Shown here: piece after piece, positions 1 through 64,000 of the stretch
Numbering within the stretch: the stretch's first letter is position 1
How the letters are laid out: each line of letters opens with the position of its first letter
Source: Octopus sinensis
Lineage: Eukaryota
Direction: 5' to 3'
Assembly: GCF_006345805.1 (NCBI RefSeq)
Contig: NC_043001.1
Span: 22,568,001-22,632,000, forward strand
Length of the DNA: 64,000 nt
The notes under the pieces: model-generated
Told to the model about the DNA's origin: nothing
What the model saw: only the letters and a program-made list of their open reading frames with translations
Database searches by the model: none
Program-made: the position numbers and the translations under genes

Positions 1-408
1 ACCTTCTGCTTACAAAACACTCATCAATCCTATCGGGTTAAGCTGTATTGCTTCATCTATTCATAGCTTTCTAGACTGAGTTTTTTTTTAGAATAGAGTA
101 CCTCGACTAAAGACACAACATAGCACTGGTAATAAGAGATGGACTGAAAATGGAACAAGGTGGTTAGGCACAGCTGTTTGGATGTTAATGATTTGACAGG
201 AATGACTGGACATTTAGCCTGTTTTGGTGTCAGTACCTTTTGGCACGAGTGGCAAACATACAAACACACATGCATGAACACACAGAAATATACACATACA
301 GATAGAGTGAGGGAGAGAGAAAGATATATAACAATTTATTAATTGGACACAACTAACATCTACATTTTCTCTTTCCCCCCACACAAACACACATAGACAC
401 TCACAGAG

Positions 409-445
<37 letters not shown>

Positions 446-655
446 AAAAGAAACATTAAACTGTCTTTATGGAGGGGGAACATTATAATTAAAATGTCTA
501 CCCTCAAATAAGTGGTGCCAAAATGCCTTATACCTAGACTAAAGACCCTTCTACTGGTAAGTCAACACTACTACTGATTTAGACAACAGCAGCCTTTAAT
601 ACCATTAAAAAAAAGAAAGTAAGTTACAAAAGGAATTAAAGTTATGTTAACTCAC

Positions 656-739
656 CTGTCAGGAAAAAGTATAAGAACATGAAATTCAGTGAGAACAATG
701 GAAAGAGGTACGACTTTATTGTTGCTCTCAACAGGGTAA
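656..739 (-). CDS. VPS18: VPS18 coding exon 11 (YPVESNNKVVPLSIVLTEFHVLILFPDR); gene continues beyond position 1
   Basis: PLSIVLTEFH matches human PLAIVLTQFH (Pep3/Vps18 domain); donor GTGAGT. The 5' boundary is uncertain (739 or 724). Confidence 0.9.
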
Positions 740-966
740 TTGAAATGGTTCAGGAAAATAAGTTTTTTTAAAAGCATCATACATGTATTTGTTTTGTAAG
801 ATTCTTGGAAGTAAAATCTTGTATTGAAACTTGGAGATGAATATAAAGTAAAAAAAAAATAAGCAATTACATAGAAGAGGAGATACATGAGAGCCACATT
901 ATCATTGATAAGGTCATGGGCTGTGATGAAAGAGCTTTGATAATTTAGGTAATTAAATGACTAATC

Positions 967-1384
967 GGCGCAGGAGTGGCTGTGTGGTAAGTAGCTTGCT
1001 AACCAACCACATGGTTCCGGGTTCAGTCCTACTGCATGGCATCTTGGGCAAGTGTCTTCTGTTATAGCCCCGGGCCGACCAATGCCTTGTGAGTGGATTT
1101 GGTAGACGGAAACTGAAAGAAGCCTGTCGTATATATGTATATATATATATATACAAGTGTGTGTGTATATGTTTGTGTGTCTGTGTTTGTTCCCTTAGCA
1201 TTGCTTGACAACCGATGCTGGTGTGTTTACGTCCCCGTCACTTAGCGGTTCGGCAAAACAGACCGATAGAATAAGTACTGGGCTTACAAAGAATAAGTCC
1301 CGGTGTCGATTTGCTCGACTAAAGGCGGTGCTCCAGCATGGCCGCAGTCAAATGACTGAAACAAGTAAAAGAGTAAAAGAGAGT
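967..1384 (+). mobile_element. tRNA-derived SINE family 1 (full length, internal TA/TG microsatellite)
   Basis: A-box TGGCTGTGTGGT, B-box GGTTCAGTCC, (gagtaaaa)n tail. Other copies, approximate: 3686-4072 +, 10318-10672 +, 10829-11005 -, 17415-17580 -, 18575-18765 +, 39400-39630 +, 47160-47262 -, 57165-57335 -. Confidence 0.9.
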
Positions 1385-2290
1385 AATCATCTAATTAACT
1401 GGCAATAAAATTGAAGTGAAATACAATCAGTGCATGTGCTTTGTTGACAATATGACCTATGCTTAAGTAACCATATTCTTAAAAAATATTTTTAAAAAAT
1501 ATCAAGACCATCAATTTACAAAAGATTTTAAGTGTTATTCTTTGGTTTGAATAGTTCAAAGTTGGTATAAACAACCATTCTAACACATTAGAAAAAGACT
1601 ACAATATTGTCATGCCAACCACTCTGTGAGTGTAAAAAGCACCCACTACACTCACGGAGTGGTTGGCGTTAGGAAGGGCATCCAGCTGTAGAAAACACTG
1701 CCAGATCAGACTGGAGCCTGGTGCAGCCTTCTGGCTTCCCAGACCCCTGTCGAACCGTCCAACCCATACTAGCATGGAAAACGGACGTTAAACGATGATG
1801 ATGATGATGATGACAATGTGTCAGTAAACATGTGAATCAATGGAGTAATAAGATATCATTACAATGGTATTTTACATGACATTACAGGAATCTTTCTTTC
1901 ATTTTCCATTTATCCTTCTGATATCATCATTTAACATGTGGCTTCCATGCTGGCATAGGTTGGATGGTTTGACAGGAACTGGCAAACCAAAGAACTTCAT
2001 CAGGCTTCACCGTCTGCTTTGGCAAGGATCCCCTTCCTAACTCTCTTTATGGCTGGATCCCCTTCCTAACACCAACCATTTTACAGAGTAGAGTGGGTAC
2101 TGTTTATGTGGCACCATTATCAGCAAGTCTCTTATGCCAGCCATTTTACAGAGTGGATTGGGTGCTTTACACACAGCACTAACATTAGTGAAGTTTGTTT
2201 CAGCATGTTTTTTACAGCTGGATACCCTTCCTAATCCCAGCCACTTATATTCAGAAAATTGGTTATATTTTTCCTTCTCTGGACTTTTCT

Positions 2291-2335
2291 GTTTTCCTTT
2301 CTGATGAAGAGCTATGCTTGAAATGTCAAAAACTC
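2291..2335 (+). ncRNA. Degenerate Penelope-type hammerhead relic
   Basis: CUGAUGA-A-GAGC UAU GCUU-GAAAUGUC; two CpG-type changes away from GCUCGAAACGUC. Confidence 0.5.
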
Positions 2336-2467
2336 TCTCTTTTTACTAAGAGTCAAACAAATACAATCTATATGCACATCCTCTTGTTGTTCTGTTATTG
2401 TTCTTCTTAATGATTGACTATCCGATTTGACTTTATATATATATGGGGATAATTTTTAATGTAAGTG

Positions 2468-2832
2468 CTTTTTACAGTTTTCAGTTTTGTAAATACATAT
2501 TATGAAAAGCACTTACACAAAAACTTCTATCTTTTTTTAAAAGATTATTTTTTCATTTAATTTATTTTTAATTAAAATAGAAAAATCTTATTTCAAATAC
2601 TGTGACTGCATCAAGAAATTTTTCCAAAATCTTTTAATATCATCATCAGCGTTTAATGTCAGCATGGAAAATGGATGTTAGAATTTCTTGATGCAGCCAC
2701 AATATTAGAAATAAGATTTTCTTTTTAATTAAAAATCAATTATATAAAAAATAATCTTTTAAAAAAAAGATGGAAGTTTTTGTGTAAGAGCTTTTCATAA
2801 CATGTATTTGCAAAGCTGAAAACAGCAAAAAG
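2468..2832. repeat. Imperfect inverted repeat with about 150-bp arms
   Basis: Arms about 2468-2620 and 2682-2832; spacer 2621-2681. Confidence 0.9.
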
Positions 2833-3111
2833 TGATTCCATTAAAACTTTCTCCAACAGGTCAATGTTATCTGATTTTCCTTTTTTAAAGATTTTCTTTT
2901 ATATAAGTAATAATTTTTAATTTACAAAATATCTTTTTTCAGGCATCCCTGAACTTAATGTTCAGGCATTTGGTTCAGCTTGACCACTTGTTGTATGTAC
3001 CTGTTATATATGTGTCACTTGACATCTTGTAACCTATTTGAGAAATTTTAAAATAACTATATTTCTAATTCCAATTAGCCTAGCAATGGAGAATTGTATT
3101 TCCTTATATCA

Positions 3112-3658
3112 GGAAATATGCTGTGCTTGAGAAGACCCGGCAAGCCAAGTGAGACCATAACCTCGTGGCCTATGTCATGGATGTAACCAGCCCACTTATG
3201 CGTACCTTTCTTTCATTGGATACTAAACTCTGCTTGCGAAGACCTGTTGAGGCAAGTGAAATCGAAATCAAATACGATGACTGACATCCGTCCTAGTGGA
3301 ATGCTAAGAGCACCATCCGAGCGTGATCGTAGCCAGAGCAGCCAACTGGCTTCCTTGCCGGTGGCACATAAAAAGCACCATTCGAGCGTGATCATTACCA
3401 ACGTCCCCTTACTGGCACGTGAAAAAACATTTGAGCGAGGGCGTTGCCAGTGCTGCTGGACTGGCTCCCGTGCAGGTGGCACGTAAAAGCACCCACTACA
3501 CTCTCAGAGTGGTTGGCATTAGGAAGGGCATCCAGCTGTAGAAACTCTGCCAGATCAAGATTGGAGCCTGGTGCAGCCATCTGGTTCGCCAGTCCTCAGT
3601 CAAATCGTCCAACCCATGCTAGCATGGAAAGCGGACGTTAAATGAGGATGATGATGAT
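3112..3658 (+). mobile_element. RTE LINE 3' end (ORF end, repeat-containing 3' UTR, (GAT)n tail)
   Basis: ggaaatatgctgtgcttgagaagacc ... ggcacgtaaaagcacc units ... ttggcattaggaagggcatccagctgtagaaa ... gttaaatgaggatgatgat. Confidence 0.85.
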
Positions 3659-4135
3659 AATTCACTTTATTACTGTTCATTAAGTAGGTGCAGACATGGC
3701 TGAGTGGTAAGAAGCTTGCTTCCCAACAATATGGTTCCAGGTTCAATCACACTGTGGCACCTTGAACAAGTGTCTTACACTATTAACCTTAGGCCGACCA
3801 AACCCTTGTGAGTGGCTTTGGTAGGCAGAAACTGAAAGAAGCCCATCACATGTATGTGCGTGTCTTTGTGCATGTTTGTCCCCAACTACTGCTTGACAAC
3901 CGGTGTTGGTTTGCTTCCATTCCTGTAACTTATCAATTCAGCAAAAGAGGCTGATAGAATAAATACTAGGCTTAAAAATATAAGAACTGGGGTCGATTTG
4001 TTAGACTAAGCCCTCCAAGGTGATATCCCAGCCTGACCGCAGTCCAATGACTAAAACCAGTAACAAGTAAAAGGTAACTGTTTTATGTTTACAGGTGAAT
4101 AAACCTAACAGAAGAAAGTATACTGAAAAGGATAT

Positions 4136-4217
4136 GGCATAAGTTTAGAGTTGAAAGTAACAGAGTTCGGGCCAGCAGCACCTTGGACATTAATATCACC
4201 ATAGTAGATTCCGGGTC
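4136..4217 (-). CDS. VPS18: VPS18 coding exon 10 (PGIYYGDINVQGAAGPNSVTFNSKLMP)
   Basis: ttttctag acceptor; GIYYG matches human GVLYG. The 3' boundary is placed at a U12-type ATATCCTTTT donor; the alternative weak GT donor would end the exon at 4124. Confidence 0.88.
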
Positions 4218-4799
4218 CTAGAAAATATAAAAAATATGAAAAAAACAGTATAACAGAAAATCTCATTTGCATATATCTATTTTTCATATTCATTAGTACT
4301 TTGGTATTCAAAGCTAAATAATTTTAATTTTCAAATGATTTGAAATTTTTAATTACTCATTTGATTGAATTTACTCTTGAAATTAATTCATACAATTGTT
4401 TAAATCCTAGAATTTATTTAGGATTCAAGAATATGAATTGATCAGATAGTTAAAAAACAAATTAATAATTTTTATGAATCCAAAAATTATTTCGATGACA
4501 AAAGATTCATAATTTTGATGAAAAGAAAAATTACTACTATGAGGTCCGCAAACAGTCGCAGCTATTACAAGGGAGATAATCACTTCATCACAATATGAAG
4601 TGGGATTATAAACTTGAAATTGAAATTAGATATGAAGTAAAAGAATAAAAGAATGAAACCAGTTCAAATAATCTTATCATGTTGTTGAAGAAAGCTGAAT
4701 AGATAAATAAATCACTGTAATGTTAAACAATTTATGATTTAAATTTGCTCCATCTTACATTACAATCCACTTTCTTCTCAATAAGACTATTTATAGTGA

Positions 4800-4802
<3 letters not shown>

Positions 4803-4836
<34 letters not shown>

Positions 4837-5395
4837 CATTGTGTACAGTGCTCAGGTGCACTACAACTCATCTAAAGTGCATATATAATCAGGTGTAGTT
4901 TTGACGGATTTCGGAAAGCATGAGGGCCTTAAAGGATGCAGTGTCATGGCAGTCAACAACTGACGCAGGCAGTTTGTTCCATGCTTCAGCAACTCTGAGC
5001 GTGAAAAAATGTTTCCGAAAGTCATGGGAGCTGTGTTGTTTTCTGACTTTGTAGGCATGTCCACGTGTGTTAGACACATGGAGATCAAAAAGGTGTTCAG
5101 TGTTGTTATTGGTGAGGTGGTTGACAACTTTGTGGGCGTTAACCAAGTCCGTCGCCAGACGCCGGAGCTTCAGTGAATCCATGCCCAGGGAAACAAGGCG
5201 CTCAGAATATGGTAGGTGTCTGATGGAGGGTATGCGTTTGGTTACACGTCTCTGAACCGATTCCAGGAAGTCAATGTTCTGAGCAAGATAGGGGTTCCAA
5301 ACTGATGATGCGAATTCCAAGTGTGGTCGTACCATAGCTGTATACAGTTTTAAATAGATGGCTGGAGAGCGGCTAACAAAAGTCTTAAGTTCGTA
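4803..5395 (-). mobile_element. CR1-clade LINE 3' fragment
   Basis: Open frame LYTAMVRPHLEFASSVWNPY...LESVQRRVTK...TRGHAYK...FFTLRVAEAWNKLP; (ATT)n tail. Confidence 0.93.
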
Positions 5396-6661
5396 TATAT
5401 CCCCATCATCATCATTTAATGTCTGTCTTCCATGCTGGCATGAGTATGGCAGTTTGATAGGAGCTACTGAGTCAGAGGACTGCACCAAGCTCCACTGGCT
5501 ACTTTGGAAAGGTTTTTAAAGCTGGATGCCCTTCCTAATGCCAACCACCTTACAGAGTGGAGTGGGCGCTTTTTACTGTATACAGTAAGTTTGTAATATG
5601 AAATTAGGAGACAGGCATATTGAATATCTGATGATATAGCTGATATGCTCATGTGCTACCCCACCACCAAACAAAAATGCAAAAAAGCCAGGTGGCTATC
5701 AAGACAAAGAAAACACCAGATGATAAGACTACTAACTACATTTATAACATCTGACATATTCAAGCAGACTTGTTTAAAGCCATTCTTACAAAAATTTTGT
5801 AAATAAAAGATGTACAATTTTTGCATAATTAAATAAAGACCTTAGCACTGACAAAAATCAGTTCTATAAAAAAATGTATTAACATTTGTTTCTTCTGGCT
5901 AGGGGTGTAGAGCTAGTATGGATGTAGAAAAATATAGCTGATTTAGTTAATTAGTATATAACTAGGTGGTGACTAGATAAGAGTCATTAGAGCTGTGATT
6001 CGCAATCTTTTTAATATCTGGGCCAGATTCAAAACCAAGATTTTTTTTAGGGGGCTGCACCCCAAAAAAAAGTAAAACACAAAGAAGAATTTATTATATT
6101 TATAAACTGAAGACCATTGGTGGGACCACCAGAAGGATACTTGAGGGCCATATGTGGCCCTGGGATCTGGTTGAGAACTGCTGCATTAGAGTGTCAGGTA
6201 AACTGCCTTGCAGTATTTCATTCTACTGCATGCTGAGTTCAAATCCTGCTCAGTTTAACTGTGCCTTTTATCTTTCCAAGGTCAATAAAGTACTGGTAAC
6301 ATACTGGGATCAGTTCTACTCTCTCTAAGAACCAGCTGTTTTCAGAAAAGGTTCATGAGAGACCAATCACATCGTTTCTTTCTCCAGAAATGAAGAAAGA
6401 TTCAATAAGTGGCAGGCCATTTCTTCCCATAGAAAAACTGGTAAGTTACTGGAACTATTCAAAGATGGACCAATAAGCAGTAAAGCATGGAAGGGAAATA
6501 AAGAAGACACCATATATTGTGTTCACCTGGTGGGATGAGAACTTAGAATGAAGAGGGAGAGATACTCTAAGGTCTGGTGATGTATTGTTTGTCAACTTAC
6601 CAACCACTAAATTTATTAATATTAAAAATATCCAGAAATTAACAATTTTTTTAAAATTTAC

Positions 6662-6760
6662 CTGCCATCAGGGCAAAAGCTTTGCCTCGTGATTTTGAGC
6701 TATTGTTAAATATACGTAGTTCACTTGTACCGAAATTATAAGGGAGTTCCAGGAATTCTT
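6662..6760 (-). CDS. VPS18: VPS18 coding exon 9 (EEFLELPYNFGTSELRIFNNSSKSRGKAFALMAG)
   Basis: Aligns with human FREFPSNLGYSELAFY...AFAWMMG; gttacag acceptor, GTAAAT donor; phases 1/1. Confidence 0.93.
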
Positions 6761-6958
6761 CTGTAACGAGATTGATAAATAAAATACATATATTTATTGC
6801 AAGAAAATCAATTGTTCAAAAATATATACTTCAATAAACCATTAATGACAGAACAAATAAAAATGAAAACCAGAATCCAAGCAACAATAGATTTGAATAA
6901 TCAATAATGAAAATGTTTTAAATATTCCCTTCAGAGAATCATTACCAGATATAATATA

Positions 6959-7489
6959 TGGGAACTGATCAAAAAGTATCAGGACTGTTGCTATGGTAAC
7001 TGAGCTGAAGCATGTAGAATGAAGCTGCTTGGCACAGACTGACTTTGAATTCTGTTGCATGTGCACACAAAGTTATAATGTTCTCACTCACTTCTGTTGT
7101 TTATAGCAGTGCTTGGAAGTAAAGTGTGTAAAATGTGGTTGTCTCAAAAAGACTGGGTTTCAGTCTCCTTGATTGAGTCAAGGAAGACGAAAACGTTTTG
7201 AAAAAAGGTCATAACACGTGATGAATTGTAGGTCTACAGCTACGACCCTCACACCAAAGCTTGAAAGGAATCCCTCTTGAAAGGAACAAGATTTCAAGGG
7301 ATTGAGGAAATCCAAGAGAAAGGAAAGAGGCAGCTGCTCATTATCTCAAAAGAGGAATTCCAGGATGCTTCCATCAATGAAAATGATGTTGGATAATGTG
7401 TATGACTTCAGAAGGAGACCACTCCAAAGGAGATTAAATGCCAAATTGATATTGTTGTAGTTTTCTTCTTATAGCACCAGTTCTGATAC
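6959..7489 (+). mobile_element. Internally deleted mariner-derived element
   Basis: Left TIR tgggaactgatcaaaaagtatcaggactgttgctat; partial right TIR atagcaccagttctgatac (7471-7489); relic KKVITRDEL*VYSYDPHTK. Confidence 0.75.
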
Positions 7490-7981
7490 AGCTCCTGTAA
7501 AACCGTCCCACCCATGCCAGCATGGAAGGTAGATGTTAAACAATGATGATGATGATGATGAAACTTAGGTTTTGCATAAGTAAAAATGTAAGCTATGGTA
7601 TGAAAGTATTTCCTAGCGTTAGCCCAGGGTAATGTGAGAACATGCTTTAAGCATATATCATCATCATCGTTTAACATCCGCTTTCCATGCTAGCATAGGT
7701 TGGACGCTTTGACTGAGGTCTGGCAAACCAGACTCCAATCTGATCTGGCAGAATTTCTACAGCTGGATGCCCTTCCTAACACCAACCACTCCGAGAGTGT
7801 AATGGGTGCTTTTACGTGCCACCAGCATGAGGGCCAGTCAGGTAGTACTGGCAACAACCACACTCAAATGGTGCTTTTTATGTGCCACCTGCACAGGAGC
7901 CAGTCCAGCGGCACTGGCAATGACCTCGCTCGAATGTTTTATATTCTGACTGATTTGATTTTCATTAACTTCAGTGTATTC

Positions 7982-8211
7982 TAACTCTTTATCATTTCAA
8001 CAAGCCATATCTAGCCTGAATCATCTATCTACTTTATGTTTAAACAGGCCAGATCTAGCTTCTCACACTTACCCTACAATGTAATTCTAAAAATAAGCAA
8101 TCACATCGTCCAAATCTCAATGCTAGAACATAATGCATGATTAATTCAAAACAATGTCAATAAATAAGCATTACATTTGATAGAGTAGTAATCTGAATGC
8201 TAAAAGGTTAA
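7982..8211. mobile_element. piggyBac-type MITE family B
   Basis: Ends aatgctaaaaggttaa; homologous in reverse orientation to 39894-40118; partial copy near 47030-47160. Confidence 0.65.
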
Positions 8212-8388
8212 GTATTGCATTCTTGTGGAACTGTTTTAAGCTAAAAATACATACACTCTTGTACCATGAAAAGTAAAATATTCAAATATATTACCAGGGT
8301 ACGTTGCACAGTCTTTGAGAAAAAGTAAAAAAAAAAAATATACATATAAAATGATGGCAAAACAAATTTTGATGGTAAAATACTTTAC

Positions 8389-8477
8389 CTGGGGTATCAA
8401 GGTAAGTTTGAAATAACTGTTGGAATATAGGAGCTTCAGCTGAAGTGGAAACTGTTCCAATAAATTGATAAAGACGA
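8389..8477 (-). CDS. VPS18: VPS18 coding exon 8 (RLYQFIGTVSTSAEAPIFQQLFQTYLDTP)
   Basis: RLYQFIG matches human RLFQFIG; tttttag acceptor, GTAAAG donor; phases 2/1. Confidence 0.95.
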
Positions 8478-8932
8478 CTAAAAAAAAACAAAAACAAAAA
8501 AAAACATATTTTTAAAAAATGGAAAAGAAAATACAAAGAAAGACATTTAGAATACTAATTCTTGCTTTAAGTGAAAATGTTGCCTTCAGTTTTCTCTTTG
8601 CTTATAACCCAAAGTATTATGTATTCCAAATATGTTTAAGTAACATAAGTTATTCTTAATACTACTGAGCCATGATGATAACAATTCAAGGATTAGTTAA
8701 TTCAAAAGAACCATAATAATAGTTACTGAAGGAAGAACCATTTATTGAACTTCAACAAAACGAACTTCATTTTCTCCTATAACTTTAAGTAAGAATATTA
8801 CTCATTTATTATGAATGTGTAAGTGATACAACACAAACAGTTGAATATAAAAATTAAATATATCCCAGTGATTCATTTCTGTCTTGAGCTTATAATCTTA
8901 CCAGAATATATCTTCATAAGATTTGGTCTTAC

Positions 8933-9042
8933 CTAGGAGTTGTAACAAGAACATAGTACTTGCAATCTGTAGTACGTGATGGCATTCGATCAAATTCTAT
9001 GCCAGTGATTGGTTGTACCTTTTCTTTCCCAGCAGTAAACAA
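8933..9042 (-). CDS. VPS18: VPS18 coding exon 7 (LFTAGKEKVQPITGIEFDRMPSRTTDCKYYVLVTTPS)
   Basis: catttcag acceptor, GTAAGA donor; phases 0/2; ends just before the conserved RLxQFIG. Confidence 0.92.
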
Positions 9043-9609
9043 CTGAAATGAAGAACAGTTACAATGATAATGATTATTCATTAAAGATATTCAATAACAA
9101 TATTTCTATATATTAGTTCCGAAGGTCCAGAAATTCAATACCATCTTTTGAGTAAGTAAACTTTATTTGCTTGTTATTTTATATTGCTCCCTTTACTCTG
9201 GAACTGAATAACTTTCATACCTTAGGATAATGTAGTCGACAAATAAAACTAAACAGTAAGTCATTCCAGCCTTAACCATCCTGCCTCTTTGTATATCCAG
9301 GACTATATTATTGAATGTACCTATCCACCATTTTTTGATAGTAGAGTTGATAGGAAGAAAATTTGGTTGCTATTTCTAGCAGGTAGAGTAACTGTAAAAA
9401 GACTTCCCTTGTTAGTGCAGCAGTAAGGTGGGTAATTACACCTATTCAATAGTTTTGAACACTATAAAAGGTGTCCAAGCAAAATTTAAAAAAAGAACAT
9501 GTTAATTTGTTTTTTTTAGCATCTAAGAAGAGTGCTGACCCCTCCCTACTCCAAAGAGAAGAATCTGGCTGCAGAACTCTTAACTAAAAAACTTGACATA
9601 TTCTTTTAA

Positions 9610-10810
9610 AAACATGGGTGTTAAACTTCAGTAGGGGTACATATTGTCACCTCTCCTTTTCATAATTTTTATGAACTGGATTGACATGCACAGCTGTTGT
9701 GTAAGTTGTACTACATGGGTGTAGGATTGGTCAGCTGATATTTACTAACATAGAGAGACTTAACTCATTGGAAGGTAATCTTCAGCATGTATTGAATAGG
9801 TTCATTGCTAAGTGCTGCAAGGCAGGGATGAGAAATGATGTTGCAAAGACTGGGATATTGGTCCTCTCAAAAAAGTCTTTGCAGTGCACTCTACATGTTA
9901 GTGAAACATCACAGAGACAAGTAGAGTGGTTTAAGTATCTTGGGACCATATTCATGAGAGATGGGAAGCAGGAGGCTGAATCAGTTGCAAGAATTGCAGG
10001 TGCTGGCACATTAACCCTTTTGTTACCAACCCGGCTGAAACCGGCTCTGACTCTGAATACAATTGTCTTTTTTTCATAAGTTTTGAATTAAATTCTTCCA
10101 CCAAACCTTAGTCACAATTTATGTTCCTTACACTAACTTAATGATAACTAAGTTATCTTACTAAATTCGTTGTTATATTTAAAGTAATTGAAAGAAACCC
10201 AGAGCATCTCAAAATAAATACAGTAACGAAAGGGTTAATGCACCAGCTTCAGCATTCAATCCTCAGAAAAGAAGTGGTTGGTTAAGCCAAATTTACTATC
10301 TTCAATTCGGTTTTCATATGTGGCACCTTGGGCAAGTGTCTTCTACTATAGCCTTGAGCCGACCAAAGCTTTATGAGTGGATTTGGTAGACAGAAACTGG
10401 AAGAAGCCTGTTGTATATTTATATATATATATATGTATGTGTGTCTGTGTATATGCTTGTGTGTCGGTTTGCCCCCCCCCCCAGCATTGCTTGACAACCG
10501 ATGCTGGTGTGTTTACATCCCCTGTAACTTAGTGGTTCAGCAAAAGAGACCAATAGACTAAGTACTAGGCTTACAAAGAATAAGCTCTGGGGTCGATTTG
10601 CTCGACTATAAAGACGGTACTGCAGCATGGCCACAGTCAAATGACTGAAACAAGTAAAAGAGTAAAAGAGAGTACATGGTCATGAACATTGGGTAATGAC
10701 CAAAAGAGTACAATCGCAAATACAAGCTGCCCCTGAGAAATCTCTGGAGTAACATTATTTAACGAGATGTGTAGCTTGGAGGTCAGAGAATCTCTCCAGA
10801 TTGCATTTCT
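9610..10810 (+). mobile_element. Old Expander/Rex3-like RTE LINE fragment interrupted by a MITE and a SINE
   Basis: Relics LSPLLFIIFMNWID, QVEWFKYLGTIF (9610-10008) and YGHEHWVMTKRVQSQIQAA (10675-10810). Confidence 0.75.
10015..10234. mobile_element. piggyBac-type MITE family A, copy 1
   Basis: TTAA target duplication; TIR CCCTTT(T/C)GTTAC...GTAACGAAAGGG; 220 bp; homologous to 16321-16542. Confidence 0.85.
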
Positions 10811-11506
10811 CTCTTTTAGGAGGCACAAGCACTTACACATGTACACACACAACAGTAACTTCCACCTACCAAATTCAATCACAAGGCTTCGGTTGGACTG
10901 AGGCTATAGCAGAAGACACTTGCCCAAAGTGCCACGCAGTGGGAGTGAACTTGAAACCATTTGGCTAAGAAGCAAGCTTCCTAACCACATAGCCATGCTT
11001 GTGCCTACTGTGTCTCCTTATTGAGAAGTCGCAGTTCCAGTACTTTGGATATGTAGTTACAATGTTGCAGGAAAGGATTGTAAAACAGATTTTGCCAAGC
11101 TGAGCCAACTGGCAGTAGAACTAGGGTTAGACCAAGAACACGATGGTTGGATTAACATCTATAGTCTCACTTGGTCATACTTGGGAATCCAGCAGAAAAG
11201 TGTGATACTGGTTGCTTCTGATAGTACCCTATGAAAGCACCCCCATAGCCCTCCCAGGAATAGTAAGCGACAAAAATGGAAGGATGGATAAAAATAAAGA
11301 TGAGTCGAGGACTCATATTCCTTTGATTATTTTTGATAAAATTATAGCATTTTGGAATTTGAAATAATTAGAAAACAAAACTGGAAGCAACAACTGTGAT
11401 TCAAATTTTCACATACAATCTTTATCATATTAAAAATTGTTATACTATATAAGAGCAGTTTAAACACCAATAATAAAATAACATAGACATAATCAAATCA
11501 ACAGAC

Positions 11507-11586
11507 CTTGGAAACATAGCGATCCACTGTTCGACCAAATATCCGACTGTCATCTCCTCGAGTTAGTTCAGTTTCATAGATCAGTC
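11507..11586 (-). CDS. VPS18: VPS18 coding exon 6 (LIYETELTRGDDSRIFGRTVDRYVSK)
   Basis: cttctcag acceptor, GTCTGT donor; phases 1/0; aligns with human HIFEAELSASEGGLFG. Confidence 0.92.
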
Positions 11587-12029
11587 CTGAGAAGCAAACA
11601 GAAGAAATATGTAGCGTATGAAATTTGTTAAGAGAATATCATTCATTTAAAACCTTACATATTTTAAAAACTTATTTTTTCACTCCAATAAAGAAAACAT
11701 CACATCACAGATTTTCTTTGCACCAAATCTTTAATCCGCCAACTGTGCTGATTAAATTTTTACTGGTGATGTAAAACACTTAACATATGCAAATCAGTTC
11801 TTAAAATCTCTTTCTGTTGGCTATTAAGAATAAAATACAGTAATCCCTCGAATATCACGGGTGTTATGTTCCAAAACCCTTCATGATAGGTGAAAATCCG
11901 TGAAGTAGAAACAGTACTGTAGATTTTTTATTATTTTTATAATTTGTATATATTTATTTTATTATAAATGCAAAACAACCAAACAGGGGAATTGATGTGA
12001 GCTTAAATAATAAACCACGGTGCAAACAT

Positions 12030-12810
12030 GACAGAGTGTAAGCACTCTGAGAGACAACTGCACTGGTGTGGTCATGTGTTGTGAATGGATGTCAGCTGTG
12101 TGAAAAAGTGTCACACTCTAGCAGTTGAGGGAACCTGTGGAAGAAGTAGACCCAGGAAGACCTCGGATGGGGTGGTGAAGTATGAACTTCAAACATTGGG
12201 CCTCACCGAGGCAATGACTAGTGACCGGGACCTTTGGAGACATACTGTGCTTGAGAAGAACTGACAAAGTCAAGTGAGACCATAACCCGTGGTCTATGCC
12301 AGTGGTGTATAACCAGCCCATTTATGAATACCCCTCATACATTGGAAAATAAACCTTGCTTGTGAAGACCTGTTGAGGCAAGTGAAATCAAAATCACTGA
12401 CGTGGTCAATGATGTGCCAGTGGAATCTTAAAAGCACCATCCAAGCATGATCGTTGCCAGGGCTGCTGACTGGCTCCTGTGCCAGTGGCATGTAAAAAGC
12501 ACCATTCGAGCGTGATCATTGCCAGCATTGCCTTACTGACACATGTGCCGGTAGCACGTAAAAAACACCTTTTGAGCATGGTTGTTGCCAGTACTGCCTG
12601 ACTGGCCCTCATGCCAGTGGCATGTAAAAGCACCCACTACACTCTCGGAGTGGTTGGCATTAGGAAGGGCATCCAGCTGTAGAAACTTTACCGAATCAGA
12701 TTGGAGCCTGGTGCAACCTTCTGACTCGCCAGTCCTCAGTCAAACCGTCCAACTCATGCCAGCATGAAAAGCAGATGTTAAACGATGATAATGATGATGA
12801 TGATGATGAG
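12030..12810 (+). mobile_element. RTE LINE 3' end
   Basis: CVKKCHTLAVEGTCGRSRPRKTSDGVVK followed by the 3' UTR array and (GAT)n. Confidence 0.9.
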
Positions 12811-13162
12811 GTGAACCGCGATATGGTGAGGGATTACTGTACACATACTACATAATATGAAATGTGAAGAATTCTGAAAAATACCCCACTTTATCAAAAA
12901 CAAGATAACTCAGGTTCCCATGTCTCAAGTGCATGTGCACAGAACCATGTATATTTGGTTCTTGCATATAAGGATTAATAGAATATTTTCTACTGTTCAA
13001 TAAATACAAATAGATATGAGACTGACACAACAATTGTACTGAGTTGAAAAATAATAAAAGCTATTACAATAGATAAATTGGAAGATAAAAGAATTTAGAC
13101 AAAAATATATTCATTCAAACAATTTTGCTGATTATATTTTTAAGGTTTACATTTAAACTGAC

Positions 13163-13247
13163 CTTTAGTTGTACCCAACAATATAGGACCAGTGAGGGTA
13201 TCATTTGTATTTTGGGTGTTCCAGCCAACAGCATTTATTAGGTTTCC
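13163..13247 (-). CDS. VPS18: VPS18 coding exon 5 (GNLINAVGWNTQNTNDTLTGPILLGTTKG)
   Basis: VGWN...TGPILxGT motif as in human VPS18; donor GTCAGT; phases 0/1. Confidence 0.95.
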
Positions 13248-14361
13248 CTTTAGAGAGATACAAACAAAAATATAGTACTACTGCAAAATTTTAGGACAAG
13301 TTTAAATGGTTATTAAAAATATCATTATTGATCTCATAAATTCTTTGTATTCAGTAAACAAGTATCAAGACATTTTGATATTTATAACTGAATATAATAT
13401 ACAGTATTTGATGGTATAAAAAATATACAGGCTTATTAGATGCACCCCAATCTCAGCAGCACCATATTCAAGGTAAAAAAAAGAGAAGTTTTTAATGCAT
13501 TAAAGTATGTAATAGGCCCAACTTCATGTAAAGGATCAAAGGTGATTTTTTAAAGACATTTATTTTTGAGAAAAAGCATGTCTTGCATACCAGTTAATAT
13601 GGTACTTTTAACATGGTGTTCAGAAAATTTATTTATTCTTTTAGGAATTGACTTCTTTTTTAAAATGCAGAAAGGTAAACGGCTATGTTTAAAGTCCAAA
13701 GGTTTAAAGCAAGACAGATAAGTCAGCCCATGCTGGATCTCAAATCAACACTGGTCTAGATATTTCAATAATTATCATCATTAATAACAAAATTTGACAT
13801 CCATCACCAATAACCCAGACAAATTCAATAATCTTTTACTGGTATTCTAGATAAATACAAAACATATACAAACAAATGTGGTTGAAAAATGTTTTAATCT
13901 TAAGACCCGAAGTGTGAGTTTGGTCCAACTATAAAAATCTTGCATTGACTAAACCCATTTTGTTTATCATAGCCACAAACACCATAAAGGCTTTGAAGAT
14001 GTAAAATAAAAATTGAAAACACTGAATCACAATCTGCATGGAATATGTCCATGCCACACTCCACACAATCAAACAATACATGATTGAAATTATGTGATGT
14101 GGTAGACTGTCAGGTATATTGTAATTACTGGCTATTTCAGTGCAGAGCTGATTAAGGCCACATAATAACAATCTTATCATGTTGTAATTATTATTAAAAA
14201 AAAAATGCAATAATTTTAATTTAGAAATAAAAAGCTAATAGTTGTAGTTCGAAAGTCAATGTCTATGTTTTAAAAAAAATTATATTTGGAAGAGTAATAA
14301 AAACTAAAATAATATTCGAAATACAAGATATATATCATAAGCAAATATTAAAACAACGAAC

Positions 14362-14513
14362 CTTTAGTTTACTTATTGTCTTTGTTTTTTTAGAATTACG
14401 ACACAAGTAATAAACCTCAGCTGATTGTTCCATACTGATGAGTAGATGACGGCCAGTTGGGTCGAGGAATATTTTGTGAATTCTATCCTCTATCATTTTT
14501 GGCAGTTCAATTT
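14362..14513 (-). CDS. VPS18: VPS18 coding exon 4 (EIELPKMIEDRIHKIFLDPTGRHLLISMEQSAEVYYLCRNSKKTKTISKLK)
   Basis: Contains the conserved HKxFLDxTGxHLLI motif; ttttgcag acceptor, GTTCGT donor; phases 1/0. Confidence 0.96.
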
Positions 14514-15444
14514 CTGCAAAAAAAGGCAAATATTGTTTCACTTCTGTATTTAGTCAGTAAGATTCTTGATGTGAATTTGTGTGTTGAAATAAATTTTGTT
14601 GTGTCTTGGGAGGGTCATCACACCAATAATAATAACACACACACAAGTTCACTTTCACTTCTTGAAGCTGTGTGTGTGTGTGTGTGTGTGTGTTATTATT
14701 GGCATATTGACTCTCCTCAGAACAGCAAATATTGTTTCCAATCATATATACAAACAAATGTTTTAACTTTACCTGTCATTGATACAAAAGATAACATTTT
14801 GTTTTTCGAAAATTTGAATTGAGAAAATATTTATGTTGCATTCAATACTTCCTGTTAGTCAAGCAAGTAGAAAAATGATAAAAGCCCATATAATAGTGTC
14901 TTACATAAGATAGGAAATAAATAAATTTAGAAAGAGACTATGAGCGAGAGTAATTTGAAGTCTTTGCTACTGATGTTTAGTTGGGAGAAAGACAAGTGTT
15001 AAAAATATTGTTCTATAGAAGTACATAATAGGGAGTGCAGATTCCTATTTCATCCCAACTGAAAATAACATATGCAATAATGAAAGATGCATTACATAAG
15101 AAAATGATGAATTTTTTGGCAAATTATAGTATGGCTATGTGTTGGTGATCCATGCTTTATAATTGAACTGAATTAATTTTTTTTAACTATCACCATTATC
15201 GGTATATATACTCCGGTGAAATTAAGAAATCAATTCGTAAATAAATGAAACTCTTGAATCCATCACTGTATGCACACACACACAGTTGCATATCTATGTA
15301 TGTTTTTATGCACACATGTCTACGCAAATAAAGTACACCATGATTTATATACTTGCAGACAAGGGCCAATTCATATGAAAAAGAAAGTGAACAAAATAAT
15401 ACAACCCCTTGCTTATTGGGAAATTTGTAAGTTTGATTTAAAAA

Positions 15445-15832
15445 GGAGTGGCTGTGTGGTAAGTGTCTTGCTTACCAACCACATGGTTCTGGGTTCAGTC
15501 CCACTGCGTGGCACCTTGGGTAAGTGTCTTCTACTATAGCCTTGGGTCGACCAAAGTTTTGTGAGTAAATTTGGTAGACGGAAACTGAAAGAAGCCCGTC
15601 ATATATATGTATATATGTGTGTGTGTGTTTGTGTGTCTGTGTTTGTCCCCCCAACATCACTTGACAACCGATGTTCATGTGTTTACGTCCCGTAATTTAG
15701 CAGCAAAAGAGACCAATAGAATAAGTACTAGGCTTACAAAGAGTAAGTCCTGGGGTCGATTTGCTCGACTAAAGGCGGTGCTCCAGCATGGCCACAGTCA
15801 AATGACTGAAACAAGTAAAAGAGTAAAGAGAA
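15445..15832 (+). mobile_element. tRNA-derived SINE family 1
   Basis: Closely similar to 967-1384. Confidence 0.9.
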
Positions 15833-16137
15833 TACCAATGCTCTTGAGATCACCCTTGGCTCTGTGGAACAAACCCCTTGTTTTCAAGTGATCTAAATTA
15901 ATACCATCCACCAACAGTTCATTCTAATTTATATTCCAAACAGCAGTTTAATAATGACAAAATTATTGGACAAAAAAATCTCCATTTCTTTTCAAAATTA
16001 TTTTAAACAGAAGCAGTGTTTATTAGCAAAAAATATGGTAACAAAAGGATTAAAAGCAATCTTATGTATATCTATTGTTTTAAATGAGCTAAGTGCAAAA
16101 TATATGAACAGAAGATAAACAGTTAAGAAATACTAAC

Positions 16138-16247
16138 CGTCTTGTTGATGAGGATGCATCATATCCACTCGAATAATAACATTGCTGCAAGTAGCAATCA
16201 CTAGGAACCTACTACAAACAGTCATAGACAAAATTCTATCATGTGGT
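16138..16247 (-). CDS. VPS18: VPS18 coding exon 3 (PHDRILSMTVCSRFLVIATCSNVIIRVDMMHPHQQD)
   Basis: ttttgtag acceptor, GTTAGT donor, phases 2/1 continue the frame; aligns with human PSERITSLVVSSNQLCMSLGKDTLLRIDL. Confidence 0.92.
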
Positions 16248-16320
16248 CTACAAAAGAAAATAATAATATATAATTGCAATAGTTAAATAATCAATATTAA
16301 TACAAATATCAGTTGTTTAA

Positions 16321-16542
16321 CCCTTTCAATACCAACCCGACTGAAACCGCCTCTGGCTCTGTAGTACAAATGTCTTGTTTTCATAAGTTTTGAATTAAAA
16401 TCTTCCACCAAACCTTAGTCACAATTTATGTTCCAAACACTAGTTGAATGGTAACTAAGTTATTTTACTAAATTCTTTGTTATATTTAAAATTAATTGAA
16501 AGAAACACAGAGCATCTCAAAATAAATACGGTAATGAAAGGG
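16321..16542. mobile_element. piggyBac-type MITE family A, copy 2
   Basis: TTAA|CCCTTTC...GAAAGGG|TTAA; closely similar to 10015-10234. Confidence 0.85.
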
Positions 16543-17221
16543 TTAAACTTTGAACAAACTTTTAAGAATTAATCTTAGGGATTTCATCACAAATCAGTAA
16601 AATGATACTGAAATGATTCCACTGTATCTATTTAAATGTATTCATGCAGAAACTAATACATTTAGCAAGATTCATCAGTTTTACTAATACTTTTTCCCTT
16701 ACAACTTTAGAATTATTATCATCATCATTCACTTCACCATACTTGCATGGGTCAGAGGGAATCTGTTGAGGCAGAATTTCTACAGTCTGATGCCCTTCCT
16801 GTTGCTAACTCTCACTTGTTTCCAAGCAAGAAAATATTTCCTTATGACCAGACATCTTTTACATGTAAGACTGGAAATAAACCTTTCACATGATATCTCG
16901 ATAAGAGTATACAAAATCACATACACATGCATAAATGTGTGTGAGTGTGAGTGTAGCATGGAAAGCAGACGCTAAACGATGATGATATATATATATATAT
17001 AATATATATATATATACACATACAACAGATTATAGTAATAAAACTGATAATCATCCAGTATAGTGGAGGTGCATGGCTTAGTGGTTAGGGTGTTGCACTC
17101 ATGATAGTGGTTGTGGTTTTGATTCCTGGACCGGGTGATGCATGGTGTTCTTGAGCAAAACACTTCATTCTCATCATCATCATCATCATCGTTTAACGTC
17201 TGTTCTCCATGCGAGCATGGG

Positions 17222-17261
<40 letters not shown>

Positions 17262-17362
17262 ATATTTCGGAATGGTCATATTGCCAGTTTAGCCAAAATA
17301 TAACAATATCTGTTTCAACACACGACTTCACATAAAAAATCTTGCACAACAAATATTTAAAC

Positions 17363-17400
<38 letters not shown>

Positions 17401-17695
17401 TATATATTATATATATAACAGACTTCTAACAGTTCTGTCCACTAAATCTATGCACAAGGCTTTGGCTGATCCAGGACTGTGGTAGAAGACATTTGCCCAA
17501 GATGCTGCGCAATGGGGCTGAACCCAAGACCACATGGTTGGGAAGTAAGCTTCTTAACAATACATTTACACCCGCACCTGTAAATCATTCATTTAATAAT
17601 CACTGTAGAGTTGTAAGTGAATAAAAATGCATATTATCAGACTTAGCAACTTAAGAATTGATGAAATTCAAAATAAACAAAAAAAACAAACTTAC

Positions 17696-17769
17696 TTGTA
17701 TTCATTTTTAACTCTTCTAAATATAGGTTCTGTTTCACTGGTTGTCCTACCAGTATAGTGAGACACCAA
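17696..17769 (-). CDS. VPS18: VPS18 coding exon 2 (LVSHYTGRTTSETEPIFRRVKNEYK)
   Basis: Poly-T plus CAG acceptor, GTAAGT donor, phases 0/2; EPIFRR aligns with human VPIFTKQ. Confidence 0.88.
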
Positions 17770-18769
17770 CTGAAAAAAAAAAGGATCAATAAAATATATA
17801 ATTGCATATTATAGTAACAACTTTTCTTGTTTTTCCCCTTACCTCCTCAAAGAAAACACATATTTGCTGCTCAGCTACCTCTTAGGGAAAGAGGAAAATA
17901 CCTATAGTTTGCAAAGGCAAAAGATCGTTGGTAAAAGTTCTAAATGAGAATAAGTTTGTGTGGAAGCCAACTCCTACCACACATTTCTGAATGAAACAAA
18001 CCCTGATTGTTACATACCATTATTATTATTTAATGTCTGCTCCCCATACTAGCATGGATTGGACAGTGTGACAGGAGCTGGCAAGCCAAAAGACTGTGTC
18101 AAGCTCAACTATCTGCATCAGCATGGCTTCTATGGCTGGATGCCATTCCTCATGCCAACCACTTTAGAGTCTACTGTGTATTTTTTGTGTGGCAACCACT
18201 GAACTAAATTCGTTTCCAAACATTTGACTCATTAGTTCCATGTTGAGGCTGGTTGATTTAACAGCCTAAGATATTTAATTATTGAGGTAGGTTTAGCTGC
18301 AATTTGCCTCTGTGCCACTAGTGCAGGAGTGTAAAAGCAAAGAGGGATTGTGTGCATTAAAATCACTAATGATGATGACATCAAAGAGGTGTCAACATAG
18401 CCATCATCCATTTTTCCATGTAGGAATGAGCTAGATGATTTTCTCCAATATAGTACCTCGCCACGTGTGGTCTTTTGAGATCTCCTTTGTAAGGTTCAGC
18501 ACCTTGAGATCAACCACATCATTTCTTCTTCTGTAGGTTCCCTGTACTTGGATCACCAGGCATCTTTTAAACCAACCTTCAGGTGTGGCTGTGCGATAAG
18601 AATTTTGCTTCCCAACCACATGGTTTTGGGCTCAGTTTCACTGCATGTTACCTTGAGCAAGTGCCTTCTCAACATAGCCTTGGACTGACCAAAGCCTTGT
18701 GAATGGATTTGGTAGATGGAAACTAAAAGAAGCCCATTGTATATATACATGTGTGGGTGTGTGTATATA

Positions 18770-19520
18770 TATCATCATCATCATCATCATCGTTTAATGT
18801 CCGTTCTCCCTGCTAGCATGGGTTGGACGGTTCAACCGGGGATCTGGGAAGCCAGAAGGCTGCACCAGGCTCCGGTCTTATCTGGCAATGTTTCTACAGC
18901 TGGATGCCCTTCCTAACGCCAACCACTCCGTGAGTGTAGTGGGTGCTTTATACGTGCCACCTGCACTGGTGCCAGGCGAGGCTGGCATCGGCCACGGTCA
19001 GATTGGTGCATTTTACGTGCCACCTGCATGGAAGCCAGTCGAGGCAGCGCTGGCATCGGCCATGATTCGGATAGTGCTTTTTATGTATCTCCAGTCCAGG
19101 GGTCCTGGCATCTGCCGGGTGCCAGTCATAGGATTGGTTCAATTTCGATTCCGATTTCACTTGCCCCAACAGGTCTTCGCAAGCAAAGGGGAGTTGACAT
19201 AGGTGCCTGTCGTCGGATGAGGTTCGATATCGACTTCGCTTGCCTCAACAGGTCTTTGTGTGTCCAAGGGAGGAAAGGCATGCATAAGTGGGCTGGACTC
19301 ACTTGTCCTGCCTGGTCTTTTCACGCACAGCATATTTCCAAAGGTCTCGGTCGCTGGTCATTTCCTCAGTGAGACCTAAAGTTCGAAGGTTGTGCTTCAC
19401 CACCTCGTCCCAAGTTTTCCTGGGTCTACCTCTTCCACGGGTTCCCTCCACTGCTAGGGATTGGCACTTTTTCACACACCTACCTTCATCCATTCTCGCC
19501 ACATGACCATACCAGCGCAG
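18770..19520 (-). mobile_element. RTE LINE 3' end
   Basis: Intact C-terminal peptide RMDEGRCVKKCQSLAVEGTRGRGRPRKTWDEVVKHNLRTLGL, plus 3' UTR and tail. Confidence 0.92.
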
Positions 19521-19706
19521 TCATTAAGACCCAAAGGTGTCAGGTAATGCTGAATAAGTGCTATAGACAGACCATAGTTAAGTTACAGATTTGGTAATAT
19601 TGCAAATAAAGGGTTCAACGTTGGTTCTCTGTCAGCGTGTGTATATAAGAATTTTTTGTGTAATAAGATAAAAAACCAAGGCTGTATAGATATTAGAGTA
19701 TTTAAA

Positions 19707-19766
19707 CAAGGTTTTACAGCTGTTTCTAGGATATTAATTGATAATATCCCTTCATCGGAGATGGTG
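19707..19766 (-). ncRNA. Degenerate Penelope-type minimal hammerhead ribozyme (sense to the VPS18 pre-mRNA)
   Basis: CCGAUGA-A-GGGAUAUU/AAUAUCCU stem II-A-GAAACAGCUGUA, with palindromic stem III ACAGCUGU and a GUA cleavage triplet; U4C change and a stem I mismatch. Confidence 0.65.
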
Positions 19767-19876
19767 TGAGAGGAAAAATTAAGTCATAGTTAGTTTTGAT
19801 ACGATACAAATAGAGAATGAGGTGGAGGAAAGGAAATAGATGTAAGATATGTATGGGTATTGAATTTGTAAATCCA

Positions 19877-19972
19877 TTGTATAGGCATAATGGTATATAT
19901 GCAATATTCCAATATCCGTTTTACAGGCATAATGGTATATATGCAATATTCCAATATTCGTTTTATAGGCAT
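19877..19972. repeat. 42-bp tandem repeat x2.3
   Basis: Unit ggcataatggtatatatgcaatattccaatat(c/t)cgtttta(c/t)a. Confidence 0.9.
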
Positions 19973-20198
19973 ATATATATATATATATATAATATAATAA
20001 TATATGTAATAGGCATCCATATTAAATTCTTCTGTGTGTTAGAGTCCTCAACCAATGTTTGGCGATTATCCAAAAAAGCTGTATTAGCTCTTAGTGAAGA
20101 ATAGCGTCATTCGGGAGGTAATTTATTGGTAAAAATGCTAAGATCACAAAAGAAAGAAAGAGACCTCAATATTATGTAAATAGAGGAAATTTATTTGT

Positions 20199-20319
20199 AA
20201 ATTAATATGTTACCATTATTCAATAGCCAAAATAAAACTCTGAGTTTTGGATGCCGAAGTGGAAACTCCGAAACTCAGAGTTTTATCTTGGCTATTGAAT
20301 AATGGTAACATATTAATTT
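20199..20319. repeat. 52-bp-arm near-perfect inverted repeat
   Basis: Arms 20199-20250 and 20268-20319, 17-nt loop. Confidence 0.95.
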
Positions 20320-20433
20320 AGATATATATATATATGTGTGTGTGTGTGTGTATTTATGTATGCGTGTGTGTCCCACTACGCATGGAAAGTTGCATTTCAT
20401 ATAAAAAGAAATATAAACATTATAACAACTTAC

Positions 20434-20505
20434 CAAAGTATCATCTTGTGGAGGAGCAGCAACTCTGGAAGATTCTTGCTCATACTGATCAAGAATGGAT
20501 GACAT
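20434..20505 (-). CDS. VPS18: VPS18 coding exon 1 (MSSILDQYEQESSRVAAPPQDDTL)
   Basis: ATG at 20505; the N-terminus resembles human VPS18 MASILDEYENSLSRSA; donor GTAAGT; phase 0. Confidence 0.93.
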
Positions 20506-20537
20506 GATGTTCAGATTAGAAAATACTTTTTATCAAG
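20506..20537 (-). other. VPS18: VPS18 5' UTR part of the ATG exon; implies an upstream non-coding exon
   Basis: Acceptor-like gttttatttttttattatttcag ends at 20538, 32 nt upstream of the ATG. Confidence 0.65.
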
Positions 20538-20624
20538 CTGAAATAATAAAAAAATAAAACAATATACTTTAGAAGGTAAGGTTAAACAAACCAAATTACA
20601 TCTTAAAAACTTTGCATATGTGTG

Positions 20625-21160
20625 TATGTGTGTAGACCCAGGAAGACATGGGATGAGGTGGTGAAGAATGATCTTCGAATGTTAGGCCTAACAGAGGTGA
20701 TGACAAGTGACTGAGACCTTTGGTGATAAGCTGTGCTTGAGAAAACTCATCAAACAAAGCGAGATTGTAGTCATGACTGTTGCCAGTCATGTGAATGACA
20801 CCTGTGAAACTCTAATTTCAGCCATTGCCAGTAGCATGATCAACGAATGTCGGACCTCACAGAGGCAATGACAGGTGACTGAAACCTTTGGCGATATGCT
20901 ATGCTTGAGAAGGCTCTTGTCAAGCCAAGTGAAATTGTAGTTGTGGCTGTTCCCAGTGTCATGTAAATGGCACCCGTGCCAGTGGCACATAAAAAGCACC
21001 CAATACACTCTTGGAGTGACTGGCATTTGGAAAGGCATCTAACCGTAGAAGCCATGCCAAATCAGACTGGAACCTGGTGCAGCCCTCTGGCTTACCAGTT
21101 CCAGTCAAACTGTCTAACCCATGCCAACATGGAAAGCAGATGTTAAACAATGATGATGAT
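20625..21160 (+). mobile_element. RTE LINE 3' end
   Basis: RPRKTWDEVVKNDLRMLGL relic, 3' UTR and (GAT)n tail. Confidence 0.85.
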
Positions 21161-21499
21161 ATATATATATATATATACAGAGAGAGAGAGAGAGAGACAC
21201 ACACACACACATCTATGTACATTAAATACATCCAAATATATACATTATATACATCATACATACATACACATAGATAATCATAATGCATATTTGTGTTAAA
21301 GTTGTATTTTTTAAACCAGAGTTATAGGGTAGATTTTTCAGATGTTCACTATTACATGACTATAACTTGTGAGAGGGATGCAATTCAAGAAACAATACAA
21401 GGCATTGTATCTTTAACAGAACCCAAATTGATCTAAATGAATAAAAGAAAAAAAATGTCAATAGATTAAAGTAATAAAACCGATAATCATCCAGTATAG

Positions 21500-21725
21500 T
21501 GGAGGTGCATAGCTTAGTGGTTAGGGTGTTGCACTCATGATAGTGATTGTGGTTTCGATTCCTGGACCGGGTGATGCATGATGTTCTTGAGCAAAATATT
21601 TCATTTATGTTGCTCCAGTCCACTCAGCTGGCAAAAATGAGTAATCCGGCAACAGACCGGCATCCTGTCCAGTGCAGAATATATACATCAAAGAATCTAG
21701 GAAACTGGCCTTATTAGCCAATGGC
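21500..21725 (+). mobile_element. tRNA-derived SINE family 3
   Basis: tggaggtgcatagcttagtggttagg...ggtttcgattcc (A/B boxes). Other copies: 17064-17168 +, 41625-41875 -, 47545-47760 -. Confidence 0.85.
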
Positions 21726-24700
21726 CCCAAAAAGACCGTTGATGTTTTTTTTTTTTTTTTGGTATGCATCAAAACACACTATTGATTCAAATTATGATGA
21801 ATGTAAACAAAGTGTGCTTTTAGAAGTGCTGAGATGTACAGATAAGGAAATAATTTATTCTCAAATGCAGAATAATGCTGATAGAATAGCAGGAACAGGA
21901 TAAAATATCCATATTTTGTGGAAATGGCCCTGTAACTCTGATGACTATTTATATTTGCTGTTTTACTCAGATGCATACTTGATCAACTACCTTCATCAAA
22001 GTCATACTAATCACAGTATGGGATATTTATTTTTAATTAGGTTATTCAATGCAGTTGAAGGCTGTCATCATCATCATCATCATCATCGTTTAACATCCGT
22101 TCTCCATGCTAGCATGGGTTGGACGGTTTGACCGGGGATCTGGGAAGCCAGAAGGCTGCACCAGGCTCCAGTCTTATCTGGCAGTGTTTCTACAGCTGGA
22201 TGCCCTTCCTAACGCCAACCACTCCGTGAGTGTAGTGGGTGCTTTATACGTGCCACCTGCACAGGTGCCAGGCGAGGCTGGCAACGGCCACGGTCGGATT
22301 GGTGTATTTTATGTGCCACCGGCACGGAAGCCAGACGAGGCGGAGCTGGCATCGGCCACGAGTCGGATAGTGCTTTTTACGCCACGAGTCGGATAGTGTT
22401 TTTTACGTACCACCAGACCAGGGATCCTGGCTGGTTCAATTCGATTTCGATTTCGCTTGCCCCAACATGTCTTCGCAAGCAAGGGGGTTGGTATAGGTGC
22501 CTGTCGTACGGTCAGATTGGTGTATTTTACGTAAATATTAAAATGAAAATGATAAAAACAGTAAATGTAAATGAATTTATAAGCATTATATATCCATACA
22601 AAATTGTAGAAGAAATTTAACATGGCTTTATATGTGAAAAGCACTGGTGCTGGTGCCATGTTAAAAAGCCCCTAGTACACTCTGTAAAGCGGTTGGTGTT
22701 AGGAAGGGTAGCCAGCTGTAGAAACCAAGCCAGAACAAACTATGAAACCTTAGTACAGCCCCTGGCTTTTCCATTTCTTGTCAAGCCATCTAACCCATGC
22801 CAGCATGGAAAACAGAGATGTCAAATGTTGATGACAACATTGATGACATAGTAAATCTTAAATATTTCAAACACAAAAGTTTGCTAATATCATGCAAAAA
22901 AATTACTCTTCATCATCTTCAGCACTGAGGAAAATCTTCATAATCTTCAAAACGAAAGAAATCATTGTACAGCTCCTGTTCATTATCCTTATCTGTAATC
23001 ATAGACTGTATATCATCTGCTACTTCTTCATCATTATCATCATCATCATCATCATCGTTTAACATCCGCTTTCCATGCTAGCATGGGTTGGACGATTTGA
23101 CTGAGGTCTGGCGAACCAGATGGTTGCACCAGGCTCCAATCTGATTTGGCAGAGTTTCTACAGCTGGATGCCCTTCCTAATGCCAACCACTCTGAGAGTG
23201 TAGTGGGTGCTTTTATGTACCACTGGTACTGGCAGTGACCATGCTCAAATGATGCTTTTTATGTGCCTCTTGCATATGGGCCAGTCCAGCGGCACTGGCA
23301 ATGACCTTGCTCGAATGTTTTTTAGGCTAATATTTAGAAGATGGGGCTAGCAAAATATATCAACCCTAGCACTAGAGTAGTACTTTATTTTATCAACCCT
23401 AGAAGGATTGAGGGCAAAGTTGACCTCAGTAGGATTTGAGTTGAGAATGTAAAGAACCAGAATTAAATCCTACAAGGCAATATCAGAGATATTTGTCTTC
23501 TGAACCATCCAATGTTTTTTGAAAATTCCAAAAATTAACAATCCATTCACACACCAAAAGCAATGATGGAGTCCACATACTGTCTCCTCTCATACACGAT
23601 TCTTTATTTCCTTAATGCATCCAGTTTTTCCATTTCACCTTCTTCATTTCCTTAAATGTCTTAAAGAAACCTAGTTCAAATGATTGAAAAAACATTTCTA
23701 AGTCTTTAAGGAATTACTATTGCTATGTCAGTGTCTTGTGATTGGACACTATCAACAAGGCTCATTCTTGTTACTCAGATGCTCCTAAACAAGCAAAATC
23801 TATTCCTTCCAAAGTTCACCTAGTTCTAAATTCAAAACTTCCTTTAACCATTTCCATCATCCATCTTGATTTCTAACCTAATATTTAAATGATTTATATA
23901 GCAAAACAAAATAACTGTGGAAAAATACATTTCCTTACCATAACATTTATACACAAAATAATCCTTTGACTTAGCAAGTGAATATCTGCTAACTGTGAAA
24001 AAACTAGGATTGATATTTTCACAAGATAAATGGAAAATTCCAGATTTTCAACTTTTTGAAAGAAAATTAATTTTTACATACGATTTAGTCTTCTTCAAGT
24101 ATATATTGTACACACACACACACAAGCATATACACATGTATTTTATATATATTTTTCTTGGCTGTCACTTGTTATCAAGTACAAACTGACAGCATATTAC
24201 TTTTAGCTCTATATATTATCATCAAGATTTAATGTCCATGTTCTGTGCTGACATGGCTGGATGGTTTGACAAGATCTGACAGGTTCAAAGACAACGTCTT
24301 GTTCCAATGTCTACTTTGGTAAGGTTTCTATGGCCTGATCCCCCATCCCTAAAAGCAACCACTTTACAGCACATACTGGGTGCTTTTTCCATATCACCAG
24401 CAAGACAAGCCATCTAGGAGAGAGCGTTAAATCTATATAAATATTCATATGGGAGAGACATAAACTCTTTAAGCTGTAGCAAAGGTAAACTGTCAAGGGG
24501 AACAGTAACTCTGAATGAAAATTGATACAGAGTAGAGGGAACACTCAAGTCCTGAGAAGCAACCTCTTTAGTGCTGAAGAACATGATAAAATGCCCTGTA
24601 TAGCATTTGGTGATAGGAAGGGCATCCAGCCAATAAAACACAACCAAAATCATGAAAGACTTCAATACAATGAATAAGTCTGTGTATACAGGACTAACAC

Positions 24701-24739
24701 CATGGTTGTGCTGCATATGACAGTAAGATGGTTAGGTAG

Positions 24740-25780
24740 AAACATGTGTTAATTTCTTCATTGCCATCAAGCAATTGTACACTTCTTTCCAGGAGCAGTA
24801 AATAGGTAAGCATTAACCCAACCAACACCAGATACTTCTTTTCATATCAGGTGGACAAAATTCTCAGGGCTGCAATTGTAAACTGTAGTGAAATAATAGA
24901 ACTCACTAGGGTGGGGGCAAGTAGATGTGTGTTGCATGCAAGAAATGAGATGGAGGAGAGCTGTAGCCAGACTCTTCACATGTACAAATTCTTCAAAAAT
25001 AGGACTTGCTACCATCAAGGAACTAGCCATGCTTGATGTGCAGAAAGGAGTGGGTAGGAACACCATATGGTGTACTTGGTCTAAATTATGGACACAGGCA
25101 AATACAGATAGAAGACTTCGTATATGGCAGGTATATGGAGATGATATATGCAATAAGAGTTCATGGAATATAGTTTCTGTCAAATGCCTGGAAGGTACCT
25201 TAGATGTAACTGATGGCTTTTGATACCAAGGTAATCTAATTAACAGTGGGAGGAGGTGTTCTGAAAGCATAGAATCAGAGTAAGAATGGATTGGAGCAAT
25301 TATAAAATGTTCAGGGAGCTATTACATCTGCTGGCAACAAAGAGCTTTTTCTTCAAAGTGAAGGGTAGATTGATATGATGCATGTGTATAAAGAGCGATG
25401 ATGTATGGTATTATGACATAGGTTTTGAATGCAGATGATTTGTAAAGACCAGAAGGAAATGAAGTAAGCAGGCTTCACTGAGTGAGTTGAGAGAAAAATT
25501 GGATATAAAAGGAATCAGATATAATATGCAAGAGAGAAGACTATACTGACATAAGTCTGTGATACATATGGAGGAGCCAGTTATATAAAGAAGTGACATA
25601 TGTTCATAGTGAATGAGATTTGTGGAAGAGTGAACACAATAAAGACTTGGAACAAAGTGGTGAAGAACAGATCTAAAGATGTTGCATCTCATTAGAGTCG
25701 ATTGGTGATATGCAGTGTTGGAGAAAACTCAGCTACCTGTGCAAATATGGTGAATTGAATTGGAACATTATAAATGAAGG
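24740..25780 (+). mobile_element. Degenerate RTE LINE ORF fragment
   Basis: KGVGRNTIWCTWSKLWT Cys-rich RTE segment followed by relic YxGxxIxxGxxC and LMYG motifs; many stops. Confidence 0.7.
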
Positions 25781-25824
25781 CTGAGAACATATATATGTGT
25801 GTGCGTGTATACATATATATATAT

Positions 25825-27290
25825 ATCATCATTTAATGTCTGGTATGGGTTGGATGGTTTAATCAAGTTGGGGAGCTGCACCAGACACCAGTCTGATTTG
25901 GTATAGTTTCTATGGCTGGATGCCCTAACACTAACCACTTTACAGTGTGCTGGGTGGTTTTATGTGGCACAGCAAGGGTGACATCACATGGGTGCTTTTA
26001 TGTGGCACTTCCATGAGTGCTTTTTATGTGGTACCAGCACAGGAGTCTTGCAGATCAATCCTCACCACTAGGGGACCCAGCCTTAACACTTCTGTTGCAG
26101 AGTAAGGGTCTTCTTGAGTATAGCAAGGCACCAGGTCCTTTGTCATCTTGGTCCTTTGCCATCTGGTCTGAAAGGTTCAGTGTCCTGAGGTCATTCTTCA
26201 GTACTTCATCCCATATCTTCCTGGGTTTCCCACTTCCACTTGTTCCATCTACTTTGAGATATGGCACTTCTTTATGGAGCTGTCAGCACACACACTGTAA
26301 AGTTAACATCTGCAGCCTCCTTGCCTCCTCTGTATATTTTACATCCTCTTGTAACCCTATTGCACATCTTATCACTTCTTGTAACGCATCTCTTTGTTAT
26401 TCGTGCCATTCATATAACAATGGATGGTATGAAAGCAGTGAGCCGACAGAAGCGTTAGCATACCGGGTGAAATACTTAGCGGTATTTAGTCTGTCTTTAC
26501 GTTTTGAGTTCAAATTCCGCCGAGGTCGACTTTGCCTTTCATCCTTTTGGGGTTGATAAATTAAGTACCAGTTATGCACTGGGGTCGATGTAATCGACTT
26601 AATCCGTTTGTCTGTCCTTGTTTGTCCCCTCTGTGTGTAGCCCCTTGTGGGTAGTAAAGAAATAGGTATGAAAGCTACCCATGCCCATCAATACTCCTGT
26701 CTCACCACTCTACATATTTCACCCCTCACATGGCCTACACATAAGAGACTGGATCAGACTTTTATACCCATACACTTGACTTTCACCCTCCCTGTACTGC
26801 AGGTCATCACTCACTCTCCCTTGAGCCACTTTTTATTGTCATCCATTATTTATTCTTGACACTGTCCATCTCTAATAGAACTCATCTCTCTACACACCAT
26901 TTCCCTCCAATCACTGTTTCAACCTTCAGCCACCAATTCTGGTTTTTGTATCATTGCTTTCTCTCCCCTAATCACTTCCTAAGTTGCTTTGCCTTGAGTG
27001 AACATACATGTCTCAGAGAACTAAGCACTCTTTACTCCTACAGTTAACAAAACGACCCCTCTCACATAGTTATCAGGATAACATGTATCTAGTGCACACT
27101 ATAAGATTGTTGATGAATGAGCAGAGAAAGTGCAGGGTCAACAGGTCCCTTTAAAATAGTCTCATTGGGAACATGATGACCTCTATGTTGTTGGTGTCAA
27201 GATAAAATGCAAGATGATTGGTAAACGTCAATAAAGAGTGACCATGGAAAGAGAGAAAGGGTGTGACGGTAAGTAGTAAAAAGGAACATC
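25825..27290 (-). mobile_element. Degenerate RTE LINE (RT to 3' tail) with a SINE insertion at 26437-26667
   Basis: KVDGTSGSGKPRKIWDEVLKNDLRTLNL, upstream RT relics (FINNL) and the RTE tail. Confidence 0.65.
26437..26667 (+). mobile_element. tRNA-derived SINE family 2 (monomer)
   Basis: B-box GAGTTCAAATTCC; body gtcgactttgcctttcatcc...ccccttgtggg...aagaaatagg. Other copies: 46190-46432 +, 55070-55240 -, 55780-55960 -, 23350-23480 -. Confidence 0.9.
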
Positions 27291-27323
27291 GAATACAGAC
27301 AGACCTAATACCATCCCTCTACA

Positions 27324-27860
27324 TCTCTCTATATATATAAATGGCAAAATGTCTGTCTGTGTGTGTGTCCTTTATACAAATCCACAATTTTTCAGTTAGA
27401 GGACTCGCACTTTTTATGGTCATTCAAAACCGTCCAAGGGTGGTTGTGCACATCTTTACATTTCCCCAGTCACTCTGCAAAGCCATTAAAAAATCAATAG
27501 AAGTGACTTTTTTGTGAATTTTCTATCCAAAACCCAATCAAAATGCCCGAAACTTGATACGCCAATTGAATGCCAGCTAGCTGTATGTGAAGGTCGGAGA
27601 TTTGGACAGTACTCATGTGTATGTGCACACGCACGCAGCTGTATATGCATGCACTAGCACTATGATGACAAGAGGTACAATGAAAGAGAGATTGATAGTG
27701 GGGATTGAATATAGACAGAGTCAGTAACATCTCATTACAAAGGCAGCAGGGTACAATGAACAGAGGGTGAGTGATAGAGAAAGTGATGAATGAAAAAGTA
27801 GTAGATGGAAACTTATCAAGAATATAATGCACAAGAGACTTAAATGTAGATACATTTTAC
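27324..27860 (+). mobile_element. Helitron-like non-autonomous element 5' end
   Basis: Inserted at A|T; begins TCTCTCTATATATATAAATGGCAAAATGTCTGTCTGTGTG, a typical Helitron 5' pattern. No CTAG 3' end or hairpin found. Confidence 0.45.
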
Positions 27861-28149
27861 ATTATAGCCTCCATAATTACTGTAAAATTCTATTAATTTT
27901 TTTGTACCAAACTCAAGATTAAGTTAGAAGTGTATGTAAAAAATAGTATTGTACTGCAAAAATAGTATTCTCCATTCTTTTTTATTAAAAAAAAAAGCAC
28001 AATAATATAATAAAGCTTTAATATTTAGTAACAATATTATATTGGTACAGAAAGATATCTATATGTATCATAAAATATACAATCTATTGTATTCTTGTAA
28101 ATATTACGTGCTATAAATACAGTTATAAATACAATTTAAAATCCTTTGG

Positions 28150-30300
28150 CATGGAATTGGGTGTTGTTAGAGGGGGGAAACAAAAATGAAACTCCAGGAC
28201 ATACTACAGTATAGGTCAGAAGCTCAATCAGTACACACAGTAATAGCGCATTGGGAGATTCAAAGGTCAGATACAATTGAATGCTTTGCTGATGTCATGT
28301 GTGATGATGCTGTCACTAAATTTCTTGTGAGTAGTGGCCCACAGATGAGTGATAAAGCGGAGTAGATTTCCAATAGAGCTGACTTTATGAAAGCTGTACT
28401 GGTGGTCAATAAGGAGGGGAAAGGATTCAAAATGTTGGGAGAAGGCTTTTGTTAATAACTATCTCCATCAAAATTGTAATCGATCAACATCAATGGAATT
28501 TGTAGCTGTGATACCAGTGCCAGTGGCACGTAAGAGAACCATCCGAATGTGGCAGTAGCCAGCGCTGCCCTGACTGGCCTCCATGCCGGTGGCACGTAAA
28601 AAGCACCAACCGATCGTGGCCGTTGCTAGCCTCGTCTGGTCTCCGTGCTGGTAGCACGTAAAAAGCACCATCCGATCATGGGTGTTTGCCAGCCTCGTCT
28701 GGCACGTAAAAAGCATCCTCTATACTCATGGAGTGGTTGGCGTTAGAAAGGGCATCCAGCTGTACAAACACTGCCAGATCAGACTGGGCCTGGTGCAGCC
28801 TTCTGGCTTCCCAGACCCCAGCTGAACCGTCCAACCCATGCTAGGCATGGAAAGCGGACGTTAAACAATGATCATCATCATCATCATCATTTTCATGTTA
28901 GAAATGATTGCAATAGGATAATGGTTGGCAGAGTGAAAAAGGTTTCCCTTCTTGGGAATGAAACATTTAGGGAGAGGGAGAGAGAAGGACTGAAGAGTTT
29001 AGTGAGTATGGAAGTGCATTTGGTGAGGATATGACATATTGTTTAAGGGTAATGGAAAGGACATTGTCAGGATTGGTGACCTTGTTGATTTGGAGCAAAT
29101 GAAGGTACTTCTAAATTTGGTATAAATGTGTACATAATGGTGATCCTGATAGAGTGGAAAGGGATAATTTTGGAGGGAATTCTTCTAGTGTGCAGTGCAT
29201 GCAGTGTGCTGTTGGACACAAAGCTGGTAGAAAACGTGGAGCGTTTTACTGCAAGAGACTTGCTTAGAGAATCATCATTATTGAAAAGTGGAGAGAAGGA
29301 TGATTCTGCAAAGTTGACAGCAAGATACCAATGGATTTGATTGTAGTTTGAGAGATGGAAGAGCTTGTAGGCTGTGTGAAGCTGAGAAGCACCCTTTGAA
29401 TTTTGGATGATGTTGCAATGCTGAGTAAGTCATCTAATTTGTAAGAGTGAATGAGTTTCTCTAGGTGTTGTAGGGTGTCCGTTAACTAAACTGAATGAAC
29501 CATTTGGTGAATTTAAGGGTTATGAATTTTGGTTTTGAGTGAAATGTGGAGGAACCATAAAGGTTAGTTTCAGACACCCATCTAGCCATCCCTGATGGAT
29601 AAGGGGTGAAGAATATCTGCTGCCAGATATAGCTATCAGAAAACTGATGGAGCTCCAACTACCTGCATAAAGTGGCATAGGATCTTGGAAGTGTGTGTAG
29701 GGGGGATGGAATTCTATAGTAAGTGGATGTGATGAGTAGTCACAATATGGTAGAGGTCTGATGGCAGGGGAATGAGGATTTAGTAGAGGCTGATTTTGGA
29801 GGTCAGAAAATGACAAAGGGTGTTTAGAGTGTTGGTATGTTGATCAGAGATGCATGAAAGGGATGAAACTAATTGATGTAGTATTGAATTTTGATATATC
29901 GGTATGAGTGTGACAGCCAAGAAGAGTTGCTAGCACTGAAATCATCAAAGACAATGACTTCAGATGGGAGTAATGTGAGGCAGGTGTTCTTGAGAAATGC
30001 TGAGAGGAGTTTGGTGAGCTGTTAAGAAAGCAGATATATTTAGAAGAGAGCGGGGAGGGAGACTCTGAGCCAGAGTAAGTGGAGACCATATATTTGTTAA
30101 CACTGCTTTTCAGAGCAAAGTTTGAGTTAAGAGTGTAGCATGGACAAGAGAGATGGACTACAGATTATGAGTGAATGGTTTATGTATCAGAGAGTAATAG
30201 TAAGTGTAGTTTATGTGTTTGTATGAGTGAGGTCTAGTTTGGACTGGAGTGCACAAATATTGGAGAAGGAAGAGTTGTCCAGTGGTTTGGGTTTCCCTCC
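28150..30300 (-). mobile_element. Highly degenerate APE-endonuclease/RT LINE (Jockey/CR1/L2 group)
   Basis: Relics SNICALQSK (APE start), LQINKVTNPDNVLSITLK (K-x-x-GPD-like) and HDISKAFN (DISKAFD); interrupted by an RTE tail at 28470-28870. Confidence 0.6.
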
Positions 30301-31399
30301 TTTCTATCAAGCACTGAATATGTAGGGCTATATCATCGAATGTGTTACTCCATTTTCAAGGAGGTAAGGTGTAATTTGAAGGAGAACTGGATGTTACAGT
30401 CAGTTGAGTAACTTCATCAAATCTGAGAATTTGTGCATTTAGTGTTTTCTTTCCATCTAAAGGATGTGCCCCTAACCCTAAATAACCCAAAATAGTAACA
30501 ACTTTGACGAATTTAATATATTAATTATAATGACACTGAACTTCTCACTGGATCAAGATGAAAAAAAAGTGTAAGATTTTTCCTAATTTATTTATGAGCA
30601 TAGGAAAATGTCAAGCAAAAAGGGATCTGGCATGAATTTTTTACATAAGCAGTAGTGTTGCAATTGAATAGAAGTCCCATTTAAGGGAACTAACACTGCG
30701 GTAATTTGACTTAGCAATTCAACTGCAATTCAATACGTGGTGAAAATGTTGAGATCGATGACTATTTACAAATATCCCACTTAACGAGTAGTTATTGAGC
30801 AGTGTTACTTTCGGAATAATAAAAACCTACAACAAAGAGAGACATTTTATGGACCTAGTAACTTGAGCTATTATTATAAGCAAAAGGTGGCAAAAGTCAA
30901 AAATGTTATACTGTGATTAACTGCATTTGAGTTGTCTATGTGAAGAAATCTCACGACAAAAAAATGTTTATATTTTATGCATGTAAATAACGACATTCAT
31001 TCTTTACATTAAATAAAAGAATATAGTTGTAACCATTGATACATATAAGAAGTTTACGAAAGGTGGAGACACTAAAATGTCAGCATAGGTGCTTTATGAG
31101 ATATAACTTCAATTCCTTTAAGTGTGTGCGTTGAACTGTGGCTAACTTTGCCTTTAATTCATTAATACTGGATTAAATAAGTATCAGTAATATACTGAGT
31201 CGAAATTTATTGACTATATACACCTTATAAAATCGGATTTGCGTCTAGTTAAAAGAAGCCAATATATTGAATCGTAATATAGTGAATCGATAAGTTCAAC
31301 AGCATTATTACAGATTAAATAATAATTTCAAACATACAAGAGAAACAAAGAGAAAGATTTTTTTTTATCAAACTACTGTGCAGATCTTTAAAGCATTGT

Positions 31400-31700
31400 T
31401 TATGGATGTACTTCCAAGCGGATGTTGTCGGTTAATGTCCCTTACATACCGAAGGAAGGAGGAAACCTATCCTTATTGAGATTTTCCTAATGATTCATTA
31501 ATTCAAGTTTACAAAAAGAAAAAAAAAATATCAACGTAATAATAATTAAGCTTTTAGATCTATTTTTTTCCTCTTTCAGGTAGATTTCGAAGAAAATTTA
31601 CCGGAAGAGAAATACATTACACAAATGCTGTACATAAACAAGGTACATGAGTTAATTACGAACCGAGGAGGAAACGTCTACACGGTAGCTCAACCAGCAA
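31400..31700. promoter_or_regulatory. Candidate VPS18 promoter / first non-coding exon, possibly bidirectional
   Basis: Unique, relatively CpG-retaining DNA; ETS-like CCGGAAG at about 31601; overlapping minus-strand donors CG|GTATGT and AT|GTAAGG at 31450-31439. Confidence 0.3.
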
Positions 31701-31754
31701 GAAATAACAAAGAAATCTCCCTTAAATTAGAATTTACTGCTTTTGGAATAAATC

Positions 31755-32099
31755 GGATACTGTAGTCTTGGATACACTTAAGTCTGAGTATATAAGACGG
31801 GATGGTCATGACAGGAATACTTTTGATCATCAGTCAACTCAGAGCCGAACAACATGAGTAATGTGCAAAGGAAAATTCAATACTGAATAGAGTATTGTTT
31901 TTGCGTAATTCTAACAACGCGTAAACATGGATACTGTAGTCTTAGATACACTTATGTCTGAGTATAAGACGGGATGGTCATGACAGGAATACTTTTGATC
32001 ATCGGTCAACTCAGAGCCGAACGACGTGAGTAATGTACAAAGGAAAATTCAATACTGAATAGAGTATTGTTTTTGCGTAATTCTAACAACGAGTAAACA
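31755..32099. repeat. Tandem duplication, about 174-bp period
   Basis: Units start ggatactgtagtc at 31755 and 31929. Confidence 0.95.
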
Positions 32100-32444
32100 G
32101 AATATATAAAATAATAAATGAAGGGATTGCGCAAAAAGGACATAAAAGCAAGTGTTACATAGCAGCCAAAACAAAACATGTAAACGCCTACTATTGAGTA
32201 CGCGTATGTTTTCCTATCAAAAATGGTTGTTTAGGGGGAAATGATGTGATAAAGGAGATAAAGAAGAATATTACCTATAAATACGAATTCGATCTGTACA
32301 AAAAAAAAAGATTAATTCAACAGTAGATCAGGTGAAAGAGAAGCACTAACTGTTACATTATTAGTCTGAAAATCACTAAATGCCTGCAACGCCATGATGT
32401 CTACTGAAGACTAAAGGGAAATAATTCTCAGAACTGGTGACATA

Positions 32445-32570
32445 CTCTCTATCTCACTCTTTCACTTTCTCTCTCTCTCTTTCACTTTCTTTCTCCCTTT
32501 CGCTTTCTTTCTCTCTTTCACTTTCTTTCTCCCTTTCGCTTTATTTCTCTCTTTCTCTTTCTCTCTTTGG
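32445..32570. repeat. Polypyrimidine (CT-rich) tract
   Basis: Almost pure C/T with an internal ~34-bp repeat. Confidence 0.85.
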
Positions 32571-32694
32571 CATTTCCCAGAGCAGTTGGGACTGGAGATT
32601 GAAAATAGGGGCAGACAAATTGTAATGTTTAATAAAGACAGGTGGGTATTAAACTTGTCGAGCTTGTCCCAAGACCATGATGAAGTAAAAAAAA

Positions 32695-33290
32695 AATTTT
32701 ATTTCTTTATTGCCCGCAGGGGGCTAAACATAGAGGGGACAAACAAGGACAGACAAAGGGCTTAAGTCGGTTACATCGACTCCAGTGTGTAACTGGTACT
32801 TAATTTATCGACCCCAAAAGGATGAAAGGCAAAGTCGACCTCGGCGGAATTTGAACTTAGAACGTAACGGCAGACGAAATACCTATTTCTTTACTACCCA
32901 CAAGGGGCTAAACATAGAGAGTACAAACAAGGACAGACATGGGTATTAAGTCGATTACATCGACCCCAGTGCGTAACTGGTACTTATTTAATCGACCCCG
33001 AAAGGATTAAAGAAAAAGTCGACCTCGGCGAATTTGAACTCAGAACGTAACGGCAGCCGAAATACCTATTTCTTTATTACCCACAAGGGGCTAAACACAG
33101 AGGGGACAAACAAGGACAGACATAGGTATTAAGCCGATTACATCGACCCCAGTGCGTAACTGGTACTTAATTTATCGACCCCGAAAGGATGAAAGGCAAA
33201 GTCGACCTCGGCGGAATTTGAACTCACAACGTAACGCAGCCGAAATACCGCTAAGCATTTCGCCCGACTTGCTAACGATTCTGCCAGCTC
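32695..33290 (-). mobile_element. SINE family 2 with a triplicated body
   Basis: One head plus three ~181-bp body units. Confidence 0.9.
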
Positions 33291-33765
33291 ATAGGGACGC
33301 AGCCTTTATTCTGTTTTCTGATTAATGAAGAGTGGGTTTAGGGGCCCAGAAAATTTTTGTGGAAGCTTTTTGGAGGGCCTGGTATTAGTTGGAGAACTAC
33401 TCTCATGTATTGTTTTTTTTTTTTAAACAACACTTCAGATCTATGGTAGAGGAGAAATGAAAACCTGTAACTTCCATAATTGAAATAAAGTGACTACTAC
33501 CAGAAATCGGAACCGATTCACCATCTTTGTGGTTGGTTTGTAAACAGAAAATCAAGTGGGTTACCTATTTCACTCCCTATATTGGAAATATGGGCAATCT
33601 TTCGTTTGTAGTAGCACGTTTCCGTCGATTTCCGTAAAAAACTTTTATTTTTTTACATATGGCCTTGCAGGAACATTTGAAGTAATGAGAGCGAAAGAGA
33701 CTAAGAGGAAGCGATTTTATGACGAGGGAATTTCTTTTGAAGTTATCAAAGCATTGATGTACATC

Positions 33766-33796
<31 letters not shown>

Positions 33797-33903
33797 GCGC
33801 GTGTGTGTGTGTGTGTTTGATGGGGTGTGGGAGACAAACAGTATGTTGTGTAAGTGAAGTGCTTCTGTTAGTGTGTGTGAAGAGACAGAGAGAGTAATGT
33901 GTG

Positions 33904-34384
33904 AAAGAGAGAGATAACTGAAATTTTTTACTCGGTGTATGTGTAGATACATACATAGATACATACACACACACACATACATGCAGCCATACATATACAA
34001 ATACACTGAGTAAAAAATTACACTGAATCGGCCATACATACATACATACACACATACACACACGCATACTTACACACACACACACATACATTCAGACATA
34101 CACATACACATACACTGAGTAAAAAATTACACTGAATCGGCCATACATACATACATACACACATACACACACGCATACTTACACACACACACACATACAT
34201 TCAGACATACACATACACTGAGTAAAAAATTACACTGAATCGGCCATACATACATACATACATACACACACACATACATAGATACATACACACACACATA
34301 CATAGATACATACACACACACACATACATGCATACATACATATACACATACACCGAGTAAAAAATTTCAGTTATCTCTCTCTTT
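33904..34384. repeat. Perfect 42-bp inverted repeat enclosing a compound (CA/TACA) minisatellite with three ~105-bp units
   Basis: Arms 33904-33945 and 34343-34384; internal units start at 34004, 34113 and 34216. Confidence 0.92.
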
Positions 34385-34436
34385 GATATAAACTGTCCAA
34401 TAAAGCAATAAAGCTAGAAACATATGTACCGCTATA

Positions 34437-34479
<43 letters not shown>

Positions 34480-34483
<4 letters not shown>

Positions 34484-35600
34484 CATCATCATCATCATCA
34501 TCATCGTTTAGCGTCCGCTTTCCATGCTAGCATGGGTTGGACGGGTCAACTGGGGTCTGTGAAGCTGGAAGGCTTCGTCAGGCCCAGTCAGATCTGGCAG
34601 TGTTTCTACGGCTGGATGCCCTTCCTAACGCCAACCACTCCGCGAGTGTAGTGGGTGTTTTTTACGTGCCACCTGCACAGGTGCCAGACAGAGCTGGCAA
34701 ACGGCCATGAACGGATGGTGCTTTTACGTGTCACTGGCATGGGGCCAGGCGATGCTGGCAACGGACACGAACGGATGGTGCTTTTACGTGCCACCGACAC
34801 GGGGCCAGACAGAGCTGGCAACCGGCCACAAACGGACGGTGCTTTTACGTGTCACCGGCACGGGGGCCAGCCGAAGCTGGCAACGGACGTGAACGGATGG
34901 TGCTTTTACGTGCCACTGACACGGTTGCCAGACAGAGCTGGCAAACGGCCACGAGCGGACGGTGCTTTTACGTGTCACCGGCACGGGGGCCAGCCAAGGC
35001 TGGCAACAGACACGGACGGATGGTGCTTTTACGTGCCACCGACACGGGGCCAGACAGAGCTGGCAACGGCCACGAACGGATGGTGCTTTTACGTGCCACC
35101 GACACGGGGCCAGACAGAGCTGGCAAACGGCCACAAACGGACGGTGCTTTTACGTGTCACCGGCACGGGGCCAGGCGAGGCTGGCAACGAACACGAACGG
35201 ATGGTGCTTTTAGGTGCCACCGACACGGGGCCAGGCAGAGCTGGCAAACGGCCATGAGCGAATGGTGCTTTTACGTATCACCGGCACGGCTGCCAGACGA
35301 GGCTGACAGCGGACACGAACGGATGGGTCACTTAACCCCTGCTTTCTGATATATGATTTGATTTTGATTGTTCTCACTGGTCTTGCCGGGTCTTCTCACG
35401 CACAGCATACTTCCATAGGTCTCGGTCTCTGGTCATTTCCTTGGTGAGACCTAGAGTTCGAAGGTCGTGCTTCACCACCTCGACCCAGGTTTTCCTGGGT
35501 CTACCTCTTCCACAGGTCCCCTTAACTGCCAGGGTGTGGCACTTTTTCACACACCTATCTTCATCCATTCTCACCACATGACCATACCAGCGCAATCATC
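34480..35600 (-). mobile_element. Young RTE LINE 3' end with an expanded 11-unit tandem array
   Basis: RWYGHVVRMDEDRCVKKC...GRGRPRKTW ORF end (35374-35595), array 34655-35326, CpG-rich tail, (GAT)n. Confidence 0.92.
34655..35326 (-). repeat. About 61-bp minisatellite x11 with A/B higher-order pattern
   Basis: Units anchored on ggatggtgcttttacgtg(c/t)cacc; order ABABABAABAB. Confidence 0.95.
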
Positions 35601-35815
35601 ATCATCATCGTTTAACGTCCGTTTTCCGCGCTAGCACGGGTTGGACGGTTTGACCGGGGTCTGGGAAGCCAGGGGCCGCTCCAGGCTCCAGTCTGATCTG
35701 GCAGAGTTTCTACGGCTGGATGCCCTTCCTAACGCCAACCACTCTGCGAGTGGAGTGGGTGCTTTTTACGTGCCACCTGCACAGGGGCCGGGGGTCCGGC
35801 ATCGGTCACGATCTG

Positions 35816-36735
35816 TTCGAGCTTTTCTAGAGTTGAGTTGGGGGGGGGACCAGCTGAGAAAGGTTCCACCAGTGAAAAGAGAGGGAGAGATAGTGGGGGG
35901 GGGGTGCAGGTAATATAGGGAAGCACCAGTTGGGGAAGGTTGGGGTAAGGAGGAACGATGACAGGGAAGGGTTAGTGCAGGTTCGTAAGAAATAAAAACG
36001 TAGGATATCACGAGGCGGGGAGGGGACTGGAAGGAGATAGTCGGATTGAGGCAGTGACAAATTCAAAACAGGAGGTAACGTAAGATCAGTGGGGCGGTTG
36101 ATGAGCTGCGGCGCTAGCAGCTTGTCTTGGTGGGGGGAAGGGGTAGTACACAGTGAAAGCATGTGAGGAGGAGGGGTAGGAGGGAGAGACACACGTAATG
36201 GTGGTGGGGGTGGAGGAGGGAGGAGGGCATATCCGGTGTAAATGGTGAGAACAGTGTTCACCGGTATTGGTGTTGGTGTTGGTATTGGTGTTGGTGTTGG
36301 TATTGGTGTTGGTGTTGGTGGTGGGGGTGGGAGGGCGGGGGCATCGCCAAATGGCGGGAAGATGGAATTAAGGATTGAAGTTAACTTTAAACGGTTAAAT
36401 TTCGTAGAGTAAGATAGGAAAAAAACAAAGCAAGTTAAGACATTTAACGAATGAGCAACGAATGAGAGGTACGGAAGATAAATGAGATAAAAATCTTTTA
36501 ACTTGCTGTGGACATCAAGCTGGAAGTTGATTTGGAGAAAAAGGAAGTTTGAATTGGGGATTGTAATGGCCAAATGGTGGGAAGATGGAATTAAGGATTG
36601 AAGGTAATCTTAAATGGTTAAATTTCGTAGAGTAAGACAGGAAAAAAACAAAGCAAGTTAAGACATTTAACGAATGAGAGGTACGGAAGATAAATGAGAT
36701 AAAAATCTTTTAATTTGCTGTGGACATCTCATGAA
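35816..36735 (-). mobile_element. Probable LINE 5' region with a Pro-rich ORF leading into an APE-like start; 5' end tandemly duplicated
   Basis: 248-codon Pro-rich ORF 35827-36573; about 225-bp-period duplication (36345-36520 and 36570-36730); truncated by an RTE tail at 35815. Confidence 0.45.
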
Positions 36736-37051
36736 TATAATGGCGGTGCATCAGCATGGCAACAGCTATGAGCTGAAACTACAGTATTAAAAAAAATGCC
36801 ACCTAAATGTGGCGGTCTCATAGTGCACGATGCTACTGTTGTTTATAGCCCCAGGAAGAAATCTCTTCCAGCTGGCTAACGACACACTGTCTGTGTCCGA
36901 TTAGTATTTGCGAAGGGAAATCATCGTTCCCATCTCTAGCCTTACGTAATACACACTGACCCAGAGCTCAGTGTAGTAACCCGTCATCGGTGTGTGGCAA
37001 TCACCAGCCAGAGTTTTATTATTGCTCTCCCTCCCTCTCTCTCTCTCTATA

Positions 37052-37108
<57 letters not shown>

Positions 37109-38123
37109 TTCATATTTTTAATGTCTATAATATTTTAAAGATATTTCTTTCAGATCAGTCTTACATATTAGAGCTATATACTTGAAAATTTTTCAAACAA
37201 TCCAAAAAAGATATAAATTAAATATTGAGCCAACAGTTACACATGTTCTCAAAGAACAAAACTACATTTCTCTCAGGTACTAGGTAGCAAACCAATATCC
37301 ACACCAATTTATCAGATAAGTACAATCCAACATAAAATTTCAAATCAGTGACACAGGAAACTGTGGAAAAATGCTTTGTTCTTTTCACAATCCAACCTAT
37401 AAACTAAATAGTGAATAATCTTTGGATGCTTCTTTTTATTAAATATAGATTTCCAGAGTATATGATCTGGCAGTTAAATATCACCAAAATCATGGAAAAC
37501 ACCCATATCTTATGCTCTCACTAGTATTTCTAAATCATAAAGCAATACAGATATATTTTAAATTTCTCCAAACCATTCCCACTTTATGAGTGAAATCGAT
37601 CAACATCAATGGAAATTGTAGTTGTGATACCAGTGCCAGTGGCACATAAGAGAATCATCCAAACGTGGTCATTGCCAGCGCCGCCCCAACTGGCCTCCGT
37701 GCCGGTGGCACGTAAAAAGCACCATCCAATCGTGGCCGTTGCCAGCCTCGTTTGGCACCTGTGCCGGTGGCACATAAAAAGCACCCACTATACTCATGGA
37801 GTGGTTGGCGTTAGGAAGGGCATCCAGCTGTAGAAACACTGCCAGATCAGACTGGGCCTGTGCAGCCTTCTGGCTTCCCAGACCCCAGTTAAACCGTCCA
37901 ACCCATGCTAGCATGGAAAGCGGACGTTAAACGATAATGATGATGATTTGTTGTGCAGCAGATATTTTCCATGTGTACACCCACATAAAAACACGAGTGC
38001 ATACACACATAATATGCTCATCAGCTAAACAGAAACTGATTGACAAGAGCTACAATATACTGATAGATTAACATCATAGTAAGTAATTTACAGAGTACAA
38101 TTTTTTAAAAAGTTTATGGTGTA

Positions 38124-38165
<42 letters not shown>

Positions 38166-38166
<1 letters not shown>

Positions 38167-39354
38167 GAGGGACGTTCAATAAGTAATGCCACTGACCCAC
38201 TTGCAGTTTGATCTAGCTGAAATTTTGCATGTGCAATCATTTATATCTCTATAGAGTAAGTGGCAAATTACAGCTCTGAATTAATTGTGGTTTCTGATTT
38301 ACAGGTGAAATGAAAGTAACTTATGGTGATGATGCCCCATCATATGACCTTGTAAAACGCTGGCATCGTGAATTCAAACATAGTCGGAACTCTGTGGAAA
38401 CAGCTCCCAGATCTGTTCGCCCCCTTCTGCCATTGATGAGGCATCTGTCCGTCAAGTTGAGGCTGCCATTTTGGAAGATCGATGCATAATTATTCGCCAA
38501 ATAGCCCATGAGGTCTAGATTAGTACCGGGTCTGTGAAAACTATCATTCATGACCATTTGCATATGCAAAAGGTGTCTGCCAGATGGATTCCCAGGTTGC
38601 TCACGCCTTTCCAGAAGCAAGAACACGTCGAGTGCTCGAGGGTGAATTTGGAGATGTGCCAAAAAGATGAGTCAAAATTTTTCAAAAGACTGATTACACA
38701 GGATGAAACCTGGGTCCATCACGATGATCCAGAGACCAAATCCCAGTCAATGCAGTGGAAGCACCGTGACTCACCCCCTCCAAAGAAGGCAAGGGTGCAG
38801 CCCTCCGCTGGCAAGGTCATGCTCACAGTCTTCTGGGACCAGGACCGAGTAGTGATGACAGATTTCCTGGCAAAGGGTACCACAATTGCAGGAGCCTATT
38901 ATGCTTCACTTTTGAGGAAATTAAGAGAAGTTATCAAAATCAAGAGGCGGGGCAAGATCAGTAAAGGCATCCTCCTCCTGCAGGACAATGCTCCGGTCCA
39001 CAACTCGCTTGTCGCCAGATCAGAAGCACAGGCATATGGCTATGAACTCCTCCCTATCCCCCCTACTTTCCTGACCTTGCACCCTCTGATTTTCACCTCT
39101 TCCCAATCATGAAGTTGTTTTTGAAAGGAAAGTGTTTCCCAGATGATGCAGCCTTGATTTCTGAAGTTACGTTGAGGTTGGAGGACCAAGCTGGGTTCTT
39201 CTACAAAACCGGTCTCCAGAGCCGCATCAAACGATGGGAGAAATGCGTAACTCTGGGTGGCTCCTATGTAGAAAAAGACTAATAACTGTGCCAAGTTTCG
39301 TTGCTCTACTGCTATGGGAAGTGGGTCAGGGGCATTACTTATTGAACGCCCCTC

Positions 39355-39355
<1 letters not shown>
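38166..39355 (+). mobile_element. Full-length defective mariner (DD34D) DNA transposon
   Basis: About 37-bp TIRs (cgagggacgttcaataagtaatgccactgacccactt / reverse complement at the right end, 2 mismatches); TA target inside (TA)n; 1190 bp. Confidence 0.96.
38310..39282 (+). pseudogene. Mariner transposase pseudogene
   Basis: Motifs WIPRLL, ITQDETW, DPETK, PSAGKVMLTVFWD, QDNAPVH and frameshifted PYFPDLAPSDFHLF; stops and frameshifts present. Confidence 0.95.
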
Positions 39356-39398
<43 letters not shown>

Positions 39399-39893
39399 GT
39401 ATATGTGTCTTTGTCCCTCCCCCCCTATCACTGCTTGACTACTGGTGTTGGTTGTTTATGTCCTGGTAACTTAACAGTTTGGTAAAAGAGACCAATAGAA
39501 TAAGTATTAGGCTTTAAAAATAAGTCTTGGGGTCAATTTGTTGGACTAATTGTTGGGCTAAAAAACCCTTCGAAGGTGGTGCTCCAGCATGGCTGCAGTC
39601 AAATGACTGAAACAAGTAAAAGAATAAAAGACTATTTCATGAATGTTATTATTTCCATGAGCATCTTTTAATTTACTTCACAGGTTTAGGGAAAGATAAC
39701 ATGTCAGGAATTGTAGCACCAAATACGAAAACAACAAGGATACATGCTCACGATGAGATAATACTTGTCAAGTATTGCCTTCTATTTATAGAGACATTTC
39801 TTGGGTGTTACCAGGAATATGCATGTCCATACTGCTGTTATTGTTTTAACCCAGGGTCATAAATTTGTTGATTAGGTCAACCTTGATCGAACA

Positions 39894-40118
39894 TACTTTA
39901 GCATTCAGATTATTCTGTCAAAAAGGTAACACTTTTTCATTCAAATTGTTTTTAATTAATCTTGTATTATTTTGCAGCTTTGAAATTTTGATGATCTGAC
40001 TGTATATTTTATAATGGCATTGTAGGGTTGGTGTGAGAGACCAGATCTGGCCAGTCTGAACATAAAACAGGAAGCATATTTGGGCTGGATATGGCCGGTT
40101 TAAATGCTAAAGGGTTAA
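39894..40118. mobile_element. piggyBac-type MITE family B
   Basis: tttagcatt...aatgctaaagggTTAA termini. Confidence 0.65.
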
Positions 40119-41979
40119 AGGCATTCCAGCTTTTATCATCCTATCCTGTTCTTTTGTGTGGGGAACCCAAGATCATGTTATCCAACAAGTTGAGATTTGG
40201 TAGCTATTTCTAGCAGGTTGAACAGGTCGTGTTTAGCTTCCTTCTCTGATTTGGATACATTAATTATATCTAGTAAAGGTTCCTTTTCAGAAGCATTTGG
40301 CTTTTGTAAACAGTTAATCCCAGTCCATGACTTAGCTGTTTTTATCTCTAAAAAGAAAGCTCATCTTTTTTATGCAGTTTTGTGCAGTGTGTGAGCTTCC
40401 CAATAGGTTTGCTGTTTATTCCCAGTCAAGTACCCCTATGATCAAAGGCATTCCAACTGTAACCCTTCCTGATTTTTTTAGAAGTATGCAGAGCCACAAT
40501 ATTTTACATATCCTTTACTTATTTAAAATGTTTGGTTGTGATTTGAAGGAGACTTCACTATTATTTCTAGCAGATCATGTAACCATATTAAGGCTCTATC
40601 GTTCACTCATCAAGATGAACCTGTCAAAGGGTTCTAGCTTTAATTTTTTTGAGGTGTGATTATTCATGAGATGGTACAGTGTTGAGATTAGTTTTCTTTG
40701 TAGGTGTAATGGGGTGTACTGTGTTTTGAACTGTTGAAGGGGACCAAGTTTAATTTCACTGGTCTTGGAGGGCTTGGCTAAAGCCATGACCACAGTCCCT
40801 TCCTCCAGACTAAGCCTCACACCTGCCAAAAATTAGTAAGGACCTCATTGAAGATGTTTTGAGGTCCCTATCTTTACAAAATTAGCCAGGGATTTGGATG
40901 TTCATCCTTCATAGAAAAGGGTCAAGGAATGTAAACTGCAGAAGAAAATATGAATACAAGTTACTGAGCTCTAGGATTGAAACGTGAGAGAAAGTACAAA
41001 AGACAGCTCTGCCAATAGATGTTCATGAAAGTATTGTGAGGTAGCGTTACCATTTTACATCCACTTTTACATGCTGGCATGGGTTGGATGGGTTGTTATT
41101 GTCTGAGTCAATTCTTCTTTTGAGTTACTGCTCTCTTAGACTGGTTAGGGACCATGTCTTGTTTGTACATTCCATTTTTGGTGTGGTTTCAGTAATTGAA
41201 GGCCTTTTCCATCACTAACCCCTTATTAGTGATATGTTGTTTCCGTTCATTTACCAAACACTTTACAAAGTGTACTAGGAGTATTGTATCATGGTACCTG
41301 CACTAAAGAGGTTTTGTAGTTCCTGGCAAAGTAAAAGAATGTTCCCTCTGTCTCCTTACGTCTCTGTATATACACTTGTTTTCTTTCTCACACAACTAGG
41401 CCGAAAGCAGGCAAGAATGAGAGGGAAATAGAACATTAAGTAATGACAGAGAACCAGAATGACATCATTATCATATTGTCTTCATGGTAATCATCCTAAT
41501 TTTATGTTGACTTCTCTGTGTTTGCATGGATCGGATGGCACCTCTCCAGTACAGCATCCTATCATTTGTTGCATTCCTTTGTCCTTCTAAGATCAGCTTA
41601 ACATATATATATATAAATAAAATAAATGCACCCTTTTTAAAGCCTAGCCAGGCTCATGGGCCCAGTTTCCTGGTTTCTATGGCATATGAGTTCCCCAGCT
41701 GGACGGGACGCCAGTCCATTGCAGCGTTACTCATTTTTGCCAGCTGAGGGAACTGGAGCAACATGAAATGAAGTGTTTTGCTCAAGAACACAACGCGTCG
41801 CCTGGTACAGGAATCGAAACCACAATCTTACAATCATGATGCTGATGCCCTAACCACAAAGCCACGCACCTCCACACACACGTGTGTGTGTGTAATATCT
41901 CCTACTAAATGTGCTGAGTGCCCTTTTCTTTTGTTTGTCCACTCACTTGTATATATATATATAATATATATATATATAT

Positions 41980-42900
41980 ATGCACCCACTACACTCACGG
42001 AGTGGTTGGCGTTAGGAAGGGCATCCAGCTGTAGAAACATTGCCAGATAAGACTGGAGCCTGGTGCAGCCTTCTGGCTTCCCAGATCCCCGGTCGAACTG
42101 TCCAACCCATGCCAGCATGGAGAACGGACGTTAAACGATGATGATGATGATGATGATGATATATATATATATATATTGGCCTCCGTGCTGTGGGCACGTA
42201 ACAAACACCATCCGATCGTGGCCGTTCGCCAGCCTCATCTGGCACCTATGTCGGTGGCACATAAAAACACCATCCGAAGACCCGGCAAGACTAGTCAGGC
42301 CATAACCCGTGGCCCTTACCTGGGACATAGTCAGTCCACCTGTGCTTACCTTCCTTCTTGTGACACTTGTGAAGACCTGTTGAGGCAAGTGAAAATCAAA
42401 ACAATCAAAATAGATGAACATCAATGGAATTTGTATCTTTGTGGTACCAGTGCCGGTGGCACGTGGCACACAAGAAAACCATCCGAACGTGGCCGTAGCC
42501 AGTACCGCATCGACTGGCCTCTGTGCTGTGGGCACATAACAAACACCATCCGATCGTGGCCGTTTGCCAGCCTCATCTGGCACCTGTGTCGGTGGCACAT
42601 AAAAACACCATCCGAGCGTGGCCATCTGCCAGCCTCGTCTGGCACTTGTGTCGGTGGCACATAAAAAACACCATCCGAGCGTGGCCGTTTGCCAGCCTCA
42701 TCTGGCACCTGTGTCGGTGGCACATAAAATCACCCACTACACTCTCGGAGTGGTTGGCGTTAGGAAGGGCATCCAGCTGTAGAAACACTGCCAGATCTGA
42801 CTGGACTGGTGCAGCTTTCGGGCTCCCCAGACCCCAGTTGAACCGTCCAACCCATGCTAGCATGGAAAGCGGACGTTAAATGATGATGATGATGATGATG
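41980..42900 (+). mobile_element. Two chained RTE 3' ends, the second with two arrays
   Basis: Tail ends at 42160, then (TA)n, then 3' UTR units and a second tail ending at 42900. Confidence 0.85.
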
Positions 42901-43120
42901 ATATACATATATTATATATATATACATATATTATATATATATATATATATAATATATATATATATATATTATATATATATATATATATTTATATCTATAG
43001 CTATATCTATATGTATACATGTATATATATATGTGTGTGTGTATGTATATATATGTGTGTGTATATATATGTATATACATACAAATACACACATACACAC
43101 ACACTTGCACATACACACAA
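42900..43120. repeat. Compound (TA)n/(TG)n/(CA)n microsatellite
   Basis: Direct reading. Confidence 0.95.
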
Positions 43121-45339
43121 TACATATAAAGAGTATGAGTGTGACTTGATTAAGTGGTTAAAAAGCTCACTTAACAATCATGAGATTCTGGGTTTGATTC
43201 TATTGTTGGTTTCTTGAGCAATGTTTCCTCTCAGCTGTCAGTAATGAGCATTCTCCTTTCTCCCTCTTAATCACTCTTCTTAAGTGCTTACTTGCACACA
43301 TGCACTCATGCTCACATGCACATATGCATGCATGTACACATACATGTGCACATGTAAGCTGTTGGCTTTTATGTAGGTTTTACTGGTTTACACTTCAAGC
43401 GGATATTATCAAGAAACAAACATATTAATGTAAACACTGCCAATTAAAAATATAAACTTGATTATATTACAATATTATGTGACCAAGACATCAGTAGAAT
43501 CTGTATTTCTCTGGCCTTGACTATGCTGTTGATCTTCCCTTCACAGCCCATCAACTGCGTGATTCTCAAAGCTTGTTAATGTCCTTTGAGAGCACTACAA
43601 CCAAGGCCAGTCTATTTTCCAATGCAAAGAAAAGCGAGTACACGATCGTCAGAGAAGATGAATGCCATTTACTAATTTGATTCAATGGTGGCACACAGTT
43701 CAAGGAAATCAGTGATTTTAAGTTCCTTGGTTTCTATGTTGTTGGCAGTAAGAAAGACTTACTGATACTAATATATAATGGAATTTGTAGCTGTGATACC
43801 AGTGCCGGTGGCATGTAAGAGGACCATCCGGATGTGGCCATAGCCAGCGCCACCCTGATTGGCTTCCGTGCCGGTGGCACGTAAAAAGCACCATCTGACC
43901 GTGGCTGTTGGCAGCTTCGTCTGGTCTCCATGCCGGTGGTACGTAAAAAGCACCATCTGGTCATGGCCGTTTGCCAGCCTCATCTGGCACCTGTGCCTGT
44001 GACACATAAAAAGCACCCACTACACTCTCGGAGTGGTTGGAGTTAGGAAGGGCATCCAGCCGTAGAATCACTGCCAGATCAGACTGAGCCTGGTGCAGCC
44101 TTCTGGCTTCCCAGACCCCAGTTGAACCATCCAACCCATGCTAGCATGGAAAACAGACGTTAAACGATGATGATGATGATGATGATGATGATAAATGATA
44201 GCACATTGGTTGCAAACTTCCTGATAACCTGACATAATTTTCTATAGTTCACTTTTAGCAGTTAGCAAGTGGGGCCTAAGGGAGGATCATACTGATATGC
44301 ATATTTTTTTCGTTTTGTACTTGACTATCCAATGAAGCTTTGAAATGCTAATTCTTTGTACATCATCTTTGCATTCTCCTCCCATTCATCAGTCCTTTAC
44401 ATCCACTATTAATTGAACTGGTTAGCAACACTGCATTTCTCTCTGTGAATCCATAAACTATGTTTTCTTATCAGTGCAGCTAAATGTTCTCGAATCTGAT
44501 TTTCAAGTCTTCCTTAATTAGTTTTACAGTTGTATTCCTTTGTCCTCTTGAGATCAACTTAACACACCACACACACACACACACACACACAATATCTCCT
44601 ACTAAATGTGTTGAGTGTCCTTTTCTTTTTCAAGTCTTCCTTAATTTAGTTTTACAGTTGTTACCTTCAACTATCAATTCACAGAACACTGTTATCTAAC
44701 ACACAACAGTTAAGCAAGTTATTAAAAACTGAAACCCATCAGTAACTTTTGGGGATATCCTGTACACACCAATTGTGCTATACACACAGACTTCATTTGA
44801 CTGTTTGTATTGAAATTAATTTAACAAAACCAGCATCGCCTTACTACCAGCATCGCTTTACTGGCACTTGAGCCCCGTGCTAGTAGGGTGCTAAGAACAT
44901 TATCCAAGCATGATCGTTGCCAGAGCGGCTAACTGGTTTCTGTGCCGGTGGCACGTAAAAGGCACCATTCGAGCATGATTGTTACCGGCATCGCCTACTG
45001 GCACCTGTGCCAGTGGCATGTGTAAAAAGATTCGAGCAAGGTCATTGCCAGAACCTCCTGACTGGCTCCTGTGCTGGTGGCACATAAAAAGCACCAACTA
45101 CACTCTTGGAGTGGTTGGCGTTAGGAAGGGCACCCAGCTGTAGAAACTCTGCCAGATCAAGATTGAAGCCTGGTGCAGCCATCTGGTTGGCCAGCCCTCA
45201 GTCAAATGGAAAGTGGACGTTAAATGATGATGATGATGAAAAGATTCTTGTAGTGATGACGATGAATTTGAAAGTACATCAAAGGATGAGATTCAAAATA
45301 TAGATTCTGCATCTATATCTTTTTCATCTCATCTTCTTC

Positions 45340-45720
45340 ACCCACTTATTCCAGGGAGGGTCATGGGGACAGAGTCCACAAGCATGCTTCCCATCAGGTC
45401 CTGTCAAAAGCAACTGTCTCCAATGGATTTGGCAGAATCCCCTAATAAGATCAATGAAGTTCATAAATGTTATCCAACCATCTTTTTAGCAATCTATCCT
45501 GAGTCTTCTGCCAGTTAGTTTTTGTTCGTAAAACCTGTCCAGTGATTCTTTCCTGAGACATTCTTACCACTTGCCTGAAGTATCAGAGCTGTGATCTCTC
45601 AATAGTAGTGGCTCTACCTGGAGTGCCTCTCTGTTCTCTGAATTATACACTCTGCTAAGTAACATTAGTTCAAAGATCCTTTGGAGGAATCCCATTTCTG
45701 CTGTTTGTATTATAACTCTT
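45340..45720 (-). mobile_element. Expander/Rex3-like RTE LINE 3' fragment
   Basis: Relic IERSQL*YFRQVVRMSQER...RWLDNI. Confidence 0.6.
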
Positions 45721-45769
45721 ATTACCAAAAACTGTCTGCTGAAGAAAATTTCTGCAGTAGGTATTTTTT

Positions 45770-46172
45770 AATCTACTAATTGTTTCAGTCATTGGTCTGT
45801 GGCCATGCTGGGGCATTGCCTCGAAGAATTTTTAATTGAATGAATTAACACCATTACTTATTTTTTTAAAGCCTGGTACTTATTCTATTGGTCACTTTTG
45901 GCAAACTGCTAAGTTACAGAGATGTAAACACACCAACACTGGTTGTCAAGTGGTGGTGAGGGACAAACACACATTCACACACAAACAGATATATATATAT
46001 ATATATATATGACAGATTTCTTTCAGTTTCTGTCTGCCAAATCCACTCCACTCACAAGGCTTTGGTTGGCCCAACTCAATAATTGAAGACAGTTGCCCAA
46101 GGTGCTACATAGTGGGACTGAACCTAGAACCATGTGACTGAGAAGTAAGCTTGTAATCCTACAGCTATGGCT
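45770..46172 (-). mobile_element. tRNA-derived SINE family 1
   Basis: Reverse-complement copy. Confidence 0.85.
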
Positions 46173-47799
46173 GTGTGTCTTTAAGAATATAAAAAAGAAG
46201 CTGGCAAGCTGACAGAAATGTTAGCACGCCGGGCGAAATTCTTAGCAGTATTTTGTCTGCCGCTACATTCTGAGTTCAAATTCCGCTGAGGTCGACTTAG
46301 CTGTTCATCCTTTTGGAGTCGATTAAATAAGTACCAGTTACACACTGGGGTCGATGTAATCGACTTAATCCCTTTGTCTGTCCTTGTTTGTCCCCTCTGT
46401 GTGTTGCCCCTTGTGGGCAATAAAGAAATAAGAATGTAAATATTGTCAATTAATTTCATAGGTCTACAACAAAAAAAAAAACTAAATACATCAAAAATGA
46501 AAAATGGAGTAGGGTCATGAATTGCATTTAATCAATGATTGTAAGACAAGATGGAAAAGTTTATAGCAATATTAGGCTGATTCTAATTCCCTAAAAACAA
46601 TATTAGTTTTTAGTTATATAGCCAGGAATTCTCAGGTAACAGAATACAATTCTGGAAATTTCTGAAGGCATTTTTAACCAAATTTTCTATTAATTTGGGG
46701 CCCAGGGAACCCAGAAGAGAAACCCTCTTTGTATCACAAATGTTTTACAAATGTAAACAATACAATTTCATTGATAGTTTTGCCCAAATTTACAGTAATT
46801 TCATTTTTTAGTTTCGTTATTGTTTCAATAAGGAATTTAAAATTTAAAATCATACCATCTCTAATTAACTTAAACAATTCAATTTGTTTCAAATGGTTAA
46901 CAGAATTTCTTTTCAAAATTTTGCCAAATAAGCTTTATACAATCTAGCATCAAAATTCGAAACAGTATATTATATTCAAAGAACTTTGTAACTGTATGAC
47001 AATAATTCTTACTTTCATTTGACCTTTGAATTTCACTCTTTAGCATTTAAACTGGCCATATACAGCCTAAATATTCTACCTGTTTTATGTTCAAACTACC
47101 CAGATCTGGTTTCCCTCACCTACCCTAAAATATCATGTTAAATTCAAACAATCACATACTCTTTACTTGTTTCAGTCATTTGACTGTGGCCATGCTGGAG
47201 CACCGCCTTTAGTCGAGAAAATCGATCCCAAGACTTATTCTTTGTAAGCCTAGTACTTATTCTAAGCTTAGAACTATTGAGAAATCTGCAGTTACTCTAT
47301 CCAAATTACAAGTTCAGGTTTATACCTGTAATTATTAGGCCCTGGATATGTAACACACTGCCTAAATACCAATCGTAGAGAAATTAGGCTTTTCAAAAGC
47401 AGAAAGAAGAAAGCTAATTCGAAGATTACAGATCCAATCCATCATTGGAACTGTAAAAATCTGTAAAACTTCCCAGAAGTTTATCATTTAAATATATATA
47501 TATGAGCACATATAGATATGCAACTATATGCATGAGAATAAAAATAAAATGCGCCAGTTTCAATAGCGTATGTGTTCCCCAGCCAGACGGGAAGCCAGTT
47601 CATCGCAGTGTTACTCATTTTTGCCAGCTGAGTGGACTGGAGCAACATGAAATGAAGGGTTTTGCTCAAGAACACAACGCGTCGCCCGGTCCAGGAATCG
47701 AAATCACAATCTTACGATCATGATGCTAACACCCTAACCATCAAGCCACGTGCCTCCACTTATGCATGAGAATACATACATAAAATATATACATCTGCA

Positions 47800-49106
47800 C
47801 ATACATACATACACACATACATACATACATACATACATACATACATACATACATACATACATACATACATGCATACATGCATGCAAACATACAATCATAC
47901 ATACATACATACAAATAAACAAACTAACAAGCAAACAAAAATACCCTGTTGTTGATGTTGAAATTCCAATGAAGAAGCCTTGGATCTAGGCTAGAAATCA
48001 GTTCTTTATTGGCAAGAAATCTTGAAATAAGCTGAATAATGATATACATTCATACATACATACATGCATACATACATACATACATACATACTGCCAGTAC
48101 TACCTGACTGGCCCTCATGCCCGTGGCACGTAAAAGCACCCACTACACTCTTGGAGTGGTTGGCATTAGGAAGGGCATCCAGCTGTAGAAACTCTGCCAG
48201 ATCAGATTGGAGTCTGATGCAGCCATCTGGTTCGCCAGTCCTCAGTCAAATCGTCCAACCCATGCTAGCATGGAAAGCGGATGTTAAACGATGATGATGA
48301 TGATGATGATATATGCATTCATACATACATACATACATACATACATACATACATACATACATACATACATACATACATACAAAGGTACATGCATACATAC
48401 AAAGTTAAGTACATACATACATACATGCATACATACATATATATATATCTTCAAATGAAGCCTTTTGAAATATTTGCTCTGCACTGATTTACAGACACTT
48501 CCTTGCACATTTGCCAATGGAAATGCAATCTACTGTGTGATTGGCTCACTGGAAACTTGTAACCGGTAACCTATTATTCATCAACTACAATATAAAATTA
48601 AATAAATAACTGACTTCTCTTATTATATAGGTCACATGAATTATTAAAAAAAAAAATTATACCTTTTCATTTAAAATGGCATTGTTAAAGTTATTTAGAG
48701 TACTGAGTTTCTTAAGCTGTTATGAGATGATAGCAAGAAATAAGAAAGAAAAAAATTATTTAGAAGGCAGCAGCTTTACTAGCTTGGTTTTCAAAATCCA
48801 ATGAAACAGCATAAAAAGATAACGAGAAAACAGGAAATTACTGGTGATAAGGAAGTTTTCTTTGAGTGGAATGGTTTGCTGAAATTATGGTAGTTTAGCA
48901 TTGCAGATAGGCAATTGTGATTCAGTTTTATCATTTGTGTTTACAAAATTGTTATATAACAGAACAGGTGTAGAAGGAAGGACTTAACAGTATTATTCAC
49001 ACACTCACACATACTTGATATGTACTTGTTTACATGTTCAGCCTGTCAGCTGTGGCCATGCTGGAGTGCTGTTGTTAGGCAATGGTCACAATGGATCACT
49101 GCCTGC

Positions 49107-49137
<31 letters not shown>

Positions 49138-49183
49138 TGTATGTATCTGTGTGTGTGTATGTATGTATCTGTGTGTGTGTGTA

Positions 49184-49267
<84 letters not shown>
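47800..49267. repeat. Cluster of (CATA)n/(TATG)n and (TG)n microsatellites
   Basis: 47800-47910, 48040-48090, 48320-48440 and 49108-49267. Confidence 0.95.
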
Positions 49268-49269
<2 letters not shown>

Positions 49270-49329
49270 CCTCTTCTATTTTTTTAATTATTATAAATCT
49301 TCCACTGAGGAAGGAGCTAGTTTTCAACA

Positions 49330-50700
49330 AAGACATAAGGCTCCATCTTTGGGATGTAGTTTACACAGACAAATTCACATTCGGAACTTGAGAAAAGTCT
49401 TGCACATTTTTACTGTTCCACTCACAGATTGCTCTTGTAATATACAAATTAGCCAGTCGATTTCTCTTTCTGAAAATCCGAGTTTATCCAGATTATCCTT
49501 TAAGCATTTACTAACAAAACCTAGTGCTCCAATTATTATTGGTATGAATATGAATTCATAGTCTGGATATAGAAACTGGAGGTTTTGAAACAGTTGTCCA
49601 TACTTGACCTCTTTTTCTTTGATTTTCAAACATTGAGCCTCACAGAGGCAATGACAGGAGACCGAGACCTTTGGAGATATACTGTGATTGAGAAGATTCG
49701 GTGCCTATAGAGAGCTCGCAGCCATGGCCAACGCTAGTGTTGCATGTCTGGCCCATTTAAGAGTACCCCTGATGAGTCAGGTGATATGATATACCTGAGA
49801 AGACCTGTTGAGTCAGGTAAAACCAAAATTGTAGCTGTGAGTGTCCCCTAACTGGCTTCCATGCCAGTGGCACATAAAAAGCACCATCTGAATGTGATTG
49901 ATACCAGGACCACCTGACTGGTGGCACGTAAAAAGCACCATCCAAATGTGACTGATGCCAGTATCCCCTGACTGGCTCCCATACCAGTGGCACATAAAAA
50001 GCACCATCCGAACATGGCTGATGCCAGTACTCCCTGACTGGCTCCTGTGCTGGCAGCATGTAAAAAGCACTATCTGACTGGCTCCCGTGCCAGTGGAACA
50101 TAAAAAGCACTATCTGAATGTGATCAGTGCTAGGATCACCTGACTGGCTCCTGTGCCGGTGGCACATAAAAAGCACCCACTACATTCTCAGAGTGGTTGG
50201 TGTTAGGAAGGGCATCCAGCTGTAGAATTATTGCCAGATTAGATTGGAGCCTGGTGCAGCTGCTAGCTCTCCAGACCTCAATCAAACTGTCCAACCCATG
50301 CCAGCATGGAAAATGGACGTTAAACAATGATGATGATTGATATATGCAGGGCAGCTGACCTCTATGATGGCACATACCTTTGCCCCTCTGTCCCAAACAA
50401 TAATATCTGACCTGTTGTCTTTACATTTGACCGAAGTTTTGATGGGAATATTCCACCAGTATTCCTTGAGTTTGTGTTTATGAATATATTCCATAACAGA
50501 GGGATTTTCCAAGTTTATTTCAGGATAGTCTTTTTTGCAGATGGCATTGTAAATTGTTTTAGCAATATCGTGCCGCATAGGGAGGTAGTACCATGATGAC
50601 ATTTTAGGACAGCTGCTAATCACATGCGTGATGTCCTCCACAGAAATACGACTTAGCCTACACATGCAGTTACATCTTGGGATAACATCCAGCACTGAAT
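49330..50700 (-). mobile_element. REL-endonuclease LINE (R2/R4/NeSL group) 3' fragment
   Basis: CCHC finger CRLS...EDITHVISSC, RHD, RSDIIVWD...IEVSCP; C-terminus KYGQL...IPIIIGALG at 49375-49629. Confidence 0.85.
49630..50345 (+). mobile_element. RTE 3' end (about 6 units) inserted into a REL-LINE
   Basis: Array of ggcacataaaaagcacc units plus tail; splits the REL ORF relic. Confidence 0.85.
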
Positions 50701-51446
50701 CAAAAAGAAGGCTGTTCAGATGATTGGTAGATGTTCAATCATGAATATGATTCAATTAGTAGCTCACAAGAACACAGTTTTATTACTAATATGGTTTTGG
50801 TTCCTGTTCTTTTCAACTAGTACTAAAGTCCACTCATGTGATCTGTCTCTCCCGCTCTTATCCTTACTGTGTGTTACATCTCATAACTACATTAAACACA
50901 TTTTCATGAGCCATCCTCTTCTAAACAGGGTCTCTCTGGAATTCCTCTCCAACCCACTTTATTTCTACTGACACTGACCAGTAGATGTTGAAACTGAACA
51001 CCAACAGTTAACAACATAGTTAAATCCTTGGGAGGGCATCAACCTGTAGAAAATCTGCATCAATAAGCTCCATCCATTCCATGCAAACATGGAAAGTTAA
51101 CATTTAAACAATGGTTACAATGATATACATTATTCTCTTATGTTAAATTGTACTTGTGATACCTGTGCTGGTGGCACGTAAAATGCACCATCCAAACGTG
51201 GCCGATGCCAGCGCCGCCTTGACTGGCTTCCATGCAGGTGGCATGTAAAAAGCACCAACCGATCGTGGTAACACTGCCAGATCAGACTGGAGCCTAGTGC
51301 AGCTTCCTGGCTTCCCAGACCCCAGTTGAACTGTCCAACCCATGCTAGCATGGAAAACGGATGTCAAACGATGATGATGATGATGATGTTAAAAGACCAC
51401 AACAACAACAATAACAGCAAGGTCCTGGTACCTTTTTTTTTTTTTA

Positions 51447-51730
51447 GAGAAAATAGCAAAGTATCAAGACCTAACCATTGAATTACAGGCGCTATGGAAA
51501 GTGCAGATAAAATGTATCCCTGTAGTTATAGGTGCATTAGGAACTATCCCCAAAGATCTGAATGGATGGATAGAGGAAATGGCATAAAACCTATTTTAAT
51601 GCAGTTCCAGACAACGGTGTTATTAGGGACAGCTTGGGTACTAAGGAAGGTCCTTGGCATCTAAGGTTACTTGTTGCCCAATGTTAGAAATTTTTCTTTT
51701 CCAGCAGTTTAATCTGTTATGCGTATATGA

Positions 51731-51768
<38 letters not shown>

Positions 51769-51781
51769 TAATAATAATAAT
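51447..51781 (+). mobile_element. R4/Dong-like REL-LINE family A 3' end with (AAT)n tail
   Basis: KIAKYQDLTIEL...CIPVVIGALGTIPK; homologous to 54040-54375. Confidence 0.85.
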
Positions 51782-52343
51782 ATAGTCCTGAGCCAGTACC
51801 AGGTAATGACTCTCATGGCTTTTGATCCTAACTGATTGGAAGTATATCATGTATATTGTTTTGTCTTGGTATAAAGGATGGGCTACAGCAAATATTCTGT
51901 TCAATACCACAGATTTGCTTGTCAGTTGTTTGACCTTAACCTGTTGAGCATGTCCCTTAGTGGTTGACGATATGTGCATCTCTGATCAGGAGCAGAAGTT
52001 GTGGAGGGGCATCATAGCCATGTGTTGTGAGGAATTCTCTGGGGTTTGAATAATTCACCTCTGGAAACATGGGTGTTTTGTTCATCATCCTTAAAATAAA
52101 CTTTATTCAGGGACCTTTTAAGCAGGATGAGCTACTCAACCTGAAGAAAATTCTAACTGAGCCCCACCTGCAAGGTCATGTGCTGTTTATTTTAATATGA
52201 GATCATTATGTCATGCACATATGGTTGTAATGCATGTGCCTGGTGTACCCTTATCAGACAGGTAGTCATGGTGGGTATATTGAGCTTTGTATATTTGTAC
52301 CCCAGTGTCCCTTTGATGCCATGCACTGCTCTCTCACTCAATA
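51782..52343 (+). repeat. Unclassified interspersed repeat bounded by (AAT)n (likely a LINE 3' UTR)
   Basis: Begins immediately after (AAT)n and ends ctctctcactcaataatactaat; no recognisable ORF. Confidence 0.4.
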
Positions 52344-52344
52344 A

Positions 52345-52812
52345 TACTAATTTCTTTTATTGGTTACGAGGGCCCTAGACATGGAAGACAATATCAGTGG
52401 ATGAGATACAACACATAAAACACACAAAAACAGGTGGAGTTTACATTGATAAAAGGGAGACACTACAATATTAAAGAATATAACAAAGGATATATAAATA
52501 AAAGTTAGGGAAATAAATAATTAATAAATGAATAGAATCTCCAAGTGTAGGGCAGTTTACTTTGGGTAATTTGGGCAAAACCCCATGCAAAAGACCTGGA
52601 TTACTCTGCCACCCCCAAGAAAAGCATACTCAGAGTAGATCCATTCAGTATTGTTACTCTTGTCCACTTTTTATTAAACACACTAGAAGGCAGCACCTCC
52701 CTCTCTACTCTCACTTTCCTCTTCAAATGATATTTGAAGAAATTGATAAGAGCTTGACCAGATAGGAAAAAGCTTGTCTTCAAACCTTTCAAATGGGTCC
52801 ACCACACAGCCT
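52345..52812 (-). mobile_element. Tx1/L1-clade LINE 3' fragment
   Basis: ALINFFKYHLKRKVRVERE...FNKKW C-terminal signature followed by an A-rich tail. Confidence 0.6.
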
Positions 52813-52836
52813 AATGATAATAATAATAATTATAAT

Positions 52837-53018
52837 AGTAATTTTAATATACACTACTAGAGCAGGAATTACTGTGGCTGCTGGCACCAGACTTACCCCC
52901 CAGTCAATCCTTGTTAATGGATTTGAAGTGTACGTGTACTCATTCCAATCATAGGTCCTCGACAGAGTCCCATGTTGTTGTTTTTCATCACTACTTTCCC
53001 TTGCCGAGAGTGGGTAAT
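52837..53018 (-). pseudogene. 18S rRNA pseudogene fragment
   Basis: Minus strand reads ATTACCCACTCTCGGC...GTAGTGATGAAAAA...TTGGAATGAGTAC...AAGTCTGGTGCCAGCAGCCACAGTAATTCCTGCTC...GTATATTAAA, colinear with the universal SSU segment around GTGCCAGCAGCCGCGGTAA. Confidence 0.9.
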
Positions 53019-53022
53019 ACTC

Positions 53023-53218
53023 AGGTTGAACAGCATGATAGAAGTGCAGCAACTGTAGTTGCAAAGAAGGTGAAATCAATAGCAAAGCAGAATGCATTTG
53101 AACAATTGGCTGATAGGTGGGAACAAAAACATCTGCATGGCAAATATGTGGCCTGCAGTAAACAAGCTGATGTAGACCAGAAGCACACCCATCAGTGATT
53201 ACAGATATCAGGGCTAAA
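53023..53218 (+). mobile_element. R4/Dong-like REL-LINE family B fragment
   Basis: RWEQKHLHGKYV...DVDQKHTHQ*LQISGLK. Confidence 0.75.
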
Positions 53219-53930
53219 GAACTAGAAAGGAATTCAATATGTATAGAGAACTCCACCCAGGGGCAGAAGTAGCAAGATTATACCTTCCAAGAAAGGAAGG
53301 ATGAAGAGGGTTAATATCAGTGGAAGACTGCATGGAGTTAGCTAGAGTAGATATAAACTCCTATGTAGGTAATAGTGAAGAAAGCTTATTAAAAGCTGCT
53401 AGAGTCACATCAAGACATAAGGAAACCAAAACACCAAATGAACTTAAAGACAAGAAAAAAAGAACAGAAATTATCTGACTGGCTGGAGAAGGTGTTGCAT
53501 GGTAGATTCCTAACGATAGCTTCAGCAAATAGTAGTAGTGAGACATGGTTATGGCTGCAGAAGGGAAAGTCGAAGAGGGAGACAAAGTTAGTTAGTAGCT
53601 GCACAAGATCAAGCATTAAGGACTAATTGGATAAAAGCCAAAATAGACAAAAGCCAAGTAGATTCCCAAAGTAGATTATGCAAATCAAAAGAGGAAATAG
53701 TAACTCATATAATAAGTGAATGTAGCACACTGGCACTGAAAGAATACAAGAAATGACATGACAATCTAGGGAGAGCAATCCACTAGGAGCTTTGAAGAAA
53801 GCTAGGATTTGAACCTACTGATAAATGGTATGAACATGCACCTAGTAAAGTACTAGAAAGTAAGAAATACAAGATGTGGGATTTTAACATTCAGACTGAC
53901 AGAGTAATAGAAGCTAGAAGGCCTGATTTG

Positions 53931-53964
<34 letters not shown>

Positions 53965-54324
53965 ATAAAGACAATAGAAAGTGCCAGATAATTGACTTTA
54001 CAGTCCCAAATGATGAAAAAATTAATATGAGAAGTATAGAAAAAATAGCAAAGTACCATGACCTAGCTATTGAATTATAGAGACTATGGAAAGTGTGCGT
54101 AAAATGTATCCCAGTAGTTATAGGTGCATTGGGAACAATCCCTAACGATCTGAACAGATGGATAGAAGAAATAGGCATAAAACTCAGTTTAGTATAGCCA
54201 CAGAAAACAGTGTTTTTAGGGCCAGCTAGGATACATAGGAGGGTTCTTGGCATCTAAGACAACTTGTTGTAACCCAATATTAGGATTCTTTTCTTTTCCA
54301 ACAGTCTAATCTGTTGAGTGTATA

Positions 54325-54364
<40 letters not shown>

Positions 54365-54375
54365 TAATAATAATT
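53219..54375 (+). mobile_element. R4/Dong-like REL-LINE family A 3' portion
   Basis: LHP...RLYLPRKEG*RGL, AAQDQALRTN, WDFNIQTDRVIEARRPDLVV, IPVVIGALG; (AAT)n tail. Confidence 0.9.
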
Positions 54376-55035
54376 AAGACATGACAGAGTTGGCCAATAT
54401 CTACACTGGCTAATAAGTCGGCATTACAATATTAAAACTGCCGACAAGTGGTATAATCACCACCCTGAAGCTGTAACTGAAGGAAAAAATGTAACAATTC
54501 TGTGGGACTTTCCAGTACATACAGACCGAACCATCAAAGTCAATAAACCAGATATTGTTGTGAAAGACCAAAACAATAAAGTTTGCTTATTGATCGACAT
54601 GAGCATCCCTTGTGATCATAATATCTCGGCGAAAGAGTTTGACAAGCTCAGAAAATATAAAGACCTACTCATTGAAATTGAGAAAATGTGGCATCTTAAG
54701 GCGGTTACAATACCAGTGATCGTAGGAGCACTAGGAATGATCAAGAAGGGAACCGAAAATTATATGAGAATGATTCCTGGCTTACCATCCCTGCAAGAAG
54801 TGCAAAAGATTGTCTTAACTGGCACATCACACGTATTGAGAAGAGCATTGTCGATGTGAGAACTATTACTACCCATGTATTTTAATTTAACTTAAAAAAA
54901 AAAAAATGAACGAACTATTGAGTTTAGTTTAATGGCCTACCAATGTATACTATGAGTTTCTTTGCCCTAGGAGTCGGGAAGACACTCGGCAAGAAATGGA
55001 AGCAAATTTGAAAGAGGAAAAAAAAAAAAAAATAA
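54376..55035 (+). mobile_element. R4/Dong-like REL-LINE family B 3' end
   Basis: Open frame RHDRVGQYLHW...LWDFPVHTDRTIKVNKPDIVVKD...IPVIVGALG...RALSM*, then 3' UTR and A-rich tail. Confidence 0.92.
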
Positions 55036-55969
55036 TAGTTTCAAATTTTGACTTAAAGCCAGCAGTTCTAAAGCAGGGATTAAGTTGATTATATTGAGCC
55101 CAGTATTCAACTGGTGCTATAAATTTAACAACCCCCTAAAGGATGAAAGGCAAAGTTAACTTCAGGGAATTTGAACTCAGAACGTAAAGAGGGACAAAAT
55201 GCCTGGTATGCTAATGATTTTGCCAGCTAACTGCCTTAATAATAATTATTAATCATCAGCATCATCATTTAATGTCTGTTTTCCATGCTGGCATGGGTTG
55301 GATGCTTTTACTGAAAACTGGTAAGCTGGGGAGCTGCACCAGGTTTCCAATCTTATTTGGCATGGTTTCTACAGCTGGATGCCCTTCCTAATGCCAACCA
55401 CTCCAAGAGTGTAGTGGGTGCTTTTTACGTGCCAGTTATGTAACACTGGCATTAGCCACAACTCTGATCTCAAAGCATGGTATATCACCAAAAGTCTCAG
55501 TCACCTGTCACTGCCTCCATGAGGCCCAATATTTGAATAGTGCTTTTTACATGCCACCAGCACAGATACCAGTTATATGACACCGGCATCAGCCATGACT
55601 ATGATTTCACTTAGCTTGACAGGTCTTCTCAAGCATAGCATATCGCCTAACAATCAAAGGGTGCTTTTTATGTACCAGTTATGCAACACTGGCATTGGCC
55701 TATGACTATTATCTCACTCAGCATGAAGGGTCTTTTTTTCCCCAACAATTTAATCTGTTGTGCATATATGAAATAATAATCCTTTCTACTATAGGTACAA
55801 GGCCTGAAATTTTGTTGATTACATCAACCCCAGGACTCAACTGATACTTATTTTATTGACCCTGAAAGGATGAAAGGCAAAGTCAACCTCAGTGGAATTT
55901 GAACTCATAATGTAGCAATGGGTGAAATACCACTAATGATTCTGCCAACTTGCTGCCTTATATGAGATA

Positions 55970-56710
55970 ATCATCATCATTGTCCTCGTCATCGTTGTTG
56001 TCGTCATCATCGTTTAACATCTGCTTTCCATGCTAGCATGGGTTGGACGATTTGACTGAGGACTGGCAAACCAGATGGCTGCACCATGCTCCAATCTTGA
56101 TCTGGCAAGGTTTCTACAGCTGGATGCCCTTCCTAACACCAACCACTCCGAGAGTGTAGTGGGTGCTTTTATGTGCCACCGGCACAAGGGCCAGTCAAGG
56201 CAGTACTGGCAACGGCCATGCTCAAATGGTGTTCTCTACGTGCCACCTGCATAGGAGCCAGTCCAGCGGCACTAGAAACGATCACGCTCGAATGTTTTTT
56301 CATCTGCCACCAACACAAGTGCCAGTAAGGTGATACTGGTAACAATCATTCTCAAATGGTGTTTTTTTACATGCCACTGGCACAGAAGCCAGTTAGCCGT
56401 TCTGGCAACAATCATGCTCGGATGGTGCTCTTAGCGCTCCACTAGCACGGATGCCAGTCATCGAATTTGATTTTGATTTCACTTGCCTCAACAGGTCTTC
56501 GCAAGCAGAGTTTAGTGTCCAATGAAGGAAAGGTACGCATAAGTGGACTAGTGACACCCCTGGCATAGACCATGAGGTTATGGTCTCATTTGGCTTGCCA
56601 GGTCTTCTCAAGCAAAGCATATTTCCAAAAGTCTCAGTCACTAGTCATTGCCTCGGTGAGGCCTAATATTTGAAGGTCAAGCTTCACCACTTCATCCCAG
56701 GTCTTCCTGG
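55970..56710 (-). mobile_element. RTE LINE 3' end
   Basis: KTWDEVVKLDLQILGL relic, 3' UTR array and tail. Confidence 0.88.
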
Positions 56711-57526
56711 ATAAAAATTAATTGTTTGTAATATAGGCACAAGGCCTGATTTTCTTTAGGTGAAGGGGGTTAGTCGATATCATTGATCCTAATAATGACC
56801 CTGAATGGGTAAAAAGCAATAGTAACCTTATCGTATTTGAACTTAGAACATAAAGAGGCAAAAGAAAACCACAAAACATTTTGTCTGATGCTCTAACAAG
56901 TCTATAAAATAAGTGTCATTTATATTAATATGAAATGAACAGGAGCTACTAGTGAAAGAGATCTGATTGACCCAGTTATGCATGTACAATAAAAGACTTT
57001 GGTACTTACCAATATAAACTATTGTACAAGTAATAGATATATGTAATGATACATATGTATTTTAAATGGACAATATGTCTCTACTAGACTGTAACTGTGT
57101 TAATTTCAACACAAAGACTCTAGTCATGTAGGTACTGTAAAGAAATAATACTATATTCTATCTTTTATTTTTATTTGTGTCAGTCATTGGACTGTGGCCT
57201 TGTTGGGGCATTGCAATGAAGGACCTTTTTGTTGAATAAATTGACCCTTGTAATTACTTTTTAGAGTCATGATCTTATTTTATTGGTCACTTTTGCTGAA
57301 CTGCTAAGTTACAGAGACATAAACAAACCAACACCTAGTGACCTCACTAGTACCAATGGCATGGAGAAAAGCACCCAGTAAGCTCTGTAAAGTGGTTGGC
57401 ATTAGGAAGAGCATCCAGCCATTAAAACCATGCCAATGCTGACAATGGATCTTGATACAGCCTTACAATTCTCCAGATTCTGTTAAACTGTCCAACCCAT
57501 ACCAGCATGGAAAATGGATGTTAAAA

Positions 57527-57559
<33 letters not shown>

Positions 57560-57604
57560 ATACATATTCCTGAATTGAACCAGTCTCTGAAGAGTCTGTA
57601 GAAA

Positions 57605-58030
57605 TAAATTCTTATTTTTTTATTACCCACAAGGGGCTAAACACAGAGGGGACAAACAAGGACAGACAAATGGATTAAGTTGATTACATCGACCCCAGTG
57701 CGTAACTGATACTTAATTTATCGACCCTGAAAGGATGAAAGGCAAAGTCAACCTCGGAGTAGTTTGAACTCAGAATGTAATGGCAGACGAAATACCTATT
57801 TCTTTACTACCCACAAGGGGCTAAACACAGAGGACAAACAAGGACAGACAAACGAATTAAGCTGATTATATCGACCCCAGTGCGTAACTGGTACTTAATT
57901 TTATCGACCCTGAAAGGATGAAAGGCAAAATCAACCTTGGCACAATTTGAACTCTGAACGTAACGGCAGACGAAATACCGTTAAACATTTCGCCCGGCGT
58001 GCTAACGTTTCTGCTAGCTCTCCGCCTTCA
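57605..58030 (-). mobile_element. SINE family 2 with a duplicated body
   Basis: One head plus two body units. Confidence 0.9.
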
Positions 58031-58437
58031 TAGAAATAAATTCTGTCATAAAATAAGGCTTATTGTTACCAACAGCAGTACCAGATCAGAAAGTTCTAAC
58101 TTTATTGAACTTGGCAGCAATACTTGTGATCATAAACACAGTTTAAAATAAAAAGCTTCGAGCTACACTTTGATATTTATAGTTTGAGAAATCTTTCAAA
58201 GTCAAAAGTTAATTTAATACCTATATAGTTGCTACAAAGATCAGAGTAGACAAGAATTTTAAGTCAAACTATTAGATGAAGCCAACCAAAAGCCTCTACT
58301 GATCATATAACTTCATATTAATGTCAACAGTGAATTCTATACTCCTAAATAAATATAAGAAATTTTGATGCTGTGGAAAAGATGAAGAAAACAAAAAAGT
58401 CAATGATGGTCACCAATACTATGAAATTCTTCATTAT

Positions 58438-58601
58438 AGGCACAGGAGTGGCTGTGTGGTAAGTAGTTTGCTTACCAACCACATGGTTCTGGGTTTGGTC
58501 CCACTGCGTGGCACCTTGGGCAAGTGTCTTCTACTATAGCCTCGGGCTGACCAAAGCCTTGTGAGTCGATTCGGTAGATGGAAACTGAAAGAAGCCTATT
58601 G

Positions 58602-58646
<45 letters not shown>

Positions 58647-58842
58647 CTGTCCCCACAACATCGCTTAACAACCGATGCTGGTGTGTTTACATCCCCGTAA
58701 CTTAGCGGTTCGGCAAAAGAGACCGATAGAATTAGTACTAGGCTTACAAAGAATAAGTCCTGGGGTCGATTTGCTTGACTAAAGGCAGTACTCCAGCATG
58801 GCCACAGTCAAATGACTAAAACAAGTAAAAGAGTAAGAGAGT
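58438..58842 (+). mobile_element. tRNA-derived SINE family 1
   Basis: Full-length copy with A/B boxes. Confidence 0.9.
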
Positions 58843-59029
58843 ATATACTGTTCTCTTCTCATGGCATTGAGTAAATGTTTTTTGGTCTTAGTGATCTGAG
58901 TTATCCTTATTCGTATTGTGTCTAGAGAGATTCATTATGTCATTATTAACACACACACTGGTTCGATTCCACTTCTTTATTATTAGTCAACTGGTTAAAT
59001 ATCCAACTAACTAATCAGTTGTTTGTCCA

Positions 59030-59540
59030 AGACCTTGTTGCGTGCATGTGTGTGCATGCCAGCATGCAAGTGTGCTTGCATATGTATGTATGTATGCATG
59101 TATGTATTCTTTTGTGTATACCTGTGTCTGCACATGTTTGCTTGTGTATTTGTGTATGTATGCATGTGTGTGTAATTGTGTACTTCTGCTTCTATGTGTG
59201 TGTCTGGACATGTGAGTTTGTGTGTAAGTTCACCTGTTGTGTATGCATGCTTACATATATCTGTGTGTGCCTGTGCATGCATGTGTGTATGTGCATACAT
59301 GTAGTGTGTGTGTGTGTATATGTGCATGCCTGTCTGTACTACCTATTTACCTACTTATCTACCTACCTCCCTATCTGCCTATCTATCTACTTACCTACCT
59401 ACCTGTTTATTTGCCTTTCTCCCCACCTATCTACCTACCTACATAATTAACTAAGTAACTAACAATCTATATAACTAATCTAACCACCTAAAATCTCACA
59501 TACTTACCTACCTACCTATTTACCTACTTGACTGCCTACT
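59030..59540. repeat. Degenerate (TG/TATG)n followed by (CCTA)n low-complexity DNA
   Basis: Direct reading; the source of the spurious Cys/Val/His/Thr ORFs. Confidence 0.9.
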
Positions 59541-59803
59541 TATGAATGTACCTGTGTGTGTACGCTGTGTAGGTGGTATCCATGGCAATGAGATGCATTG
59601 GATAACTTAGAGCTTATCAAGAATCTAGTGATGTTAATTTCTTGTGACACTCACAAATATAACAGAACAAATGGAAAAAGCATGAAAAAATACTTACAAG
59701 ACAAACCAGACCCAATGCTTTAAATATTGATTTCTAATTTTGGCCTAATGTTTTAAATATTGATATATAATATAATGAAATTATTGTATACAGTGCTCAA
59801 GTG

Positions 59804-60199
59804 ACTTGGCAGACACCCATAAAATTATCAACCATCGCACAAACAATAACTCTGAGAACCTCTTCAAACTCCACCCATCTAACACCCGTGGACATATTTA
59901 CAAAGTAAGAAAACAGCACAGCTCCCATGACTTCAGGAAACATTTTTTCACGCTGAGAGTTGCTGAAGCGTGGAACAAACTGCCGGCATCGGTTGTTAGT
60001 TGTCGGAGCACTGCATCCTTCAAAACTTCCATGCTTCCTGAGATTCGCCAACACTACACTTGATTTTCTCCCCTCCATACACACACAAGCATGTTCACTT
60101 TCCAGACATTTCTACACTACTGCATGTACTTTATATGCACTTTCTGACAAGTTGTGGTGCACCTGAGCACTGTATACAATAATTTCATTATATTATATT
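59804..60199 (+). mobile_element. CR1 LINE 3' fragment inserted antisense into the tail of a same-family copy
   Basis: TRGHIYKVRKQ...FFTLRVAEAWNKLP plus 3' UTR; flanked by AAGTG at 59799-59803 and 60200-60204. Confidence 0.9.
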
Positions 60200-60745
60200 A
60201 AGTGCACCACAACTTGTCAAAAGTGTGTATAAAGCATATGCAGTAATGTACAAATGTCTGGAAAGCGAACAGTGTACGAGTCAAATACATGCTTGCGTGT
60301 GTATGGAGGGGAGAAAATCAGGTGTAGTGTTGGTGAATCTCAGGAAGCATGGAAATTTTGAAGGATGCAGTGCTCCGACAACTAACAACTGATGCCAGCA
60401 GTCTGTTCCCTGCTTCAGCAACTCTTAGCATGAAAAAATGTTTCCGAAAGTCATGGGAGCTGTGCTGTTTTCTGACTTTGTAAACATGTCCACGGGTGTT
60501 AGACAGGTGGAGTTTGAAAAGGTGCTCAGAATTATTGTTTGTGCGATGGTTAATAATTTTATGGGTGTCTGCCAAGTCAGCTGCCAGATGTCGGAGGAGT
60601 TGCAATGTGTCCATGCCCAGGGAAGTAAGGTGTTCAGAATATGGCAAATGCCTGATGGAGGGTATTCTCTTGGTTGCATGTCACTGAAAGGCTTTCAGAT
60701 GATTAATATCCTGGGCAAGATAGGGGTTCCAGACCAGTGGAATAT
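60200..60745 (-). mobile_element. CR1 LINE 3' fragment (its terminal ~33 bp are displaced to 59771-59803)
   Basis: PYSEHLTSLGMDTL...TRGHVYKVRKQ...FFMLRV; same family as 4803-5395. Confidence 0.9.
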
Positions 60746-61749
60746 GAATTTACATGATGTAAGAAAATGCTTTAAAAATTATTTAGAAAATTGAATTTAT
60801 TTTTCATCATTTGAAATTATCTCATCTCTTAATATCAACAGGAAGTTTCTATTTCTTAGTGTCACTTGAATATCTTATTTAAACTACATTTAATATCCTG
60901 GTGACTGGCAGTCTAAGTTGATCAGGTAATGAATTATCCTGTGATGAATTGACCAATGTGGAAGTGACCAGATGTCCTGTTAATATGCCTGTGATCCCAT
61001 TGATTGGTTGTGTCAAGTAGAAAGAAATAAGTTCTCCAATACATCTCTCCTATTTTTGTAAAGCAAAGCCTCTTCTTAGAAAATGCTGATATTTTATGTT
61101 TCCTGTTGCTAGTTAGCGTTTTAGTCCTTTTCAGGCCGGGCTACAGACTTTTGAGCTCATGACCATTCTTCTATGGTTAGAGCTTTATTTATCTAAAAAA
61201 AGTTTTTGTGTGGTTTTGTCTAAAAGGAGAAGCTGAGCTCATTCCCTTTGCAGGGCCTCAAAAATTGGAGAAATCCACATAATCAATATTTTTCGTGAAT
61301 TACTGCAAGTTGAAAGCTATAGGAAATACAAGTTTACAGCTGTAGGAAATACAAAAGATAATACAAGGCCTTCTCTAGAATGGAAAATACCAAGTAGTGT
61401 TATTTTGTACTGAGGACATTTCTTGAAGCATTTGTGATTCCAAACTAAACCTTATCCAAAGTAAACCTATTGACCATTCACTCTACCAAAACTTACAACT
61501 ACTTTGATATTTTATCCACCAGTTTGAGACTTCTGTAACTGATCTTCTCTAGTTGCCTTTGTAACAATTTGAGACAACATTGTTATACTAGTCAAGTAAC
61601 TAACGCAGTCCCTACATAATCGTTTTTTTTAAACATGAATTTACAGCTTCCTCTACATTTATCTCATTGATTATCTTTATAAGAAAGATGAAATAACCCT
61701 CAATAGCTGTCCTATTATTTTTACTGTCATTCATATCACACATTCAAAA

Positions 61750-63120
61750 CTCATTTTATAATAACTTTTTCGTGATTCTTTCCTTTTATTATGAACAAGA
61801 ACGTATGCAACAGTATGTACTGGAGCACATTTCTTCCCAATGGTTTATAAAATCTTTGAGTCTTGCAATCAGGATTATTTTCTTGCTTCTCATTCTCAAA
61901 ATAAACCTCCAATTCTCTCTCAGTTTTTTTTCTTGACTGAATAAACCTAACGTATTGCTCCCCGTTTAGGTTTCTCACCATTCAGAAATCACAGAACAAT
62001 CTATAAATCTGATATAGAAAGATAAGTTGAATTTCTTCATTAGTAATATTCGATTTCCAAATGTTTGATGTAATATATATTAATTAAAAGCTTGCTCAGT
62101 GTTGGAACCGGAGATAAGTAAAGTCAAATAATGCTTAAATAGATTAATCGTAAACTTTAATTTATTGTTAACTTCCAAAATTTTATACTTAATCAGATAT
62201 CTATTTCTCTAAGAGTACGATTTTAATAACTAATATCGGAGAAAACGTGTTCAAAGCTAAAATTCCTCGAGATCAATTCAGCCTTACATCCTCTCTGGGT
62301 TGATAAAAATAAAGAACTGGCATCGATTCCTTTTAGGTACCCCGAGATGTGAATGGAATTATAATAGAACATATTTCTTGGAGAATACTTCTCTAAAAAC
62401 CTAGAAAACTAGAGTTATCTGTTCATGGCGTAGTACTAACTTGGCGAACTCACATCGGGGAAAAGTAGTTCTATAAAATATTACCGACAACTCTCATGTA
62501 TATTAGCAATTACTTTGACCAGCAGTTTACAAGTGGTGAAATTATTTTATCAATGGAAAGACTTGTCACTTCTGGAATTAAATTAAAGACGCAGTTCGAA
62601 TGTTTTTCCGATCCCAGAAACACATTAGTCATAAAAGCTGACATCATGGCGGAACAAACTGCTTGAAACACTCCAAATCTACCGCATCTTGTTTTAAAAT
62701 TTGAAGTTGTCATTTCCTCCAGTTCTAATACATTCTCCCGGATTAACTTATATATGCTATTTATCACAATATCTGCAATGAAAGGCTGACTTTATATGTG
62801 GGAATATTTTACTGAAATTCATGTCAGTCGGTGCCCTAAAACCACAAGATTAGCTGGAAGCTTGTTATTATCACAAGCGAGGTTTTTTAAAATTTCCCCT
62901 ATCTCCATATGGCAAATTGGTTAAATTGAAACTTAAAGATTCCTGTATTTGTTACATGTATCCTACTGTTGGACAGAACTCACGAGAAAGTGGTTGAGTT
63001 CATCTTCAATGAATGCCTACTTCAACAAAATATGTAGTCTCTCAGTGGCGAAGGATTTGGAGTTCAAAATCTCGACCTTGGATTTCTGCTCTTTGTTGAG
63101 GCAAGTTTTAACATTTTTTT
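61750..63120 (-). pseudogene. Decayed ORF of unknown origin; tentative negative-strand RNA virus RdRp-like endogenous element
   Basis: Unique DNA; one frame is protein-like over about 200 codons with scattered stops; motif-like KEQ..EI..IED, DNNK, GRFGVFQ..CS, SIDK and EF occur in order. Confidence 0.3.
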
Positions 63121-63552
63121 ATTCAACAATATAAATTCAATTCAAATACATTAAACTTGTTCTTCTTTAAATCATAACTATTCGTTCTCATGCGTGCATG
63201 AATACATTTCTTTCCTCCTAACACTAAACCTTACGTTCACCAAGTGGTCTGTGGCGACTGCTTTGAAACGAATAATCTTTCCCTACAACTAAGCTTTACG
63301 TGTCCCCGAAATACACCTAAATCTGGACCCCTTTTTTCAATGTCGAGACTTTATTTTCCCAAACTGACACTACTCCTTTCCTCTTCCTATCATTGTCATT
63401 TATAGAAATGTTCCTACATACTTTTTCTACTTGAAATTTATAATTCAATTCGTAACTGACTAACGTTTAAAGCATGCATGAAAAAACCTATTAAAAACAC
63501 TATTCAGAACGAAACACTACACACACGCACATATATACATATATATATAATG

Positions 63553-63599
<47 letters not shown>

Positions 63600-64000
63600 T
63601 GTTATTGTACTAATACTATTATTACATTTTTATATGGCGTCAAAAGTTGAATAAATCAAATAATGATTTTCCTATGAGGAACGTGAAAAACGTCTTTCTG
63701 AGGACTTCCCCAAACTGGGGATACGATTGCTAATTATGTCTTATGAGAATATAAATTACCCCGGGAAAAGTTTTCCCCTTCTATTTATTCCAGTTGTTGT
63801 TAGTGGTGTTGTCAATAATTGTTTGTTTGTTTGTTTGTGGTGTCTTAATTTTCATCTACCTCCCCACATCACTTTCGGTATCATCTTTGTCAACCTTAAT
63901 GTATAATCTATACCTTGATATCCGATATCTTTTATTTTATTAATCTTCCAGATTCAGTGATTCACTTCAAATAAAGTAGTACACACGTGTATGCGGCATC

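Follow-up and report, generated by a model that had tools for sequence, protein, structure and literature searches.

How are exons 10 and 11 of the Octopus sinensis VPS18 gene joined, when the rules that serve for the rest of the gene offer no solution at this junction? VPS18 lies on the minus strand of the window, by which we mean the whole 64,000-nucleotide stretch of DNA analysed here, whose contig carries the O. sinensis VPS18 protein XP_029636145.1. Mapping this RefSeq protein onto the genome gave the order of exons and introns (exons are numbered below, as in the earlier note, in coding-exon order) and resolved 22 other introns, every one of them with a single GT-AG solution; the same mapping found no canonical solution for intron 10.

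The junction between exons 10 and 11

Coding exon 10 (4136..4217, minus strand) follows an intron 9 for which just one GT-AG solution exists, with its end at 4218, and comprises about residues 292-318 of XP_029636145.1. It encodes the peptide …PGIYYGDINVQGAAGPNSVTFNSKLM and ends at 4136 with AAA CTT ATG CC (AAACTTATGCC), the terminal CC being the first two bases of a Pro codon. Coding exon 11 (656..739, minus strand) starts with TTACCC at 739, contributes the third base of this Pro codon and then YPVESNNKVVPLSIVLTEFHVLILFPDR, and is followed by GTGAGT, where the single GT-AG solution of intron 11 starts at 655. Between the two exons lies intron 10 (740..4135, minus strand; 3396 nt, phase 2), and across it XP_029636145.1 reads LMPYPVES, or in a fuller stretch LMPYPVESNNKVV.

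The peptide MPYPVES is compatible with eight placements of the intron, because the donor TATCC and the exon 11 start TACCC both read Tyr-Pro. The AT-AA placement alone carries a U12 donor. A related octopus, other than O. sinensis, provides a 3160-nt spliced transcript from the metatranscriptome SRR3401912 (PMC11662614; here L006), whose protein is 95% identical over 970 amino acids without a gap. The junction of this cDNA reads AAACTTATGCC|TTACCCTGTTGAGAGC, i.e. ATGCC|TTACCCTG, which is compatible with the AT-AA placement alone and rules out the seven other placements as well as the AC and GT-AG junctions considered below. The AT…AA termini are the genomic reading for the sole placement that fits both the cDNA of the related octopus and the RefSeq protein of O. 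sinensis. Under this placement, as against the seven others, a cDNA from O. sinensis itself is expected to read ATGCCTTACCC.

Translation of the candidate products gave LMPYPVESNNKVVPLS, in frame, for the AT-AA splice, LMPNNK, likewise in frame, for an AT-AG splice at 725, and LMPYPFHNNK, also in frame, for a GT-AG splice from 4124/4123 to 725/724, whereas an AT-AC splice takes away 4 nt and meets a TGA where exon 12 begins. The earlier note had made the same statements on frame for the AA, the AC and the AG at 725, and it quoted the minus strand correctly to the base (CAA at 740, TTAC at 739-736, AC at 737-736, AG at 726-725). Counted from Met up to the Ser in PLS, the peptide has 14 residues in octopods, in Argonauta and in a squid-like transcript; it would have 13 after GT-AG and 9 after AT-AG splicing.

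Splice signals and descent of the intron

U12-type introns are characterised by a /RTATCCTT donor, a TTCCTTRAY branch site and the lack of a polypyrimidine tract. Intron 10 begins with the A-type donor ATATCCTTT (4127..4135, minus strand), which abuts the last base of exon 10 and matches the /RTATCCTT consensus directly at the exon boundary, the intron sequence from 4135 being ATATCCTTTTCAG. Close to the 3' end, a branch-site sequence of the TTCCTTRAY kind, TTTTCCTGAAC (748..758, minus strand), has a single mismatch (G for T) to TTCCTTAAC. The presumed branch A is at 749 and the intron ends 9 nt downstream (9-10 nt, by the count used), a spacing near the 10 nt of the orthologous introns of Haliotis and Lingula. 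The sequence, the protein mapping and the related octopus's cDNA all place the 3' terminal dinucleotide AA at 740..741 (minus strand; …TTTCAA|TTAC), and it is the same in four octopod genomes. The 3' end of the intron, AAAAAAACTTATTTTCCTGAACCATTTCAA, is by eye devoid of a polypyrimidine tract, and its sole pyrimidine run is the branch-site motif.

The abundance of these motifs is no argument: in the 64-kb window ATATCCTTT occurs 3 times where 1.3 are expected from shuffled sequence, and TTCCTKAAC once where 1.2 are expected, and neither of the two further ATATCCTTT sites in the window (40508, plus strand, and 52485, minus strand) follows an open reading frame. What is non-random is their placement, with the donor motif touching the last base of exon 10 and the branch motif 9 nt ahead of the first base of exon 11, and their conservation in octopods. 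Both ATATCCTTTT and TTTTCCTGAACC(A/G)TTTCAA|TTAC are kept in O. sinensis, O. vulgaris, O. bimaculoides and Argonauta hians; the donor ATATCCTTT is identical across these four genomes, and so is the branch site TTTTCCTGAAC, despite the diverged intron sequence that flanks it.

The interior of the intron, by comparison, is either unalignable between the four octopods or filled with lineage-specific repeat insertions, and the intron measures 3396 nt in O. sinensis, 2958 nt in O. vulgaris, 533 nt in O. bimaculoides and 2689 nt in A. hians. The O. bimaculoides intron aligns to window positions 4135-4028, 1599-1381 and 966-740 only. The interior part without a counterpart in that species (1600..4027) is made up of inserted repeats or transposable elements, SINE-like copies among them, and a 414-nt SINE-like insertion (967..1380), of which a second copy, about 70% similar, lies near 3660-4073, is found in O. 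sinensis only and is missing from O. vulgaris and O. bimaculoides. An additional exon between 740 and 4135, which the earlier note had named as the finding that would speak against its reading, was rejected: the 533-nt O. bimaculoides intron matches the O. sinensis intron at either end and in one short block only, the rest of the O. sinensis intron is repeat insertions, and the orthologous proteins have no extra residues.

The comparison of the orthologous intron, which the earlier note had suggested, extends well beyond the conserved ends in octopods. A U12-type intron with GT-AG ends occupies the same position and phase in VPS18 of Haliotis rufescens (CC|GTATCCTTTC…ATCCTTAACCTGACGTAG|), Mytilus edulis (CC|GTATCCTTAT…TGTCTTAACATTTATATCAG|), Lingula anatina (CC|GTATCCTGCA…GTCCTTAATTTCTGAAAG|) and the jellyfish Rhopilema esculentum (CC|GTATCCTTTG…TTTCCTTAACTAGATTGTAAG|). 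GT-AG is the sole canonical solution in each of the four, and the donors at this place read GTATCCTT(T) or GTATCCTG. As in octopods, the Pro codon is split after its second base, and phase and motif architecture are alike, with the branch site of the orthologues 10-12 nt from the 3' end. The four orthologues differ from the octopod intron in their G-type termini (GT-AG versus AT-AA) and in their size (237-665 nt versus 533-3396 nt). An intron at the orthologous position is absent from VPS18 of amphioxus, sea urchin and damselfly. The minor intron of VPS18 can be traced at least to the cnidarian-bilaterian ancestor.

The minor snRNAs that such an intron demands are encoded in the genome. Genes for all four were recovered over the Rfam cut-off (U12 126.6 bits, U6atac 96.9, U11 94.5, U4atac 83.8), and a CCDC84/CENATAC homologue was found as well. 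The U12 gene contains the branch-site pairing region GUAAGGAAAAU; in our own pairing of TTTTCCTGAAC with the U12 snRNA gene (5'-GAGUAAGGAAAAUAAC), seven contiguous pairs are followed by a G-A mismatch, an A-U pair, a bulged A and a C-G pair.

Consensus signals, the junction in a related octopus's cDNA, the agreement of four octopod genomes, orthologous U12 GT-AG introns in four further phyla or classes and the four minor snRNA genes strongly support the assignment to the U12-type with AT-AA ends that the earlier note had put forward. Judged from these sequences, 4135..740 is very probably the U12-type intron 10 of O. sinensis VPS18, and its AT-AA ends the octopod form of an ancient U12 GT-AG intron; we infer that it depends on U12 and that the junction is used in O. 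sinensis RNA. Following the established minor-spliceosome pathway, the donor ATATCCTTT would be recognised by U11 and then by U6atac, U12 would pair to UUUUCCUGAAC, and the second step would join …ATGCC to TTACCC… at the AA 9 nt past the branch adenosine, resulting in …KLMPYPVESNNK…. The intron would descend from the ancient one that occupies this very codon of VPS18 in cnidarians, brachiopods, gastropods and bivalves, where its ends are GT-AG, and on the branch that led to octopods the first and the last nucleotide would each have changed from G to A, to give AT-AA. The intron may have stayed functional because its recognition rests on the 5' splice-site and branch-site motifs and not on the terminal dinucleotides.

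AT-AA introns of the U12-type are already known and well documented, though uncommon, and the VPS18 case is of this known kind. AT-AN introns form the 'A-type' class (PMC8280824, which at the place concerned cites Levine & Durbin 2001 and Dietrich et al. 2005 for the AT-AA subtype), and AT-AA is the commonest non-canonical terminus of animal and plant minor introns, in a survey that includes O. sinensis (PMC10639083). With the AT-AA subtype the VPS18 intron shares the ATATCCTT donor, the TCCTTRAC-like branch site near the 3' end, the absence of a pyrimidine tract, the last nucleotide A rather than C, and a non-zero phase. Nothing qualitative sets it apart; its own features are the short spacing of 9-10 nt and an in-range exonic AC 4 nt downstream. 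Burge, Padgett and Sharp are said to have described in 1998 that U12 introns switch subtype between G-type and A-type termini. The VPS18 intron is likewise old, and its position and motifs have persisted through a change of its terminal dinucleotides, the difference being that its end state is the non-canonical AT-AA instead of AT-AC, and it offers a clean example of a switch from G-type to A-type (AT-AA) within molluscs. Searching the literature for VPS18 in combination with 'minor intron' gave no paper.

Competing readings of the junction

The exonic AC at 736..737 (minus strand), 13 nt past the branch A and within the Tyr codon TAC, is a potential out-of-frame competitor of the AA. Two U12 3' sites might compete, a productive AA (740) and an AC (736) that causes a -4 frameshift, and their ratio might tune VPS18 through nonsense-mediated decay (NMD). 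Such a switch would add to the U12 AT-AA explanation rather than replace it. We consider it unlikely, and the evidence is divided. The published optimum for the distance between U12 branch site and 3' splice site is 11-13 nt (PMC3584512), so that the AC lies inside the optimum and the AA slightly under it; U12 3' splice-site selection is error-prone and alternative 3' sites occur (PMC3584512), and the early TGA behind the AC frameshift is real. However, no transcript spliced at the AC was found, the sole cDNA (L006, an assembled one) having AA, and two protein searches for short or truncated octopod products (intron-retained, AC-frameshifted or GT-AG) returned no octopod fragments, a weak counter-argument as the collection searched is poor in VPS18 fragments. 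Furthermore, the AC belongs to the codon for Tyr in a conserved Tyr-Pro, and Haliotis and Mytilus likewise use TAC there, and therefore its conservation needs no regulatory explanation; the AA, for its part, coincides with the ancestral 3' site, for which Haliotis and Lingula show a distance of 10 nt from the branch A.

The AA/AC switch through NMD is plausible by sequence and is speculation. In its most specific form, the change to A-type ends in octopods would have set a sub-optimally spaced AA (9 nt) against an optimally spaced, out-of-frame AC (13 nt), with a regulated fraction of VPS18 transcripts frameshifted and degraded, which we regard as less likely still. If true, it would couple HOPS/CORVET dosage to how active the minor spliceosome or CENATAC is, and RNA data in its favour would make the idea moderately interesting for splicing specialists.

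Alternatively, intron 10 might be an ordinary GT-AG intron of the major spliceosome, running from CA|GTATAC (4124/4123) to GAGAG|C (725/724), with U12-like motifs that are coincidental; a weaker form of this reading holds the GT-AG path to be a minor in-frame fallback isoform. The alternative donor GT (4122..4123, minus strand) is used by the O. vulgaris gene model CAI9722827.1, a GT stands at this place in all three Octopus species, the path keeps the frame (LMPYPFHNNK), and nearby major splice sites are known to be activated at A-type introns when minor splicing is weak (PMC8280824). As the earlier note had recognised, though, the sites themselves are poor: the donor has no G at -1 and no G at +5, and the acceptor AG (725..726, minus strand), inside exon 11 and 24 nt from the branch A, has a G at -3 and no pyrimidine tract. 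Argonauta reads TTTTTGATATG at the place of the alternative donor, so there is no GT and the frame runs into a TGA. The GT-AG junction does not occur in the octopus cDNA L006, its product would be one residue short of all cephalopod relatives and would lose the conserved acidic residue after Tyr-Pro, and the orthologous introns are unmistakably U12-type. A major-spliceosome intron is very improbable on these grounds.

That the true junction is another of the seven placements with the same peptide, such as a CC…AC intron that is displaced by 4 nt and has its end at the AC, has a negligible chance: all eight encode MPYPVES, but the seven others predict an mRNA with ATGCCATACCCTG or ATGCCATATCCTG where the L006 cDNA has ATGCCTTACCCTG, and none of them has a recognisable donor.

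An intronless VPS18-like sequence (on C8695) was considered as a processed copy preserving the junction and rejected. It is just 25-32% identical to the octopus protein and is therefore no recent retrocopy of VPS18, and is uninformative on the junction.

Conflicting gene models

The U12-type AT-AA reading shows why three public Octopus models conflict at one junction, and which of them is right; its overall value is practical and modest. Since TATCC in the donor and the opening of exon 11 can each be read as Tyr-Pro, predictors that admit canonical sites only can arrive at in-frame wrong solutions. The expectation that gene predictors mis-annotate this junction was borne out in part. RefSeq XP_029636145.1 and an older O. 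bimaculoides model both give the AT-AA product and are correct, whereas two others use different junctions: CAI9722827.1 of O. vulgaris follows the GT-AG reading, with FH in place of VES, and the newer O. bimaculoides model XP_052823980.1 has an unusual GT-AT junction, which falls within the branch site, and carries a spurious insertion, PFYFLNHFNYPVES, where the AT-AA product reads PVES.

Termini of VPS18 intron 10

The window (G000:C5:22568001-22632000) contains the VPS18 locus of Octopus sinensis. When its 970-residue protein XP_029636145.1 was mapped to the window and a further 30 kb of downstream sequence, the gene extended on the minus strand from window position 20505 to about -23640, and the exons flanking the intron under study (4135..740) proved to be coding exons 10 and 11. 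On the minus-strand window sequence exon 10 ends with ...AAA CTT ATG CC (4136), followed by ATATCCTTTTCAGTATAC; the branch-site sequence TTTTCCTGAAC is found at 758-748, the intron closes with CATTTCAA at 740, and exon 11 starts with TTAC (739-736), includes CCTGTTGAGAG with an AG at 726-725 and ends at 656, with GTGAGT next. The letters and coordinates that the earlier note had given for these exon ends, motifs, AC and AG were all correct.

For each pair of neighbouring exons we enumerated every donor/acceptor placement that reproduces XP_029636145.1 exactly. All other resolvable VPS18 introns (22/22) allow a single GT-AG solution each; for intron 10, eight placements are compatible with the protein (AT-AA, TA-AT, AT-TT, TC-TA, CC-AC, CT-CC, TT-CC and TT-CT), and none is GT-AG, GC-AG or AT-AC. 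Tyr-Pro is encoded in frame twice, by the donor motif (A)TATCC(T) and again by the start of exon 11, (T)TACCC(T); this creates the eight options, and the protein by itself cannot tell where the junction lies. Three mRNAs could result: ATGCC-TTACCCTG, ATGCCA-TACCCTG and ATGCCATAT-CCTG. Translation of the alternatives gives LMPYPVESNNKVVPLSIVLTEFH for the AT-AA junction, LMPNNK for AT-AG (725) and LMPYPFHNNK for GT-AG (4124/4123 to 725/724), while the AT-AC junction removes four bases and leads to a TGA at the start of exon 12.

The decision comes from a 3160-nt spliced transcript (L006) assembled from run SRR3401912, an octopus metatranscriptome (PMC11662614), which encodes VPS18 with 95% identity over 970 residues and without gaps. 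Across the junction this cDNA reads AACTCTAAACTTATGCCTTACCCTGTTGAGAGCAACAATAAAGTC, i.e. the AT-AA placement; for the source animal this rules out the AC and GT-AG junctions as well as the seven remaining placements. Splice signals, cDNA, conservation among octopods, orthologous U12 introns and the presence of minor snRNA genes all support the earlier proposal, and intron 10 of O. sinensis VPS18 is very probably a U12-type intron with AT-AA termini.

The U12-type class is set by donor and branch-site motifs and not by terminal dinucleotides. For this reason, and because AT-AA is already the commonest non-canonical terminus among conserved minor introns of both plants and animals (PMC10639083, a survey that includes O. 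sinensis), the VPS18 intron is a well-supported addition to a known class and forms no class of its own. Our literature search found no paper linking VPS18 to a minor intron. The case matters mainly for the quality of annotation and as a neat illustration of how minor introns switch subtype in evolution.

Conservation and origin of the intron

Orthologous loci were fetched from O. bimaculoides, Argonauta hians and O. vulgaris and compared with O. sinensis. All four genomes share the 5' end …AAACTTATGCC/ATATCCTTTT… and the 3' end …TTTTCCTGAACC(A/G)TTTCAA/TTACCCTGTTGAGAG… (slashes mark splice sites), and the introns of Argonauta and Octopus are unalignable outside 10 bases at the 5' end and about 19 bases at the 3' end. 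Lengths range widely (O. sinensis 3396, O. vulgaris 2958, O. bimaculoides 533, Argonauta hians 2689 nt). For the 533-nt intron, alignment is confined to window 4135-4028, 1599-1381 and 966-740; all else in the O. sinensis intron is lineage-specific repeat insertion, including a 414-nt SINE-like copy at 1380-967 that is missing even from O. vulgaris. An intron built in this way offers no space for a conserved internal exon. The alternative-donor GT occurs in all three Octopus species; Argonauta reads TTTTTGATATG there, with an in-frame TGA. A stretch of ~47 bp at about 779-830, ~25 nt upstream of the branch site, is a dispersed-repeat fragment (>35 other genomic matches, 85-91% identity) present in O. 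bimaculoides and O. vulgaris, not in Argonauta.

Outside cephalopods, a VPS18 intron falls between the second and third bases of the same Pro codon in Haliotis rufescens (ATGCC/GTATCCTTTC … ATCCTTAACCTGACGTAG/CTACCCGAAG), Mytilus edulis (ATACC/GTATCCTTAT … TGTCTTAACATTTATATCAG/ATACCCTAAA), Lingula anatina (ATGCC/GTATCCTGCA … GTCCTTAATTTCTGAAAG/ATATCCCAAA) and Rhopilema esculentum (TTACC/GTATCCTTTG … TTTCCTTAACTAGATTGTAAG/TCCAACAGAA). GT-AG is the sole canonical solution in all four, and they are textbook U12-type introns of the G subtype; the comparison with molluscs suggested earlier thus yielded a same-position U12 GT-AG intron in both Haliotis and Mytilus. The octopod intron agrees with these orthologues in position and phase but differs in its termini. 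The corresponding site carries no intron in Branchiostoma, Lytechinus and Ischnura. The simplest reading is an ancient intron, which would have been U12-type already in the cnidarian-bilaterian ancestor, would have been lost several times later, and would have been converted from GT-AG to AT-AA en route to octopods. From the branch A to the 3' end we count 10 nt in Haliotis, 12 in Mytilus, 10 in Lingula and 12 in Rhopilema; the octopod site, at 9 or 10 nt depending on whether the second or the first A of GAAC is taken as the start, would essentially have kept the ancestral distance.

Gene models and the AA/AC choice

The earlier note expected gene predictors to mis-annotate this junction, which holds for O. 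vulgaris and the newer O. bimaculoides models and fails for the RefSeq O. sinensis model and the older O. bimaculoides model XP_014777728.1, both of which contain LMPYPVES. The O. vulgaris model CAI9722827.1 has LMPYPFHNNK, from exactly the GT-AG pair that the note had described. XP_052823980.1, the newer O. bimaculoides model, gives LMPYPFYFLNHFNYPVES from a GT…AT junction ending midway through the branch-site motif; it is short (890 aa), with intronic sequence translated near its N-terminus. Read in this phase, the U12 donor (R)TATCC of molluscs and Lingula spells Tyr-Pro, as do the codons that open the next exon (window 4127-4135 and 732-739; seen also in L010, L011 and L015). 'YP' accordingly appears on either side of the intron in tblastn, and one protein is compatible with eight placements. 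This doubling, from which the jellyfish orthologue is free, is a general pitfall of protein-guided gene modelling at the site. Elsewhere in the gene, the intron 8 acceptor (6756-6764, minus strand, …GTTACAG/AAG/AAT) is a tandem of NAGNAG type. Where the O. sinensis RefSeq model has DTPEEFLELP, the O. vulgaris model has DTPEFLELP, lacking one Glu, as would be expected if it used the downstream AG.

The AC, as noted earlier, lies 4 nt into exon 11 and 13 nt from the branch A, and translation confirms that its use leads to a frameshift and an early stop. A regulated AA/AC switch of VPS18 output, as had been proposed from the sequence, would nevertheless be very unlikely. We found no evidence for use of the AC junction, the sole cDNA (L006) joining at AA, and protein searches, of little weight in a collection with few fragments of the gene, returned no truncated octopod products. 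Conservation of the AC needs no regulatory reason, because it belongs to the Tyr codon of the conserved Tyr-Pro motif (TAC also in Haliotis and Mytilus). Low-level mis-splicing at AC is quite possible, since 3' site choice in U12 introns, with an optimal branch distance of 11-13 nt, has been termed error-prone (PMC3584512).

Minor-spliceosome genes and other sequences

Minor snRNA genes are present in the O. sinensis genome, all above Rfam cut-offs (U12 126.6, U6atac 96.9, U11 94.5, U4atac 83.8 bits). The U12 gene reads 5'-AUGCCUUAAACUAAUGAGUAAGGAAAAUAACG…; paired by hand, UUUUCCU of the intron matches AGGAAAA of U12, after which come a G-A mismatch, an A-U pair, a bulged A and a C-G pair. Genome-wide, U6atac has 43 matches that pass its cut-off, spread over many chromosomes (U11, U12 and U4atac 1-5 each), which suggests many U6atac-derived copies or pseudogenes. 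The genome also contains a homologue of CCDC84/CENATAC, a factor which, in human cells, is reported to promote the splicing of minor introns of A-type (AT-AN; PMC8280824). Its exons have two sets of equally scoring matches, separated by about 143.8 kb (G000:C18:12400149-12437102 and 12543953-12580804), reflecting either a segmental duplication or an assembly-duplicated stretch.

An intronless VPS18-like sequence with several stop codons lies at G000:C8695:196553-198458 (about 2349-4965, minus strand, of the contig piece L002) and spans roughly residues 330-950. At 25-32% identity to octopus VPS18, and about 30-36% to an approximate human sequence, it is too diverged for a recent retrocopy of the octopus gene. 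Two further exact ATATCCTTT matches in the window (40508-40516, plus strand; 52485-52493, minus strand) look like chance, because no open reading frame precedes either.
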